Shown: positions 1 through 19,848 of the stretch, piece after piece | Position numbering within the stretch: the stretch's first letter is position 1 | Layout of the letters: every line of letters begins with the position of its first letter | Source: a virus | Taxonomy: Duplodnaviria; Heunggongvirae; Uroviricota; Caudoviricetes | Direction: 5' to 3' (one strand) | DNA: 19,848 nucleotides | IMG/VR virus record: IMGVR_UViG_2529293069_000013 | Made by a program: the position numbers and the translations under genes | The notes under the pieces: generated by a model | What the model was told of the DNA's origin: nothing | The model's input: only the letters and a program-made list of their open reading frames with translations | Databases searched by the model: none

Positions 1-222
1 ACGTAACACGCGGGTTTCACCACCGCGATGACGCAGCACTTTTCCTTCAACAACCGGGGAGACATAGGCCGCCACCGGCGTTTTTCCGGTAATTTTGTCC
101 AGCATCACCTCTTCGGTATGGAAATTCACCGTACGGCGGAAAAACAGCTCCAGAAACAGCGCACGAAATTTCACTTTTTGTTCGGTATAACCGAGTAACT
201 GGCGGGTCGTAAACAATCCCAT
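1..222 (-). CDS. E: Major capsid protein E, N-terminal 74 codons (gene continues beyond window start)
   Basis: ATG at 222..220 preceded by AAGGAA RBS; translation MGLFTTRQLLGYTEQKVKFRALFLELFFRR... resembles the lambda gpE N-terminus (MSMYTTAQLLAANEQKFKFDPLFLRLFFRE); lies directly downstream of D as in lambda. Confidence 0.85.
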   Translation of the reverse strand, partial: MGLFTTRQLLGYTEQKVKFRALFLELFFRRTVNFHTEEVMLDKITGKTPVAAYVSPVVEGKVLRHRGGETRVLR

Positions 223-250
223 AAATCAGTTCCTTTCATTCAGAAATCAG

Positions 251-272
251 TCAGGCCACCGCGGTGGCCTGA
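251..272. repeat. Perfect 22-bp palindrome TCAGGCCACCGCGGTGGCCTGA in the D-E intergenic spacer
   Basis: Sequence equals its own reverse complement; sits between the D stop (280-282) and the E RBS. Confidence 0.8.
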
Positions 273-279
273 TAACGTG

Positions 280-627
280 TTACGGCAGCGCCGCGTGACT
301 CAGGGCACTGCCGGCAAAGGCATTTGCCTTTTTGTGTTCATCCACACTTTCAGGCCAGCGGATTGCCTCCGTCGCAAAGGTCCCCGACTTGTAATAGGTC
401 AGTACCGTCTCTGTGCCTTCAAGCGGCAGTACCAGTATGCCAACTGCACTACCGGCTTTCTGTCCGTCCCAGACCACCAGTTTCCCGCTGGCTTCATCCA
501 GCATCAGGGGCGTCAGTGCCGGTGTTGCCGAGGAAATCCCGCTGCTGCCTGTGGCGGTATGAGCCGGATCATTACCGGCAAAAATACGTACTTCCGCACG
601 CTGTTCAGTGATGTTTTTCGTTACCAT
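280..627 (-). CDS. D: Head decoration protein D
   Basis: 115-aa ORF with AGGAGG RBS; motifs DPAHTAT, TPLMLD, KLVVWDG, AVGIL, YKSGTF, AFAG shared with lambda gpD. Confidence 0.9.
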   Translation of the reverse strand: MVTKNITEQRAEVRIFAGNDPAHTATGSSGISSATPALTPLMLDEASGKLVVWDGQKAGSAVGILVLPLEGTETVLTYYKSGTFATEAIRWPESVDEHKKANAFAGSALSHAALP

Positions 628-663
628 ATTGTAAAAACCTCCTGTTGATGGTCAGCACTGACT

Positions 664-2169
664 TCATGGCATGGCCATGAGCATTTTCACGTCCGCATCA
701 CCGTCTGCTGACGTCTGTGGCACGCCACCCTGTACCGCAGCCGGTGAATGGTTCGCCATGATGCGTTCAAACAGGGCGGTTGTGGATGCAGAGACCGGTT
801 CTGCCTTACCTGATCCCGCAGCCAGCACAGCCCGGGCGCTCTCCACAGTCATTCCCGGGCAGGCAGCCAGCTGTTCAGCCTGCGCCTCAGCCCCTTTTGC
901 CTCATCCAGTGCCATGATCTGATCACGGAGTGAGGGTCCGGCATCCGCCTGCGGTGAAGCAGCCAGGATCGGGCGGGCTTTTTCCACCGTCATCTCCGGC
1001 ATCGCCGCCAGCGTTGCCGCCAGTTGTTCACGACCGTTCGCGTCTTCACACGCCATAATGCGATCGGCTTCACTCTGCGTGGATGCCACCGGCTGCTGCG
1101 GTGCCGCCGCAGCCAGAATCGCCCGGGCCTGTTCAACGCTCATGCCCTGTTGTCCTGCCAGCATCGTGGCAAGCTGTTCACGTCCTTTCGCTTCCTGGCA
1201 TGTCAGGATCCCCATCACTCGCTGGTTCTCCTGCGCGGCGGCTTCCGTTGCAGTTAATTGCGGCATAGTGCCTCCTCTGACATTACTGTTCAGCGCCGTG
1301 GCCATCACACTGATGGCATCCGACGCATTGACTAATTCATCCGCCAGCCCGGCATCAATGCCGGACTGACCTTCAAAAACGGCGGCCTCTGTTCCCGTGA
1401 CGGCATCAACAGACAGACCGGTAAACATCGCCACTTTTTCGGCAAACATCCGGCGCGCCGCATCAATGCGCTGCTGCATGTCCTGGCGAACCTCTGCCGG
1501 TAAGGCTTCAAACTGATTGCCATCCACCTTGTGCGCCCCTGAGTAAATCAGCGTGATATCCACACCGGCCTGCGCCAGATGACCGGCATAGCTGACATGG
1601 CTCATCATCACGCCAATGGAGCCGATACGGGATGTCTGGGTAACCAGCCGTCGGGAGCAGGCCGACGCCAGCAGCATGGCTGCAGAACAGGCCGTGTCAT
1701 TGCACAGTGCCCAGACCGGCTTCTGCTGACGGAGGCGGTAAATCATGTCAGCGCAGTCAAACGCGCCGGCGGCCTGCCCGCCCGGACTGTCAATGTCCAG
1801 CAGTACGCCCCGCACCTGGCTATCCGCCATTGCCTGCTGAAGACAGGCGACAATGCCGTCATAGCCTGTCATTCCGGAAAATGGCCGCATACCCCCCAGC
1901 CGGTGCACCAGCGTGCCGGTCACCGGCAGTACAGCAATACCGTTCACCACCCGGTAAACACGGGCCGGTCGTTTACCTCCGGCCATGTACTCGTCCGTTT
2001 CAGCCAGCATTCCGGGAGCATCAAGCTGTACCTGCTGCTGTGGTACCGAAAGACTTGCTGCCCCCATCTCGCGCCCGAGCGCGCAAAAGAAAACCCGCGC
2101 ATAGGCGGGCTCCAGAAGCAGCGGTTCATTGAATGCTGCGGCAATAATGTGTGAAAGATTACGTCTCAC
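664..2169 (-). CDS. C: Prohead protease / minor capsid protein C (S49 peptidase) with a C-terminal Nu3-like scaffold region carrying three tandem repeats; GTG start
   Basis: 501-aa ORF; N-terminal 300 aa align with lambda gpC (AFNEPLLLEPAYARVFF, VLLDIDSPGG, KPVWALCNDTACSAA, GSIGVMM, SGAHKVDGN); start codon at 2169..2167 is GTG, preceded by AAGAGGAG. Confidence 0.9.
   Translation of the reverse strand: MRRNLSHIIAAAFNEPLLLEPAYARVFFCALGREMGAASLSVPQQQVQLDAPGMLAETDEYMAGGKRPARVYRVVNGIAVLPVTGTLVHRLGGMRPFSGMTGYDGIVACLQQAMADSQVRGVLLDIDSPGGQAAGAFDCADMIYRLRQQKPVWALCNDTACSAAMLLASACSRRLVTQTSRIGSIGVMMSHVSYAGHLAQAGVDITLIYSGAHKVDGNQFEALPAEVRQDMQQRIDAARRMFAEKVAMFTGLSVDAVTGTEAAVFEGQSGIDAGLADELVNASDAISVMATALNSNVRGGTMPQLTATEAAAQENQRVMGILTCQEAKGREQLATMLAGQQGMSVEQARAILAAAAPQQPVASTQSEADRIMACEDANGREQLAATLAAMPEMTVEKARPILAASPQADAGPSLRDQIMALDEAKGAEAQAEQLAACPGMTVESARAVLAAGSGKAEPVSASTTALFERIMANHSPAAVQGGVPQTSADGDADVKMLMAMP
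818..1260. repeat. Three tandem ~141-150-bp repeats inside the C/Nu3 coding region, each encoding one RIM..EAKGREQLA..PGMTVE.AR.ILAA unit
   Basis: DNA copies begin at 818, 959 and 1109 (gcagccag..cgggc..); the protein shows three successive copies of a motif that I recall as single-copy at the lambda C/Nu3 C-terminus. Confidence 0.6.
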
Positions 2170-3706
2170 GGGGTGTTGTCTCCTCTTCCGGCCTGCGACT
2201 CTCCGCTATCTGCTGCTGATACGCCTGCGCTATCCACACCGGACGTGAGAGTCCGGCTTTTTGCCGCTCTGCAGATTCCCTGACCTGCTGGCGGAAAATG
2301 TCCTGATAATCCTCGCCCATCAGCGCCAGCTCTTTCTCATACGTGCTCAGTCCGGCCTCAATGCGCATCACCGATTCCTGAACCTCCTTGAGCCCGTCAA
2401 TGGCCATTCTTCCGGCTCCAATCCACTCTGCCCGTGACCAGGCTGATCGCGCCTGATAAAAATCAAAACGTGCCCGTGGCGGACGAATAATCCCCCGAAG
2501 AAGTGCCTCTTCCAGCCAGCAGGAAAACATCTGCGTGGCCAGCCGGGCCGCAATAAATTTTCGCCGCCCCATAAAATAGCGCCACGACTCATTGGCGGAG
2601 GCGCGGGCACTTGAGTAACTGACCTTCGAGTAATCACGGGACAACTGTTCGTAGGAAACGCCAAGACCGGCGGCGATATACCGCAGCAACGCCTGTTCAA
2701 GCGCAGAAAATCCATTGTCTGAATCCTGCGCAGTCTGTAGTTTCAGATCATCACCAGGGAAAAGGTGCGGAATTTTGACACCGCCCAGTGTCACGTTATT
2801 CGTGTCATACCAGCTGGAGAACTTCTCCAGAATATTAATAAGCGGATTATCTTTCTGCTCCTGTGGCGCGCCGGCGATATATTCAAAGGCCTTTTCGGTA
2901 TCAAGTTCACTTTCAATCGTCGCTGCATACATCGCCTTCACTATGGCCGACTGAAGCTGTGTTGCCTGCAGGGAATCGAGCATCTTCAGCCGTTCCATGA
3001 CGCTGTAAAACTGGTTGGCCCCACGGGTCTGCCCGTCCTCCACCGGCTCGAAAATATGCAGCATGGCCGGACGCCCGGTGGGAAGTTCACGCGGGATCCG
3101 TTCCCATCGTCCACTCCCGGAGAACGGAAAATCATCCTCACAGATATGGTACGCAACGGCACGGCCATATCGATCGACCTCCACCCCGGCCCGCAGAAAA
3201 CGGTTCCCCATACCGTGTCCTGGCGTGTCCACCCGTTTCGGACTCACGGCTTTAAAACGCGTACGGAATAACTGCGTGGTTTCCGTATCCCAGACCGGCT
3301 GCACAAAGATTTCGCCGTTAAACGCATGAACGCCCACACCTTCACGGATAAATTCCGTGAACGTGCGTTTTCCTTCCACGTCGATCTCGCCAGACATCCC
3401 TTCGGCGTATTCCGACCAGGCCGCCTCCACCTCATCGACAAAGCTTTTTGCTGCGGTCTCCCGCATCCCCAGCCAGCGCCAGTTCGGACGGTAGCTGATC
3501 AGAAACATATGCCCGACAATGTGATCCTTATGCAGAGCCACCGCATTAGCCGCTATTCCGTTATTGCGCACCAGATCATCTGCCCGGGCATTCCCCAGAC
3601 GCAACGCGGGCAGCAGGGCCGCATCGGCACTCTGCGCCGGTGGCAACCACTCAGCCATTTGCCCGCCAAATACCTGCACCGCCCCCGTTGTAGCTGAGAC
3701 TCTCAC
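2159..3706 (-). CDS. B: Portal protein B. The track ORF starts at GTG 3706; the lambda-like N-terminus (ATG 3752..3750) is in another frame, so there is an apparent frameshift near 3668-3670
   Basis: 515-aa ORF aligns with lambda gpB over most of its length (AALLP..GNARADDLVRNNG, FEPVEDGQTRGAN, AMYAATIESELDT, GLGVSYEQLSR). The ATG overlapping the W stop encodes MKRTPVLIDVNGVPLRESLSYNGGGAG, matching the gpB N-terminus, then hits TGA at 3653-3651. Confidence 0.85.
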   Translation of the reverse strand: MRVSATTGAVQVFGGQMAEWLPPAQSADAALLPALRLGNARADDLVRNNGIAANAVALHKDHIVGHMFLISYRPNWRWLGMRETAAKSFVDEVEAAWSEYAEGMSGEIDVEGKRTFTEFIREGVGVHAFNGEIFVQPVWDTETTQLFRTRFKAVSPKRVDTPGHGMGNRFLRAGVEVDRYGRAVAYHICEDDFPFSGSGRWERIPRELPTGRPAMLHIFEPVEDGQTRGANQFYSVMERLKMLDSLQATQLQSAIVKAMYAATIESELDTEKAFEYIAGAPQEQKDNPLINILEKFSSWYDTNNVTLGGVKIPHLFPGDDLKLQTAQDSDNGFSALEQALLRYIAAGLGVSYEQLSRDYSKVSYSSARASANESWRYFMGRRKFIAARLATQMFSCWLEEALLRGIIRPPRARFDFYQARSAWSRAEWIGAGRMAIDGLKEVQESVMRIEAGLSTYEKELALMGEDYQDIFRQQVRESAERQKAGLSRPVWIAQAYQQQIAESRRPEEETTPRET

Positions 3707-3748
3707 GAAGCGGAACGCCGTTCACATCAATCAGGACAGGCGTTCGTT

Positions 3749-3955
3749 TCATAACCTCACTCCCAGCGGACGACGGCGACGCCGGGTTGTCCCCAGTACC
3801 GACTCCGCATCATTGATCGCCCGGTTAAGCTCATCCAGAGAAGCCGCCGTATATTCAATTCTGCGACCATCTTTCTGGACAGACACCACCCGTTTACCGG
3901 TTAATAAATCAAGGCGCGCCTGACGCAGCGCCTGCAGTTCAGCGACTGTAACCAT
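3749..3955 (-). CDS. W: Head-tail joining protein W
   Basis: 68-aa ORF; TGKRV.SVQKDGRRIEYTA and the C-terminal RRRR.P motif resemble lambda gpW; its stop overlaps the portal ATG (ATGA). Confidence 0.85.
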   Translation of the reverse strand: MVTVAELQALRQARLDLLTGKRVVSVQKDGRRIEYTAASLDELNRAINDAESVLGTTRRRRRPLGVRL

Positions 3956-5867
3956 TCACTCCTCCGGACAGCTTCGCTGCCAGTTCTTTCAGGGTTGGCC
4001 GGGTCGTCTCTTCTTCCCGGGATTTTGCCAGTACAGCCAGATCAAGCTGCCAGCGTTGCACGGACACACGTAATGCCGCGTAGGCATACACCAGGCAGTC
4101 CAGCGCTTCGTTACGCCGCTTTTTGTTATCCCACAGCAGACGCATCTTTCCTTTTTCCCACTTCTCCACCAGCTCTTCCGCCACCAGTTGCTGCGCCTCT
4201 GTCTGCGAAAAAATCTCCGGATCATCAGGAAAACGGATGGCATACGACGTGGCTTCATCCGCAGGCGTGGGATCGGCTTTCATACGGGCATAGAGAATTT
4301 CTTTTGCGGTGTCCGTTCCCACTTCACACAGATACACGCCCCGCTGATTGCGGGTTTTCGGCATGGTGATCACCGGCTTGCCATAGACAGACGCGCCTTT
4401 TACCGGCAGCACCCGGAAAACACCGTAGTTTTTTTGATCTCTGATAACAATTTCACCATCGATCCCCCCGGTGTCCCAGCAGACACGGGAAATAGTCATT
4501 TCGGTGCCATCCGCATGGCGGTATTTTTTGTTGATCGCCGCATCCACACGTAACAGCGTCTCTTCCTCATCAGGACGCCCCATAATGATGATTTTATCCA
4601 CCAGAAAGGCTTCCTCTCCCGGAGCCCATCCCCAGACATACATCTCAAAACGGTTTCGCTGCGAGTCAATGCCCGCCGTCAGATAAACCACCCGGGCAGG
4701 CACCGCCGCCGTGTAACGCACCACCTTATCCATCAGTACCTGGTGATCGAGTTTTTCGCCCACGGCCTCTTCCCAGGTCTCGCCCAGCGTGGTGTTCACA
4801 AAGGTTTTCAGGCCGTTGGGATCTTTCAGTGCATCCAGCCAGTCATAGACAATCTGTACCCAGGTGGTGAACGGACTGTACGCCGTCCAGATATGGAACA
4901 TGATGGAGCGCGGCGGCGGAATTTCATCACCCCGGGCGCTGAAAAACGTCAGACCGTCACGGGTCCACATGCCCGTGTTTTCACAGATCCACCGCCCGTT
5001 GCTCTGGTCCAGTTCAGACTGATGGATCACGCAGCCATGATGTTCACAGAGGTAGAAAACACTTTCAGGGCTGTCCTTCTCCCATTTAAGCCCAAAAGGC
5101 GTGGACTCATCGCCAAATTTCAGATACTGCGCCTCCCCACAGTGCGGGCAGGGCACATAAAAACGCATAAAATGCGCCGACTCGTTAGCGGCTTTTTCGA
5201 TCTGGCAGGTGCCTTTGATTTTAGGCGTCGAGCCGCGAATGGATTTTGGCCACACCGACCCCTCAATACGCTTATCCCCCAGCAGGGTTGGCGAGCCCTC
5301 TTTTTCGACATCCGGCTCGAACGAGGAAAGTTCGTCATAGCAGACCACGTCAACGGATTTTTCACGGTAGTTTTTGGCGGCAGCGCCGCCCAGGCACCAG
5401 AAACCGACGCCCGATGAAAAGCGTTTCAGCGTGAGAGTATTGTCACGATGTTTACGACCCAGCCATGGGGAAAGGTCTTTCAGGCATGGCACGTTCCGAA
5501 TCGTCGCCTCCACGTGAGACTTCATAAAATCTTCAGCGGCAGAATCCGTGGGCTGAAAAAGCAGACTGTTTCGGGATTTATGCTCAATAAAATACCCGAC
5601 CACCCCCAGCAACATCTTTGTATAGCCAACACGGGCAGATTTAATCAGATTAACAGTGCGGATCTGATCATTCCCCATACTGTTCATGATGGCGATCTGG
5701 AATGGCAGCGTTTTCCATTCGCCCTCACCATATGAAGATTCTTTAGGCAGATAATAATTTTGATCAGCCCATTCAACTGGCGTCACCGGCAATGCCCTTA
5801 TCAGGGGCTGTAATGCAGTTGTGACAGCGCTCATCATATTATTCAGTTGTTGCTCTGATATATTCAT
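3939..5867 (-). CDS. A: Terminase large subunit A; start taken at ATG 5867 (MNISEQQ...), not the upstream in-frame start at 5924
   Basis: Aligns with lambda gpA throughout (VEWADQNYYLPKES, KRIEGSVWPKSIRGSTPK, ATPase and nuclease motifs); the N-terminus MNIS matches lambda; overlaps the Nu1 3' end as in lambda. Confidence 0.9.
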   Translation of the reverse strand: MNISEQQLNNMMSAVTTALQPLIRALPVTPVEWADQNYYLPKESSYGEGEWKTLPFQIAIMNSMGNDQIRTVNLIKSARVGYTKMLLGVVGYFIEHKSRNSLLFQPTDSAAEDFMKSHVEATIRNVPCLKDLSPWLGRKHRDNTLTLKRFSSGVGFWCLGGAAAKNYREKSVDVVCYDELSSFEPDVEKEGSPTLLGDKRIEGSVWPKSIRGSTPKIKGTCQIEKAANESAHFMRFYVPCPHCGEAQYLKFGDESTPFGLKWEKDSPESVFYLCEHHGCVIHQSELDQSNGRWICENTGMWTRDGLTFFSARGDEIPPPRSIMFHIWTAYSPFTTWVQIVYDWLDALKDPNGLKTFVNTTLGETWEEAVGEKLDHQVLMDKVVRYTAAVPARVVYLTAGIDSQRNRFEMYVWGWAPGEEAFLVDKIIIMGRPDEEETLLRVDAAINKKYRHADGTEMTISRVCWDTGGIDGEIVIRDQKNYGVFRVLPVKGASVYGKPVITMPKTRNQRGVYLCEVGTDTAKEILYARMKADPTPADEATSYAIRFPDDPEIFSQTEAQQLVAEELVEKWEKGKMRLLWDNKKRRNEALDCLVYAYAALRVSVQRWQLDLAVLAKSREEETTRPTLKELAAKLSGGVNGYSR

Positions 5868-6348
5868 CAAGTAAATCCGGTAATTTATCCCCTGCCCGCG
5901 CACACTGATTTGCCCCCTTAGCAATAAGGGTTTTCAGATGGTCAAGATGGCGCGGTGTTAAATCAGGAAACTGTCGCTGCATGGATAAAGGGATGGAATC
6001 AAGCGTACTGGATAACGCCATTGCCAGCTTACTGAGGGCAAAAATACAGAACCCGGTGTCAATCAGTTTTCCTTTTGACACCTCATTTTTTAACTGCTGT
6101 GTAACAGCCTGTTCTGCTGTCAGTTCCCATCTGGCAATAAGCAATTTCTCCTCATAGTCGTCTTCGCTATCGCCATCAGACACATCGTTTTTACTTCTCC
6201 TCAGATACGATATGTAAAAATCGCGCCAGGCATCCAGATCCAGTTGCCCTCGCTTATTCGATATCGGGGCACCCGGCAATTTCTGCAATCTGCGAAGCTG
6301 GCGATCGGTCAGACTTAAATGCCTGGCAACTTCAGTCTGCGTAGCCAC
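5839..6348 (-). CDS. Nu1: Terminase small subunit Nu1-like (GTG start) with a non-lambda N-terminal HTH DNA-binding domain
   Basis: C-terminal half resembles lambda Nu1 (GFCIFALSKLA..LDSIPLSMQRQFPDL..RHLDHLK..LPDLLDEYI); the N-terminal HTH (ATQTEVARHLSLTDRQLRRL) differs from lambda; GTG at 6348..6346 preceded by GAGGTGAGGA; lies about 185 bp from cosN as in lambda. Confidence 0.85.
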   Translation of the reverse strand: MATQTEVARHLSLTDRQLRRLQKLPGAPISNKRGQLDLDAWRDFYISYLRRSKNDVSDGDSEDDYEEKLLIARWELTAEQAVTQQLKNEVSKGKLIDTGFCIFALSKLAMALSSTLDSIPLSMQRQFPDLTPRHLDHLKTLIAKGANQCARAGDKLPDLLDEYIRATTE

Positions 6349-6384
6349 TCCTCACCTCGCAAAAACTCTCACCTCACAATCACA

Positions 6385-6580
6385 ACAAAACCGGTCATGT
6401 CCGGTTTACATGTCTGTTTTTTGTTCATGTCCGGTTCACAGAAGACCTGTTTTTATATTTTTCATATAGTTAACTTGAAGAGAAACCGGACATGGATCCC
6501 GGAAAATTTTCATAAATAGCGAAAACCCGCGAGGTCGCCGCCCCGTAACCGGTCGGATCGCCGGAAAGGACCCACGAAAT
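6385..6580 (-). other. cos: cos site: cosN (12-nt cohesive end GGGCGGCGACCT, plus-strand complement at 6532..6543), cosB with three CATGTCCGGTT repeats, and a cosQ-side flank matching the lambda right end
   Basis: The reverse complement of 6501..6544 is GGGGCGGCGACCTCGCGGGTTTTCGCTATTTATGAAAATTTTCC, identical to the lambda left end. 6545..6575 matches the lambda right-end flank. Repeats sit at 6395..6406 and 6425..6436 (direct) and 6484..6494 (inverted, nearest cosN), with AT-rich DNA between them. Confidence 0.8.
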
Positions 6581-6655
6581 GATAATAATTATCATCTATA
6601 TAAGGTTTATCACAACATGTGTGTACGCCATCAAACCACGAGAAATAATCAATTA

Positions 6656-6688
6656 TGACGCAGGTATCGTATTAATTGATCTGCGTCA
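6656..6688. promoter_or_regulatory. Inverted repeat TGACGCAG-N17-CTGCGTCA upstream of the plus-strand RHH gene (candidate operator)
   Basis: 8-bp perfect inverted arms at 6656..6663 and 6681..6688, 62 bp upstream of the ATG at 6750; RHH proteins typically bind repeated half-sites near their own promoter. Confidence 0.35.
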
Positions 6689-6749
6689 AATTAACGTAAA
6701 AGCAACTTCAGATAATACAAATCAGCAACACTGAATATGGGGAAACATT

Positions 6750-6974
6750 ATGTCATCAAAGAACAGAACCCGCAGAACAACAACCCGCAACATCCGATTT
6801 CCAAACCAGATGATTGAACAAATTAACATCGCTCTTGATCTGAAAGGTTCAGGTAATTTTTCAGCGTGGGTTATTGAAGCCTGCAGAAGAAGATTAATTA
6901 ATGAAAAATATTCTCAATTTGTACCCAACAAAGACAAACACGACCAGAGCACCTGTTCAGACAGGTTTACTTAA
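6750..6974 (+). CDS. Ribbon-helix-helix (Arc/MetJ/CopG-like) DNA-binding protein, 74 aa; the only convincing plus-strand gene in the window
   Basis: RNIRFPNQMIEQINIALDLKGSGNFSAWVIEACRRRL fits the strand / helix A / G-x-N turn / helix B pattern of RHH proteins; followed by a terminator. Confidence 0.6.
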   Translation: MSSKNRTRRTTTRNIRFPNQMIEQINIALDLKGSGNFSAWVIEACRRRLINEKYSQFVPNKDKHDQSTCSDRFT

Positions 6975-6992
6975 ACGACTTATATATGACAC

Positions 6993-7019
6993 AAAAAGCG
7001 ACCACTAAAGTCGCTTTTT
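6993..7019. terminator. Bidirectional intrinsic terminator between the convergent RHH (+) and PerC-like (-) genes
   Basis: AAAAAGCGAC-cactaaa-GTCGCTTTTT: 6-10 bp stem flanked by an A-run on one side and a T-run on the other. Confidence 0.6.
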
Positions 7020-7055
7020 CTTATGGTAACAGGCAATAACTCTCTCAGATATTTT

Positions 7056-7370
7056 TTAGCATTTTTTTGACCGCGCGTTTCCGGACGTATTCTGTTCTCC
7101 TGTCCCTTTATATCGTCGGAATACCCGCCGCTCTTCAAATCCCATTCCCAACTCAGAATGTAGTCTGTTGACCGCTTGTTTTATTTCGGTCAGGTTCACC
7201 GGTGAAACCGGAGTCCGGCGCGCCTTACGCAAACACTCTGCTCGTTTCTGTGCCGCCACTTTTCTTTTCTGGTCATCACTTAGCTGTACCATCACTTTTG
7301 CCCATCGTTCAGCTGCTCTCCGGTACAGTCCTTTTTTCTCCAGACATTCTGCCACGTGATCATGTAGCAT
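7056..7370 (-). CDS. PerC-family (Pch-like) transcriptional activator, 104 aa
   Basis: The N-terminus (LEKKGLYRRAAERWAKVM) fits my recollection of the conserved PerC/Pch N-terminal motif, and 104 aa is the Pch length; strong RBS GGAGGT; located in the moron position between lysis genes and cos. Confidence 0.5.
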   Translation of the reverse strand: MLHDHVAECLEKKGLYRRAAERWAKVMVQLSDDQKRKVAAQKRAECLRKARRTPVSPVNLTEIKQAVNRLHSELGMGFEERRVFRRYKGTGEQNTSGNARSKKC

Positions 7371-7394
7371 AAGTGACCTCCGATTATCTACAGA

Positions 7395-7560
7395 CTGCCA
7401 TCCTGAATTTACCTTCCTTTAATGAAATAACAATAAAAAATAAATCACAGAAAAACAACAAAACAACACACAAAAAAACTAAATAATAAACCCAAATAAT
7501 CACCTTATTTTATTATTTTTTGAGAGAGCTATTACTGAACAAAAAACGCTGACTATATAC
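7395..7560. repeat. AT-rich, A/CA-rich low-complexity intergenic tract upstream of the PerC-like gene
   Basis: Runs such as aataaaaaataaatcacagaaaaacaacaaaacaacacacaaaaaaactaaataataaa; no ORF; typical of horizontally acquired regulatory DNA. Confidence 0.5.
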
Positions 7561-7834
7561 TCAAAACCAAACAACTATTCTGCCAATCAGGTATAATGGC
7601 AACACAAGGAATTACCGTGTTTTTGCCTTCTCTGCCCATACAATACGGACATATACTTCATACTCTATTGTAATATTTCCATCCATGCGAACAACTTCAT
7701 TTATCTGTAAATAATATTCAAAATATTTATCACAGAAATCGTTTTTGGCCATGAACTGAGCACACTATAAAGTCCGGAACTGACTCTTTGTTAAATTACC
7801 TTAACGTTACCAGTAACACCTTCATAACAAAACA

Positions 7835-8302
7835 TCACGGTATACACTGGGTACGGATATATTCCTGTGCTCCTTCCAGTTGCTTCTGCATTGCCATCAG
7901 CCGTTCTCTGAGGATGAAATAATCCCGTTCAGCGGCTTCTGCCAGTCGGGGACCGGTTGCATTATCCACGCCGGAGGTGATGGGGGCTTTACGCAAGGAG
8001 CCTGGACAGTTGGCGTTGATGCGCAGGCGCTTACGACCAGCGGCAACATCAGCACGCAGAGTTTCATTTTCAGCTCTCGCATCGGCTAATTCCCTCGAGT
8101 ATCTGGCATCAAGTGCAGCGACATCACGCTGGCGTACCTGCATATCAGTAATTGTCACGTTCGCCAGCTTCAGCTCACTGGCTTTTTTATCGCGTTGCGC
8201 TTTGTAGGTAATGGCGTTATCGCGGTAATGATTCAGCCCCAGACTAAGCACACCACAGGCTACCAGCAGGACAATAATCACCACACACAGAACACGGTTC
8301 AT
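7835..8302 (-). CDS. Rz: Rz i-spanin (inner-membrane spanin subunit)
   Basis: 155 aa; [56 protein letters not shown] resembles lambda Rz. Confidence 0.85.
7897..8082 (-). CDS. Rz1: Rz1 o-spanin lipoprotein, embedded in the +1 frame of Rz
   Basis: [20 protein letters not shown] (lipobox) ...[27 protein letters not shown] resembles lambda Rz1; the gene is nested within Rz. Confidence 0.8.
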
Positions 8303-8309
8303 ATCCCCC

Positions 8310-8441
8310 TCACCCCACCAGCCATGACAAAGTTAAGACGCGCCAGGCAGTGGAAAAGCAAATAGCAACCAGCATTAGTGAAAATGAAATGCCGACGATT
8401 ACACAGAGGATCTTCGCCAGCGTTATGAGCTTGTCTGACAT
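8310..8441 (-). CDS. Small hydrophobic membrane protein, 43 aa, not in the ORF track (below 60 aa), immediately upstream of Rz
   Basis: ATG 8441..8439 with RBS AAGAGGA 6 nt upstream; hand translation [43 protein letters not shown]; stop TGA 8312..8310 abuts the Rz RBS. Confidence 0.4.
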
Positions 8442-8453
8442 GCTTAATCCTCT

Positions 8454-8636
8454 TCACGATTTCAACGCAATGACCAGTTTTGCCAGCCCATACAGCATCG
8501 GAGACACAGCAATACCGACCGCCACCCACTTAATAGCAAAAGCCAGCGCTCTGCTGACGTCATCAGTTACAGGCGCTTTCAGTTCAAGGCCGTTTTTCAT
8601 AGTCAATCTCAACAGAATTCGTTTATACTTTCCCAT
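8454..8636 (-). CDS. Small tail-anchored membrane protein, 60 aa, between the endolysin and Rz
   Basis: ATG 8636 with GGGAG RBS; MGKYKRILLRLTMKNGLELKAPVTDDVSRALAFAIKWVAVGIAVSPMLYGLAKLVIALKS, a basic N-terminus and hydrophobic C-terminus; the 86-aa track ORF's upstream extension overlaps a hairpin. Confidence 0.35.
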   Translation of the reverse strand: MGKYKRILLRLTMKNGLELKAPVTDDVSRALAFAIKWVAVGIAVSPMLYGLAKLVIALKS

Positions 8637-8670
8637 GTTCTCCCTTGCCTTACTCAAGGTCAGAAACACA

Positions 8671-8701
8671 AAACCCCGTTTGCGGCCAACAAACGGGGTT
8701 T
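8671..8701. terminator. Hairpin AAACCCCGTTTG-cggccaa-CAAACGGGGTTT with flanking A and T tracts (bidirectional terminator-like) between the endolysin and the small ORFs
   Basis: 12-bp perfect stem; the minus-strand RNA would end ...GGGGUUUUGUGUUUCU; the plus strand is followed by TTTTACTTTTATT. Confidence 0.45.
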
Positions 8702-8791
8702 TACTTTTATTCACTTAGTTTTTGCCAGTTCGCAGGATTTCGTGTTATCCGCCAGTGTGAGCAAACCGCATTTTTCAGCAAAATATTCTGC

Positions 8792-9325
8792 TTATCTGTC
8801 AATTCCCCAGCACGCCAGCGCGCTCTCCTGGTCACGCCGTGAAACCTGACCGTAGCAGTTGTTTGAGCGAATACGGCAGTCTCTGCCACCGTCCTTAATC
8901 CACCAGCGAATCGCCTCACACGCTCCCCTGCGATCACCTGCATTAATTCGTCTGTAAAACGTCGACGGGAAACACTTACCGGGACCAATGTTGTACGGAC
9001 AGAATGACGCGATCCCCGCTTTCTGGGGTTCGGTCAGCGGTACTTTAATATTGCGCTCCACCCACTCCAGCGCCTTATCACGTTCAATGGCGTTAACCTG
9101 GTCGCATTTTTCCTTCGACAACTTCATGCCCGGAACGACAGGTTTACCATCCACCAGGATGGCACCGCGGCAGATGGTCCAGATACCCGCACCATCACGG
9201 TATGCCGTGGTGTGGTTACCTTCTTTTTCGTCAAGAAACTGGTCGAGGATTTCAGGCGCAGACGCCCCTGCACCAATCAGCGCCAGAACGGCAGCCGACA
9301 GGCCGTATCTGATTTTTGCGTTCAT
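8792..9325 (-). CDS. R: SAR endolysin (T4-type lysozyme, GH24), phage 21 R-like
   Basis: 177 aa; N-terminal signal-anchor-release helix (YGLSAAVLALIGAGASA); E-x8-D-x5-T catalytic triad (EGNHTTAYRDGAGIWT); closely matches my recollection of the P21 / Stx-phage R lysozymes. Confidence 0.9.
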   Translation of the reverse strand: MNAKIRYGLSAAVLALIGAGASAPEILDQFLDEKEGNHTTAYRDGAGIWTICRGAILVDGKPVVPGMKLSKEKCDQVNAIERDKALEWVERNIKVPLTEPQKAGIASFCPYNIGPGKCFPSTFYRRINAGDRRGACEAIRWWIKDGGRDCRIRSNNCYGQVSRRDQESALACWGIDR

Positions 9326-9375
9326 GGATATTTATCAGGGTTTATCGATTTCAAATCCCTGGATATGTTAAGTCT

Positions 9376-9720
9376 TCAGGCCAGCGGTGGAGTCTTCAGA
9401 GAACCCGTAATTATTCCCGGTAGTTTTCCTCTGTAGGTTATCAACACATCCTGCGCCTCTAAAATTACGGGACGCTTTTCCGGTAACGGACCATCCCCTT
9501 CACATAACCCGGCAGCAACATCCATGAAAAACTGCTTCGCCTGCTTTTTCGCCTCAGCTTCGTAAAACTCCAGCGTGGCACCTTCAGTACGGTCAAGACT
9601 AATCGCCACATCTGGCAACAACAGTGACGGATACCCACCAATTTCCAGTGCCACAGTAACAGTAATCTTATCCGGGTAATTATTTATCCCTTTAACACCC
9701 AGTTCGTATTTTTTCTTCAT
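9376..9720 (-). CDS. Conserved prophage protein of unknown function (YdfR-like position), 114 aa, inserted between holin and endolysin
   Basis: ATG with GGGAG RBS, start 5 nt from the holin stop; the same holin / small ORF / lysozyme arrangement occurs in the E. coli Qin prophage (essQ-ydfR-rrrQ). No recognisable catalytic motif. Confidence 0.6.
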   Translation of the reverse strand: MKKKYELGVKGINNYPDKITVTVALEIGGYPSLLLPDVAISLDRTEGATLEFYEAEAKKQAKQFFMDVAAGLCEGDGPLPEKRPVILEAQDVLITYRGKLPGIITGSLKTPPLA

Positions 9721-9724
9721 CGCT

Positions 9725-9931
9725 TTACTCCCCCCGCGCCGCCTTACGACGGTCCTCTCTGATTTTGAAATACAGGTTAGTCAGATACGTCAGCAGGCCA
9801 AACAGCAGACTCCCCAGCACACCGATTGCCACCCACTGGGACGGAGAGACTTTGTCCAGCAGCTGCAGTAACCAGTATCCCGTCCCCACCGCTGACGTGG
9901 TGTATGACACACCTGTTGTGATTTTTTCCAT
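9725..9931 (-). CDS. S: Class II holin (pinholin), phage 21 S-like
   Basis: 68 aa; [44 protein letters not shown] is near-identical to S21; GGAG RBS; no in-frame upstream Met for a longer antiholin form. Confidence 0.85.
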
Positions 9932-10188
9932 CTGATGTATGTCTCCGTCACCGCCGACAGAAAATGAAAGTAAAGGAAAACAAAAAGCCGCCAGTGTCGC
10001 CCACTGACGGCCAACGCCGGGAGCCGTGATTATGGCATTCAGGCTCTGCTAAAAATGCCAGATAACATTCCGGCTCCCCCCCCTGATTCAGGTTATAAAT
10101 GACACAATATCTTGACAACACCCATCACTGTCTGTCAGAAAATGTACTGCCAGATATAAGTATCATGTGAAACCCAACTATCCTTCTT

Positions 10189-10232
10189 AGCCAGTACTTC
10201 TCCGACGAAAGTCAGTACTGGCTGTTTTTTTA
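10189..10232 (+). terminator. Plus-strand intrinsic terminator (10-bp stem AGCCAGTACT/AGTACTGGCT followed by T8) directly after the NanS-p stop, antisense to the late operon
   Basis: Stem 10189..10198 / 10213..10222 followed by gttttttttatt; the minus-strand version lacks a U-tract, so it is oriented for a plus-strand transcript. Confidence 0.5.
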
Positions 10233-11717
10233 TTATGCTGCCGGTGCATTTATCTCCAGCATCAGACTTTCTATCTCAACGCCATACGCTGCATTTTTTG
10301 TAACATCCGTCAGCGTCAGCGCATTCAGTCCCAGTGTCAGACTGTCTTTTATAACCTGGAATGCCGGGCCAGCCACTCCATTCAGTTTCGGAGTAACCAT
10401 GGCACTGCCGGCGGTGAACACCAGCTCCAGCGTCTGCCAGTCGTTACCGTAATCGCCGAACTCCCCCAGCTTCGTGTTTCCGGCTTTCCTGTGATGCATC
10501 AGATTCACCCTGCCGTCAGTGGTCTGAGTGAAGTACGACATCAGGAACGGATTACCGGTACCCGTCATCGCCACACCATCAGGAACGGGAGCATCCGTAT
10601 ACAGATAAATCCCCAGCCCGAACTGATTGTTGGTCAGTGCACCTGACAGGCGGAACTTACAGGTCAGTCTGCCGCCCTGTGTCAGCAGGGTAATTGCGTC
10701 ATCCACCGGATGCGTCAGGGACCAGGTTTTATTGCTCTGCTTGGTGATCTTAAATACACCATCTGACAACTGAATTCCGCCATCCTTAATGCTCCAGCCC
10801 TGCGCAGCAGCCTCTCCGGCTGCCGGCAGCAGGGAGATTGTGCGAACGGACGTATCTGCAGACGGACCCGATGGCGTGTTGCCGCCGGGCGAGGGTTTGA
10901 TTTCCGGTGCCTTACCACTGATGAAGGCTGAGGTGCGCCCGGCTGCGTTCAGAATAGCGGTTGCCAGACGATCCGGAATAATGCTCCTGCGCGCCCATGA
11001 ACTGAAATGTGTCGGGCGGTTTGATGATACCTGGTTTCCATTCGTTCTCGATGCCGCACCGTAATATCCTGATGCCGGAATATCCGGATCTTCTGCCGGC
11101 GCGTTAGTGGCGGTATTGACGCCGTTACCGTCTGTCATGAAGGGCACAAAATAAACGCCCTCACTCTCCCTGTTTTTATACCCGCCGTACACGGTGTCGT
11201 ACTGGGTAGCGTATGTATTTTTCCAGTAATACGTCGTGTCACCACAAATCCACGGCACATCTGCAGCGCTGCCACCATGGCACTGCGCGTTAAACACGGA
11301 GAGGTCAGCCCTCGGATGATTCAGCGTACTCATATCCTGCACATCATGCAGACAGTGGTCAGCCGGAATAATATCGTTATATCTGCAGGCAGCCCCGCCC
11401 GGCGTCACTGTACTGCGGCGCGCCAGCTGTTTAATGCGCGGATCCGGAGCATCGTATGAATCCGGCAGCGGAAGCCCTTCACCGTAAGCCATGGCATTGG
11501 ACTGCCCGGCCAGTACGATGACGTAGTACCAATCCGGCTCAGATGAAGGGCCGACCTGTGGCTCTCCTTCAATAGCCACCGCCTGCATCAGTGTGTACGG
11601 CGTAATGGCAACCGGTCCGCCGTATGGCTGCCAGCCCTCTTTCAGTTTGTGTGTCAGCTTTTCCGCAAGGTCTGACGGCGACGCCGCCCTGACAACATCA
11701 TAATGTTTAATCGACAT
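10233..11717 (-). CDS. NanS-p-like sialate O-acetylesterase (N-terminal DUF1737-like region, SASA/SGNH esterase domain, C-terminal domain of unknown function), 494 aa
   Basis: YYVIVLAGQSNAMAYGEGLPLPD carries the GQSN esterase block; the N-terminus MSIKHYDVVRAASPSDLAEKL matches what I recall of the DUF1737 start of prophage NanS-p proteins; occupies the position between the tRNAs and holin where Stx phages carry stx/nanS-p. Confidence 0.65.
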   Translation of the reverse strand: MSIKHYDVVRAASPSDLAEKLTHKLKEGWQPYGGPVAITPYTLMQAVAIEGEPQVGPSSEPDWYYVIVLAGQSNAMAYGEGLPLPDSYDAPDPRIKQLARRSTVTPGGAACRYNDIIPADHCLHDVQDMSTLNHPRADLSVFNAQCHGGSAADVPWICGDTTYYWKNTYATQYDTVYGGYKNRESEGVYFVPFMTDGNGVNTATNAPAEDPDIPASGYYGAASRTNGNQVSSNRPTHFSSWARRSIIPDRLATAILNAAGRTSAFISGKAPEIKPSPGGNTPSGPSADTSVRTISLLPAAGEAAAQGWSIKDGGIQLSDGVFKITKQSNKTWSLTHPVDDAITLLTQGGRLTCKFRLSGALTNNQFGLGIYLYTDAPVPDGVAMTGTGNPFLMSYFTQTTDGRVNLMHHRKAGNTKLGEFGDYGNDWQTLELVFTAGSAMVTPKLNGVAGPAFQVIKDSLTLGLNALTLTDVTKNAAYGVEIESLMLEINAPAA

Positions 11718-11803
11718 CGAATTTCTCCCGTGTAGAGGAACAGAGTTAAAAAGCCGGAAGCGGAATCAAATCACAGGATGACCATCTGCCAGTGGCTGGT
11801 CGT

Positions 11804-11830
11804 AAAAAAAAGGCCGCGCCATGCGCAGCC
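11804..11830 (-). terminator. Intrinsic terminator about 90 nt upstream of the NanS-p start (stem GGCUGCGC/GCGCGGCC followed by U8)
   Basis: Minus strand reads GGCTGCGCATGGCGCGGCCTTTTTTTTACG. Confidence 0.5.
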
Positions 11831-12031
11831 GAAAATAAAGGGATAACGATGATAGTTTGAGAAAAACAGAAATAACACTTTTGTGGCAAAGCATGGTGCC
11901 GGGTGCCTCCCGGTGAATTCAGTATCAGCACCTGAATCCGCGATTACCCCATATTCCTTCTTGCTGATTGCCCCACCGCACAGGGGGATTCACCATGCAG
12001 AAGTGTTTTTAATAAACAGCAAACAAAAAAA

Positions 12032-12199
12032 TCAAGCATTATGCAGGCTGTTTCTTTTTATCACCGGCCACAGCAATACCATAATGCCGCAGACCAGCAC
12101 CCCATCCGCCAGCACCGACATGATTCTGCTGGTGAAATCCACCATCACCACCAGAAACAGCAGGAGTGCAGCCACAGTCAGGCGCAGTTTTACCGTCAC
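12032..12199 (-). CDS. Possible small two-helix membrane protein (54 aa from GTG 12199, or 37 aa from ATG 12145) immediately downstream of the TerB-like gene
   Basis: GTG overlaps the TerB-like TGA (GTGA) with GGAG 9 nt upstream; translation ..TVAALLLFLVVMVDFTSRIMSVLADGVLVCGIMVLLWPVIKRNSLHNA; not in the track (below 60 aa). Confidence 0.3.
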   Translation of the reverse strand: MTVKLRLTVAALLLFLVVMVDFTSRIMSVLADGVLVCGIMVLLWPVIKRNSLHNA

Positions 12200-12628
12200 A
12201 GGTAATTCTCCAGACGAAGACCCAGAACACCGGCAATCTCTTCCAGCACCTTGCGCTCTTCCGGCTCAATTTCGCCGTCTGCCTCCGCAATGGCCACCGC
12301 CACATCCAGCACATCTTCCGCTTCACGCGTATCGTGTTTCACATCCTCGATCTCACGTAACGCCGCACGACGACCAGTTTTAAAGTTCGTATCCAGCTGA
12401 CCGATAATGGTTGCGCTAATCGCATTAATTTCTGACGTAAACGCGTACAGCGCAGGCTGATTACGCAGTACCTGTTCGATCTTCGCTTTCTAGGAAGCCT
12501 CACATTCACCATCTGCACAGGCCACCAGGTATGCGGCGTTAATCACCACCTGTGCCAGATCGCGTTTTTCAAACTTTTTAATTTCCGTTGCCGCTCTGCG
12601 GGCTTTTTTTACCAAAAATACCAAACAT
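12196..12628 (-). pseudogene. TerB-like (tellurite-resistance TerB domain) gene disrupted by an in-frame amber codon at 12492..12490; the ATG start is also out of frame with the body across an A7 run (12604..12610) unless the start is TTG 12624
   Basis: Hand translation MFGIFGKK / ARRAATEIKKFEKRDLAQVVINAAYLVACADGECEAS * KAKIEQVL...DVLDVAVAIAEADGEIEPEERKVLEEIAGVLGL shows the TerB-type duplicated ADGE..E..K...L motif; TAG is in frame; AAGGAA RBS 7 nt before the ATG. Confidence 0.6.
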
Positions 12629-12797
12629 CGTGACGTTCCTTTGGGTGGGTGAGCCAACGCCCGGGAGCGATCTGCCCACAGAGAAAGTCACACTGACCAC
12701 TCCATAAGCTCCCCCCGAAAGGCTCTGTGGTTGGTATGCGCCGGGCGTGGTGCGGATACAAAAAAGGTCCGCAAAAGCGAGCGAGGGAAAATAAGTG

Positions 12798-12874
12798 TGG
12801 TGCGTTGTACTGGGTTCGAACCAGTGACCGATTGCTTAGAAGGCAATTGCTCTGTCCGGCTGAGCTAAAAACGC
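12798..12874 (-). tRNA. tRNA-Arg (anticodon UCU)
   Basis: 77-nt cloverleaf GCGTTTT-TA-GCTC..GAGC-ATTGC-CTTCTAA-GCAAT-..-CTGG-TTCGAAC-CCAG-ACAACGC-A-CCA; anticodon loop CU-UCU-AA. Confidence 0.85.
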
Positions 12875-12887
12875 AGAATACCGATAA

Positions 12888-12964
12888 TGGACCGCCATCG
12901 GAGACTCGAACCCCGCGAAACCAGCTTCGAAGGCTGGCGTTCTATCCCGATGAGCTAATGGCGG
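12888..12964 (-). tRNA. tRNA-Arg (anticodon UCG)
   Basis: 77-nt cloverleaf with anticodon arm CCAGC-CTTCGAA-GCTGG, T-arm CGGGG-TTCGAGT-CTCCG and a 7-bp acceptor stem plus TCCA; the D-stem has one mismatch. Confidence 0.75.
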
Positions 12965-12971
12965 TATGTGA

Positions 12972-13047
12972 TGGTGGCCCTTGCTGGATTTGAACCAGCG
13001 GCCTGGCGATTATGAGTCGCTCGCTCTCACCACTGAGCTAAAGGGCC
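12972..13047 (-). tRNA. tRNA-Ile2 (anticodon CAU, ileX/ileZ-like; Met cannot be excluded)
   Basis: GGCCCTTTAGCTCAGTGGTGAGAGCGAGCGACTCATAATCGCCAGGCCGCTGGTTCAAATCCAGCAAGGGCCACCA is very similar to E. coli ileX as I recall it; anticodon loop CU-CAU-AA. Confidence 0.85.
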
Positions 13048-13056
13048 GGGCGCAGG

Positions 13057-13085
13057 ATAATAACGTTACGAAATCAATGTTGCAA
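13057..13085 (-). promoter_or_regulatory. Sigma70-type promoter for the tRNA cluster (-35 TTGCAA, 17-bp spacer, -10 TATTAT)
   Basis: -35 at 13085..13080 and -10 at 13062..13057, placing the start site a few nt upstream of the tRNA-Ile 5' end (13047). Confidence 0.5.
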
Positions 13086-13166
13086 GCATTCAAGAATCAC
13101 CTGGTTAAAAATTACCCTTGCTTCCTCCACCAGCGCATTCACCATGTCTATCCGAGATAAGTGGCA

Positions 13167-13190
13167 CAAAAAAACCCGCTTGTGGGCGGG
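13167..13190 (-). terminator. tR'-like intrinsic terminator downstream of the putative late promoter
   Basis: Minus strand AAAACCCGCCCACAAGCGGGTTTTTTTGTG: stem CCCGC/GCGGG followed by U7. Confidence 0.6.
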
Positions 13191-13245
13191 TTTTGTTTGC
13201 TTTTGCCATCACGTACAAAATCGGCAAAATATCAGATTTGCATGA

Positions 13246-13274
13246 AATATATGCCTTTCAATCTACTTTTGCAA
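13246..13274 (-). promoter_or_regulatory. PR'-like late promoter (-35 TTGCAA, 17-bp spacer, -10 TATATT) at the 3' end of the Q-like gene
   Basis: -35 at 13274..13269 and -10 at 13251..13246; start site about 13239; the tR'-like terminator lies about 70 nt downstream, as for the lambda-family 6S RNA. Confidence 0.5.
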
Positions 13275-13947
13275 CACTTTGCTTTGAAAATGCCGCCTTT
13301 TGTTTTGAACGCGTTCTCATTACAAACAATAAAGCCTCACTATCCAGTCGGTGAAAAATGTGTTTCATTGCAACCCAGTGACGAGTAAATGTTTTGGACC
13401 AGTTTTTAGTTGTCACTCCCACCAGTAATGCCAGCTCCTTGTATTCATAACCTTCCCCACCAAAAAGTTCTGCTTTTACTGCCTGCGCCGCCAGCCAGAT
13501 TAATTTTTTCAGGCGTTCCTGCGTTTTCCCTGCAATTTTTCTGGTACCGGATTGAGTATTAAATTCATTCCACGCCCACTGTGTTATCGCGATCTGATAT
13601 TCCCAACAAATACTCCCGCTGTAACACCACAACAACCAGGCTTTATGATGTTCTTCAAGAGACAGAACAGCCCGCCGCCACGATGATGTCGAAAACTCAA
13701 TCGGACTGACCAGAGGAATTGACGTCACCTTCGCCAGCGATTGCTTTCCCGGGATTGGTGGATTATCCCGCGTTATCATTTTTCCAGTCACTTCATCGCG
13801 GTACCGGATTTTTTTTCGCCTGTAACGCCCTGTATCGAACATGGCATTCTCCTGCCAGGCTTCAAGCTGACCTTTTGTTGCCCCAATCAAATCGGCGGTA
13901 GCGATAATGAGCAGCTCACGCACAAACTGTAAATAGTGGTTATTCAT
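13258..13947 (-). CDS. Putative late-gene antiterminator Q (QuuQ-like), 229 aa from ATG 13947
   Basis: Assigned by position: directly downstream of rusA with ATGA overlap, directly upstream of the PR'-like promoter, terminator and tRNAs. No sequence motif recognised; the track ORF starts two codons earlier at GTG. Confidence 0.5.
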   Translation of the reverse strand: MNNHYLQFVRELLIIATADLIGATKGQLEAWQENAMFDTGRYRRKKIRYRDEVTGKMITRDNPPIPGKQSLAKVTSIPLVSPIEFSTSSWRRAVLSLEEHHKAWLLWCYSGSICWEYQIAITQWAWNEFNTQSGTRKIAGKTQERLKKLIWLAAQAVKAELFGGEGYEYKELALLVGVTTKNWSKTFTRHWVAMKHIFHRLDSEALLFVMRTRSKQKAAFSKQSVAKVD

Positions 13948-14303
13948 GCGCACTCCAGTTCTGTGATTTTTATCCCCAGCCGCTCACCAGGAACGAGCTG
14001 ACCGCGCACAATATTGATTTCATCAAACTGCTCATCGTCCATTAGCAACCCCGCATGCGTCAGCGCATCCAGCGGCGCTTTCAGAATATTGTCCAGGTCA
14101 CGGCGGCGCTTATCCGGTGGCTCGGCAATAATCTTTATCGCCAGCCTTCCGGACAGGCTTAATTTCAGCCGCTGCTGGCGAACAATAAGCGCCACAGCCC
14201 GGCGATAACGCTCACCGGCTTTTGATACAAAATATGTGCTGCCACGACGTCGCCAGTAGGTGTTCACCGTCGGCGGGTAAGGTAAAACCAAATCTATGAG
14301 CAT
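13944..14303 (-). CDS. rusA: RusA Holliday-junction resolvase
   Basis: 119 aa; LPYPPTVNTYWRRRG, the catalytic DKRRRDLDNILKAPLDALTHAGL and DDEQ motifs resemble E. coli RusA. Confidence 0.85.
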   Translation of the reverse strand: MLIDLVLPYPPTVNTYWRRRGSTYFVSKAGERYRRAVALIVRQQRLKLSLSGRLAIKIIAEPPDKRRRDLDNILKAPLDALTHAGLLMDDEQFDEINIVRGQLVPGERLGIKITELECA

Positions 14304-14315
14304 CAGTCACCTCTT

Positions 14316-15365
14316 TTACCCGAGCACGCCAGTCGCAAAGGCGTGATCAAGAAAACGAAAAATTAACTCAATCTGAGAGCCGTACTTTTTCTCAAACTCC
14401 AGCGGGTCTGCATGAAGTTCGTTGTGGTGCTCCCGGCACAACGGTAGCGTGAAAATATCGTGGGCCTTTGTCCCCATTCCCCCCTGACCATGACCAATCA
14501 GGTGATGCGGATCGTCAGCAGGCTTACCACAACACGCACACGGCTGTGTCTTTACCCAGCGCGTGTATTTCTCATTAACCCAACGGCAACGTTTAGGCCG
14601 CCTCATGAACGATTCAGGAGACTCCGGATCAACGGCGATACTGACAACCGTTTTTTTCTGTGGTGGATTTTGTTGCTGGTGGACGTGAAGTGGCAGCGCA
14701 ATATTTTTTGTGCGCTGCTTCAGTATGCTGATGGCTGTCTGTTCTCCCGGTACGATGTCACTCTCACGGTATACGGAGCGGATTTTTTCCGCTGGTAATC
14801 CCAGCGAACGACGCGCTACTGCCTCAGGTAGTGCATCCACCACCTGATTGCAGGCCGCCCACCAGGATAATTCAGCCAGCGATAATTCACGCTCCTGTGT
14901 GCCATTCATTGCGTGACGAATGACGTCAATCATCCATGCTGACAAGTTTTGGTGAGCAAGTTGCTCAAGTGATTCGGAGGTCTGGTCACGCAACTGGTTG
15001 TCGCAGTGCCAGCACAACACCATTGCGCCGGTACCATAACGGTGAATGACGGTTTCACTGTGGTGATAATCGCCGTGTGGCCACTGGCAGGATTTAACAT
15101 GGCGCAGTAACCAGTCAGACAATGCGCCAGCGCCACCAGCAGCACGAATCACTCGTTCGTCGCTGAAAAATGGCAGTAATGATTTATCCTCCGCCAGCGG
15201 CTGGCGAACGGCAGGAACGACCCCGGACGGCAGATTACGCATGCTTTTCGGTTCCGGCTCCACCAGTACCCGGGTATTGTGGAATACCGGCATGGATTCA
15301 CGGCCCGGCTTAACGATCACCAGCCCGAGTTCCGGTACCAGAACAGGTCGAAGTAATACCCGCAC
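14316..15365 (-). CDS. DUF968-family prophage protein (YdfU-like), 349 aa, with a Cys/His-rich C-terminal motif
   Basis: C-terminal CACCGKPADDPHHLIGHGQGGMGTKAHDIFTLPLCREHHNELH is a metal-binding, HNH-like signature; same length and position relative to Q as K-12 Qin ydfU as I recall it; GTG start. Confidence 0.6.
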   Translation of the reverse strand: MRVLLRPVLVPELGLVIVKPGRESMPVFHNTRVLVEPEPKSMRNLPSGVVPAVRQPLAEDKSLLPFFSDERVIRAAGGAGALSDWLLRHVKSCQWPHGDYHHSETVIHRYGTGAMVLCWHCDNQLRDQTSESLEQLAHQNLSAWMIDVIRHAMNGTQERELSLAELSWWAACNQVVDALPEAVARRSLGLPAEKIRSVYRESDIVPGEQTAISILKQRTKNIALPLHVHQQQNPPQKKTVVSIAVDPESPESFMRRPKRCRWVNEKYTRWVKTQPCACCGKPADDPHHLIGHGQGGMGTKAHDIFTLPLCREHHNELHADPLEFEKKYGSQIELIFRFLDHAFATGVLG

Positions 15366-15366
15366 G

Positions 15367-15645
15367 TTACCTCCAGATGCGTTGCTGGAATGTGCGGGAC
15401 GGACGCGGTGGGCGTTCGGAGTAAGGAAGCCTGACGGAGATTATCCAGTGACGATAATCGAGACTGAGGGCTTTCTTAACCTCGTATCCGCGCCTGCGGT
15501 AACACTGAATCAGCCATTCAGCCTGTTCTTCGGTGCAGGGGTCGTGCTGATACCAGTCAGATTTGAATGCATGAGAACGCCGCCCGTGCCTGCTGGCAGG
15601 GGCGGCAGAGTTATCCGAATTGTAAAATTTGGTATCGTGCGCCAT
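15367..15645 (-). CDS. Hypothetical protein, 92 aa (track ORF trimmed to ATG 15645 because the upstream part overlaps the hok terminator)
   Basis: MAHDTKFYNSDNSAAPASRHGRRSHAFKSDWYQHDPCTEEQAEWLIQCYRRRGYEVKK...; occupies the position of rem in Qin; weak RBS. Confidence 0.4.
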   Translation of the reverse strand: MAHDTKFYNSDNSAAPASRHGRRSHAFKSDWYQHDPCTEEQAEWLIQCYRRRGYEVKKALSLDYRHWIISVRLPYSERPPRPSRTFQQRIWR

Positions 15646-15711
15646 CTGTTTTCTCTGCTGGCGCAGCAGGTGCCAGTTGTTCAGGCTGACGGATGGATTG
15701 TAAACCAGAAC

Positions 15712-15744
15712 GACCAGAAAAAACAAAACCCGCCGAAGCGGGTT
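15712..15744 (-). terminator. Intrinsic terminator of the hok-like mRNA (stem AACCCGC-UUCG-GCGGGUU followed by UUUGUUUUUU)
   Basis: Hairpin 15727..15744 with a UUCG tetraloop; the minus-strand U-tract corresponds to the plus-strand A-run 15712..15726. Confidence 0.55.
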
Positions 15745-15812
15745 AAGTGCGGGTGCGTTGAGGATGCCTGACACATCAGCGGTGGCGAGGGATTTCTCCC
15801 CCGCCTGGTCTC

Positions 15813-15968
15813 TTACTCCTCAGGTTCGTAAGCTGTGAAGACAGCGACCTCCGTCTGGCCGGTTCGGATTCGTACCTCGCAGAGGTCTTTCCTCGTTACC
15901 AGTGCCGTCACTATGACGGTTAAACAGATGACGATCAGGGCGATTAACATCGCCTTTTGCTGCTTCAT
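15813..15968 (-). CDS. hok: Hok/Gef-family type I toxin, 51 aa
   Basis: MKQQKAMLIALIVICLTVIVTALVTRKDLCEVRIRTGQTEVAVFTAYEPEE against plasmid R1 Hok [58 protein letters not shown] RBS 9 nt upstream of ATG 15968. Confidence 0.8.
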   Translation of the reverse strand: MKQQKAMLIALIVICLTVIVTALVTRKDLCEVRIRTGQTEVAVFTAYEPEE

Positions 15969-16143
15969 AACCTGCTTCTCCTTGCCTTTCGGCGCGTAAG
16001 AGGCTAACCTACGTTTGTGAAGCATAGATTGGGCCTCAGATTAATGTTAAGCGTCTTGCAGGACGCGTAATGTTAACTGGGGCTTTTCTCTGTCTGCCTT
16101 ACGGTGGCATGCCCGAGGCAGACAGCCTCAAGCACCCGCAGCA

Positions 16144-16171
16144 ATTCTACTTAACTCTCGCTTTACAGCAA
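16144..16171 (-). promoter_or_regulatory. Putative promoter of the hok-like mRNA (-35 TTGCTG, 16-bp spacer, -10 TAGAAT)
   Basis: -35 at 16171..16166 and -10 at 16149..16144; the predicted transcript of about 420 nt ends at the 15712..15744 terminator, typical for hok mRNAs. Confidence 0.4.
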
Positions 16172-16211
16172 ACCGTTTTGCCCGATATGGGAATTCCCAT
16201 ACGGAATGAAT

Positions 16212-16316
16212 TCAGTTCCCCAGGCGCTCCATCAAAAACACAACCAGGCAGTAAACACCCACAACAGCAATAACAGCCAGAGCGCCTTCCATTACCAGTG
16301 AAATATCATCCGACAT
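16212..16316 (-). CDS. Small hydrophobic peptide, 34 aa, not in the ORF track
   Basis: ATG 16316 preceded by AAGGGAGGGAAT; hand translation MSDDISLVMEGALAVIAVVGVYCLVVFLMERLGN contains one transmembrane segment. Confidence 0.4.
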   Translation of the reverse strand: MSDDISLVMEGALAVIAVVGVYCLVVFLMERLGN

Positions 16317-16351
16317 ATTCCCTCCCTTGGTGTGAATCCCGGCGAACGTTT

Positions 16352-16429
16352 TTACCCCCACCGACAAATAACATATACTAGAAAAGCAATAGCTATAGCA
16401 ACGCCTGCAAATGCATCTGGCCGGCTCAT
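16352..16429 (-). CDS. Small hydrophobic peptide, 25 aa, translationally coupled to the 187-aa gene
   Basis: ATG 16429..16427 overlaps the upstream TGA (ATGA); RBS GGGGGAG; hand translation MSRPDAFAGVAIAIAFLVYVICRWG. Confidence 0.4.
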   Translation of the reverse strand: MSRPDAFAGVAIAIAFLVYVICRWG

Positions 16430-16989
16430 TGGTTCTCCCCCTGTGTCGCTTCTACTGCGATCTGACTGGCGTATTCGTTAATGGTAACGATAAGTTCTTG
16501 CTCGACCTCATCCAGACAACTACCGATACCTCGCCTGTCCACTTCAGAAGCATCGAAATCTGCACGAAGCCTGGCGACCTTCAGGATTGCGGACAACACC
16601 TCATCAGGGATTGCCGGAGAGTTGGTTGACGTTTCCGAGATTATCCGAAAATTATTGGTTGACGAACCCTTATTTTCCCGAAAGTTTCCAGCCTGAAGCA
16701 TGGCGGCGCGGTGACACCAGATAATCCAGCCAAGCGCCATATCCCATGCCATGTATTCTCTATCGCCATTTTTTGCTCTGCGGCGATCTACAGATTCCCC
16801 GAAACGCTTCTCCATAAATAATTCATAGGCTGCCCGTTCATCCGATACTGATGCCAGTGATGCCAGTGCAATTTTTAATGCGGTAAGCATGTTGTTTTGA
16901 TCTTCATCGAGTCCGAACGGTATTTCATCCCGTGATGACTCAATTCCGGTAATCGTGTTCTGTAGCCATTCTTTGGTTAATTCAGTCAT
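16426..16989 (-). CDS. Hypothetical protein, 187 aa, unknown function
   Basis: Long ORF preceded by a 125-bp intergenic gap containing a GNRA-tetraloop hairpin (16998..17015); no motif recognised. Confidence 0.6.
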   Translation of the reverse strand: MTELTKEWLQNTITGIESSRDEIPFGLDEDQNNMLTALKIALASLASVSDERAAYELFMEKRFGESVDRRRAKNGDREYMAWDMALGWIIWCHRAAMLQAGNFRENKGSSTNNFRIISETSTNSPAIPDEVLSAILKVARLRADFDASEVDRRGIGSCLDEVEQELIVTINEYASQIAVEATQGENQ

Positions 16990-17115
16990 TTTTCACTACC
17001 GCCCTTTCGGGCGGTCTCCTGATGTTCTGAGGGTGCAGGAATCCCTCCGGTTAAGGATTTAATAAAAATCATTTCTGATTTAAATTTTCAGTGTTTAGTT
17101 GTTGGTTTATAGCCT

Positions 17116-17427
17116 TTATGCTTCGGCCTTATTTCTCAGCCATACACAAACAGGACCATCTTCGGTGTCATGTATCGAACCGATAAACCATCCCTCACCT
17201 TCTGGTCGCTCAGGTTCCCATGCTGAAATATCAGGGCCATCTGCGTCCAGATTAAAATCATCTTCATCCATACTACGGATAGCCCACTGAAGATTATTTT
17301 TCTCCATCCAGGCGTTAAACTCTTCCGTTGAAATATATTCCCGACCATCACAGAATTTTTCATATTCAGGATGCGTCCAGCAGCCATATTCATTACGTTC
17401 CACTGGCATTTCTTTAATTGCGCTCAT
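17116..17427 (-). CDS. Hypothetical highly acidic, Trp-rich protein, 103 aa
   Basis: Roughly 28% Asp+Glu; ATGA overlap with the upstream gene; RBS AAGGGGGG. Confidence 0.6.
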   Translation of the reverse strand: MSAIKEMPVERNEYGCWTHPEYEKFCDGREYISTEEFNAWMEKNNLQWAIRSMDEDDFNLDADGPDISAWEPERPEGEGWFIGSIHDTEDGPVCVWLRNKAEA

Positions 17428-17612
17428 TTACCCCCCTTATTTAATTTTCTACGACACTTTTTACAATCATCTGGACTTTCGAATGTATCCGGCTCACGCT
17501 CATTGCCAAAATACATCCACCCACCGCAAATACTTGTTATTTCACCTTCAGCAAAATAATGATGTTTTTTCGCCATAAGTGGCCTTGCCCAGCCCGGATT
17601 CGTTTTACTCAC
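17424..17612 (-). CDS. Hypothetical small protein, 62 aa (GTG start), Cys/His-containing
   Basis: GTG 17612 overlaps the upstream TGA (GTGA); strong RBS AAGGAGG with a 7-nt spacer. Confidence 0.55.
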   Translation of the reverse strand: MSKTNPGWARPLMAKKHHYFAEGEITSICGGWMYFGNEREPDTFESPDDCKKCRRKLNKGGK

Positions 17613-17965
17613 TTGTTGCCTCCTTTGCGAAGCTCTGCGACTAACTCGTCACATATGTGCGTCAAAGAGCAAAGTTTGATTGCTGGATGTTCGCGCACCA
17701 TCTCCACACCCTGCGCCCGCAATTCTGCCAGAAAAGCGTAGGGGTCAGTTTTTTCACTGTGGTACATGGCATCATAGATAATCATTGCAGCGACACCTGC
17801 CTGTCCTGCATCTGTGACGGATATATGCTCAAGGGCTACGGCCATTGCGTGTTTCAACCTCTCATTTTCCACCTCAAGCACCACACGATTAGCCTCCAGC
17901 TCTTCTATGCGTTTTTTTGCTGCTCCCAGCTCAACACGCAGCTCCTGATAGTTAATCTCGCTCAT
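17609..17965 (-). CDS. Hypothetical protein, 118 aa, with an N-terminal coiled-coil-like segment
   Basis: ATGA overlap with the upstream gene; RBS GGGAGGAAGGAGA; N-terminus ELRVELGAAKKRIEELEANRVVLEVENERLK has heptad character. Confidence 0.6.
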   Translation of the reverse strand: MSEINYQELRVELGAAKKRIEELEANRVVLEVENERLKHAMAVALEHISVTDAGQAGVAAMIIYDAMYHSEKTDPYAFLAELRAQGVEMVREHPAIKLCSLTHICDELVAELRKGGNK

Positions 17966-18186
17966 TCTCCTTCCTCCCGCACTGCTGTTTTATATGCCCG
18001 AAGCACATGCGATGTTTTTCCTGACACAGTGCTTCTCAGAAAGAAAATTCCACTGGTGTTTATTACCAGATACGGGTCAGCAAGACGCAGCATATCCAGT
18101 ATGTGATTATGTTTTCTTGTTTCCAGCACCGTACTTGAAATAAGCATATGTGACACGGGGCCGAAATCATGATATCTGATTTTCAT
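17962..18186 (-). CDS. Hypothetical protein, 74 aa
   Basis: ATG 18186 with a moderate RBS; first gene of a four-gene translationally coupled block. Confidence 0.5.
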   Translation of the reverse strand: MKIRYHDFGPVSHMLISSTVLETRKHNHILDMLRLADPYLVINTSGIFFLRSTVSGKTSHVLRAYKTAVREEGE

Positions 18187-18207
18187 ATCATCACCCTGCT
18201 GTAAAAA

Positions 18208-18906
18208 TTACCCGTTATCTCCTGTCGTTATTTTCTGTATGACATCACGATGCTTATTAATTTCCCGCAGCGCGGCGCATAAGCGCTCCCACTTCTGAAC
18301 CTGACCTTTTGCCCGGCGCAGCTCGCGGTTAGCCACATGCAGCGATGGTAAAATCAGACCATCCGGATGCTTTCTGATGAACGACGACTGTGACTGCACT
18401 GTGACCGCCACACTTTCAGTTTTAATTTCTTCCTGTGTTTCCGCTTCCCGGACTGGTAACGCAACACCTGCCGGCTGAGGAAAGGCTTTACCATCGGTTT
18501 CCGTTACCGATGCAGCTTTCGGCTCTGCCGGTAAATTATCGCCCGGTATGCAGTAACGATATTTACCGTCCTGATTTACGCGAATCAGACGACCTTTGCT
18601 GACAGCCATCGCCAGTGATGAATTCGCCCGGCGGGAGGTAATCCCGAACATTAACGCCAGTTCGTCAGCCGACTGAGGACCATGCTGTTCAATCGCGTTA
18701 ATCAGCATCTCTGCAGTGGTTTTTGGGGCCGCTTCAGTTGCCTCACTCGTCAGCCACCACATCGACCCCTTGTTATCAGCTTCGCCACGACGCTTCAGCT
18801 TCCAGAGTTCGGTAACAGCATCGTCACGGCTGATTTCAAGACGGGCTGCAATCTCGTGCGACGAGGCTTTTTTCAGTGCTTTCAGTGCGTCAAAAACGGT
18901 TTCCAT
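18208..18906 (-). CDS. Hypothetical protein with two winged-helix-like segments, 232 aa from ATG 18906 (the track ORF extends to 18972)
   Basis: ATG 18906 has GGGAGG 8 nt upstream, whereas the 18972 start overlaps the P-like gene by 32 nt with a weak RBS; segments [25 protein letters not shown] and [31 protein letters not shown] look like wHTH. Confidence 0.5.
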
Positions 18907-18940
18907 TAAATTTTCCTCCCGGTAAAAATTACTTCTCAAC

Positions 18941-19603
18941 TCAGACAAAACCGGCCGCCTTCCGGCGCTCATATTCCTGTTTCAGCAACTCAATTGGCGT
19001 TGGCCCTGGCGGGCGTTTGGGTGCTGCCAGTTGTCGCCGGACTGGCGGAACACTGAGGCCATTACCAACATGCTTTGCCCATTTCGTCAGCTGCCTTTCC
19101 ACAAGCCGTTTTAACTCCCCTTCGGTCATCTGGCGCTCAATCCCCTTTGAACGCATCTCGAGGCAAATGTGGTACAGCACCGGCTGTGGCCACGGGTATT
19201 TATCACTCCCGTCGTACCGCCAGGATTCATTCCTCCAGCGACGGTATTCCTCCATCACGGCATCCACCGTCAGGCCAAATGGATTTGCCCCGCTCTCCGA
19301 AATCAACGCCACAAACTCAGCCAGATCCGGAGGCCACGTTTCACCCGCCCGGCAGCGGTCCATGCACCGACGGCAGATCTGCCGAATTTGCTGTTCAGTC
19401 ATCGCGCCAATCTGAGCAATCCAGAGTTTCGACGGCGCAGCCCCGTTCTTCTGAGTCCAGCGGTTCGAATACACCTCCCCCATAAGCTCCCACAGCTTCC
19501 AGGCCGTTTCCGTTGCTGATAAATCCGTTTTCACGTTCCCACTGTTCGCGTGCAGCCCGGATTTCCTGAACTGCCCGTGATGCGGTGCCACCTGGTGCTG
19601 CAT
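18941..19603 (-). CDS. Lambda P-like replication protein (helicase loader family), 220 aa
   Basis: Tentative alignment with lambda P (ours [29 protein letters not shown] against lambda QWVLAFRENGITTMEQ..RPFLPSPGQFVAW); strong RBS AAGGGGG before ATG 19603; no Walker A motif, so not DnaC-like. Confidence 0.55.
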
Positions 19604-19848
19604 GGCTTACCCCCTTGCTGACTGGTTTTACCTGTGCCCTGACGTGCTGCACGTGGCGGGCAAATTTCTGCTCCCACTGAACCTGCGTGAAAACCTTCCC
19701 CTCCGCCATCCAGTAATCCCGGAATGCGGCAAGCTCAGCAGGTGTAAACTCAGGCTCAGGCAGAGCCATACCCCACACTGCTGCCCGCTGTCGAAAATCC
19801 GGCGACGGCTGCCAGACTCCAGTCATCGGAAATTTCCCGATCGGTTCG
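19395..19848 (-). CDS. DnaT-like primosomal protein, C-terminal part (gene continues beyond the window end)
   Basis: WQPSPDFRQRAAVWGMALPEPEFTPAELAAFRDYWMAEGKVFTQVQWEQKFARHVQ against E. coli DnaT [58 protein letters not shown]; the frame is open to the window edge. Confidence 0.65.
   Translation of the reverse strand, partial: EPIGKFPMTGVWQPSPDFRQRAAVWGMALPEPEFTPAELAAFRDYWMAEGKVFTQVQWEQKFARHVQHVRAQVKPVSKGVSHAAPGGTASRAVQEIRAAREQWERENGFISNGNGLEAVGAYGGGVFEPLDSEERGCAVETLDCSDWRDD

What the first reader, a model, noticed from the sequence alone, without database searches (positions are those of the whole stretch)
3651..3752. Portal gene N-terminus is split across two frames at a short homopolymer
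The ATG at 3752..3750, overlapping the W stop, encodes MKRTPVLIDVNGVPLRESLSYNGGGAG, which matches the lambda gpB N-terminus, then stops at 3653..3651. The rest of the portal continues in another frame from around 3668..3670 (AAA/TTT run). This is either a frameshift mutation (truncated or restart-dependent portal, possibly a defective prophage), a sequencing indel, or a lineage-specific start.
Basis: partly seen in the sequence, partly recalled or inferred. Interest (0 to 1): 0.45.

Follow-up and report, generated by a model that had tools for sequence, protein, structure and literature searches.

The report
Single-base indel splits prophage portal gene
One extra base found only in this draft E. 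coli contig breaks an otherwise ordinary lambda/phage-21-type portal gene into two frames, and it is most likely a sequencing or assembly error rather than biology.

Summary
The frame split is real in the sequence as deposited. The ATG at 3752..3750 overlaps the gpW stop and encodes 27 native portal residues. Six out-of-frame codons follow, then TGA at 3653..3651, and the remaining 503 codons run in another frame to 2159. The cause is one extra base at 3672 (T on the coding strand), between GG and ATTT. The TTT run has the same length in all relatives, so this is not a homopolymer change. Deleting the base restores a 530-aa portal identical to that of E. coli O157 strain 493/89 and 99.4% identical in DNA to phage 21. 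The extra base is absent from 2,065 copies in 1,419 complete E. coli genomes, 19 phages and 120 viral contigs, and the pattern containing it has no hit in three public collections. The window is a whole contig (AKLT01000021.1) of a draft assembly. It carries two further private single-base indels 755 and 774 bases away in the terminase gene. One independent read-based contig matches the window over 5,779 bases with no substitutions and exactly these three indels. Six relatives differ among themselves only by substitutions. Best reading: sequencing or assembly error (about 0.85). Rival: a strain-private inactivating frameshift. An alternative start and a programmed frameshift are rejected. Interest is low.

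The parts
3651..3752 (-). N-terminal portal fragment ORF: 27 native codons (MKRTPVLIDVNGVPLRESLSYNGGGAG), 6 out-of-frame codons (IWRANG) and TGA at 3653..3651
   Evidence: The first 27 aa are identical to phage 21 and E. coli 493/89 portals.
3672..3672 (-). The extra base (T on the coding strand, A on the + strand) that causes the frame split. Relatives read GCAGG-ATTTGG; the window reads GCAGGTATTTGG.
   Evidence: Alignments. It is absent from all 2,065 places in 1,419 complete E. coli genomes, 19 phage records and 120 IMG/VR loci. The pattern containing it has 0 hits in the viral, genome and metagenome collections.
2159..3670 (-). Portal body: codons 28-530 plus the stop, in the other frame, starting with FGGQMAEWLPP...
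   Evidence: After base 3672 is removed, the gene gives a 530-aa protein that matches Pfam PF05136 (E 7.8e-101, residues 29-397) and lambda gpB (PDB 8k38, E 1.5e-214).
3755..3764 (-). Shine-Dalgarno region (GGGAGTGAGG) of the native portal start
   Evidence: Predicted duplex with the anti-SD of -9.0 kcal/mol. The phage 21 record annotates a ribosome-binding site at the matching position, 8-11 nt before the portal ATG.
3656..3658 (-). First ATG in the body frame (Met32 of the native protein), 2 nt upstream of the TGA that ends the fragment (ATGGCTGA). It is the only plausible re-initiation point if the frameshift were real.
   Evidence: weak SD-like GGCGGG, -5.3 kcal/mol. A gene caller chose this ATG in a Logan contig that has a different frameshift.
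3749..3955 (-). gpW-like head-tail joining (adaptor) gene. Its stop overlaps the portal ATG.
   Evidence: Pfam PF02831, E 1.2e-22; annotation of relatives.
3939..5867 (-). Terminase large subunit gene. It carries two further private single-base indels (extra A at + strand 4427; missing A at 4445/4446) that shift 6 codons (YQRSKKH becomes IRDQKNY).
   Evidence: None of 2,883 places in 1,811 genomes is identical over the 84 bases. None of 107-108 IMG/VR loci has either indel. The protein WP_024217612.1 is known from this one contig only.
664..2169 (-). S49 protease/scaffold gene (lambda gpC-like). Its start overlaps the end of the portal gene.
   Evidence: Pfam PF01343. The exact protein is found in many other contigs, all of which have a 530-aa portal.

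Best explanation
The gene is an ordinary phage-21-type (lambda family) portal gene in a lambdoid prophage of an O157-like E. coli. In this deposited draft contig (AKLT01000021.1, assembly GCA_000267125.1) it contains one spurious extra base at 3672. That base moves the reading frame after codon 27 and creates a stop 6 codons later. The extra base is most probably a consensus error of sequencing or assembly. On that reading the real gene is intact, 530 aa long, translated from the ATG at 3752 behind a strong Shine-Dalgarno sequence, and translationally coupled to gpW through the ATGA overlap. Shown here: the extra base, its uniqueness, and its clustering with two other private indels. Inferred: that the cause is technical rather than mutational.
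For: 1. Removing base 3672 gives a portal identical to WP_001374583.1 of strain 493/89, and 700 of the 701 bases match many genomes.
2. The extra base is private. No exact match to an 81-base query exists among 2,065 places in 1,419 complete genomes, 19 phages or 120 IMG/VR loci. The 32-base pattern containing it has no hit in viral, genome or metagenome contigs, whereas the pattern without it hits at least 120 viral contigs.
3. Two more private single-base indels lie 755 and 774 bases away in the terminase gene.
4. Logan contig SRR25865695_397 equals the window over 5,779 bases, with 0 substitutions and exactly these 3 indels.
5. Six relatives differ from each other by 0-18 substitutions and 0 indels over the same 5.8 kb. 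Divergence by indels alone is the signature of read or consensus error, not of evolution.
6. The window is a short draft contig that ends inside genes shared by several prophages of the same genome. Relatives carry 1-5 copies (median 2) of this module, which is a setting prone to consensus errors.
Against: No reads were available, so the error is inferred and not observed. The extra base is not in a homopolymer, the commonest site of 454-type or nanopore-type indel errors. The sequencing method of this assembly was not retrieved (one search found no paper). Portal genes do decay in prophages: 8 of 103 complete IMG/VR copies are truncated elsewhere, and another sample has a G5-to-G4 frameshift 14 bases upstream. 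A real lesion would therefore not be unusual.
Confidence: 0.85

Rival explanations
1. The insertion is a real, strain-private +1 frameshift mutation and the prophage is defective. Translation from ATG 3752 gives a 33-residue peptide. No full-length portal is made, so no procapsids can be initiated or packaged. At best a little N-terminally truncated protein arises by termination-reinitiation at ATG 3658 (ATGGCTGA) or at GTG 3679.
For: The base is present in the deposited sequence. Prophage portal genes are sometimes disrupted: 8 of 103 IMG/VR copies and the Logan contig SRR25467351_42. The site is not a homopolymer, which argues slightly against a classic homopolymer read error.
Against: Three private indels lie within 775 bases, with no private substitution in 5.8 kb. 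That would require three independent rare events in a lineage that has not otherwise diverged. The terminase pair restores its own frame, which implies selection for function in a prophage whose portal is supposedly dead. No other assembly of any kind shows the base.
Confidence: 0.13
2. The split is a programmed or tolerated +1 ribosomal frameshift, or transcriptional slippage, that still yields full-length portal. One possible route is a +1 shift at GGC-UGA (3656..3651), giving GGGAG-IWRANG-EWLPP...
For: The zero-frame stop is only 6 codons after the extra base. A G-rich SD-like GGCGGG lies just upstream. A stop codon in the A site can stimulate +1 shifting, as in prfB (established knowledge, recalled and not tested here).
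Against: The arrangement is not conserved. Every relative has the uninterrupted frame. There is no slippery motif: tRNA-Gly on GGC or GGU cannot re-pair in the +1 frame. There is no run of A or T of the length needed for transcriptional slippage (only T3). The conserved FGGQMA residues would be replaced.
Confidence: 0.01
3. The portal of this lineage has its own start, at GTG 3706 or ATG 3658, and the upstream ORF is unrelated.
For: The longest mechanical ORF in the body frame starts at GTG 3706.
Against: The upstream 27 codons are identical to the N-terminus of intact orthologues. Phage 21 and lambda portals start at the equivalent ATG behind an annotated RBS. GTG 3706 has no SD (-1.7 kcal/mol).
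Confidence: 0.01

Closest known systems
Phage 21 portal gene (gene 4; OL657228.1 CPT_21_04, M81255.1)
   Same: The two are 99.4% identical over the 701 bases around the site, with the same gpW-portal ATGA overlap, the same RBS position and the same first 70 residues.
   Different: Phage 21 has an uninterrupted 530-codon frame. The window has one extra base after codon 27.
Lambda gpB portal protein (NP_040583.1; PDB 8k38 and related entries)
   Same: The repaired protein aligns over residues 5-523 with E 1.5e-214. It shares the GGGxGFGGQ motif and the gene order A-W-B-C. The lambda record annotates a 22-residue leader that is removed, and the virion model begins at residue 24 (PMC10721106). By alignment, the window's frameshift falls about 7 residues into the mature, ordered wing domain.
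   Different: This is a different allele (phage-21 type), 530 aa against 533 aa. Processing of its N-terminus is inferred by homology only.
Portal of E. coli O157 strain 493/89 prophage (WP_001374583.1, NZ_CP038412.1)
   Same: The whole 19.8-kb window matches with 10 substitutions and 3 single-base indels. The portal is identical once base 3672 is removed.
   Different: It is annotated as an intact 530-aa gene, with no extra base.
Frameshifted pseudogenes in defective lambdoid prophages of EHEC
   Same: If the base is real, this is a single-base frameshift that inactivates a head gene of a lambdoid prophage. This kind of lesion is common (recalled from the literature on O157 prophage pools; here only the 8 of 103 truncated IMG/VR copies bear on it).
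   Different: Here the lesion is confined to one draft contig and comes with other indel-only differences, which points to an artefact.

Membership tests
Lambda-family phage portal protein (Pfam PF05136, Phage_portal_2) | Significant match to the family profile above the curated cut-off | tested here: met
   The repaired 530-aa protein scores 338.2 bits against a cut-off of 32.9 (E 7.8e-101), covering residues 29-397 and profile positions 2-354 of 354. The 499-aa body alone also carries PF05136.
Lambda-family phage portal protein (Pfam PF05136, Phage_portal_2) | Full-length homology to an experimentally solved portal (lambda gpB) | tested here: met
   PDB 8k38_A, E 1.5e-214; query residues 5-523 align with chain residues 7-527.
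Lambda-family phage portal protein (Pfam PF05136, Phage_portal_2) | Position in the head module: terminase large subunit, gpW, portal, S49 protease/scaffold, decoration protein, major capsid protein | tested here: met
   Pfam hits for the neighbouring genes and the annotation of near-identical loci.
Lambda-family phage portal protein (Pfam PF05136, Phage_portal_2) | One uninterrupted reading frame of about 530 codons | tested here: not met
   As deposited, the frame breaks after codon 27. It is met once base 3672 is removed.
Programmed ribosomal frameshift site | The two-frame arrangement is conserved among relatives | tested here: not met
   No relative has the split: 2,065 genomic places, 19 phages and 120 viral loci all keep a single frame.
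Programmed ribosomal frameshift site | A slippery sequence that allows tRNA re-pairing in the new frame | tested here: not met
   The sequence GGU-AUU-UGG-CGG-GCA-AAU-GGC-UGA offers no +1 re-pairing for the P-site tRNAs (read directly).
Genuine pseudogene (defective prophage) | The lesion is present in the organism's DNA, shown by reads or an independent assembly of the same strain | not testable with these tools
   No reads were available. The exact proteins that carry the lesions (33-aa peptide, 515-aa ORF, variant TerL) occur in no source other than this contig.

The most novel reading that the evidence does not exclude
The extra base is real, and the strain still makes a working portal by termination-reinitiation at the overlapping ATGGCTGA (ATG 3658 with TGA 3651-3653). 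That protein would lack the cleaved leader and the first ~12 residues of the mature wing domain, including the conserved GGGxGFGGQ motif. This would show that the leader and motif are dispensable for procapsid initiation.
Probability: 0.02. Interest if true: 0.3.

Novelty: not a real feature. Interest (0 to 1): 0.06.

Why it matters
It matters mainly as quality control. Taken at face value, the contig would be read as a defective prophage or an unusual portal start. The evidence says the gene is a standard phage-21-type portal and the split is a private single-base indel in a draft assembly. If the base were real, it would mean only that one prophage copy in one strain cannot build capsids, which is common in EHEC prophage pools. 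There is no new mechanism either way.

Tried and rejected
- Searched for the extra-base version elsewhere: megablast of 81 bases against 5,426 complete E. coli genomes, the phage collection, and exact-pattern scans of the viral, GTDB genome and metagenome contigs. Nothing was found.
- Looked up exact proteins to find independent assemblies with the lesion. The 33-aa peptide, the 515-aa ORF from GTG 3706 and the 506-aa ORF from GTG 3679 are not in the collection.
- The 499-aa product from ATG 3658 exists in one Logan contig. That contig has a different lesion, G5 to G4, so it does not support the window's base.
- Searched the literature for the assembly accession to learn the sequencing platform. 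There were no relevant papers, so the platform and strain name remain unknown.
- Rejected a homopolymer slip. The TTT run is unchanged and the inserted T sits between G and A.
- Rejected an alternative start at GTG 3706. It has no SD, and the upstream codons are conserved portal sequence.
- Rejected a programmed frameshift. The split is not conserved and there is no slippery motif.

Full report
**Observation**

On the minus strand, the ATG at 3752..3750 overlaps the TGA (3751..3749) of a 68-aa gpW-like ORF (3749..3955). It opens a 33-codon ORF, MKRTPVLIDVNGVPLRESLSYNGGGAG-IWRANG, which ends at TGA 3653..3651. The rest of a portal protein (FGGQMAEWLPP... to the stop at 2159) is in another frame.

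**What the gene is**

The region is the head module of a lambdoid prophage of the phage-21 type.
- The 701 bases around the site are 99.4% identical to phage 21 and 99.9% identical to hundreds of E. coli genomes.
- In every one of those records the matching stretch is 700 bases long, not 701.
- Pfam assigns the neighbouring genes to GpA_ATPase/GpA_nuclease (terminase large subunit), gpW and Peptidase_S49. It assigns the repaired gene to Phage_portal_2 (PF05136; E 7.8e-101, residues 29-397).
- The repaired protein aligns with lambda gpB over residues 5-523 (PDB 8k38, E 1.5e-214).

**The lesion**

Alignment with E. coli O26 11368 and with O157 strain 493/89 shows a single difference. Relatives read GCAGG-ATTTGG and the window reads GCAGGTATTTGG. 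The extra base is window position 3672 (T on the coding strand, A on the + strand). Its placement is unambiguous, because removing the neighbouring A would give GGTTTT, which no relative has. The TTT run at 3670..3668 has three bases in all sequences, so this is not a homopolymer length change. Removing base 3672 gives a 530-aa portal identical to that annotated in 493/89 (WP_001374583.1) and identical to phage 21 over the first 70 residues printed.

**Where orthologues start**

In phage 21 the portal CDS starts at the ATG that overlaps the stop of the gpW homologue, with an annotated ribosome-binding site 8-11 nt upstream. Lambda B has the same layout. Of the 103 IMG/VR loci (out of 120 fetched) in which the ORF is complete, 95 encode a 530-aa protein starting MKR..., and the first 40 residues are nearly invariant.

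The native start has a strong Shine-Dalgarno sequence (GGGAGTGAGG, -9.0 kcal/mol). GTG 3706 has none (-1.7 kcal/mol).

**How private the extra base is**

- An 81-base query centred on the base finds 2,065 places in 1,419 complete E. coli genomes. None is identical; the best is 98.8%, which corresponds to the one gap.
- All 19 phage records lack the base.
- All 120 IMG/VR loci lack it, across a dozen sequence variants of the surrounding bases.
- A 32-base pattern containing it has no exact hit in the viral, GTDB-genome or metagenome collections. The pattern without it hits at least 120 viral contigs.

**Source and context**

Exact-protein look-ups show that the window is the entire 19,848-base contig AKLT01000021.1 of draft assembly GCA_000267125.1. 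The strain name and sequencing platform were not retrieved. In the gene calls on record for that contig, only a 257-aa C-terminal piece of the portal (window 2159-2932) is called.

Against the closest complete genome (493/89), the window has 10 substitutions and three single-base indels: 3672, an extra A at 4427, and a missing A at 4445/4446. The last two lie in the terminase large-subunit gene. Together they shift six codons, so that YQRSKKH becomes IRDQKNY. Both are private. None of 2,883 places in 1,811 genomes is identical over 84 bases, and none of 107-108 IMG/VR loci has either indel. The resulting protein, WP_024217612.1, is known from this contig alone.

Four of the five substitutions that could be checked (25, 63, 488, 490) are ordinary shared polymorphisms. 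The fifth, G1042, was absent from the 90 IMG/VR loci aligned there. It is nevertheless not private, because the exact S49 protein occurs in many other contigs and contig L136 matches that base.

**The decisive comparison**

The exact S49 protease protein of the window occurs in many other contigs, and every one of the nine other places shown has a 530-aa portal. One of them, Logan contig SRR25865695_397, is identical to the window over window positions 1..5779 with zero substitutions and exactly the three indels. Over the same 5.8 kb, six relatives differ from each other by 0-18 substitutions and no indels, while the window differs from each by the same three indel columns.

A sequence that differs from its closest relative only by three single-base indels within 775 bases, two of which cancel each other, shows the pattern of consensus error rather than of evolutionary divergence. 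The setting fits too. This is a short draft contig whose ends lie in genes present in several near-identical prophage copies per genome (1-5 places per genome, median 2).

**Consequence if the base were real (inference)**

Translation from ATG 3752 would end after 33 residues. The lambda record annotates a 22-residue leader that is removed from gpB. The lambda virion model starts at residue 24, which begins the wing domain (PMC10721106). By alignment (lambda numbering = window numbering + 3 in this stretch), the frameshift after Gly27 lies about 7 residues into the mature, ordered protein, inside the conserved GGGxGFGGQ motif.

The only plausible rescue is re-initiation. It could occur at ATG 3658, which sits 2 nt before the TGA (ATGGCTGA) behind a weak SD-like GGCGGG (-5.3 kcal/mol). 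It could also occur at GTG 3679, which has a G5 run only 2 nt upstream. Either product would lack part of the ordered N-terminus. Its function is untested.

**Programmed frameshifting**

This was considered and rejected. The split is not conserved, no tRNA can re-pair in the +1 frame at GGU-AUU or GGC-UGA, and there is no long A or T run for transcriptional slippage.

**Verdict**

The best explanation is a sequencing or assembly indel in a draft contig (about 0.85), and the rival is a strain-private inactivating frameshift (about 0.13). Either way the gene is a known phage-21/lambda-family portal and nothing new is implied. Interest is low.

Noticed in passing
window 4427 and 4445/4446 (terminase large subunit gene, 3939-5867, minus strand): Two private, mutually compensating single-base indels 19 bases apart change residues 475-481 from YQRSKKH to IRDQKNY. 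The resulting protein, WP_024217612.1, is known only from this contig. They are probably further consensus errors.
   Followed up: yes
L123 5892-6040 (Logan SRR25467351_42), equivalent to window 3686-3682: An unrelated sample has a different portal frameshift, G5 to G4 in the GGGGG run 14 bases upstream of the window's extra base. The gene caller there starts the portal at the ATG equivalent to window 3658, giving 499 aa.
   Followed up: partly
IMG/VR loci L003-L122: In 8 of 103 loci where the portal ORF is complete, it ends early (43-467 aa) because of other lesions. This gives a rough base rate for disrupted or mis-sequenced copies of this portal in public contigs.
   Followed up: no
window 12798-13047, minus strand: Three tRNA genes lie between the Q antiterminator gene and the lysis genes: Arg-TCT, Arg-TCG and a CAT-anticodon tRNA. 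ARAGORN calls the last one Met, and the RefSeq annotation of strain 493/89 calls it Ile. In Stx phages this is where the stx genes sit; none are present here.
   Followed up: partly
window about 12196-12624, minus strand: A TerB-family gene is annotated as a pseudogene with an internal stop in the near-identical 493/89 locus. The window has no difference from 493/89 in this stretch, so it carries the same stop.
   Followed up: no
window 2159-2932 (gene calls on record for AKLT01000021.1): The gene call on record for the portal in this contig covers only the C-terminal 257 aa, although an ORF of 515 codons is open. The reason is unknown.
   Followed up: no
L129, L127, L131, L132, L136 (second copies of the head module in 493/89 and other genomes): In several relatives a second copy of this head module has the major capsid gene cut to 88 aa and joined directly to tail-tube genes. 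This looks like a deletion that removes the head-completion genes, so that copy is truly defective.
   Followed up: no
window 7056-7370 (minus) and 15813-15968 (minus): The prophage carries a PerC-family regulator gene and a hokD toxin gene, as annotated in the 493/89 locus. These are ordinary cargo of EHEC lambdoid prophages.
   Followed up: no

What the first reader, a model, noticed from the sequence alone, without database searches (positions are those of the whole stretch)
6656..7370. Convergent RHH regulator and PerC-like activator at the prophage right end, beside cos
The only plus-strand gene encodes an RHH DNA-binding protein, with an upstream inverted repeat (6656..6688) that could be its operator. 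It converges on a PerC/Pch-like gene across a bidirectional terminator, and a long AT-rich tract lies upstream of the PerC-like gene. PerC homologues in pathogenic E. coli prophages activate virulence loci, so this pair may link phage state to host gene regulation.
Basis: partly seen in the sequence, partly recalled or inferred. Interest (0 to 1): 0.45.

Follow-up and report, generated by a model that had tools for sequence, protein, structure and literature searches.

The report
Known pchA virulence regulator beside phage cos
This stretch of a lambda-like prophage carries a virulence regulator gene identical to the well-studied pchA of E. coli O157:H7, next to a small conserved phage gene of unknown function, and nothing shows that the two work as a pair.

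Summary
The described features are all in the sequence. The plus-strand ORF 6750-6974 is a DUF3950/YlcI/YnfO protein. The convergent ORF 7056-7370 (-) is a PerC-family protein. A hairpin with A/T runs lies at 6993-7019, a tract of 24-32% G+C lies at 7371-7834, and a lambda-type cos lies at about 6396-6573.

The PerC-like gene is nucleotide-identical to Sakai pchA. The window is collinear with Sakai prophage Sp14 at about 99% identity, so this gene sits where Sakai has pchC. PchA/B/C are published activators of the LEE virulence island, so this part is already known.

The second protein is a real gene, because synonymous changes far outnumber non-synonymous ones. It is probably ribbon-helix-helix, on weak but consistent fold evidence. 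It is a conserved lambdoid gene that always lies antisense next to the packaging genes, with many unrelated neighbours.

The proposed operator repeat is perfect in only 6 of 75 related loci and imperfect in Sp14 itself. It is absent where the same gene pair joins another packaging module.

The pair is best read as a mobile cargo gene (a "moron") beside a conserved mosaic-junction gene, not a regulatory unit. A link between phage state and host regulation probably exists, through late-operon read-through into pch. Interest is low.

The parts
7056..7370 (-). pch gene (group-1 PerC homologue). It is nucleotide-identical to Sakai pchA and is the positional counterpart of Sakai Sp14 pchC.
   Evidence: Pfam PerC PF06069 E=3.8e-44. 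104/104 aa identical to ECs_1091 PchA. 0, 1 and 3 nt differences from pchA, pchB and pchC. UniRef names the exact sequence 'PchABC family transcriptional regulator'.
7371..7834 (-). AT-rich region upstream of pch, presumed to hold the pch promoter and regulatory sites and to be an H-NS-type target. It always travels with pch.
   Evidence: 31.7% G+C, and 23.8% at 7400-7550. All 688 E. coli records with pch carry this block through to the end of Rz at 90% identity or more. The promoter position was not determined here; the only consensus hit, 7602-7574, is within chance.
6993..7019 (.). Hairpin with flanking A5 and T5 runs, a candidate bidirectional intrinsic terminator between the convergent genes.
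   Evidence: 10-nt perfect arms and a 7-nt loop. The hairpin forms in the folds of both strands: the 81-nt intergenic stretch folds at -12.3 and -17.3 kcal/mol. Conserved in Sp14. Function not tested.
6750..6974 (+). DUF3950 / YlcI / YnfO family gene. The N-terminal ~50 aa form a probable ribbon-helix-helix domain; the C-terminal tail is variable.
6648..6688 (.).
   Evidence: One search reports both repeats, the first as 13-nt arms at 85% complementarity; the exact 8-mer form of A/A' comes. B/B' is perfect in 6/75 IMG/VR loci and A/A' is present in 62/75. The surrounding ~110 nt are about 95% conserved across four lineages.
6567..6573 (-). cosQ-like heptamer.
   Evidence: AGGACCC is invariant in the alignment with HK630, O276 and DLP12. 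Its identification as cosQ rests on established lambda knowledge (own recall), with the general cos layout from PMC9026076.
6532..6543 (-). cosN cohesive-end 12-mer (reverse complement of GGGCGGCGACCT).
   Evidence: Read from the sequence. The linear O276 record ends exactly at the adjacent CGTAAC. The identity of the lambda 12-mer is from own knowledge.
6396..6494 (-). cosB-like region with three terminase-binding-type repeats CATGTCCGGTT. The one nearest cosN is inverted.
   Evidence: Direct and inverted repeats D1, D3 and I7. The layout matches the lambda R3-I1-R2-R1 scheme described in PMC9026076.
5839..6348 (-). Terminase small subunit (Nu1 type), shown as context.
   Evidence: PF07471 E=6.8e-19. 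Annotated as terminase small subunit in the 99.9% identical record.
7835..8302 (-). Rz spanin, the last gene of the lysis cassette, shown as context.
   Evidence: PF03245 E=2e-46.

Best explanation
The region is the junction between the lysis cassette and the packaging module of a lambdoid prophage of the Sakai Sp14 type. It holds two independent elements.

(1) A pch cargo cassette ("moron") spans about 6897 to 7834. It contains an AT-rich regulatory region, a pch gene identical to Sakai pchA, and a hairpin terminator. Its left edge also supplies the last ~25 codons of the neighbouring ORF. According to published work, PchA/B/C bind AT-rich DNA at LEE1 and other virulence loci, displace H-NS/StpA and so switch on ler and the LEE type III secretion genes.

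In a lysogen pch would be transcribed from its own promoter in the AT-rich region. Published regulators of pch include LrhA and Lrp (butyrate). pch lies on the late-operon strand between Rz and cos. The scan found no terminator-like site between Rz and pch on that strand. Q-antiterminated late transcription should therefore read through pch after induction. This step is inferred.

(2) A small DUF3950/YlcI/YnfO gene is transcribed antisense to the late operon. It encodes a probable ribbon-helix-helix DNA-binding domain of about 50 aa. It is a conserved lambdoid gene placed immediately before the packaging genes. Its molecular role is unknown, and its conserved 5' half serves as a recombination junction between exchangeable cargo and exchangeable packaging modules.

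The two genes are neighbours by mosaic assembly, not a regulatory pair.
For: Identity of pch and the prophage:
- PF06069 scores 149 bits.
- The gene is identical in protein and nucleotide sequence to Sakai pchA.
- The window is collinear with Sp14 at 99.1-99.8% identity and with O157 strain 493/89 at 99.9%.

Published function:
- PchABC are required for full LEE expression (PMC4456613; PMC6265319).
- Pch displaces H-NS at LEE1 (PMC4764244).

Cassette behaviour:
- pch plus the AT-rich block occurs in 673 of 5426 complete E. coli genomes, with a median of 3 copies, always covering at least 80% of the 7040-7840 query.
- In all 56 IMG/VR loci that hold both genes, pch lies at a near-constant distance from DUF3950 (159-169 nt). 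The flanking packaging module is one of three types: window-type Nu1, Sp11/NohD-type Nu1, or HNH+terS.

Independence of DUF3950:
- It lies in the same antisense position before the terminase genes in HK630, O276, DLP12 (ylcI), phage 2851 and JLK-2012. Its neighbours there are YbcW/lambda p79, a TonB_C protein, YbcV, or none.
- Sequences matching part of the 6300-7850 query, mostly the cos-DUF3950 end, are in 4603 of 5426 genomes. Matches to the pch block are in 673.
- In Sakai Sp4 an IS629-associated inversion splits DUF3950. Cloned group-1 pch genes from strain PA20 still activate ler.

Real gene and RHH:
- Synonymous changes far outnumber non-synonymous ones.

Read-through:
- In strain PA20, an SOS-inducing antibiotic raised pchC 8-fold and pchB about 3-fold, but not pchA.
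- In Sakai, pchB and pchC are co-oriented with Q, the lysis genes and terminase. pchA lies in a segment inverted relative to the Q and terminase genes on either side of it.
Against: - No expression or binding data were produced here. The pch promoter was not located, and the only consensus hit is within chance.
- Late read-through is an inference from gene order plus one RNA-seq study in another strain. The pchB change there was not significant (P = 0.09).
- The constant co-travel of the 74-aa DUF3950 allele with pch could also be read as functional coupling. Other DUF3950 copies in the same genome could act in trans, so the Sp4 disruption does not rule out a role.
Confidence: 0.85

Rival explanations
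1. The RHH protein binds the inverted repeat at 6656-6688 as its operator, and the RHH and Pch genes form a coupled regulatory pair.
For: The repeat exists, with 8/8 arms, about 60-95 nt upstream of the start codon. RHH proteins commonly autoregulate through short repeats (general knowledge). The upstream ~110 nt are highly conserved. The 74-aa allele always accompanies pch.
Against: The repeat is perfect in only 6/75 loci and is 6/8 or 7/8 in most. It is imperfect in the ~99% identical Sp14 and in the pchB locus of Sp11. Eight pch-DUF3950 loci have an HNH gene 42 nt upstream and no repeat at all. DUF3950 is widespread without pch.
Confidence: 0.07
2. Convergent-transcription coupling (an "excludon"). 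Transcripts of pch and DUF3950 overlap at their 3' ends, so expression of one lowers the other through interference or RNase III cleavage, whatever the protein does.
For: In K-12 the equivalent convergent pair ybcW-ylcI was scored as a convergent excludon in at least 50% of RNA-seq samples (PMC12288877). The gap here is only 81 nt. The hairpin stem is short, with a GC-rich core of 5 bp.
Against: The hairpin has T runs on both strands and should stop most transcripts from each side. There are no RNA data for this locus. ybcW is unrelated to pch and its intergenic sequence differs.
Confidence: 0.15
3. DUF3950 is a packaging-linked DNA-binding protein acting at or near cos/pac or on terminase expression. 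Its position next to pch would then be incidental.
For: It is always the gene immediately before the packaging module, whichever type that is. Two distant homologues are fused to a Terminase_2 small-terminase segment (E=1.6e-11). One of them lies in a satellite-like island between an integrase and a primase. A conserved dyad A/A' lies between the gene and cosQ in 62/75 loci.
Against: The gene is antisense to the late operon, so it is not co-expressed with terminase. In HNH/terS-type phages the cos-proximal conserved block is absent. No experiment bears on this. Known lambda packaging needs only cosQ, cosN and cosB (PMC9026076).
Confidence: 0.15
4. DUF3950 is the antitoxin of a type II toxin-antitoxin pair, since its best structural matches are RHH antitoxins.
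Against: There is no co-directional partner ORF. The gene is followed by a terminator and a convergent gene here, and by unrelated genes elsewhere. Its only PADLOC hit is a weak, unrelated methyltransferase model (E=0.0026).
Confidence: 0.03

Closest known systems
PchA/PchB/PchC of E. coli O157:H7 Sakai (group-1 PerC homologues; Iyoda & Watanabe 2004, as cited in PMC4456613 and PMC6265319)
   Same: The gene is nucleotide-identical to pchA and differs by 1 nt from pchB and 3 nt from pchC. It has the same position between Rz and cos/Nu1 as pchB in Sp11 and pchC in Sp14. It has the same AT-rich upstream block.
   Different: No difference in the protein. The prophage backbone is that of Sp14, which carries pchC in Sakai, yet the allele is the pchA one. 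The window lacks the IS629 that Sakai Sp14 carries upstream of the holin gene.
PerC of the EPEC pEAF plasmid (Pfam PF06069 founder)
   Same: Same Pfam family, matched over positions 1-89 of 90. Both activate LEE1/ler (PMC4456613).
   Different: PerC is plasmid-borne in the perABC operon; this gene is a prophage cargo gene. The dependence of LEE1 on the activator differs between EPEC and EHEC (PMC4764244).
YlcI (DLP12) and YnfO (Qin) of E. coli K-12; the unannotated homologous ORF at the right end of lambda-like phages (HK630; annotated in O276)
   Same: Same Pfam and NCBIfam family. Same antisense position before nohD/Nu1 and cos, with a nearly identical upstream region.
   Different: The C-terminal tail differs after about residue 50. 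The convergent neighbour is ybcW/p79 instead of pch.
Ribbon-helix-helix repressors and antitoxins (Arc/Mnt, CopG, NikR N-domain, ParD, MazE of M. tuberculosis)
   Same: Predicted extended segment followed by two helices. These proteins are the top structural matches. An in-register profile match aligns NIRFP with Arc NLRWP, P=6e-4.
   Different: No significant sequence match to any RHH Pfam model or PDB chain. No partner toxin. DNA target unknown.
Lambda bor/lom-type morons (cargo genes with their own promoter and terminator in the late region)
   Same: Cargo with atypical base composition and its own terminator, inserted between the lysis genes and cos, the slot where lambda carries bor, p78 and p79.
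   Different: bor is antisense to the late operon. pch is co-oriented with it, so it can also be read from the late promoter (inference).

Membership tests
PerC family / PchABC | Match to Pfam PF06069 above the gathering score, over the whole domain | tested here: met
   149.3 bits against a cut-off of 22.6; positions 1-89 of 90.
PerC family / PchABC | Sequence identity to an experimentally characterised group-1 Pch | tested here: met
   104/104 aa and 315/315 nt identical to Sakai pchA ECs_1091.
PerC family / PchABC | Encoded on a lambdoid prophage between the lysis genes and the packaging genes | tested here: met
   Gene order Rz - pch - DUF3950 - cos - Nu1, as in Sakai Sp11 and Sp14.
PerC family / PchABC | Activates LEE1/ler and counteracts H-NS | not testable with these tools
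   Taken from the literature for the identical protein (PMC4764244; PMC5931665).
DUF3950 / YlcI / YnfO | Match to PF13132 and NCBIfam NF041551 above their cut-offs | tested here: met
   66.6 bits against 25, and 34.6 bits against 30. PHROG 949 E=1.7e-31.
DUF3950 / YlcI / YnfO | Protein-coding constraint, i.e. a real gene rather than conserved cos-flanking DNA | tested here: met
   9-20 synonymous against 4-8 non-synonymous codon differences in 50 codons, for all pairs among six loci except those within the near-identical HK630/O276/DLP12 group.
Ribbon-helix-helix superfamily | Beta-alpha-alpha topology of about 45 residues | tested here: inconclusive
   The model has helices 19-32 and 37-55 after an extended N-terminal segment. 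No strand is called in the monomer, as expected if the strand forms only in a dimer. Mean pLDDT is 67.5.
Ribbon-helix-helix superfamily | Structural similarity to solved RHH domains | tested here: inconclusive
Ribbon-helix-helix superfamily | Sequence or profile similarity to RHH families | tested here: inconclusive
A PDB CopG-family chain scores E=0.48. RHH_6 scores E=0.092 for one member. The core profile finds no RHH chain.
Ribbon-helix-helix superfamily | Dimerisation and sequence-specific DNA binding | not testable with these tools
   Needs purified protein.
   Perfect in 6/75 loci. Variants are TTACGCAG...CTGCATCA (24 loci) and TGACGCAG...CTGCATCA (32 loci counted; 38 by the looser criterion). 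Absent in HNH/terS-type loci. Imperfect in Sp14 and Sp11.
Intrinsic (bidirectional) terminator | GC-containing stem-loop followed by a T run on each strand | tested here: met
   The 6993-7019 stem-loop is followed by TTTTTCTT on the plus strand and TTTTTGTG on the minus strand. The scan missed it, presumably because the A/T runs pair and extend the stem. Activity was not tested.
Type II toxin-antitoxin (RHH antitoxin) | Adjacent co-directional toxin gene | tested here: not met
   No co-directional partner here or in the other contexts examined.
Lambda-type cos | cosQ, cosN and cosB (three R repeats) in lambda order and spacing next to a Nu1-type small terminase | tested here: met
   Sequence at 6396-6573. 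Alignment with HK630, O276 and DLP12. Nu1 Pfam match. Site names follow PMC9026076 and own knowledge.

The most novel reading that the evidence does not exclude
The small DUF3950 gene, not pch, could be the interesting part. It may be a lysogen-expressed ribbon-helix-helix protein found in most E. coli lambdoid prophages. It is unannotated in the lambda-like phage HK630 and in the Sakai reference record. It sits antisense at the boundary between the cargo genes and the terminase genes.

It could act at the conserved dyad ATCAATTA-17-TAATTGAT near cosQ. One possible role is to insulate the terminase genes and cos from read-through by cargo-gene promoters such as that of pch. Another is to modulate packaging or satellite interference. 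The fusion of the domain to a small-terminase segment in a satellite-like island would fit a packaging link.
Probability: 0.12. Interest if true: 0.5.

Novelty: already known. Interest (0 to 1): 0.15.

Why it matters
PchA/B/C are master activators of the LEE type III secretion island in enterohaemorrhagic E. coli. Recognising this copy simply adds one more annotated pch locus.

Two points have some modest value. First, pch is co-oriented with the phage late operon in intact Sp11/Sp14-type prophages. That gives a simple structural reason why SOS-inducing antibiotics raise pchB and pchC but not the inverted pchA. Second, the neighbouring DUF3950 gene is nearly universal in lambdoid prophages, is under purifying selection, is probably DNA-binding, and remains functionally unstudied and often unannotated.

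Tried and rejected
- Sequence searches of both proteins against PDB chains gave nothing significant.
- Rfam found no known RNA family in 6300-7900. Its hits elsewhere were sok, STnc100 and three tRNAs.
- The promoter scan found no plus-strand promoter for DUF3950, and only chance-level hits on the minus strand.
- PADLOC gave no defence-system link.
- YbcW/lambda p79, which fills the pch slot in lambda and DLP12, was tested as a hidden PerC relative. It is not one.
- The PICI protein Rpp was checked as a possible relative of the DUF3950-terminase fusion. It is a winged helix-turn-helix protein, not RHH.
- A search for motifs shared between the lambda-type and HNH-type upstream regions of DUF3950 found only k-mers at the level expected by chance in AT-rich DNA.
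- Literature searches for YlcI, YnfO and DUF3950 found no functional study. The Honda 2009 paper on pch promoters is not held.
- The AFDB fold library was unavailable. The viral fold library added little.
- The antitoxin reading was rejected because there is no partner gene.

Full report
**1. What is there**

The window is a lambdoid prophage with nearly all genes on the minus strand. It is 99.9% identical over its whole length to E. coli O157:H7 strain 493/89. It is collinear at 99.1-99.8% with prophage Sp14 of O157:H7 Sakai, apart from an IS629 present only in Sakai.

Read in the direction of late transcription (minus strand), the order around the finding is as follows:
- endolysin, 9325-8792;
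- Rz, 8302-7835;
- an AT-rich tract, 7834-7371;
- a 104-aa ORF, 7370-7056;
- a hairpin, 7019-6993;
- a 74-aa ORF on the opposite strand, 6750-6974;
- about 190 nt of conserved non-coding DNA;
- cosQ-like, cosN and cosB-like sequences, 6573-6396;
- Nu1, 6348-5839;
- the large terminase subunit.

The one factual slip is "prophage right end". This is the right end of the virion map, but it lies in the interior of the integrated prophage.

**2. The PerC-like gene**

It matches Pfam PerC (PF06069) at 149 bits over the whole model. The exact protein is named "PchABC family transcriptional regulator" in UniRef and occurs on at least 1000 contigs.

I compared it directly with the annotated Sakai genes. 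It is identical in all 104 residues and all 315 nucleotides to pchA (ECs_1091). It differs by one nucleotide (V6L) from pchB and by three from pchC. The prophage backbone is that of Sp14, so this is the positional counterpart of pchC carrying the pchA allele.

The biology is published:
- Pch binds AT-rich DNA and relieves H-NS/StpA/Hha silencing at LEE1 (PMC4764244).
- LrhA and Lrp (butyrate) feed into pch expression.

This half of the finding is therefore already known.

**3. The AT-rich tract and the terminator**

The tract 7371-7834 has 31.7% G+C, falling to 23.8% at 7400-7550, against 51.6% for the window. It always travels with pch. All 688 E. coli records (673 of 5426 complete genomes, median three copies) that match 7040-7840 cover at least 80% of it at 90% identity or more.

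I could not place the promoter. The single consensus hit on the minus strand is within the number expected by chance, and the paper on differential regulation of pchA and pchB is not held.

A 46-aa ORF inside the tract (7612-7752) matches a PHROG family. Against its Sp11 copy it shows 1 synonymous and 7 non-synonymous codon changes, spread evenly over codon positions. I therefore regard it as non-coding.

The hairpin at 6993-7019 has 10-nt perfect arms with a GC-rich core, and a T run follows it on both strands. It looks like a bidirectional intrinsic terminator, although its fold z-scores are modest.

**4. The plus-strand ORF**

It belongs to DUF3950 (PF13132, 66.6 bits) and to the NCBIfam YlcI/YnfO family.

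It is a real gene. Over the first 50 codons, every comparison among six loci outside the near-identical HK630/O276/DLP12 group shows 9-20 synonymous against 4-8 non-synonymous codon changes.

Only the first ~50 residues are conserved, and the tail differs from lineage to lineage. The family is small: 108 clusters at 50% identity in 1.8 billion proteins.

**5. Is it ribbon-helix-helix?**

- The AlphaFold model (pLDDT 67.5) has an extended N-terminal segment followed by helices 19-32 and 37-55.
- The Foldseek list is headed by NikR, Arc, ParD and other RHH domains, but every E-value exceeds 1.
- Plain profile searches of the PDB and Pfam gave only sub-threshold RHH hits.

I rate RHH as probable, about 0.8, and not proven.

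**6. Is the inverted repeat its operator?**

The repeat TGACGCAG-17-CTGCGTCA is real, but statistically unremarkable on its own.

It is not conserved. It reads CTGCATCA in HK630, O276, DLP12 and Sakai Sp11. It is also imperfect in Sp14, the ~99% identical counterpart of this prophage.

Among 75 evaluable IMG/VR loci it is perfect in 6. Variants with one or two mismatches dominate. It is absent from loci where DUF3950 follows an HNH endonuclease gene by 42 nt.

A second dyad interleaved with it, ATCAATTA (6648-6655) / TAATTGAT (6673-6680), is present in 62 of 75 loci. The whole block 6640-6750 is more conserved than the synonymous sites of the ORF. If there is a protein-binding site here, that dyad is the better candidate. 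This was not tested.

**7. Are the two genes a pair?**

The evidence says no.

- DUF3950 sits in the same place, immediately before the packaging genes and antisense to them, in HK630, O276, DLP12, phage 2851 and JLK-2012. The gene on its other side is YbcW/lambda p79, a TonB_C protein, YbcV, or nothing before Rz. YbcW is unrelated to Pch.
- Sequences matching part of the 6300-7850 query, mostly the cos-DUF3950 end, occur in 4603 of 5426 genomes, seven times more than pch.
- In IMG/VR, the pch cassette together with the 74-aa DUF3950 tail is joined to three different packaging modules. Homology with lambda-type phages stops at about 6897, inside the ORF.
- Sp14 switches allele within the first ~30 codons.

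The conserved 5' half of DUF3950 thus behaves as a mosaic junction, and each cargo cassette brings its own tail.

In Sakai Sp4 an IS629-associated inversion cuts DUF3950 in two. Even so, cloned group-1 pch genes from strain PA20 activate a ler fusion. Other DUF3950 copies could act in trans, so this is suggestive and not conclusive.

**8. Link to phage state**

Q-modified polymerase should therefore transcribe it after induction.

This fits published RNA-seq from strain PA20. After an SOS-inducing antibiotic, allele-specific counts rose 8-fold for pchC and about 3-fold for pchB (not significant), but not for pchA. In Sakai, pchB and pchC are co-oriented with Q and terminase, whereas pchA lies in the inverted segment. 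The inference is mine. It assumes PA20 has the Sakai arrangement.

**9. Other readings**

- In K-12, ybcW-ylcI was scored as a convergent excludon in RNA-seq. Some antisense coupling between pch and DUF3950 transcripts is therefore possible, although the hairpin should limit it.
- Two distant DUF3950 proteins carry a small-terminase (Terminase_2) segment. One lies in an island with an integrase and a primase. That hints at a packaging-related role.
- An antitoxin role is unlikely, because there is no partner gene.

**10. Verdict**

The family assignments are right for PerC and probably right for RHH. The operator and "pair" interpretations are not supported. The locus is a known one, a pchA/pchC-type cargo gene next to a ylcI/ynfO homologue beside cos. 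Novelty: already known. Interest: low.

Noticed in passing
L007:4714-5103 (protein P0217); also P0241: The DUF3950 domain is fused to a Terminase_2 (small terminase) segment in two distant homologues. P0217 sits in a 6.8-kb contig between an integrase and a primase/AAA_25 gene, which resembles a phage satellite.
   Followed up: partly
window 7612-7752 (-): A 46-aa ORF in the AT-rich tract matches PHROG 2157 over its full length (E=1.4e-35). Against Sakai Sp11 it shows 1 synonymous and 7 non-synonymous changes, so it is probably not a gene.
   Followed up: yes
window ~6830-6900 (inside the DUF3950 ORF): Mosaic junctions fall inside the ORF. Homology with lambda-type phages ends at about 6897. 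Sakai Sp14 switches from a lambda-like to a window-like allele around codon 30. The 74-aa tail always travels with pch.
   Followed up: partly
L008:22131-29827 (Sakai Sp4): The segment holding pchA, Rz, the endolysin and the holin is inverted between IS629 and an IS66-family element. This splits the DUF3950 ORF and uncouples pchA from the late promoter. It matches the lack of SOS induction of pchA reported for strain PA20.
   Followed up: partly
L002:389-583 (HK630); L009:27596-27820 and L090 ~22170-22400 (Sakai): The DUF3950 ORF is not annotated in the HK630 record or in the current Sakai RefSeq record, although it is intact and under purifying selection.
   Followed up: yes
It is present in 62/75 related loci and lies within a ~110-nt block that is more conserved than the adjacent coding sequence. 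Its function is unknown.
   Followed up: partly
window 15963-16137 (-), 11855-12027 (-), 12801-13047 (-): Rfam hits elsewhere in the window: the sok antitoxin RNA of a hok/sok locus, the sRNA STnc100, and three tRNAs that the near-identical record annotates as Ile, Arg and Arg, downstream of Q.
   Followed up: no
phage genome collection (whole): Among 50,697 deposited phage records, the Pch protein is found only in one short fragment from induced O157:H7 EDL933. By contrast, 673 complete E. coli genomes carry pch as prophage cargo.
   Followed up: no
window 7056-7370 (-): Pch residues 7-47 give a sub-threshold NCBIfam hit to the ANR (AraC negative regulator) family of small helical proteins: E=0.046, 13.6 bits against a cut-off of 32. 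This may be chance.
   Followed up: no

Follow-up and report, generated by a model that had tools for sequence, protein, structure and literature searches.

Conserved genes for very small membrane proteins between the endolysin and Rz genes of Shiga toxin phages and their relatives

In lambda and phage 21, the endolysin gene R and the i-spanin gene Rz abut, and the prophages DLP12 and Qin of K-12 have a 4-nt overlap of these genes, with nothing at the junction. What, then, separates R from Rz in IMG/VR record IMGVR_UViG_2529293069_000013, a caudoviricete E. coli O157 prophage sequence of 19,848 nt (the window), and does it belong to the lysis program? Here, an SAR-type R (8792..9325, minus strand; Pfam Phage_lysozyme, 1.5e-24), whose neighboring S gene is a Phage_holin_2_1 member (Pfam, 8.8e-33), and Rz (7835..8302, minus strand; Pfam Phage_lysis, 2e-46), with Rz1 embedded in it according to the ORF list (8082..7897, minus strand), are held apart by 489 nt of the late lysis operon (8303..8791, minus strand). 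This interval contains one strong hairpin and two hydrophobic ORFs of 60 and 43 aa, all on the minus strand. The first-pass annotation had reported an insert of about 490 bp, and all its elements lie where it placed them; its reading of the interval as an insertion also agrees with the overlapping genes of DLP12 and Qin. In an Rfam scan of 7000-10200 (E <= 1), the sole match is a sub-threshold one to the rimP-leader at 8638-8711 (23.8 bits versus a gathering score of 47, E = 0.82).

Both ORFs are genuine, conserved coding genes for very small membrane proteins, as had been proposed, since their dN/dS ratios are well below 1 and their length and transmembrane (TM) segments are conserved. ORF60 (8454..8636, minus strand; WP_001303555.1) follows the Shine-Dalgarno (SD) sequence GGGAGAA at 8644-8638 and encodes a tail-anchored membrane protein of 60 aa with a single pass and a basic N-terminus. 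Its dN/dS is 0.09-0.19 at a dS of 0.6-0.96, and its variable columns fall 3/1/13 over the three codon positions. ORF43 (8310..8441, minus strand; WP_001280929.1), behind the SD AAGAGGA at 8454-8448, encodes a 43-aa single-pass membrane protein with a dN/dS of 0.1-0.3 over codons 2-26, which cover the N-terminus and membrane helix, while its C-terminal tail is mosaic or relaxed. The hydrophobicity noted earlier for both proteins is borne out by best 19-residue Kyte-Doolittle windows of 2.86 for ORF43 and 1.90 for ORF60. In ORF60, the TM segment spans approximately residues 30-58 behind an N-terminal flank with eight K/R residues, and an AF2 model (pLDDT 70.5) consists of helices 3-14 and 19-59. 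Across genera, the ORFs keep their length, start sites, and SDs, and each of the two protein sequences is present on about 1000 or more contigs. Three other reading frames were considered and rejected: an 86-aa, GTG-extended version of ORF60 running through the hairpin (8714..8454), whose frame is broken in most variants by a 1-nt indel before the hairpin, and ORFs of 33 aa (alternative frame, 8563..8462) and 76 aa (8529..8299), which were taken as shadows of ORF60 and ORF43 because they track those genes and are disrupted in some variants.

The two genes are packed tightly against Rz. ORF60, ORF43, and Rz are co-oriented with gaps of 7-12 nt, and ORF43 ends, as first described, on the Rz ribosome-binding site: the Rz SD GAGGGGGA (8311-8304) contains the ORF43 stop codon TGA (8312-8310), the overlap reading TGAGGGGGAT-ATG (8304..8312, minus strand) with a 7-nt gap to Rz. 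The same junction of ORF43 stop and Rz SD is found in ant-carrying phages, most of which, among Stx phages, share ORF43. The ORFs had been called unannotated, which holds in part: PGAP called both in an identical O157:H7 record, each as "hypothetical protein," while many GenBank records of Stx phages leave the ORF43 homologue uncalled. A survey of Stx-phage lysis cassettes does not mention the ORFs (PMC8136144), the supplements of a Ribo-seq study of small genes in Sakai contain no match to the peptides or accessions (PMC5597208), and phrase searches of the literature turned up no description of genes located between R and Rz.

Profile comparisons place both proteins in phage families of their own. 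ORF60 belongs to the phrog_1115/4493/3246 family of unknown function (phrog_1115, E = 6.6e-42 over residues 1-60; profile HMM) and ORF43 to phrog_4906, also of unknown function (E = 7.3e-24 over residues 1-43; profile HMM). This family of ORFs is restricted to Escherichia and Salmonella prophages, and a search of species-representative genomes found no copy. For ORF60, only 24 cluster representatives exist among 1.84 billion proteins. An exhaustive profile search found relatives only within a tiny enterobacterial family, with no link to known holins or toxins. Neither protein matches anything in Pfam, NCBIfam, or PADLOC; the Pfam threshold was E <= 1, so no described holin family is matched, nor, for ORF60, the Hok, Ldr, TisB, Ibs, ShoB, DinQ, or Zor toxin families, and no PADLOC defense family is hit. 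By general properties, each is, like holins and antiholins, a small membrane protein with at least one TM domain (TMD) encoded in a lysis cassette, and ORF60 (60 or 48 aa, one TM segment) has the size and hydrophobicity of a type I toxin.

How widespread is the arrangement? At a coverage of >=80%, the insert is found in 990 of the 5426 complete E. coli genomes, the 489-nt version being 100% identical in many O157:H7 genomes. Comparison with related prophages, which the first-pass annotation had proposed as a check, finds the insert conserved and its ORFs intact in most relatives. The 83 related loci having both R and Rz comprise 43 unique intervals, 297-1531 nt long, and these are mosaic, with one to four mini membrane-protein genes, sometimes an antirepressor gene, and even an IS-sized insert. 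The insert is present in some and absent from other, otherwise homologous phages and lies at module junctions, as morons do. These comparisons show that the R-Rz interval is a recurrent, little-noticed modular cargo slot of Stx and related phages. Its R-proximal part, a shared segment of about 86 nt (8706..8791, minus strand), is retained regardless of the cargo downstream: the first 154 nt are common to hundreds of Stx phages, and homology with ant-carrying phages stops at nt 86-94. The segment contains a conserved GGCGGATAACACGAAATCC at 8753..8731 and a hypervariable, frequently palindromic patch at 8770..8754. The GGCGGATAACAC element is also found behind three unrelated Salmonella endolysins, and a search for a conserved RNA fold in it returned no consistent one.

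Within this slot, the two genes have different distributions. ORF43 relatives occur in 276 phage records, mostly of Stx phages, keep the length of 43 aa down to approximately 60-65% identity, and lie in the R-Rz interval in all contexts examined, ant-carrying Stx phages and Sakai Sp11 (ECs_5730) among them. ORF43 is frameshifted in a minority of loci, two of which (L055 and L056) lack the TM helix while about eight retain it with a new tail; alleles of the ORF43 tail showed no co-variation with the Rz TMD. In cassettes whose holin is of the S21, lambda, or HP1 type and whose endolysin is a T4-type lysozyme, a GH19 enzyme, or a 138-aa candidate without Pfam match, an ORF60-family gene sits 10-11 nt upstream of Rz, and an identical 63-aa protein (P0034) appears in three of these holin/endolysin contexts. 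Members of the ORF60 family are also found outside lysis cassettes, occasionally after tail-fiber or SASA-DUF6645 genes, and beside DUF1353 at prophage ends, a distribution that argues against a strictly lysis-specific role. The occurrence of the same ORF60 protein beside unrelated holins and endolysins makes a specific antiholin or releasin partnership unlikely. Moreover, the ORF43 frameshifts and the loss of the first ORF60 ATG in one locus (L080) indicate that both genes are dispensable.

The hairpin directly upstream of ORF60 has the features of an intrinsic terminator, namely, a G+C-rich stem-loop with the core CCCCGUUUG/CAAACGGGG followed directly by the U-rich tail UUUUGUGUUUCU on the lysis strand (8659..8702, minus strand). 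The hairpin and U-tracts had been recognized before with a stem of 12 bp; the stem is in fact 13 bp, four of them A-U pairs, with a 7-nt loop (8670-8702). Its predicted stability is -21.6 kcal/mol on the lysis strand (z = -3.35) and -18.9 kcal/mol on the + strand (z = -3.66), with 0 of 200 shuffles as stable on either strand, and T/U-rich tracts follow it on both strands, the upstream A-tract being the U-tract of the + strand. The structure has been maintained in evolution. Across 19 distinct versions, 96.4% of cells are paired and two pairs have changed on both sides, and the covariation score is 0.171 versus 0.078 for shuffled alignments (0 of 500 exceed it) and at most 0.073 for slid controls. 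The 14 U.G or G.U cells among these versions pair only as lysis-strand RNA and thus favor sense-strand use. Wherever an ORF60-family gene occurs, this hairpin is with it, even where another terminator sits just upstream; it belongs to the ORF60 module and moves with it. Modules with ant have a different terminator-like hairpin at the equivalent place.

The 5' part of ORF60 carries two further conserved elements, an internal start and a candidate antisense promoter. An in-frame ATG at codon 13 (Met13, 8600-8598) is preceded by an internal SD (8610-8607; together 8598..8610, minus strand), which reads GAGA in the window and GAGG or GGAGG in relatives. Unique cores keep GAGG/GGAGG 7-8 nt before the Met13 ATG, except for the window-type variants with the weaker GAGA and one core with an extra codon (L110), and the internal SD is kept even where the encoded residues differ (LRLT versus VEAN). 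ORF60 therefore has two conserved in-frame starts, each with an SD, of which the window's internal one is weaker. Met13, which many gene callers choose as the start, is probably a second start giving a 48-aa isoform. On the + strand, a promoter scan identifies a candidate antisense sigma-70 promoter over codons 3-13 (8600..8629), with a -35 of TAGTCA (8600-8605), an 18-nt spacer, and a -10 of TATACT (8624-8629). The -10 is TATACT or TATAAT in 22 of 23 unique cores, and the -35 scores 4-5/6 in the same proportion (3/6 in L092). The codon inside the -10 has a wobble T, giving A-11, in 23/23 cores (TAT in 22, TGT in L100); the codons on either side of it swap amino acids (K/N/Q before; K/N/T/R after), yet the T-12 and T-7 bases stay. 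Synonymous changes are about tenfold fewer in codons 3-18 (dS 0.10 versus 1.25 elsewhere; Fisher p = 0.009 and 0.0009). These codons overlap the internal SD and Met13 ATG as well as the antisense promoter, and the conservation of the promoter cannot be fully separated from the overlapping codon and internal-SD constraints.

From this conserved promoter, an RNA of approximately 75 nt could be made that would cover the AUG and SD of ORF60 and end at the hairpin and its U-tract (8636..8711, + strand), with a predicted fold of -24.5 kcal/mol comprising a small 5' hairpin and the terminator stem. Among published Hfq-bound sRNA candidates, 0 of 63 placeable ones map to an R-Rz interval. The Hfq-CRAC peaks near the lysis genes of Sp4 and Sp11 lie at other positions, upstream of the holin and, around the esterase gene, either at its end or in front of it (Table S2 in PMC4104026). 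On the sense strand, a consensus scan, which weak or non-sigma-70 promoters would escape, finds no sigma-70-like promoter in the interval. A TATAAA in ORF60 codons 4-5 was rejected as part of such a promoter because its -35 is not conserved (1-4/6) and position -7 is never a T.

As a whole, these features are best explained by a slot of two tiny inner-membrane protein genes that are expressed late under Q and modulate lysis without being essential to it, a reading to which we give about even chances of being right. ORF60 is a self-contained mobile module made of the terminator hairpin, a short leader with a strong SD, and an ORF with two conserved in-frame starts (Met1 and Met13), with ORF43 wedged between it and Rz and its stop codon inside the Rz ribosome-binding site. 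Because neither gene has a coding-strand promoter, we infer that both are transcribed only by terminator-resistant, Q-modified RNA polymerase from PR', during late lytic growth, along with S, R, and Rz/Rz1. In a prophage, ORF60 would be kept silent by the terminator, and the antisense RNA, running from codons 3-13 to the same hairpin, would probably add to the silencing. The proteins would insert into the inner membrane and most likely act as non-essential modulators of the last lysis steps, through membrane energization, on which the pinholin and SAR-endolysin release would depend, or through the i-spanin. A more elaborate version, which we consider rather improbable, makes ORF60 a late-operon membrane "toxin" locked by its own terminator and by a cis-antisense RNA, with the two starts yielding an effector/inhibitor pair, and ORF43 a second, spanin-linked modulator; together, they would influence the timing of lysis and toxin release in Stx phages. 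The antisense promoter would then be embedded in the first codons of ORF60 and the same bidirectional hairpin would end the antisense RNA, the whole being a type I toxin-antitoxin-like switch domesticated as a portable lysis-timing device upstream of the spanin genes, whatever the type of holin and endolysin.

The genes could instead be moron-type cargo unrelated to lysis that sits at the R/Rz junction only because insertions are tolerated there, and might serve in superinfection exclusion, in keeping competing or re-adsorbing phages from injecting their DNA, or in modulating a host membrane sensor or transporter. We regard this as unlikely but worth serious consideration, since the interval is highly mosaic, some lineages can dispense with the genes, the K-12 prophages are empty at this junction, and the terminator-flanked ORF60-family genes after tail-fiber genes and at prophage ends occupy classic moron positions; Pseudomonas phage exclusion genes are likewise known at late-operon boundaries (bioRxiv 10.1101/2024.03.05.583538). 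Variable presence, late-operon module junctions, and terminator association are also shared with the morons of lambda (bor, lom) and HK97/HK022. However, morons are expressed autonomously in the lysogen from their own promoter and are normally ordered promoter-gene-terminator, whereas here no coding-strand promoter was found and the terminator lies directly before ORF60 in all contexts. ORF43, moreover, is never seen outside the R-Rz interval and its stop overlaps the Rz SD, and PADLOC offers no defense-family match. The earlier suggestion of an independently expressed moron found no support, given the lack of a coding-strand hit in the sigma-70 consensus scan, the covarying terminator upstream of ORF60, and the packing of the genes within 7-12 nt of one another and Rz.

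That ORF60 together with its antisense RNA constitutes a type I toxin-antitoxin system, whose main role would be prophage stabilization or abortive infection and not programmed lysis, is in our judgment quite improbable. It would account for a hydrophobic single-TM peptide of 48-60 aa with a basic N-terminus, the conserved antisense -35/-10 within the 5' coding region with synonymous suppression exactly at the promoter site, and U-tracts on both hairpin strands that could end an RNA of approximately 75 nt complementary to the SD and AUG. The module also moves as a unit, and a hok/sok relative exists in Sp5. But no toxin promoter was found, and the toxin mRNA would have to read through its own terminator, and ORF60 is embedded in an operon with neighbors 10-12 nt away. 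Furthermore, the U.G pairs favor the sense-strand hairpin, no Pfam match to Hok, Ldr, TisB, Ibs, ShoB, or DinQ-type families (E <= 1) and no Rfam antitoxin match was obtained, no Hfq-bound sRNA is reported at the site, and ORF43 lacks antisense features comparable to those of ORF60. Strongly disfavored, finally, is the view that these are chance or decaying ORFs in a recombination scar, with the hairpin as terminator of an upstream transcript. The ORFs are indeed very short, sometimes frameshifted, set in a mosaic interval, and confined to Escherichia and Salmonella prophages without a copy in species-representative genomes, but dN/dS is far below 1 at high dS, length, starts, and SDs are conserved across genera, identical proteins are kept in different cassettes and each protein sequence on about 1000 or more contigs, and the hairpin is co-inherited with the ORF even below another nearby terminator.

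The proposed modulation of lysis has parallels in known systems. P2 lysA, located between the endolysin gene K and the spanin genes lysB/lysC, shifts the time of lysis. Like lysA and P1 lydB/lydC/lydD, the genes described here are extra, non-essential membrane-protein genes among holin, endolysin, and spanin genes, co-transcription with which is inferred here. Unlike them, they form a shuffled array in which one member has its own terminator leader, and they show no sequence relationship to them, being without Pfam matches; LysA has four TMDs in about 140 aa, compared with a single TMD in 28-60 aa here. Holin-like proteins of P1 are described in PMC9025707. In the Stx2 prophage Sp5, the small peptide encoded by hokW-sokW, which resides in the inner membrane and is subject to antisense control, brings lysis forward and doubles the release of phage (PMC8621323). 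Like ORF60, HokW is a small hydrophobic peptide of the inner membrane encoded in an O157 lambdoid prophage; it is controlled by a cis-antisense RNA and produced after induction. However, HokW is a Hok family member, has a promoter of its own, and is expressed about 1 h ahead of R (PMC8621323), whereas ORF60 shows no similarity to Hok, lacks any promoter of its own that we could find, lies inside the lysis operon, and has a predicted antisense RNA.

The paired starts recall lambda S107/S105 and phage 21 S71/S68, in which a small membrane-protein gene of the lysis cassette has two in-frame starts and the longer product carries extra N-terminal positive charge; relatives of the window's own holin have an M-Y-Q-M motif. 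The ORF60 starts are 12 codons apart versus 2-3 in dual-start holins, and ORF60 has one TMD, no holin-family match, and a dual use that is predicted. Lambda OOP RNA is an experimentally established short antisense transcript that targets the 3' end of cII. The RNA predicted here (about 75 nt) would likewise arise within or beside coding sequence and stop at a hairpin and U-tract but, unlike OOP, would target the SD and AUG at the 5' end of a gene for a late membrane protein.

The moment of lysis determines how large the phage burst is and, in Stx phages, also when and how much Shiga toxin is released. The canonical view of S-R-Rz/Rz1 was drawn from lambda, phage 21, and the K-12 cryptic prophages, in which the R-Rz junction is empty, yet about one-fifth of complete E. 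coli genomes and 276 mostly Stx phage records have conserved mini membrane-protein genes at this junction, often unannotated. If these genes tune lysis or the membrane, they would be unrecognized parts of the lysis program of medically important phages. If the lock by antisense RNA and terminator is real, it would represent a compact design in which one terminator is common to a late gene and its antisense RNA. And if the genes are unrelated to lysis, they would still constitute a well-delimited family of phage small membrane proteins and mark a hot spot of mosaic exchange.

Examining the lysis cassette of this O157 prophage, all on the minus strand, we found an S21-type holin gene (9931..9725), a 114-aa YdfR/DUF1327 gene (9720..9376) and the SAR-type lysozyme gene R (9325..8792), followed by a 489-nt interval (8791..8303) and then by Rz (8302..7835), with Rz1 embedded in it (8082..7897). 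DLP12 and Qin, two K-12 prophages, have nothing between R and Rz, which overlap there by 4 nt, so the interval is an insertion relative to that layout; the first-pass annotation had likewise called it inserted, by comparison with lambda and phage 21. Its two ORFs, their ribosome-binding sites and its hairpin lie exactly where that annotation put them: ORF60 (60 aa; 8636..8454, minus) is preceded by the Shine-Dalgarno (SD) sequence GGGAGAA and ORF43 (43 aa; 8441..8310, minus) by AAGAGGA, and the ORF43 stop codon TGA does fall within the SD of Rz (TGAGGGGGAT-ATG). The hairpin keeps its place, but its stem, at 8670-8702 with a 7-nt loop, has 13 bp rather than the 12 bp described. The ORFs had also been called unannotated, whereas in an O157:H7 chromosome whose copy of the interval is identical they are WP_001303555.1 and WP_001280929.1, each named "hypothetical protein".

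ORF60 and ORF43 are real genes. At least 80% of the interval is covered in 990 of 5426 complete E. coli genomes, and about 1000 contigs or more carry each of the two protein sequences. Variable columns of ORF60 fall 3/1/13 by codon position among 37 distinct interval versions of about 490 nt, and its dN/dS is 0.09-0.19 at dS 0.6-0.96 in E. coli-Salmonella pairs (Nei-Gojobori). ORF43 remains exactly 43 aa long down to about 60-65% identity; its N terminus and hydrophobic core have dN/dS of 0.1-0.3, and its last 17 codons, where the ratios are relaxed, form a mosaic of two or three alleles. The hydrophobic, membrane-protein-like character first noticed is borne out by hydropathy, which places a transmembrane (TM) segment in each protein. 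In ORF43 it is the single obvious one (residues 11-29); in ORF60 a basic N-terminal region (8 K/R) precedes a C-terminal TM segment, so that the protein looks tail-anchored with its N terminus inside the cell. An AF2 model from the ORF60 family alignment has a helix at 3-14 and a long helix at 19-59, with a modest pLDDT of 70.5. The proteins match PHROG families without functional assignment (ORF60, phrog_1115, E = 6.6e-42; ORF43, phrog_4906, E = 7.3e-24), and neither has a match in Pfam, NCBIfam or PADLOC.

Comparing R-Rz intervals from 83 related loci, we found 43 unique versions of 297-1531 nt, built from ORF60, ORF43, a 28-aa peptide (MSAELIRAMAFAIRIVAIAVLVWAIRWW), 31-33-aa peptides and the antirepressor gene ant, in differing order and number; one locus (L003), for example, reads 31 aa, ORF43, ORF60 core, 28-aa ORF, Rz. 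In ant-carrying Stx phages and Sakai Sp11, the order is R, hairpin, ant, ORF43 homologue and Rz, and the Sp11 homologue, ECs_5730, entered only at re-annotation. Phage records with an ORF43 homologue number 276, the overwhelming majority from Stx-converting phages, and the gene is often left unannotated in them; ORF60 is in only 14, all non-Stx1a/2a inducible phages. No copy of the ORF60 family was found in species-representative genomes. An exhaustive profile search yielded only 24 cluster representatives in 1.84 billion proteins; the distant ones show that the "...RWW" peptides are short ORF60 paralogues, with MKNGLExDAP...AFAI(K/R) plus a TM segment in common. The R-Rz interval of Sakai Sp4 (NC_002695.2 1184613-1184947) is 335 nt long and carries an annotated 37-aa ORF, ECs_1094, within the same pchA-Rz-R-S layout, in an inverted segment adjoining IS629; thus, different prophages of one strain carry differing versions of the slot.

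ORF43 relatives occupy the R-Rz interval in every context examined, and ORF60 relatives usually lie 10-11 nt upstream of Rz. This position holds with S21-type, lambda-type and HP1-type holins and with T4-type lysozyme, GH19 and an unassigned 138-aa endolysin candidate, and an identical 63-aa family protein occurs in three Salmonella cassettes of differing holin/endolysin type. Thus, the constant neighbor of ORF60 is the i-spanin gene, not S or R. In an IMG/VR phage (L110:2083-3066), an ORF60-family gene (57 aa, ...RWW) is separated from Rz by an inserted 327-aa ORF, so the junction directly before Rz accepts larger cargo too. The family also occurs outside lysis cassettes, after tail-fibre or SASA-DUF6645 genes and beside DUF1353 at prophage ends, sometimes as a tandem paralogue pair. 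The SASA-DUF6645/DUF1353 prophage end is a second recurrent context: the genes follow the SASA-DUF6645 tail protein and its terminators (L092:2305-3067, L100:2501-3025), once as tandem paralogues of 64 and 55 aa, with a DUF1353 gene 4 nt after them.

The hairpin belongs to ORF60. Homology mapping divides the interval into a shared post-R segment (nt 1-86 after the R stop), one moving block of hairpin, leader and ORF60 (nt 81-339) and ORF43 (nt 351-482); in one related locus (L026) the block lies downstream of ant. Whatever the context, the ORF60-family gene has a homologous CCCCG...CGGGG hairpin ahead of it, including where the operon upstream already ends in a terminator of its own; in ant modules the equivalent position is taken by a different terminator-like hairpin, a weaker one. 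The fold has a dG of -21.6 kcal/mol on the lysis strand (z = -3.35) and -18.9 kcal/mol on the plus strand (z = -3.66), with 0 of 200 shuffles as stable in either case. Across 19 distinct versions, 96.4% of cells are paired, two pairs are altered on both sides (UA/AU/UG; UA/CG), and the covariation score is 0.171; shuffles give 0.078 (0/500) and slid controls no more than 0.073. The U-rich tail (UUUUGUGUUUCU) shows conservation as well. U.G or G.U combinations, which pair only in lysis-strand RNA, account for fourteen cells and favor sense-strand use, although the hairpin may serve both strands. Upstream of it, GGCGGATAACACGAAATCC (8753..8731, minus) is conserved after R in every E. coli variant, and three unrelated Salmonella endolysin genes are followed by it as well. 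It is preceded by a hypervariable patch (8770..8754, minus), in many variants a perfect palindrome (CGTTGGCCAACG, CGTGGCCACG, TGGCGCCA); the stretch 8731-8770 gave no consistent RNA fold.

Within ORF60, codons 3-18 have a dS of about 0.10, versus 1.25 for codons 19-60 (E. coli versus Salmonella), a synonymous deficit significant in two pairs (Fisher p = 0.009 and 0.0009). Two signals overlap here, an internal SD/ATG and a promoter-like site on the opposite strand. The internal SD (GAGG or GGAGG) lies 7-8 nt ahead of the in-frame Met13 ATG and is kept in unique cores (distinct versions of the gene) despite differing residues (L-R-L-T versus V-E-A-N), which suggests that Met13 is a conserved second start with a predicted 48-aa product. 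The exceptions are window-type variants, with the weaker GAGA in the window itself, and L110, which has an extra codon; in another locus, L080, the first ATG is lost. Salmonella ORF60 genes (L086:2465-2503, L097-L099) start with GTG after an 8-codon upstream ORF, ATGTGTAGGGAGGTGT(A/G)TTCCCTGTGA, whose stop overlaps that GTG (GTGA), an arrangement suggestive of coupled translation; in E. coli, a deletion seems to have fused the upstream ATG to the gene.

The candidate antisense promoter from a promoter scan (8600-8629, plus strand) reads TAGTCA, 18 nt, TATACT. Of 23 cores, 22 have TATACT or TATAAT as the -10, and the -35 matches at 4-5 of 6 positions in 22 and at 3 of 6 in L092. The codons flanking a Tyr codon vary in amino acid (K/N/Q before; K/N/T/R after) and retain the bases for T-12 and T-7, and the Tyr-codon wobble T, giving A at -11, is present in all 23 (TAT in 22, TGT in L100). 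Read on the sense strand as a promoter, the same bases (TATAAA) have no conserved -35. The predicted antisense RNA of about 75 nt would run from near 8636 over the ORF60 AUG and SD to the hairpin and its plus-strand U-tract, with a fold of -24.5 kcal/mol. No Rfam family was found at this RNA, and the Hfq-CRAC sRNA candidates placed in Sakai Sp4 and Sp11 all map elsewhere than the R-Rz antisense site.

Elsewhere in the cassette, the YdfR/DUF1327 gene, inserted between holin and endolysin, marks a second cargo slot and is missing in some relatives, such as PhiR12_3 and L002. A terminator-like hairpin directly upstream of the holin gene (9986-10012, minus; 11 pairs, then TTTTTGTTTTC) means that S-ydfR-R is bracketed on both sides by such hairpins. 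The holin no longer has the first of the two starts of the S21-type motif: at the codon three positions 5' of the ATG, the window has ATA (I-H-Q-M-E-K; 9929-9940, minus) where relatives L084, L102 and L105 have ATG (M-Y-Q-M-E-K; 71-aa/68-aa dual start), so that only the 68-aa form can be made and the longer antiholin-type product cannot. Farther upstream, the SASA-type esterase ORF (10233-11717, minus) is at most 494 aa, versus 616 aa (1851 nt) in the O157:H7 record with the identical interval, and may be truncated or a different allele. On the other side, a PerC/Pch-family regulator gene (7370..7056, minus) lies 465 nt downstream of Rz, as for pchA/pchB in Sakai Sp4/Sp11, and a strongly A/T-rich low-complexity stretch (about 7380-7560; A, CA and AAT runs) separates it from a 46-aa ORF (7612..7752, minus), which also lies downstream of Rz.

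A consensus scan of the interval's coding strand found no sigma-70-like promoter. With the hairpin before ORF60, we infer that terminator-resistant, Q-modified polymerase from PR' would be the sole route to the small genes; they would then count among the late lytic genes and be insulated in the prophage. The best-supported reading is that both are terminator-gated genes of the late operon for small inner-membrane proteins, ORF60 probably with an extra antisense lock and two isoforms; made along with S, R and Rz/Rz1, the proteins would be dispensable and would modulate the final steps of lysis. Counting against a strictly lysis-specific role are the ORF60 relatives outside lysis cassettes, the unrelated holins and endolysins beside ORF60, frameshifted or truncated copies in some lineages, and the lack of correspondence between ORF43 tail alleles and the Rz TM domain. 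A moron or exclusion function unconnected with lysis is the foremost alternative, yet an unlikely one: the independently expressed moron of the first-pass annotation lacks its promoter and would sit behind a terminator. A bona fide type I toxin-antitoxin locus is less probable again; the predicted antisense RNA is arranged like a type I antitoxin or lambda OOP RNA, but a toxin promoter is missing and the genes are embedded in an operon. That the ORFs are junk is scarcely credible, being excluded by purifying selection.

In regulatory layout the interval resembles type I toxin-antitoxin loci and dual-start holin genes, and in way of working it may be likened to P2 lysA and the P1 lyd genes, known accessory genes for membrane proteins within lysis cassettes. 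Among phages of this kind, the nearest experimental precedent is hokW-sokW of Sp5, which encodes a small peptide of the inner membrane, controlled by antisense RNA; with it, growth arrest came about 40 min earlier and phage release doubled (PMC8621323). Our literature search found no publication describing these genes, and the interval ORFs belong by sequence to no described holin, toxin or defense family in Pfam, PHROG, NCBIfam or PADLOC; we therefore regard the genes of the interval as a new family of a known kind. The finding is both real and clearly delimited; it bears on Stx phages and is unlikely to startle a lysis specialist.

Follow-up and report, generated by a model that had tools for sequence, protein, structure and literature searches.

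Does the TerB-like gene that lies between the tRNA cluster and the nanS-p-like gene of this prophage still yield a protein, in spite of an amber codon within its frame and a start codon that is out of frame with its body, or is it a dead gene? From end to end, the window (the whole stretch of 19,848 nucleotides analysed here) shares 99.9% identity with a prophage of E. coli O157:H7 strain 493/89, and the equivalent prophages of EDL933 and of many other strains match it at 99.4%. The locus consists of two accessory genes, the moron pair tciA-tciB, in a lambdoid prophage of O157:H7, a moron being an accessory phage gene that is dispensable for phage growth. On the minus strand the antiterminator gene Q is followed by three tRNA genes, tRNA-Ile2(CAT), tRNA-Arg(TCG) and tRNA-Arg(TCT), and then by tciA, tciB, an STnc100 sRNA, a hairpin, the nanS-p-like gene and the holin/lysis genes (Table 1). 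The pair occupies the moron slot downstream of Q, which holds other cargo in some related prophages. Public annotation already covers the gene family, the partner and the status as a pseudogene, and the gene pair is a known one: on identical loci PGAP reports a 'tellurite resistance TerB family protein', marks it as pseudo with an 'internal stop' and starts it at the TTG at 12624. As detailed below, we are highly confident that tciA is dead in this prophage, carrying an amber codon at Glu46 and an expanded A run, and that this allele has spread between prophages and keeps decaying.

Table 1. Features of the tciA-tciB locus and its surroundings, in window coordinates.
Feature	Position	Strand	Remarks
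Antiterminator Q gene	13258..13953	-	PGAP annotation
tRNA cluster, anticodons CAT (annotated Ile), TCG (Arg), TCT (Arg)	12798..13047	-	tRNA search and PGAP; upstream of tciA
tciA pseudogene (TerB family)	12196..12628	-	433 nt; intact alleles 432 nt = 143 codons + stop
Two start codons, ATG 12628..12626 and TTG 12624..12622	12622..12628	-	Sequence; PGAP uses TTG
A7 run (A6 in intact alleles of the same haplotype)	12604..12610	-	Alignments; haplotype counts
Amber codon, TAG for GAG (Glu46)	12490..12492	-	DNA alignments to intact alleles
tciB, 55-aa DUF3927 protein	12032..12199	-	Pfam PF13064, phrog_1470; annotated WP_000216649.1
STnc100-family sRNA match	11855..12027	-	Rfam RF02076, 100.8 bits versus gathering score 47
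Intrinsic-terminator-like hairpin and T run	11812..11830	-	Closes the tciAB-sRNA block
nanS-p-like ORF	10233..11717	-	tciA sits between the tRNAs and this ORF

A sequence-only reading of the window had recognized a TerB signature in the gene, and profile searches upheld this resemblance. The conceptual translation, with both lesions repaired, matched the Pfam TerB family (PF05099) over residues 32-139 (E = 6.1e-10, 39.9 bits versus a gathering cut-off of 24.4). phrog_632 ('tellurite resistance') was matched end to end, at positions 1-143 of 143 (E = 2.1e-68), and the TerB entry PDB 2JXU was matched distantly (E = 4e-7), while the NCBIfam profiles gave only a weak match, to the TerB-like part of DjlA, far under the cut-off. 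The lesion-repaired window copy is 93-97% identical to intact TciA from phages JLK-2012 and PPyecE_EH1910, and 40-51% identical to the TciA of phage P1 across the full 143 aa. Homologues in Erwinia, Pseudomonas, Vibrio, Klebsiella and Salmonella phages and in P1 cover approximately 88-100% of the 143-aa query, and full-length relatives in the databases measure about 140-148 aa. Similarity over the full length of ~143 aa and the presence of tciB directly downstream place the gene in the phage TciA subfamily. For the fold we used an AlphaFold model of an intact, 96%-identical homologue (P0002), which has seven helices and a pLDDT of 89.3. Searching the PDB with this model by Foldseek returned 2h5n, which we take to be a TerB-like structural-genomics protein, as the top and only convincing match (probability 1.00, TM-score 0.55-0.63). 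As modelled, the intact homologue has the all-helical TerB fold; the window copy itself is unable to make it. Two acidic motifs are found in TerB proteins, D39...E46 and D117-G118...E124 in the numbering of TciA, and in the window the second is present and the first is broken, as the codon of Glu46 is TAG. The DNA is a member of the TerB family by descent; its product is not. Membership in the ter operon (terZABCDEF) was considered and rejected, since terC, terD, terZ, terA and terE are absent from the PGAP annotation of the 99.9%-identical locus, which over the whole window lists phage genes only. A PADLOC scan for defence systems reported only a sub-threshold PDC-S48 match (E = 0.006), and none could be assigned.

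The amber codon stands in the context GCT TCC TAG AAA, and beyond it the frame stays open for 97 further codons, ending ...AEADGEIEPEERKVLEEIAGVLGLRLENYL, up to the TGA at 12198..12196. The position is GAG in all the intact alleles that were aligned (those of JLK-2012, Evi and PPyecE_EH1910, WP_044805529.1 of strains 2013C-3342 and FORC_042, and the copy of the 86-24 derivative 6565), a G-to-T change at Glu46 of the 143-aa protein. The stop had been noticed within the first ADGE motif, with Glu and Gln both considered as the residue that it replaces. The residue is Glu, which is invariant across 18 aligned homologues with identities of 50-97%. It forms the acidic end of the first D-G-E-x4-E motif and pairs with D39 as E124 pairs with D117-G118 in the second repeat. 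A stop at this codon deprives the product of this conserved acid and of the whole protein beyond it, leaving at most a fragment of 44-45 residues, comprising helix 1 and the first loop. The idea that the ORF might naturally end at this point does not apply here, as the homologues are full length, at 141-148 aa.

The codon that follows Ser45 is unusually variable across copies. Besides GAG (Glu) and TAG (stop), it encodes Trp in the deposited proteins P0004 and P0012 (TGG presumed), and two different in-frame insertions of 6 nt were found directly after GAG, yielding EKVKAK and EKFKAK (P0006 and P0013; loci L009 3001-3438 and L011 3001-3435). The two Trp proteins, each a singleton TAG-to-TGG variant, are curiosities rather than evidence of selection. 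We also noticed that phrog_3920 (48 positions, 'unknown function') matches exactly the ORF of the C-terminal fragment, 12196..12342 on the minus strand, which has a GTG start and reads MKHDTREAEDV...; it looks like a database family that was built from mis-called fragments of broken tciA copies.

The second lesion is at the 5′ end. The ATG has a ribosome-binding site, AAGGAA, at 12641..12636 with a spacing of 8 nt, and it opens an ORF of only 16 codons, MFGIFGKKSPQSGNGN followed by a stop. Intact alleles that share this 5′ haplotype have A6 in place of the A7 run, and their N-terminus reads MFGIFGKKARRAA; the one extra A places the ATG out of frame with the tciA body. The TTG is in frame with the body across the A7 run, and its translation up to the TAG is LVFLVKKARRAATEIKKFEKRDLAQVVINAAYLVACADGECEAS. 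All the elements picked out from the letters alone (ATG 12628, AAGGAA, the A7 run, TTG 12624, the TAG and the GTG-initiated ORF) were correctly positioned on the minus strand, and MFGIFGKK, put forward as a possible conserved N-terminus, is indeed the ancestral one, the intact alleles carrying A6. When exact 5′ haplotypes were counted, the A7 version was found in 554 records and the A6 version in eight. On its own the A7 change may not inactivate the gene: its effect is less clear-cut than that of the stop, and A7 alleles with an intact GAG have been deposited as MVFLVKK... proteins that start at the TTG (P0005, P0007, P0013). The TTG and the ribosome-binding site are 12 nt apart, and the well-positioned ATG 4 nt before the TTG competes with it; for these two reasons we would expect TTG-started A7 alleles to be expressed weakly. 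Both single-lesion combinations, A6 with TAG and A7 with GAG, were found, implying that the lesions were reshuffled by recombination or that the homopolymer slipped more than once.

The small hydrophobic ORF downstream, which had been proposed as a possible membrane partner, turned out to be tciB. Its product matches Pfam DUF3927 (60.4 bits versus a cut-off of 25) and phrog_1470, 'TciB-like' (E = 1.8e-29), and its hydropathy profile contains two hydrophobic segments, roughly at residues 7-22 and 33-47. The GTG start of its 55 codons (12199..12032) overlaps the stop of tciA in the sequence GTGA. tciB has a GGAG of its own 8 nt upstream of the GTG and is intact in the window. The tciA-tciB pair is annotated also in phages JLK-2012, Evi, PPyecE_EH1910 and P1. 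In two deposited proteins, P0011 (197 aa) and P0064 (170 aa), the TerB and DUF3927 parts are fused in one ORF, probably by small indels at the GTGA overlap. Such fusion ORFs faintly hint that the two products act jointly.

To learn how widely the lesions are distributed we turned to complete E. coli genomes. tciA-like DNA was found at 3092 places in 807 of the 5426 genomes (median of 4 per genome). The amber allele was counted by a 55-mer centred on the T of the TAG, so that every 28-nt megablast seed spans that base, and it was present at 1006 places in 577 of the 5426 genomes, with a median of 2 and up to 5 copies per genome. One nonsense haplotype thus accounts for roughly one in three tciA copies in these finished genomes, a fraction to be read with the strong bias of E. 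coli genome sampling towards O157:H7 in mind. A 681-nt stretch of the locus recurs with an identity of 99% or more in 537 E. coli genome records, and all 40 records among the matches listed carry it unchanged (100%). Carriers of the TAG among the matches listed belong, by name or by strain identification, to O157:H7, O55:H7, O145:H28, O45:H2 and O111, and also include strain H19, presumably O26, and chicken isolates. None of the four tciA-carrying phage records in the phage collection has the amber codon. The lesions are real and are fixed in large clades, and the amber mutation arose once, all its carriers sharing one flanking haplotype. The suggestion that the gene was recently inactivated did not hold, as the same TAG haplotype extends across 577 complete genomes and several serotypes and has decayed further. 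Intact copies, for which a comparison with orthologous prophages had been suggested, do exist: WP_044805529.1 in 2013C-3342 and FORC_042, and P0006 in the O157:H7 strain PV15-279. The latter strain combines two amber copies with at least one paralogue that is still intact, P0006 (145 aa), which resides in a third prophage. The death of an amber copy therefore leaves the cell with TciA activity, in keeping with neutral decay.

Only one finished genome contains an intact allele near-identical to that of the window (A6, GCA TCC GAG), at L006 1513-1944 (NADC 5570/86-24/6565), and that strain is a laboratory mutant of 86-24. This allele was found with a query repaired to A6 and GAG in the window background; we did not rely on it and used WP_044805529.1 instead. 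Against the sibling record, 6564, the repaired query matched best at another position, to a copy of 98.9% identity; the L006 allele may stem from gene conversion between prophage copies or from an assembly effect.

The TAG alleles have kept changing. Several 5′ ends occur with the TAG haplotype. The window and both amber copies of PV15-279 have A7, O145:H28 strain RM13514 has A6 with a 5′ end of the JLK type, and in the alleles of the chicken strain and of O45:H2 an unrelated sequence has replaced the 5′ end. The allele of O111 strain 11128 has both a 5′ replacement and an internal deletion of ~156 nt, and the O145 allele has acquired D117E, in the second invariant motif, and R125C. In some tciA-amber haplotypes a TGG-to-TAG change has shortened tciB, too, to 43 aa (WP_001344632.1; L015 2665-2796 in O111:H- strain 11128 and L016 2821-2952 in chicken strain Z1323CEC0019). 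Variants private to TAG alleles comprise seven nonsynonymous and two synonymous substitutions, where the neutral site ratio is 3.18, while those private to intact alleles comprise six nonsynonymous and 51 synonymous ones (Fisher p = 6.6e-5 versus TAG alleles); these counts, for which the O111 entries were read by hand from the MAFFT alignment, are small, and the contrast is somewhat overstated, as the two classes differ in age and young polymorphisms are rich in nonsynonymous changes. The direction is clear despite the small counts: according to this evidence TAG alleles change at the neutral ratio and the amber allele is no longer working.

Could tciA nevertheless be functional through recoding, either by read-through or suppression of the amber codon together with initiation at the TTG at 12624, or by a +1 slip, ribosomal or transcriptional, on the A7 run? 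The frame past the TAG is still open to the normal stop, the TTG restores the frame at the 5′ end and A7 alleles with GAG exist, the amber allele is very common, and in P0004 and P0012 the TAG has become TGG. Yet none of the three tRNAs in the window (anticodons CAT, TCG and TCT) is a suppressor that reads UAG, as none has a CUA anticodon, and to our knowledge wild-type E. coli has no amber suppressor. The intact homologues have GAG and A6, and so there is no conserved recoding signal; none of the homologues compared needs a frameshift. Slippery sites of the A AAA AAA type favour a -1 shift, and the shift required here is +1. Nor was an RNA structure found 3′ of the A7 run, where the RNA is less structured than shuffled controls (z = +2.0). 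A programmed recoding site was accordingly rejected, and the deletions, 5′ replacements and neutral-ratio changes of TAG alleles also speak against a gene that works by recoding, which we regard as very unlikely. Basal read-through of the UAG may occur at a fraction of a percent. From the earlier alternative of an inactivated moron or one in need of suppression or slippage, we retain the inactivated TerB-family moron; the suppression or slippage part does not agree with the lack of a CUA tRNA and of a structure, nor with the neutral decay. That faulty sequencing or assembly produced the stop codon and the extra A is hardly credible: such errors do typically arise in homopolymers and in prophage genes present in several copies, but the identical 681-nt sequence recurs in hundreds of independently finished genomes, the TAG 55-mer occurs in 577 genomes and the A7 haplotype is found exactly in 554 records.

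A different reading accepts the loss of TciA and regards it as adaptive, or regards the locus as partly functional through TciB alone, the 44-aa fragment or the sRNA, the amber having spread by selection, for instance where removal of a superinfection barrier lets lambdoid prophages accumulate. It could draw on the success of one nonsense haplotype, at ~1006 of 3092 copies and up to five per genome, on the tciB gene that is intact in the window with its own ribosome-binding site, and on the STnc100-type sRNA directly downstream. Several observations weigh against it, and we hold it to be unlikely. PV15-279 keeps an intact tciA paralogue besides its amber copies, some TAG haplotypes have a broken tciB as well, O157:H7 predominates in the genome collection, and hitch-hiking on mosaic prophage modules accounts for the spread without selection. 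Quite unlikely, too, is a specific form of the idea, in which selection rather than drift spread the amber in Shiga-toxin-producing and related E. coli, TciA being lost while TciB and the STnc100/PasD-type sRNA are kept, either because a superinfection or envelope-stress barrier was lifted or because read-through supplies a weak dose of TciA.

Several neighbouring elements deserve mention. The STnc100 sRNA match (100.8 bits) begins 5 nt past the tciB stop, and TerB is listed as a conserved neighbour of PasA/PasC. The nanS-p-like gene (10233..11717, minus strand) encodes 494 aa versus 616 aa in sister prophages. An in-frame deletion of 122 aa between two 'RADLS' repeats removes the SASA esterase domain, and the Pfam match to SASA is lost while those to DUF1737 and DUF6645 are kept; because of this deletion the neighbouring nanS-p-like moron is probably dead in this strain as well. 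A partial 'hypothetical protein' pseudogene reported by PGAP at about 11694..11837 on the plus strand overlaps the nanS-p start on the opposite strand and looks like an annotation remnant rather than a gene. On the other side of tciA, the 40 nt just downstream of the last tRNA-Arg (12711..12750) match the edges of ISEc20 insertions in the PPompW and Stx2a phage records at 100%, which suggests that this segment is a target of IS110-family elements in related prophages. A sok antisense RNA match (15963..16137, minus strand; Rfam RF01794, 114.9 bits) adjoins the hokD toxin gene annotated in the identical locus.

Returning to the dead tciA of this O157:H7 prophage, we read the course of events as follows. 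The intact pair encodes a 143-aa, all-helical TerB-family protein and, with its start coupled to the tciA stop, a 55-aa membrane protein of two segments. A G-to-T change made an amber codon of the invariant Glu46 codon, and the A6 run, expanded by one base, no longer left the tciA body in frame with its good ATG and ribosome-binding site. The amber allele, of single origin, was then carried by prophage transfer and inter-prophage recombination into many prophages and serotypes, and has continued to decay in the recipient lineages.

What the intact protein does can be approached through its family. TerB domains are seen as helical modules that sense ligands or metals and act at the membrane. 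Judging by homology, intact TciA is probably a TerB module of the cytoplasm that binds a ligand or metal and acts with TciB at the inner membrane, in protection from superinfection or envelope stress. The conservation of the translational coupling between tciA and tciB, like the occasional fusion ORFs, fits a putative docking of soluble TciA on TciB at the inner membrane. An association between TerB and the membrane protein TerC has been reported (PMC11003894), and in DjlA the TerB-like domain adjoins a membrane helix (bioRxiv 10.1101/2024.08.29.610257). For stand-alone phage TerB genes a role against superinfecting phages or in xenobiotic tolerance was proposed (PMC7824862). Our literature searches found no functional study of tciA, tciB or DUF3927.

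In itself the finding has little weight, and only the extent to which one dead allele has been copied makes it mildly notable. With one nonsense allele at about one third of the tciA copies, in several prophages per genome, it is a clean example of a dead allele spread by exchange between prophages. In practice, matches to 'TerB family' or 'tellurite resistance' in prophages of Shiga-toxin-producing E. coli should not be taken as functional resistance genes. Natural pairs of intact and amber alleles have now been identified, with which the function of the widespread phage TciA-TciB pair can be tested.

The closest known systems are the tciA-tciB pairs of JLK-2012, PPyecE_EH1910 (annotated 'TciA/TerB-like protein') and Evi, which have the same gene pair as the window, in the same order and with the same GTGA overlap, and in all three the pair is located downstream of Q, as it is in the window. 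In JLK-2012 and PPyecE_EH1910 it is also upstream of nanS-p/yjhS and the lysis genes, whereas Evi has no esterase gene, and among the three upstream tRNA genes are annotated only in JLK-2012. Their DNA is 88-93% identical to that of the window, and the proteins are 93-97% identical after repair of the two lesions. The three copies are intact, at 143 aa, whereas in the window copy codon 46 is TAG and the 5′ run is one A longer. The names tciA and tciB come from the tci genes of phage P1, where TciA is followed by a ~54-aa TciB beside phage tRNA genes, as in the window; P1 differs in having a third small gene, tciC, and in being a plasmid prophage, with the genes upstream of ban. The function given to the P1 genes is a putative one, assigned by homology only, and the genes were non-essential in a CRISPRi screen (PMC10695390).

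Further away are the TerB of terZABCDEF (Klebsiella TerB, PDB 2JXU) and the TerB-like domain of DjlA, which share with TciA the Pfam family, the helical repeat and two acidic motifs of the D-G-x5-E type. The reported association of TerB with the membrane protein TerC (PMC11003894) parallels the pairing of TciA with the membrane protein TciB. The TerB of terZABCDEF is nevertheless distant from TciA (E = 4e-7); the window is devoid of terC, terD, terZ and terA, and the partner is a DUF3927 mini-protein rather than TerC. Stand-alone TerB genes of Erwinia jumbo phages encode proteins with 65-69% identity over 98% of the length, and there the genes are intact and reside in another genomic context.

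Follow-up and report, generated by a model that had tools for sequence, protein, structure and literature searches.

The window analysed here, which is the whole 19,848-nucleotide stretch of the IMG/VR viral record IMGVR_UViG_2529293069_000013, contains on its minus strand, at positions 15718–16172, a complete and well-conserved hok/mok/sok type I toxin–antitoxin locus, carried by a lambda-like E. coli prophage. On the basis of the sequence comparisons described below, we are highly confident that the locus constitutes a complete and probably functional member of the hokD/hokW/hokC (gef) subgroup, and that it occupies the nin region of a prophage of the lambdoid type. The hok/mok/sok module itself is already known, and the locus is an ordinary prophage copy of it.

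The original prediction had described a complete locus, provided with a promoter-like site of its own, a structured leader and a terminator: all three are present, and the locus does not have the appearance of a remnant. An antisense sok gene, which was absent from that description, was also found on the plus strand. The features of the locus are collected in Table 1. Conservation is given, throughout, for a set of 93 unique complete loci from IMG/VR viral contigs, sharing the tac sequence of the window; the spacing between mok and hok was scored in the same set.

Table 1. Elements of the hok/mok/sok locus, in window coordinates
Feature	Position	Strand	Description
hok/mok promoter-like site	16144..16172	-	-35 TTTGCT 16172-16167, 17-nt spacer, -10 TAGAAT 16149-16144
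Predicted full-length hok mRNA, ~420 nt	15718..16137	-	5' end from homology to the Rfam/R1 leader start; 3' end at the terminator T-run
tac element (GGGUGCUUGAGG)	16126..16137	-	mRNA 5' end; predicted to pair with fbi (full-length fold) or ucb (3'-truncated folds)
Long 5' leader hairpin	16090..16125	-	Predicted fold
ucb (anti-SD, AAGCCCC)	16079..16085	-	16083-16079 (GCCCC) predicted to mask the mok SD region of the full-length mRNA
mok Shine-Dalgarno GAGG	16034..16037	-	8 nt before ATG 16025; invariant in 93/93 relatives
mok reading frame, 70 codons	15813..16025	-	In frame with hok, common stop; layout as in mokW, Rac-SA53 mok and mokC
dcb (GCCUC)	16001..16005	-	Predicted to pair with the mok SD region in truncated mRNA; conserved in relatives
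hok Shine-Dalgarno GGAG (within AAGGAGAAG)	15978..15981	-	Read from the sequence; conserved across aligned loci
hok toxin gene	15813..15968	-	51 aa; 100% identical to K-12 HokD (RelF); PF01848
GC-rich stable 3' hairpin	15784..15805	-	In MFE and centroid folds; counterpart of the protective stem-loop of truncated R1 hok mRNA
fbi element (CCUCAACGCACCC)	15751..15763	-	Complementary to tac; 12 bp with one bulge in the MFE fold
Intrinsic terminator	15718..15744	-	AACCCGC-UUCG-GCGGGUU, 7-bp stem, stem-loop 15744-15727, then T-run
sok promoter	15982..16010	+	-35 TTGCCT 15982-15987, 17-nt spacer, -10 TAACCT 16005-16010
Predicted Sok RNA, ~71 nt	16017..16087	+	Ends by homology to annotated sokW (71 nt) and sokC

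The toxin gene and its prophage neighbourhood

The assignment of the toxin gene to the Hok family, already made in the original prediction, is borne out both by the match of its product to the Pfam HOK_GEF family (E = 1.2e-23, 82.9 bits, with a cut-off of 22) and by its complete identity to HokD of E. coli K-12. The proposed location inside a prophage also holds, the gene being part of the nin region, with the replication genes on one side and Q on the other. In the corresponding prophage of O157:H7 PV15-279, cI/cro-like regulators and replication genes are followed by several small ORFs, hokD, DUF968, RusA, Q, three tRNAs, holin and lysozyme, all of them co-oriented with hok.

The 601 nt surrounding the locus are found as 100% identical copies in many O157:H7/EHEC chromosomes, where the coding sequence is annotated as hokD (PGAP/RefSeq). 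When matches of lower identity are included, some match to the same 601 nt is found in 4751 of the 5426 complete E. coli genomes, the number of matching places per genome having a median of two and a maximum of 11. Of this locus, RefSeq labels the hokD CDS alone, to which annotation of mok, of Sok and of the elements of the mRNA could be added. Beyond correct annotation, the relevance of the finding is little.

The absence of accompanying RelBE genes, which had been pointed out as a difference from the hokD of Qin, was confirmed: tblastn searches with the K-12 RelB, RelE and Rem proteins revealed no similarity anywhere in the window. The relBE-hokD (relBEF) operon arrangement of Qin is not the one found here, where relBE is missing and a full leader is present.

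Two tiny hydrophobic ORFs lie on the minus strand just upstream of the hok promoter, at 16212-16316 and 16352-16429. One encodes 34 amino acids (MSDDISLVMEGALAVIAVVGVYCLVVFLMERLGN) and is a RefSeq hypothetical, the other encodes 25; neither of them has a Pfam match. On the other side of the locus, the region downstream of the Q antiterminator gene in which the tRNAs lie is the site where Stx phages carry stx. Located here, at 11855-12027 and 12801-13047 of the minus strand, are a match of 100.8 bits to the Rfam STnc100 sRNA and three tRNA genes, which are Ile, Arg and Arg according to the RefSeq annotation of the identical O157 prophage.

Within hok, the Tyr47 codon (15827-15830, minus strand) is a UAC followed by G, which makes up the TadA editing motif UACG. 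According to the predicted fold, the motif belongs to a loop of 9 nt with CAG/CUG closing it, and it is kept in about 89 of the 93 relatives; in the hokD mRNA of K-12, A-to-I editing has been reported to convert this Tyr to Cys (PMC5630033).

Transcript, regulatory elements and antisense RNA

The promoter-like site from which the locus was thought to be transcribed is indeed recognizable. It escaped a simple promoter scan, and its -35 hexamer matches the consensus in only 3 of 6 positions, but its -10 hexamer is conserved in both position and sequence: the distance from it to the leader's first base is 6 nt both in the window and in the 933W, Rac-SA53, PPompW, P1-like, hokB and hokC loci (5-6 nt in those of the R1 type), and the hexamer is nearly invariant among the 93 relatives, with T1, A5 and T6 conserved in all. 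The scan flagged a different sequence, TTAACA-18-TATGCT, inside the leader (16050..16021, minus strand); this is probably a chance match, because transcription from it would begin just downstream of the mok ATG.

A structured leader of roughly 190 nt had been expected. The structured nature of the leader is supported by a match to RF01794, extending from 16137 to 15963 on the minus strand and covering the full model (1-157), at E = 6.5e-26 and 114.9 bits, where 59 is the gathering score; its length, in contrast, is about 169 nt, when counted from the putative 5' end at 16137 to the hok AUG. The long hairpin originally placed at 16087..16123 agrees well with the one predicted by folding of the minus strand, and the UUCG-loop terminator is also found. 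RF01794, named 'sok antitoxin', models the leader strand of the hok mRNA up to the hok AUG; the K-12 match lies on the hokC/mokC strand, opposite to the annotated sokC. Since the model describes the hok-mRNA strand, the minus-strand match is evidence for the leader, not for Sok, and taking it as the antitoxin gene would place Sok on the wrong strand. No RF01794 match was obtained for two more distant phage hits, Salmonella ZC-S1_prp and phi191, which were of no use for comparing tac with fbi.

The predicted 420-nt mRNA (16137..15718) folds with a minimum free energy of -174.9 kcal/mol, corresponding to a z of -6.5 relative to shuffled sequences. Inspection of the folds for tac/fbi-type elements located tac/fbi, ucb and dcb in silico, and all the regulatory elements of the R1 type are, by this prediction, present in the locus. 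In the full-length fold, tac and fbi form a duplex of -21.5 kcal/mol and the mok SD is sequestered by ucb, while in the fold of the nascent 50-nt RNA tac is contained in a local metastable hairpin, matching the R1 model. Removal of the 3' end was simulated by refolding the RNA at four end points between 15765 and 15782: tac switches to ucb (16085-16079) in all four truncated folds, and the mok SD region pairs with dcb in three of them. A closed-to-open switch of this type has been described for the R1 mRNA (PMC9841398). In the truncated fold, dcb still keeps the mok SD paired, a situation shared with the R1 model, so that the fold alone is no proof of translational activation. By analogy with the same model (PMC9841398), the GC-rich hairpin at the 3' side of hok may have a protective role.

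Comparison among loci is in agreement with these pairings. That between tac and fbi is kept, through changes on both sides, in hokB (tac GGGUGCCUGAGA, fbi UCUCAUGGCACCC) and in R1 (GGCGCUU/AAGCGCC), and the most variable fbi position among the 93 relatives is the bulged C at 15757. Hardly any variation affects ucb, dcb, fbi and the sok -35 and -10 hexamers in these 93 loci, 92 of which retain the mok ATG.

The hexamers of the sok promoter and their spacing are identical to those found upstream of the annotated sokW of 933W, and are conserved in the 93 relatives; being a weak match to the consensus, this promoter too was left unflagged by the simple scan. The predicted Sok RNA starts with a G at 16017 and features a single-stranded 5' tail of 14 nt, followed by a long hairpin and, at the end, by CUUUU. 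Its folding energy is -29.2 kcal/mol (z = -5.2), and it is complementary to ucb, to the mok SD and to the mok AUG.

The most variable transcribed stretch among the relatives, on either strand, is 16011-16031, which coincides at once with the Sok 5' tail and with mok codons 2-5 plus the bases flanking the mok ATG. Co-resident loci of one genome differ in this stretch, as seen in two pairs from IMG/VR genomes. Judging from these sequences, the variability may be related to the specificity of Sok between paralogues.

The conservation of the locus also bears on the possibility that it is a decayed or silent remnant, complete in its appearance and yet unexpressed or unable to kill. We regard this as improbable, since none of the regulatory elements is damaged and all of them hardly vary among the 93 relatives, no IS element adjoins the locus, unlike what is found for K-12 hokA, hokC and hokE, and the leader has not been replaced by relE, as it has in K-12 hokD; moreover, the 92%-identical hokW-sokW is functional (PMC8621323), and the ORF is identical to that of HokD, a peptide which is toxic on overexpression (bioRxiv 10.1101/2025.08.07.668861). 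Some doubt is nevertheless raised by the poor match of both promoters to the consensus, and by the chromosomal hokA, hokB and hokC, for which the same preprint (bioRxiv 10.1101/2025.08.07.668861) reports a lack of post-segregational killing, attributing the finding to its ref. 26: in view of such inactive loci, an intact anatomy is no guarantee of killing activity.

The mok frame and its spacing from hok

The ORF list and the sequence bear out the observation that an ATG at 16025, preceded by GAGG, opens a 70-codon frame in phase with hok; the two ATGs are separated by 57 nt. The accompanying remark, that canonical mok overlaps hok in a different frame, is correct for R1/R100, where the offset is 58 nt, but not for mokW, mokC, mokA and the mok of Rac-SA53, all of which are in frame and annotated as sharing their stop with hok; the K-12 mokB, instead, ends at a stop which is not common with hok. 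The suggestion that the layout may be atypical was, as a consequence of these annotated cases and of the prevalence of the in-frame state among the relatives, rejected. In-frame mok genes have long been known, as documented by database annotation, namely that of the 933W record AF125520 and of K-12 mokC and mokA. The out-of-frame geometry of R1, with its 58-nt offset, is not the one found in the window, and is not a trait defining the family.

Among the 93 unique loci, the spacing is 57 nt, in frame, in 76 cases. It is 56 nt in 9 loci, in which mok has 19 codons and its TGA stop overlaps the hok start codon as ATGA; single loci have spacings of 58 nt (out of frame, +1, as in R1) and 54 nt (in frame); the remaining 6 contain no intact hok. 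The same variation is met elsewhere: a P1-like locus, 88% identical in DNA to the window, has a 58-nt spacing, and in pMTY1886, an IncFII plasmid encoding the same Hok as R1, the spacing is 57 nt, with mok in frame. The canonical R1/R100 sequence, with 58 nt between the ATGs, is found with at least 99% identity in 2656 plasmid records, and with 100% identity in R100 (NC_002134); the figure agrees with the R1 numbering, which places the mok start at A116 and that of hok at A174 (PMC9841398).

The flips between 57 and 58 nt in close relatives indicate that the frame drifts by single-base indels. Free variation among 56, 57 and 58 nt fits the notion that translation of mok, and not the Mok peptide, is what counts; for R1, what is reported to matter is that mok be translated as far as the hok start, and not the peptide produced (PMC9841398). 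The dominance of the 57-nt spacing could have shared ancestry alone as its simple cause. A different proposal, which we consider rather unlikely, is that the in-frame mok provides a second proteoform, a 70-aa N-extended Hok with distinct membrane targeting or toxicity, and that the hypervariable stretch common to the Sok 5' tail and mok codons 2-5 undergoes diversifying selection, by which the 6-8 prophage hok/sok copies residing together in one EHEC genome remain orthogonal to each other.

It is very improbable that the 70-codon ORF, in frame, preceded by GAGG in 93 of 93 relatives, opened by an ATG in 92 and associated with the spacing dominant in the set (76/93), is itself the real toxin, an N-extended Hok whose internal hok start is not separately used, since hok has a conserved AAGGAGAAG SD and ATG of its own, K-12 hokD retains only the region from the hok SD onward, close relatives with a spacing of 56 or 58 nt keep hok and lose the fusion, mok codons 2-5 are hypervariable, and stop codons in the R1 mok frame downstream of the hok start leave Hok unaffected (PMC9841398).

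Proposed control and comparison with known systems

A hok/mok/sok module, with hok as the toxin gene and mok as the overlapping frame controlling it, would be expected to work according to the R1 paradigm, which folding in silico supports for the locus of the window. A weak constitutive promoter would produce a stable mRNA of about 420 nt, in whose nascent form the 5' tac would be held in a local hairpin. In the finished RNA, the pairing of tac to fbi, together with the location of ucb over the mok SD, would prevent both the translation of mok and hok and the binding of Sok. Slow trimming of the 3' end would remove fbi, and the RNA would refold into the tac/ucb and SD/dcb pairings, exposing the mok start region as a hairpin. 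In cells carrying the prophage, the short-lived Sok would pair with this RNA via its 5' tail, and RNase III would destroy the duplex; should the supply of Sok stop, mok would be translated and the hok start site opened, leading to synthesis of Hok, a 51-aa membrane peptide predicted to depolarise the inner membrane. The mok product would here be a 70-aa N-extended Hok, the decisive feature presumably being translation through the hok start region, and not the frame.

By analogy with known systems, post-segregational stabilisation, phage exclusion and help to lysis on induction are candidate roles of the locus for the prophage. The hok gene is co-oriented with the early rightward operon, and one may speculate that read-through at induction adds hok message.

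The closest named relative is the mokW/hokW/sokW locus of 933W, an Stx2 phage corresponding to Sakai Sp5 (AF125520), which aligns to the window with 92% DNA identity over about 440 nt. Its record features a 213-nt mokW and a 156-nt hokW with a common stop, along with an antisense sokW of 71 nt that overlaps the start of mokW. The two loci share a leader of 169 nt, an in-frame mok of 70 codons, a hok of 51 aa, identical tac, fbi and sok -35 and -10 hexamers, and the same architecture of a 71-nt Sok. They differ in four C-terminal residues of Hok (…FTAYEPEE in the window, …FVDYESEK in HokW), and at 5 of the first 16 nt of the Sok 5' tail and its target region. In addition, hokW lacks the UUCG terminator, which the window has in common with K-12 hokD and PPompW, and is located near one end of the phage genome, whereas the hok of the window lies in the nin region. 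Experiments have established the hokW-sokW pair as a type I system, with a toxin controlled by Sok; the sokW antitoxin depends in part on RNase III and Hfq, and the system aids the release of Sp5 after treatment with mitomycin C (PMC8621323).

The Hok protein of the window is 100% identical to that encoded by hokD (relF) of the K-12 Qin prophage, and the DNA that runs from the hok SD to the terminator, with the CDS and fbi in between (window 15719-15982), is 98% identical. Upstream of the position equivalent to 15982, in contrast, relE abuts the hok SD in Qin, where promoter, tac, ucb, mok start, sok promoter and Sok are all missing; RF01794 finds no match in the Qin hokD stretch. The two genes lie in neighbourhoods of the same type, upstream of a DUF968/YdfU gene and of Q. 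The DUF968 YdfU-like protein of the window (14316-15662) is 85% identical to the YdfU of Qin, and the Qin rem, found between hokD and ydfU, is without counterpart in the window. As Qin lacks the leader and has relE in its place, while the full form is present in the window, K-12 hokD is the truncated derivative of a prophage hok/sok locus that is both widespread and fully equipped.

The hokC (gef) locus of K-12 features the same tac as the window and an in-frame mokC of 69 codons, sharing its stop with hokC, as well as an annotated antisense sokC overlapping the mok start; its RF01794 match scores 118 bits. It differs from the locus of the window, which no IS element adjoins, in that IS186 begins 20 nt after the hokC stop. 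The only 3' complement of its tac that was found is weaker (-17.9 versus -21.5 kcal/mol), and about 20 nt of the Sok-hairpin region are missing from its leader.

In the hok/mok/sok (parB) locus of the R1/R100 plasmids the same elements follow one another in the same order, namely tac, ucb, mok SD and ATG, dcb, hok SD and ATG, 3' hairpin and fbi, and the antisense Sok is preceded, as in the window, by a promoter of the TTG…-17-TA…CT type. Sequence similarity is only distant: an identity of 44% to the R1 Hok is given for HokW (PMC8621323), which is near-identical to the Hok of the window. The two loci are further distinguished by the frame of mok, which is +1 in R1/R100 (58 nt; PMC9841398) and in phase with hok in the window (57 nt), and by their replicons, since the former is borne by plasmids and the latter by a prophage.

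What the first reader, a model, noticed from the sequence alone, without database searches (positions are those of the whole stretch)
16212..17115. Isolated accessory operon: 187-aa unknown protein with two coupled small hydrophobic peptides, next to the hok locus
The 187-aa gene sits behind a 125-bp gap, apart from the tightly coupled upstream block. It is followed by a 25-aa ORF (16352..16429) whose ATG overlaps its stop and a 34-aa ORF (16212..16316), both with near-consensus Shine-Dalgarno sites and a predicted transmembrane helix; neither is in the ORF track. The layout suggests a membrane-targeting toxin or abortive-infection-type module. A plus-strand promoter-like site (-35 TTTACC 16351..16356, -10 TATACT 16374..16379) would give an RNA antisense to the 25-aa ORF's start region, as in type I toxin-antitoxin pairs.
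Basis: partly seen in the sequence, partly recalled or inferred. Interest (0 to 1): 0.7.

Follow-up and report, generated by a model that had tools for sequence, protein, structure and literature searches.

The report
Small membrane-peptide genes beside prophage hok
Two tiny genes for membrane-spanning peptides lie between a mosaic phage gene and the hok toxin locus of an E. coli O157:H7 prophage; both are real, conserved genes (one is missing from genome annotations), but nothing indicates that they form a toxin-antitoxin or defence operon with the 187-aa protein.

Summary
The window is an E. coli O157:H7 lambdoid prophage. The finding lies in the early-right accessory region, between replication gene P and hokD-DUF968-rusA-Q. 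All described features are present.

The 187-aa protein is a mosaic allele of the abundant "DUF551 domain-containing" prophage proteins, but it lacks the DUF551 domain. It is an interchangeable neighbour, not a fixed partner.

**ORF1 (25 aa)** belongs to an unannotated family of 25-27-aa single-helix peptides.
- Similar DNA occurs in about 30% of complete E. coli genomes.
- In 167/167 loci its ATG overlaps the stop (ATGA) of whichever gene precedes it.
- It is under purifying selection.
- It occurs with or without hok.

**ORF2 (34 aa)** is already annotated by PGAP.
- A paralogue differing by 2 residues (XECs145) gave strong ribosome footprints in growing Sakai lysogens.
- A 50%-identical 29-aa form exists.
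- Both forms were found only directly upstream of hok (153/153 loci).
- ORF2 plus a palindrome is an indel cassette flanked by direct repeats.

The proposed antisense promoter is no better than chance and is absent from divergent ORF1 relatives. No toxin, Hok/Gef or defence family matches.

Verdict: these are real small membrane-protein genes of a mosaic cassette. Their function is unknown, and the toxin-antitoxin or abortive-infection reading is unsupported.

The parts
16426..16989 (-). 187-aa gene (RefSeq WP_000137955.1). It is a mosaic allele of the prophage 'DUF551 domain-containing protein' pool that lacks the DUF551 domain itself. It is an interchangeable upstream neighbour of ORF1.
   Evidence: Searches give the ORF and its annotation. 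Pfam and NCBIfam give no hit. There are 4276 homologues, mostly carrying PF04448. Alignments show shared N-terminal and central modules and a missing DUF551 C-terminus. L066 has the same leader and the first ~122 residues at near-identity, but ends in DUF551.
16352..16429 (-). ORF1: 25-aa single-helix peptide gene (MSRPDAFAGVAIAIAFLVYVICRWG), unannotated. Its ATG overlaps the stop of the 187-aa gene (ATGA).
   Evidence: Searches give the ORF. Homologues of 25-27 aa keep the ATGA overlap in 167/167 loci. Window versus 933W-type comparison gives pS 0.72 against pN 0.26, Fisher p = 0.0007, the lowest ratio of all six frames. Across 38 DNA haplotypes, minimum changes by codon position are 17/14/46. 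There is an in-frame 6-nt indel. A hydrophobic core is present.
16435..16441 (-). Shine-Dalgarno of ORF1 (GGGGGAG), embedded in the last codons of the upstream gene.
   Evidence: One search shows the sequence. A GGAGG-like motif is kept at this spacing behind different upstream genes.
16212..16316 (-). ORF2: 34-aa single-helix peptide gene (MSDDISLVMEGALAVIAVVGVYCLVVFLMERLGN), RefSeq WP_001278460.1.
   Evidence: Searches give the ORF and its annotation. Variable columns by codon position are 3/1/9. A 29-30-aa type B relative at 50% identity exists, with variable columns 2/0/7. The paralogue XECs145 was ribosome-profiled in strain Sakai. ORF2 is followed by hok in 153/153 loci that extend far enough.
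16320..16328 (-). Shine-Dalgarno of ORF2 (AAGGGAGGG).
   Evidence: One search shows the sequence. It is invariant apart from one G/A position in 34 haplotypes.
16342..16357 (-). Left direct repeat GGGTAAAAACGTTCGC. It spans the ORF1 stop codon and brackets the ORF2 cassette.
   Evidence: Searches show the repeat. Phages with ORF1 abutting hok carry a single copy, TGGGGGTAAAAACGGTTTGCGGG.
16168..16183 (-). Right direct repeat GGGCAAAACGGTTTGC. It overlaps the inferred hok -35 element.
16182..16204 (.). 23-nt near-perfect palindrome CCGTATGGGAATTCCCATATCGG just after the ORF2 stop. It is part of the ORF2 cassette and its role is unknown.
   Evidence: It is also retained, together with a remnant of the ORF2 3' end, in PPompW phages. 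It is not followed by a T-run.
16144..16172 (-). Inferred hok promoter: -35 TTTGCT, 17-nt spacer, -10 TAGAAT.
   Evidence: This is my reading. The placement fits the Rfam match starting at 16137 and rests on recalled similarity to the R1 hok mRNA 5' end, not on a test. Homology between ORF2-type A, type B and ORF2-less loci resumes at the -10 region.
15813..16137 (-). hok/sok locus: the hok leader with the mok frame, and the Hok CDS at 15813..15968.
   Evidence: Rfam RF01794 scores 114.9 bits at 15963..16137. Pfam HOK_GEF gives E = 1.2e-23. PGAP annotates hokD.
16990..17115 (-). 126-nt leader before the 187-aa gene. It has a 7-bp GC hairpin with a GAAA loop (16998..17015). No consensus promoter or terminator was found.
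   Evidence: The fold z-score is -3.5. The leader is identical in front of a DUF551-bearing allele in L066.
16351..16379 (+). Judged not to be a supported feature.
   Evidence: The match is 9/12 and at chance level. It is absent from 85/85 divergent ORF1 homologues. The hypothetical antisense RNA folds no better than shuffles, z = +0.81.

Best explanation
ORF1 and ORF2 are two independent, real genes for very small single-pass inner-membrane peptides. They belong to a mosaic accessory cassette in the early (delayed-early, nin/ea-type) regions of E. coli lambdoid prophages. The cassette is: variable upstream gene, then ORF1, then optional ORF2 with a palindrome, then hok/sok.

**ORF1**
- Shown: its ATG overlaps the stop codon of whatever gene precedes it, and its Shine-Dalgarno lies inside that gene's last codons.
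- Inferred: it is made by ribosomes that terminate on the preceding gene and restart at the overlapping ATGA. Its acidic N-flank and basic C-flank (..ICRW-G/R) predict an N-out/C-in orientation.

**ORF2**
- Shown: it has its own strong Shine-Dalgarno and is the core of a roughly 160-175-nt insertion/deletion unit bracketed by 16-nt direct repeats. A near-identical paralogue is transcribed and ribosome-occupied in uninduced, growing lysogens.
- Inferred: it behaves like a lysogen-expressed 'moron' peptide that cells tolerate, not like a silenced toxin.

**The 187-aa protein** is one of several interchangeable upstream genes. It is a DUF551-pool mosaic that has a different C-terminal module in place of the DUF551 domain.

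**Biochemical role (not shown):** my inference is that the peptides act at the inner membrane, on membrane properties or on a membrane protein, as accessory factors alongside Hok. They are not a toxin-antitoxin pair.
For: **Context**
- The region is 100% identical to an O157:H7 prophage and lies between P and hokD-DUF968-rusA-Q, all on one strand.

**ORF1**
- Homologues were found in 537 IMG/VR stretches. Similar DNA is in 1633 of 5426 complete E. coli genomes.
- The ATGA overlap holds in 167/167 loci, behind at least five upstream tail classes.
- Downstream of ORF1 lies ORF2+hok (83 loci), hok directly (42) or something else, often a terminator (42).
- Selection: pS 0.72 against pN 0.26, p = 0.0007. 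Changes by codon position are 17/14/46, and M1, W3, P4, A6, G11, A15, Y21, I23, C24, R25 and W26 are invariant. There is an in-frame indel.

**ORF2**
- PGAP annotates the CDS.
- Variable columns by codon position are 3/1/9.
- Type B shares 50% amino-acid identity although blastn finds no DNA similarity. Type A versus type B gives pS 0.57 against pN 0.31. Within type B the counts are 2/0/7.
- hok lies downstream in 77/77 and 76/76 loci that extend far enough.
- XECs145 in LB: RNA RPKM 79.1, footprint RPKM 346.1, RCV 4.35, coverage 0.99; predicted inner membrane (PMC5597208 S2 Table and other supplements).

**Other**
- Direct repeats bracket the cassette, and ORF2-less loci carry a single copy.
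- Both peptides have hydrophobic cores.
- The 187-aa protein is a mosaic.
Against: - There is no direct evidence of translation for ORF1. The Sakai study screened only ORFs of at least 30 aa.
- The footprints come from a paralogous copy, not this one. Reads in multi-copy prophage DNA can be ambiguous.
- No sigma-70-like promoter was found that would explain ORF2 expression in lysogens (and my reading of the sequence).
- Within each subtype the DNA is so similar that conservation alone cannot separate coding from RNA-level constraint. The ORF1-ORF2 block is less variable than the hok leader.
- For ORF2 type A versus type B, one antisense frame gives an equally low pN/pS.
- One of 78 loci has a frameshifted ORF1.
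- The function is inferred only from size, hydrophobicity and position.
Confidence: 0.65

Rival explanations
1. One reading: the 187-aa protein and the two peptides form a dedicated membrane-targeting toxin or abortive-infection operon. The 25-aa ORF would be held in check by a cis-encoded antisense RNA, as in type I toxin-antitoxin systems.
For: The peptides are small and hydrophobic and sit next to a true type I locus, hok/sok. A 9/12 promoter-like site lies antisense to the ORF1 start region.
Against: - The trio is not conserved: upstream partners vary, and ORF1 and ORF2 occur separately.
- The promoter-like site is at chance level and absent from 85/85 divergent ORF1 homologues.
- No terminator was found, and the putative antisense RNA has no unusual fold.
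- No Rfam hit lies outside hok/sok.
- There is no credible PADLOC match (best E = 0.024, 12-13 bits), and Pfam and NCBIfam give no toxin or defence-family match.
- The ORF2 paralogue is heavily translated in growing cells.
Confidence: 0.08
2. ORF1 acts mainly in cis. Its translation, forced by coupling to the upstream gene, brings ribosomes to the element that immediately follows it (the hok promoter, an intrinsic terminator, or ORF2). This would tune read-through transcription or hok expression, and the peptide would matter as a nascent chain rather than as a membrane protein.
For: - The ATGA coupling is universal.
- The ORF1 stop lies about 5-10 nt from the hok -35 element or from a terminator hairpin in many loci.
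- The C-terminal ICRW-G/R and the N-terminal W-P-E/D-A residues are nearly invariant.
- The size is similar to that of known regulatory leader peptides (my knowledge).
Against: The hydrophobic core is kept through conservative substitutions, which is typical of a membrane helix. The downstream element differs between loci, so no single cis target exists. A stop codon close to a terminator is commonplace. No attenuator-like alternative structures were identified.
Confidence: 0.1
3. One or both small ORFs are not functional genes. They would persist because they hitch-hike in a recently spread, recombining DNA block next to hok, or because the RNA or DNA itself (for example the hok upstream region) is what is conserved.
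For: Within each subtype the DNA is nearly identical, and even the ORF1-ORF2 spacer varies in only 3 of 35 columns. The ORF2 family is very narrow, with 6 clusters among 1.84 billion representatives. ORF1 was found only in Escherichia and Shigella, plus two likely contaminant contigs. PPompW phages keep only an ORF2 remnant, and one ORF1 copy is frameshifted.
Against: Divergent subtypes keep the reading frame, start codon, Shine-Dalgarno and peptide pattern, while synonymous sites are near saturation. ORF1 has an in-frame indel. The ORF2 paralogue gives ribosome footprints with RCV 4.35. ORF1 keeps the ATGA overlap and its Shine-Dalgarno behind unrelated genes.
Confidence: 0.1

Closest known systems
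XECs145, a 'novel small gene' of E. coli O157:H7 Sakai found by RIBOseq (Huecker et al. 2017, PMC5597208)
   Same: It is the same gene family as ORF2. The C-terminal 34 residues of XECs145 differ from the window's ORF2 at 2 positions (V8A, E30D). It was predicted to be an inner-membrane protein, and the authors note that it is annotated as hypothetical in another EHEC strain.
   Different: It is a paralogous copy in another prophage. It was called with a 20-residue N-terminal extension from a start upstream of the ATG used by PGAP. No function, hok linkage or ORF1 was reported there, and only ORFs of at least 30 aa were screened.
[quoted passage not shown]
   Same: These are small hydrophobic inner-membrane peptides in the same cassette. 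ORF2 was found only directly upstream of hok. ORF1 abuts the hok promoter in 933W-type phages.
   Different: ORF1 and ORF2 do not match the Hok/Gef model. They have no mok-like overlapping frame and no supported antisense RNA. The ORF2 paralogue is translated in growing cells. The Hok protein is identical whether ORF2 type A, ORF2 type B or no ORF2 is present, so there is no co-variation.
DUF551 (PF04448) domain-containing prophage proteins, such as P22 EaA-like proteins, Ea22 variant V2 of Stx phages and YfdS of CPS-53 (PMC10834534, PMC4776307)
   Same: The 187-aa protein shares its N-terminal and central modules with these proteins at 70-99% identity. L066 has the same leader and the same first ~122 residues but a DUF551 end. 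Members of this pool are the commonest upstream partner of ORF1.
   Different: The defining DUF551 domain is absent here. It is replaced by a roughly 60-residue helical module (phrog_14306). The domain's function is unknown in any case.
Small (under 50 aa) single-pass inner-membrane proteins of E. coli found by small-ORF searches and ribosome profiling (a general class, recalled from my own knowledge)
   Same: They share the size, a single hydrophobic helix, a strong Shine-Dalgarno and absence from standard annotation.
   Different: ORF1 and ORF2 are prophage-borne, multi-copy and part of a mosaic cassette. ORF1 is obligatorily overlapped with the preceding gene. No partner protein or phenotype is known.

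Membership tests
Type I toxin-antitoxin system | Small hydrophobic toxin ORF | tested here: met
   ORF1 (25 aa) and ORF2 (34 aa) each have a 15-aa hydrophobic core with mean Kyte-Doolittle 2.7-3.0.
Type I toxin-antitoxin system | Cis-encoded antisense RNA with its own promoter and terminator overlapping the toxin mRNA | tested here: not met
   The only candidate promoter matches 9/12 and is at chance level. It is absent from 85/85 divergent ORF1 homologues. No terminator-like site was found. The hypothetical RNA folds with z = +0.81. No Rfam match lies outside hok/sok. Transcript data would be needed to exclude it fully.
Type I toxin-antitoxin system | Toxin translation repressed in normally growing cells | tested here: not met
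   For ORF2, the paralogue XECs145 has footprint RPKM 346 and RCV 4.35 in LB-grown Sakai (PMC5597208 S2 Table). For ORF1 there are no data.
Type I toxin-antitoxin system | Toxicity on overexpression | not testable with these tools
   This requires induced expression in cells.
Hok/Gef family (PF01848) | Match to the Hok/Gef profile (N-terminal basic residues, a transmembrane helix and a periplasmic Cys-containing domain) | tested here: not met
   At an E-value limit of 10, neither ORF1 nor ORF2 (two variants each) matches any Pfam family. The neighbouring Hok scores E = 1.2e-23.
DUF551 domain-containing proteins (PF04448) | Presence of the DUF551 domain | tested here: not met
   The 187-aa protein has no Pfam hit. 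The alignment shows that the C-terminal ...PVTPDGWISCSERMP...WMPLPEPPQEV segment is missing.
DUF551 domain-containing proteins (PF04448) | Shared N-terminal and central modules and the same genomic slot as family members | tested here: met
   There are 4276 homologues, most carrying PF04448. L066 has an identical leader and the first ~122 residues at near-identity. The same downstream ORF1-ORF2-hok block follows.
Known anti-phage defence / abortive-infection systems (PADLOC-DB v2) | Match of any component to a defence-system model | tested here: not met
   The best hits are E = 0.024-0.027 at 12-13 bits, which are not credible. The three upstream neighbours checked (103, 62 and 118 aa) have no hits.
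Translationally coupled gene pair (termination-reinitiation at overlapping ATGA) | Start codon overlapping the upstream stop, with a Shine-Dalgarno inside the upstream gene, conserved across contexts | tested here: met
   The ATGA overlap holds in 167/167 ORF1 loci, behind at least five upstream tail classes, with a GGAGG-like motif 5-9 nt upstream. Functional coupling itself was not tested.
ORF2 / XECs145 small-protein family | Sequence identity to a peptide with ribosome-profiling support | tested here: met
   32 of 34 residues are identical to the C-terminal 34 residues of XECs145.

The most novel reading that the evidence does not exclude
ORF2 may be a dedicated, lysogen-expressed membrane partner of Hok, for example a peptide that buffers leaky Hok or times Hok-assisted lysis. 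ORF1 may be a universal micro-gene translated only when the upstream accessory gene is translated. If so, hok loci of lambdoid prophages would be multi-peptide membrane modules rather than simple two-part type I systems.

The evidence leaves this open. ORF2 of two deeply diverged types was found only directly upstream of hok (153/153 loci). Its paralogue is translated in uninduced lysogens. hok itself has been reported to aid release of Sp5 phage (PMC8621323).
Probability: 0.1. Interest if true: 0.65.

Novelty: new member of a known kind. Interest (0 to 1): 0.35.

Why it matters
**What is new.** ORF1 appears to be a real gene that standard annotation misses. It was not annotated in the RefSeq records checked, although similar DNA is present in about 30% of complete E. 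coli genomes, often in several copies, including Shiga-toxin phages and some large plasmids. Its invariable ATGA overlap with unrelated upstream genes is a clear natural example of a micro-gene whose expression is tied to its neighbour.

**Why the hok link is useful.** ORF2 was seen only next to hok, and a paralogue is translated in lysogens. This gives people who study prophage hok/sok loci, for example hokW-sokW in Sp5, two unrecognised membrane peptides that deletion constructs and phenotypes should take into account.

**What it does not show.** The module is not a new defence or toxin system. The 187-aa protein is an ordinary mosaic allele.

Tried and rejected
- **Large homologue search for ORF2:** A full HMMER scan of 1.84 billion representatives found only 6 near-identical clusters.
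- **Family libraries:** PHROGs, Pfam, NCBIfam and PADLOC gave nothing credible for either peptide.
- **Structure of the 187-aa protein:** the PDB sequence search found nothing. The AlphaFold2 model, built with a 35-sequence alignment, was all-helical but low-confidence (pLDDT 50.9, pTM 0.31). I ran no fold search because the matches would be meaningless.
- **Literature:** searches for the RefSeq accessions and for peptide strings found nothing in main texts. The EDL933 translatome supplements have no match. The hokW-sokW paper and a 2026 Hok survey do not mention upstream small ORFs.
- **K-12:** the CPS-53 yfdS region has no ORF1 motif.
- **Species-representative genomes:** ORF1 was found only in Escherichia and Shigella, plus two contigs (431 nt and 1780 nt) labelled Xanthomonas and Segatella. 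I take these to be contamination or mis-binning.
- **ORF1 as a frameshift-fused C-terminal anchor of the upstream protein:** considered and rejected. There is no slippery sequence before the stop in any context, whereas an ATG with a correctly spaced Shine-Dalgarno is always present.
- **ORF2 as a truncated Hok:** considered and rejected (the flanking charges are also opposite).
- **Promoter for ORF2 inside the conserved block:** I found no convincing sigma-70 promoter, and the candidates upstream of type B ORF2 are not conserved.
- **The palindrome after ORF2 as an intrinsic terminator:** rejected, because no T-run follows it on either strand.
Full report
**1. Where the window comes from**

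The region 16150..17130 is 100% identical to the chromosome of E. coli O157:H7 strain 493/89 and 99.9% identical to many other O157:H7 genomes. In that record it lies in a lambdoid prophage. The gene order, all on one strand (the window's - strand), is:
- cI-like repressor, cro, ydaT, a DnaT-like O protein, P, a DUF1627 protein
- four small hypothetical genes
- the 187-aa gene (WP_000137955.1)
- a 34-aa hypothetical gene (WP_001278460.1)
- hokD, a 92-aa gene, DUF968, rusA, Q, then three tRNAs

The finding therefore sits in the accessory region between the replication genes and the late-gene activator. This slot corresponds to lambda's nin region.

**2. Checking the observation**

The three ORFs, the ATGA overlap, the two Shine-Dalgarno sites, the gap (126 nt) and the + strand hexamers are all present. 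Both peptides have a hydrophobic core consistent with one transmembrane helix. By themselves such ORFs mean little, because 88 ORFs of at least 20 aa occur in this 5.3 kb. The promoter-like site matches only 9/12 of the consensus, and the region has 5 such sites against 2.6 +/- 1.5 in shuffles.

**3. The 187-aa protein**

It has no Pfam, NCBIfam, PDB or credible PADLOC match. It does have 4276 homologues, and almost all of the best ones are annotated "DUF551 domain-containing protein".

The alignment shows a modular family:
- an N-terminal segment
- a conserved central segment (VSDERAAYELFMEKRFGESVDRRRAKNGDREYMAWDMALGWIIWCHRAAMLQ)
- a linker
- an optional helical module
- a C-terminal DUF551 domain ending ...WMPLPEPPQEVRQ

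The window's protein has everything except the DUF551 domain. In IMG/VR locus L066 the same upstream gene, the identical 126-nt leader and the same first ~122 residues continue into a DUF551 domain. The 187-aa gene is therefore a domain-swap allele of a very common mosaic gene. DUF551 is described in the literature only as a portable domain of unknown function, found in Ea22 variant V2 and in YfdS (PMC10834534, PMC4776307). An AlphaFold2 model was all-helical but unreliable (pLDDT 50.9), so I did no fold search.

**4. ORF2 (34 aa)**

- **Annotation and frequency.** PGAP annotates it in every E. coli locus I inspected. Similar DNA is found in 732 of 5426 complete E. coli genomes.
- **Variation within type A.** Among 34 DNA haplotypes from 77 IMG/VR loci plus the window, variable columns fall 3/1/9 on codon positions 1/2/3.
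- **A diverged form.** tblastn found a 50%-identical relative (type B, VLVLKCALAIAAVMAIYCLAVVLMDRLSD) in phages Tritos, Evi and mEp460_ev081. blastn sees no DNA similarity there. Type B starts at a conserved GTG five nt after GGAGG, is 29 aa long, and varies 2/0/7 by codon position. Type A versus type B gives pS 0.57 and pN 0.31.
- **Translation.** The supplements of Huecker et al. 2017 list XECs145, whose last 34 residues differ from the window's ORF2 at two positions. In LB its values are RNA RPKM 79.1, ribosome-footprint RPKM 346.1, RCV 4.35 and coverage 0.99. It is predicted to be inner-membrane and is classed "real" (PMC5597208). A paralogue is therefore translated in growing, uninduced lysogens.
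- **Link to hok.** In every locus where the contig extends far enough, ORF2 is followed by hok: 77/77 for type A and 76/76 for type B, at a fixed distance of about 211 nt.
- **Narrow family.** Only 6 near-identical clusters appear among 1.84 billion representative proteins.

**5. ORF1 (25 aa)**

It is not annotated in the window's RefSeq twin or in the other E. coli loci checked. The evidence that it is real is as follows.
- **In-frame indel.** Prophages in which a DUF551 protein replaces the 187-aa gene have a 27-aa form, with an in-frame 6-nt insertion.
- **Diverged form.** Stx2 converting phage I (933W-like) and vB_EcoM-606R7 have a diverged 27-aa form (MTWPEAFANVGTVMAVVLVVYSICRWR). It follows an unrelated 131-aa gene and directly abuts the hok promoter, with no ORF2.
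- **Frequency.** A pattern search found 537 IMG/VR stretches. DNA similar to the 933W-type ORF1 is in 1633 of 5426 complete E. coli genomes, up to 7 places per genome, with 163 places on plasmids.
- **Coupling.** In all 167 loci analysed, the ATG overlaps the stop of an upstream ORF as ATGA. The upstream C-termini fall into at least five classes...PEPPQEVRQ...EATQGENQ...NIEQKVNQ...ISVEDVLR and ...VWRLEARQ. A GGAGG-like motif sits in the last codons of each.
- **Selection.** Window versus 933W-type gives pS 0.72 and pN 0.26 (Fisher p = 0.0007). This is the lowest ratio of the six frames.
- **Pattern of change.** Across 38 haplotypes of the 27-codon form, minimum changes by codon position are 17/14/46. 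Residues M1, W3, P4, A6, G11, A15, Y21, I23, C24, R25 and W26 are invariant.
- **Not tied to hok.** ORF1 is followed by ORF2+hok (83 loci), hok directly (42) or other sequence, often a terminator-like hairpin with a T-run (42).
- **Taxonomic range.** Among species-representative genomes it appears only in Escherichia and Shigella, apart from two short contigs that are probably contaminants.
- **No translation data.** The Sakai study screened only ORFs of at least 30 aa.

**6. Architecture of the cassette**

The conserved block begins about 23 nt before the ORF1 ATG, at its Shine-Dalgarno, and runs through hok.

ORF2 and the 23-nt palindrome that follows it (16182..16204) are bracketed by two direct repeats:
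- GGGTAAAAACGTTCGC (16342..16357)
- GGGCAAAACGGTTTGC (16168..16183)

Loci without ORF2 have a single copy, TGGGGGTAAAAACGGTTTGCGGG. ORF2 plus the palindrome is therefore a discrete insertion/deletion unit between ORF1 and the hok promoter. I infer that promoter to be -35 TTTGCT at 16172..16167 and -10 TAGAAT at 16149..16144, which fits the Rfam match starting at 16137.

PPompW phages keep only the last ~14 nt of ORF2 and the palindrome. The Hok protein is identical with type A ORF2, type B ORF2 or none. hok therefore does not need ORF2 and does not co-vary with it.

**7. The toxin-antitoxin or abortive-infection reading**

- The peptides do not match Hok/Gef or any other family.
- No component matches a defence model.
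- No RNA family other than sok is detected, even at E <= 1.
- The proposed antisense promoter is present in 83/83 near-identical ORF1 copies but in 0/85 divergent homologues. Its presence is explained by DNA identity, not by selection.
- The RNA it would produce has no terminator and folds no better than shuffles.
- Strong ribosome occupancy of the ORF2 paralogue in healthy cells argues against a silenced toxin.
- The three ORFs are not a conserved unit (sections 3-5).

**8. Most likely explanation**

ORF1 and ORF2 are independent, real genes for single-pass inner-membrane peptides within a mosaic accessory cassette.
- ORF1 is most likely translated by termination-reinitiation from whichever gene lies upstream. 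The conserved overlap and Shine-Dalgarno are shown; the coupling itself is inferred.
- ORF2 is translated from its own Shine-Dalgarno, and its paralogue is expressed in lysogens.

Their biochemical role is unknown. From size, hydrophobicity and position, I infer that they act at the membrane as accessory factors. The strict ORF2-to-hok linkage leaves open a functional tie to Hok. Hok has been reported to help release of Sp5 phage after induction (PMC8621323).

Each gets about 0.1 or less.

**9. Novelty and score**

ORF2 is already annotated, and a paralogue has published ribosome-profiling support. The 187-aa protein is an ordinary mosaic allele. ORF1 is, as far as the records and literature searched show, an unrecognised but widespread micro-gene with an invariable overlap to its neighbour. 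It is a new member of a known kind: small prophage membrane proteins. Interest is moderate to low (0.35).

Noticed in passing
window 16986..17115 (- strand): The 126-nt leader of the 187-aa gene contains a 7-bp GC hairpin with a GAAA loop (16998..17015) that ends 8 nt before the ATG (fold z = -3.5). It also contains a 28-aa ORF (16986..17072) whose TGA overlaps the 187-aa ATG, a second ATGA overlap. The whole leader is identical in L066, in front of a DUF551-bearing allele. It might control translation of the downstream gene.
   Followed up: partly
window 16342..16357 and 16168..16183; L171/L172 about 1195..1215: Sixteen-nt direct repeats (GGGTAAAAACGTTCGC and GGGCAAAACGGTTTGC) bracket ORF2 and its palindrome. 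Phages that lack ORF2 have one copy. This suggests gain or loss of the ORF2 cassette by recombination between short repeats.
   Followed up: partly
window 16182..16204: A 23-nt near-perfect palindrome centred on GAATTC lies just after the ORF2 stop and about 10 nt upstream of the inferred hok -35 element. It is perfect over 22-24 nt in other haplotypes. No T-run follows it, so it is not a canonical terminator. It could be a protein-binding site or an RNA processing site.
   Followed up: partly
L170 (Escherichia phage vB_EcoS-640R1) 935..1153: An unannotated ORF of 59-72 aa with two hydrophobic segments lies just upstream of hok, opposite a CDS annotated 'hornerin'. Small hydrophobic ORFs immediately upstream of prophage hok loci may be a wider pattern.
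   Followed up: no
L169 (Stx2a phage Stx2_14040 / PPompW) 1200..1250: Only the last ~14 nt of ORF2 and the palindrome survive here, downstream of the paa/adfO adhesin gene and a terminator. This looks like a decayed ORF2 cassette.
   Followed up: no
L260 (plasmid p1303_95) 1501..1590; ORF1-type DNA occurs at 163 places on plasmids, including plasmids of about 95 kb. There it again follows small hypothetical or DUF551 fragments and is not annotated.
   Followed up: no
window 11855..12027 (-) and 12801..13047 (-): There is an Rfam STnc100 sRNA match (100.8 bits) and three tRNA genes downstream of the Q gene. RefSeq annotates the tRNAs as Ile, Arg and Arg.
   Followed up: no
window 15367..15774 (-): The mechanical 135-aa ORF runs across the hok terminator (15727..15744). 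RefSeq calls only a 92-aa protein here (15367..15645), so the long ORF call is over-extended.
   Followed up: no
L006-L008 and L089-L168, about 2495..2587 or 1501..1590: Type B ORF2 is unannotated in the three phage GenBank records. Its true start appears to be the second GTG, because the preceding codon varies among GTG, GTC, GTT and ATG. It sits behind about 500 nt of non-coding DNA, so it probably has its own promoter, which I could not identify.
   Followed up: partly

Follow-up and report, generated by a model that had tools for sequence, protein, structure and literature searches.

Four overlapping small genes in the early-right operon of a defective O157:H7 prophage are probably independent accessory genes of the exo-xis type, one apparently derived from ea22 by deletion

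Four small genes follow one another on the minus strand of the window, as we call the whole stretch of viral DNA analysed here (19,848 nucleotides; IMG/VR record IMGVR_UViG_2529293069_000013), and encode proteins of 74, 118, 62 and 103 amino acids. In our reading they are not one system but accessory genes of the exo-xis or 'ea' type, non-essential and each mobile on its own, that were transplanted into the pR operon. The probability that we attach to this reading is about 65%. What it says on identity and evolution has good support, while the biochemical mechanism proposed for the four products is a guess by analogy, which we would expect to be wrong more often than right.

The host element is a defective lambda-like prophage of Escherichia coli O157:H7. 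The window is 100% identical to a lambdoid prophage of strain 493/89, which adjoins tRNA-Ser and mtfA and in which the integrase is frameshifted and further genes are pseudogenised. On the minus strand the order reads Cro, YdaT, a DnaT-like O, P, DUF1627, the four genes (74, 118, 62 and 103 aa), an acidic 187-aa ORF, hok/sok, DUF968, RusA and Q, and downstream of Q come three tRNAs, followed by lysis and head genes. Because of this surrounding gene order, the block belongs to the early-right (pR) operon, where it sits between the replication genes and the position taken by the nin genes in lambda. No terminator-like sites were found inside 17116-18186, promoter-like matches in the same interval were no more numerous than expected by chance, and Rfam gave no RNA family within the four-gene region. 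The 3' limit of the coupled string is a GC-rich hairpin within the 126-nt gap 3' of the 103-aa gene (Table 1). It is no canonical terminator, since the stem is not followed by a U-tract, and it accompanies the 103-aa gene in other phages, as matches from mEp460_4F5 and Rac-SA53 span window positions 17000-17430.

The initial annotation had predicted four small genes joined by 4-nt overlaps, each with a strong ribosome-binding site. All four are present on the minus strand, and all three junctions are as described: ATGA at 17965-17962 between the 74- and 118-aa genes, GTGA at 17612-17609 between the 118- and 62-aa genes, and ATGA at 17427-17424 between the 62- and 103-aa genes. Strong ribosome sites precede the 118-, 62- and 103-aa genes, the AAGGAGG of the 62-aa gene standing 6 nt from its GTG start. 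Ahead of the 74-aa gene, however, stands no more than a moderate GGGTGA, 21 nt past the DUF1627 stop. RefSeq/PGAP begins the third gene at ATG 17576, which shortens the product to 50 aa. GTG 17612 is the better supported start because of its AAGGAGG, because most homologs of the 62-aa protein retain the N-terminal 'GWARP' segment, and because these homologs also overlap the gene upstream of their own.

Table 1. Features of the four-gene string and its 3' edge, in window positions
Feature	Position	Strand	Basis or context
74-aa gene, ATG start	17962..18186	(-)	ORF; PHROG 1001
118-aa gene, ATG start	17609..17965	(-)	ORF; internally deleted Ead/Ea22-family gene
62-aa gene, GTG start	17424..17612	(-)	ORF; PHROG 2358
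103-aa gene, ATG start	17116..17427	(-)	ORF; PHROG 1372
Shine-Dalgarno of 118-aa gene, GGAGGAAGGAGA	17966..17977	(-)	within last codons of 74-aa gene (...EEGE)
Shine-Dalgarno of 62-aa gene, AAGGAGG	17619..17625	(-)	within ...KGGNK tail of 118-aa gene
Shine-Dalgarno of 103-aa gene, AAGGGGGG	17431..17438	(-)	within ...NKGGK tail of 62-aa gene
Deletion junction, AGCTGCGTG, core repeat CTGCGTG	17935..17943	(-)	blastn against VT1-Sakai ea22
GC-rich hairpin, ACCGCCC-GAAA-GGGCGGU	16998..17015	(-)	RNA fold, z = -3.25

The four ORFs are more than chance open frames, given that all four proteins match PHROG families (E 9e-24 to 2e-55, function unassigned) and that three of the four genes belong to families under selection. 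Purifying selection is evident on sequence comparison for the 74-, 62- and 103-aa families: dN/dS is 0.11 for the 103-aa gene and 0.13 for the 74-aa gene (the latter compared with Fels-1), and the 62-aa gene keeps a protein identity of 70-77% although synonymous sites are saturated. Pfam, NCBIfam and PADLOC returned no match above threshold for any of the four proteins, sequence searches against the PDB gave nothing significant, and the structure models that were made gave no functional analogue. Literature searches on the four proteins and their PHROG families likewise came back empty.

From overlaps and ribosome sites the initial annotation had argued for a co-expressed cassette. The genes are indeed real, probably co-transcribed and translationally coupled, but the idea of one coherent module is not borne out once neighbourhoods are compared, for the genes assort independently. 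At none of 41 loci from other species does a 103-aa homolog have a homolog of the 74-, 118- or 62-aa gene within 6 kb, and homologs of the flanking 187-aa, DUF1627 and P genes are likewise found within that distance at 0 of 41. The intact block occurs in 333 of 5426 complete E. coli genomes (339 records at at least 99% identity). Identity reaches at least 99.7% in all full-length copies sampled and so indicates a single prophage lineage, and all serotype-labelled carriers are O157. Several hundred other E. coli genomes have the 103-aa gene alone at 80-90% identity, with homology stopping at its start codon. As for the 4-nt overlaps, they are no sign of a functional unit, since overlapping starts are the rule in all small-gene strings examined (Fels-1, Stx phages, Mu-like regions). 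A conserved operon or obligate system of four genes was therefore rejected on the absent co-occurrence, on the single near-identical lineage, and on the five different upstream genes to which homologs of the 62-aa gene are overlap-coupled.

The proposal that these are early accessory genes, none of them a nin gene, has fared better, as no Pfam, NCBIfam or PHROG match links any of the four to ninA-ninH, Ren, Rap or Roi. The failure to match them to lambda holds for nin, yet two of the four have ties to ea22, a lambda gene that is well known: the 118-aa gene is a deleted ea22-type gene and the 62-aa gene a C-terminal module of Ea22. In lambda, ea22 lies in the exo-xis region and not among the nin genes.

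The 118-aa gene descends from a bona fide member of the Ead/Ea22 family, that of lambda ea22 and P22 ead. The database clusters that contain the exact proteins also contain longer 'ead/Ea22-like' proteins. Residues 1-10 of the 118-aa protein are 90% identical to residues 1-10 of the 221-aa protein P0145, and residues 8-118 are 98% identical to its residues 111-221. P0145 matches PF13935 at 120.7 bits (E 9e-35), while the 118-aa protein scores 18.1 bits against a cutoff of 27 and covers only the coiled-coil end of the model. It thus stays below the gathering score, and a match to the family-defining domain was not obtained, because the 103 residues that are lacking are the conserved N-terminal domain. 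What the gene retains is its first 10 codons, together with a putative coiled-coil segment and the C-terminal domain. At the junction the same 9 window nucleotides align to both 63-71 and 372-380 of VT1-Sakai ea22, 309 nt apart, and the loss amounts to 309 bp, or 103 codons, in frame, with Glu8 (G|AG) as the chimeric junction codon; these endpoints are set against VT1-Sakai ea22 as the reference, and not against the DNA of the P0145 allele. The gene thus arose by an in-frame, microhomology-mediated deletion between CTGCGTG repeats. Residues 5-45 gave weak matches to several coiled-coil families in addition to the coiled-coil part of PF13935, and the C-terminal domain is unrelated to that of lambda Ea22. 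Some E. coli genomes have only the last 43 codons of the gene, inside Ead/Ea22 genes. In the sources the gene is called 'eae-like protein'.

Such a deletion is also what one would expect to meet if the block, or at least the deleted 118-aa gene, were decaying baggage of a cryptic prophage and currently functionless. The integrase frameshift and the pseudogenes of the prophage fit this explanation, as do the 103 codons, including the Pfam domain, by which the 118-aa gene falls short, and the near-invariance of the block (at least 99%) across its lineage, which is such that selection on the block itself is not measurable. What survives as the 118-aa gene may be a dead remnant. For the block, however, we find decay doubtful, as all four reading frames, the Shine-Dalgarno sites and the overlaps are intact, and the 74-, 62- and 103-aa families are under strong purifying selection elsewhere. 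Moreover, the deletion, being in frame, leaves the plan of a short N-terminus, putative coiled coil and C-terminal domain that resembles lambda Ea22 (PMC10834534).

The 62-aa gene is the free-standing form of an interchangeable C-terminal 'cargo' module of Ea22. Its product shares 92% identity with residues 106-166 of the 168-aa protein P0180, the first 101 residues of which are the PF13935 domain, and a Pfam search did not find that domain in the 62-aa protein itself. The free-standing homologs are 62-70 aa long and occur in varied company. One directly follows a 132-aa Ead_Ea22 gene (locus L047, Trabulsiella) and another directly precedes a 134-aa Ead_Ea22 gene (L050); others come after a P-like replication gene (L048 and L049) or, in a Mu-like early region, stand between DUF2786 and GemA/Mor (L046). 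Lar genes are mere neighbours of the homologs in L047 and L049. The 62-aa protein gave no match to the Lar/Ral model PF14354.

The 62-aa product had been described as containing Cys and His, and it is indeed a basic protein with three Cys and two His, all five of which (H17, H18, C29, C50 and C53) are invariant in the 17 of 17 aligned sequences of its family. Its CxxC lies at 50-53, where the predicted model places a helix at 51-60, and it has a local likeness to the RING knuckle CPTCRKKIN. At least four invariant Cys or His residues together with a CxxC at the start of a helix, the arrangement by which we recognised zinc-knuckle ligands, are thus present, and the protein is probably a metal-binding knuckle of the HH-C-CxxC kind. 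A BPTI/Kunitz-like pattern in the PDB search (E 0.05) was rejected as a chance match, because it was gone when the family profile was used.

For the 74-aa gene, a small gene of the exo-xis-region type is the identity suggested by its relatives. The protein is basic (pI 9.6), has no Cys and matches phrog_1001 (E 9e-24). Homology searching returned 3 clusters only, a set too shallow for predicting a structure, close relatives being nearly absent outside E. coli. Homologs of 34-49% identity occur in Fels-1, in Klebsiella prophages and in many Stx phages, where they stand 2-3 genes upstream of xis-int in runs of small genes with 4-nt overlaps. Here the gene is immediately 5' of the Ea22-derived 118-aa gene, and the two kinds of gene are adjacent in other strains too, as can be told from the database protein P0147, in which the 74-aa ORF is frameshift-fused to a full-length Ea22-like gene. 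A TraR-like gene fills the same position directly 5' of ea22 in VT1-Sakai. Homology of the 74-aa gene to TraR/Orf73, which this position had suggested, was rejected for want of Cys residues and of a Pfam match.

Taken together, these links to Ea22 could be seen as the traces of a split system, in which the 118-aa and 62-aa proteins, perhaps with the 74-aa protein, work together and the coiled coil recruits the free 62-aa module in trans, so restoring the layout of N-domain, coiled coil and cargo. P0180 has the module fused to an Ea22 N-domain and coiled coil, in two of six independent contexts, and here as well, the module is the immediate neighbour of an Ead_Ea22 gene, and in P0147 the full-length Ea22 allele comes straight after the 74-aa gene. 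This repeated pairing of Ea22 with the 62-aa module could reflect cooperation, in which case some of the string would work as a functional pair. Nevertheless, we consider a split system quite improbable. The module is also found with no Ea22 nearby (in the Mu-like early region, in the post-P region and in another prophage), its adjacency to Ea22 is explicable by fission and fusion during C-terminal swapping, with no interaction needed, and the 118-aa gene in the window is without the conserved domain of its family.

The 103-aa product was said to be extremely acidic and rich in Trp, and the computed values agree: pI 4.21, a net charge of -16, 25 Asp and Glu, and 6 Trp. The gene is a single copy of a widespread, portable domain that is common to phages and conjugative elements. 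An indexed search found 160 clusters and an exhaustive profile search 927 representative clusters, the latter count of more than 900 referring to clusters at 50% identity, and the carriers include phages of Enterobacterales, Pseudomonas, Burkholderia, Vibrio and Acinetobacter. The invariant residues of the family are chiefly aromatic or Gly (YGxWTHPxY, EFxxW and DISxWxPxxPxGxGWFxGSIHDTEDGxxCxWLR), and a central acidic loop varies in both sequence and length. In 14 of the 41 species loci the 103-aa homolog adjoins TraU/TrbC, TraW lying upstream of it in the single tra locus where this was checked, and integrases of the lambda type are near it in about 7 of the 41. The remaining loci have RecT, Dam, methylases, DndB and Ead_Ea22 genes as neighbours, and in phiSTEC1575-Stx2k the homolog is directly upstream of an Ea22N-DUF551 gene. 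Another cargo domain of Ea22 was considered and rejected, since none of 70 multidomain relatives contains Ead_Ea22. About 60 of these 70 have no Pfam partner, and the partners of the others are Lar (3), an Rv2179c-like exoribonuclease (2), and Tad2-like, KTSC, TrwB and DHHA1 domains (1 each).

Given its composition, the 103-aa protein might, by itself or together with its neighbours, counter restriction or another defence as an acidic nucleic-acid mimic or decoy, a reading that we hold to be unlikely. Such a decoy might, though hardly with good odds, block a host nuclease or sensor as the element enters or awakens in the cell. The acidity is certainly conserved: all 43 aligned members have a pI of 4.05-4.76 and a net charge of -9 to -22, and 13 columns of their alignment are at least 70% acidic. 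Further points in its favour are the presence of the family on phages and conjugative elements alike, the Lar restriction-alleviation and Tad2-like Thoeris anti-defence domains found among the multidomain relatives, the Lar genes in the neighbourhoods of two 62-aa homologs, and the place of the homolog in mEp213, which is between N and cIII. In lambda and P22 this slot is occupied by ral. On the other hand, the invariant residues are mainly aromatic or Gly, and the predicted alpha/beta fold is unlike that of any known mimic, a comparison with solved structures, DNA mimics included, having yielded no match. Nor did the protein match Ocr (PF08684), ArdA (PF07275) or any other family of Pfam, NCBIfam or PADLOC at E <=0.1. 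The protein has the strong negative charge of the known mimics, conserved across its own family, and not their fold. The boldest form of this reading, in which an undescribed and widespread acidic, Trp-rich family neutralises a host defence or DNA-processing protein and so forms a new class of counter-defence or takeover decoys, strikes us as improbable. If it held, the binding site would, with as little assurance, be formed by the aromatic face together with the invariant IHDTEDG hairpin. The probabilities that we give to decay, to a split Ea22 system and to a decoy are not mutually exclusive, because these hypotheses concern different genes.

In the reading that we prefer, accessory genes of a kind usual in the exo-xis or 'ea' part of the early-left operon would have moved to pR, where the four ORFs would be transcribed together and translated by stop/start coupling. 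The 74-aa basic protein would be of the type that commonly precedes ea22-type genes, the 118-aa product would still provide an oligomerising coiled coil and a C-terminal domain, the latter presented as an oligomer, and the 62-aa protein would be an Ea22 cargo module expressed alone. For the 103-aa protein the likeliest partner would be a basic one, which may itself bind nucleic acids, contacted through the invariant aromatic face and the IHDTEDG hairpin. By analogy with Ea22 and the exo-xis proteins, each product may be a small protein that binds and modulates a host factor soon after the operon is switched on, and such modulators would tune the outcome of the lysis/lysogeny decision or host physiology.

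With this analysis, four 'hypothetical proteins' of hundreds of sequenced O157:H7 genomes can be assigned, as probable, to accessory genes of the exo-xis/ea type. The most useful new points are the ea22 deletion derivative among the four, the free form of an Ea22 cargo domain and the large acidic domain family. The second extends what has been published on Ea22, a scaffold whose cargo can be swapped, in that a cargo domain can also exist as a free gene. The third, an unnamed family common to phages and conjugative elements, is a reasonable candidate for functional screening. The four-gene block is what lambdoid mosaicism typically yields and does not overturn current understanding.

Several known systems invite comparison. 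T7 Ocr and ArdA resemble the 103-aa protein in being strongly acidic, small, encoded by mobile elements and expressed early. TraR of the F plasmid and Orf73 of lambda are small proteins of tra operons and the exo-xis region that act directly on a host machine (PMC9239242). The 103-aa family has the same distribution, over F-type transfer operons and phage early regions, and the analogy is a functional one only; the 74-aa gene shares with TraR/Orf73 just the slot directly 5' of ea22, whose holder in VT1-Sakai is TraR-like. TraR is a C4 zinc-finger protein that binds RNA polymerase, whereas the 74-aa protein is without Cys and an acidic alpha/beta domain makes up the 103-aa protein, and there is no kinship in sequence or fold. 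Ea22 is a tetramer with a phage-specific C-terminal domain that follows a short N-domain and a coiled coil; its transcription comes very early, its effect is pro-lysogenic, and it probably acts via a host protein (PMC7093339, PMC10834534). With the Ead/Ea22 proteins (lambda Ea22, P22 Ead and Stx-phage Ea22) the 118-aa protein shares its start, MSEINYQxLR, and its putative coiled-coil segment, its C-terminal 111 residues being those that are 98% identical to a genuine member, while the 62-aa protein resembles the C-terminal domain of another genuine member at 92%, and the modular plan is the published one. In contrast, the 118-aa protein has lost the conserved N-terminal domain, its C-terminal domain is unlike the solved one of lambda, the 62-aa module is an ORF of its own, and the block lies in the pR operon after P instead of between exo and xis. 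This difference in position also separates the block from the exo-xis set of lambda (orf60a, orf63, orf61, orf73, ea22 and ea8.5), and none of the four genes is a sequence homolog of orf60a, orf61, orf63, orf73 or ea8.5. Nevertheless, both are made up of tiny, overlapping, non-essential and phage-variable early genes, and in other phages the exo-xis region or the neighbourhood of xis-int is where homologs of the 74-, 62- and 103-aa genes occur, as does the parent of the 118-aa gene.

In the papers on Ea22, the modular early phage protein, a C-terminal 'K/R-G-E' motif common to its members is left unexplained. At the nucleotide level, the 3' end of lambda ea22 reads AAA GGA GAG TGA (L052, the lambda locus, 2448-2460), which contains both an AAGGAG Shine-Dalgarno (SD) sequence and a GTGA overlap. 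The Ea22 of VT1-Sakai ends in …IKGE (L056, 2448), and in Trabulsiella the tail …GKGE abuts the next start codon directly (L047, 4001). The tails of the genes in the window (…EEGE, …KGGNK and …NKGGK) resemble these Ea22 ends in that the end of one gene doubles as the SD of the next. Judged from these sequences, the Ea22 motif is probably the trace of nucleotide-level coupling or of a recombination junction rather than of a protein function.

The third gene was called by RefSeq/PGAP as 50 aa from an ATG at 17576 (window 17424-17576), while an alternative form of 62 aa begins at a GTG (17424-17612). We favour the latter because the 12 upstream residues are conserved and an AAGGAGG site is present.

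At 14 of 41 loci, in Pantoea, Erwinia, Enterobacter, Citrobacter and Atlantibacter, a homolog of the 103-aa protein sits within an F-type conjugative transfer operon, immediately 5' of TraU and TrbC. One resides on plasmid pB of Pantoea allii, and at locus L019 TraW lies upstream. Among the multidomain relatives recovered by profile search, one protein (P0225, 305 aa) carries the 103-aa domain twice in tandem, and several others have in common a helical partner domain that bears no annotation, contains the motif LVKAGALILAEIERLDR and occurs on either side of the 103-aa domain.

The gap 3' of the 103-aa gene holds a stable hairpin, 5 nt ahead of the SD/start of the 187-aa gene. This hairpin lacks a U-tract. 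Phages mEp460_4F5 and Rac-SA53 carry it together with the 103-aa gene. It may act in RNA stability or processing, or mark a mosaic boundary.

Coordinates of features in the window and at compared loci
Feature	Location	Strand	Remark
Tail …EEGE	window 17962-17977	minus	encodes SD for next gene
Tail …KGGNK	window 17609-17625	minus	encodes SD for next gene
Tail …NKGGK	window 17424-17438	minus	encodes SD for next gene
Hairpin ACCGCCC-GAAA-GGGCGGU	window 16998-17015	minus	inside 16990-17115 gap; fold z = -3.25
187-aa acidic protein	window 16426-16989	minus	pI 4.6; next gene downstream
sok antitoxin RNA (with hokD)	window 15963-16137		Rfam
sRNA STnc100	window 11855-12027		Rfam
Three tRNA genes	window 12801-13047		Rfam
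TraU/TrbC-adjacent 103-aa homologs	L019, L022, L029, L030, L033-L039, L041 and others, about 6000-7950

The PHROG matches of the 187-aa protein form a patchwork, with a different family for each of the segments 1-47, 48-98 and 93-181, and the protein matches nothing in Pfam; its gene thus looks like a further mosaic accessory gene. The tRNA trio lies downstream of Q; like sok/hokD and STnc100, it is typical of O157 lambdoid prophages. The longest ORFs of DUF1627 (254 aa, 18208-18972, versus 232 aa in RefSeq) and P (220 aa, 18941-19603, versus 153 aa) both run into adjacent genes, and translation of each probably begins at an internal start. Given that the integrase is frameshifted in the reference strain (L001, 27003-28053) and that a TerB-family gene carries an internal stop, the prophage is probably defective.

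In the Stx1 phage VT1-Sakai, a 73-aa gene (L056, 1283-1504), named DksA-like zinc-finger or TraR/YbiI in related records, overlaps the start of ea22 (1501-2448) by 4 nt. The 74-aa gene of the window, which is unrelated to it, occupies the identical slot.
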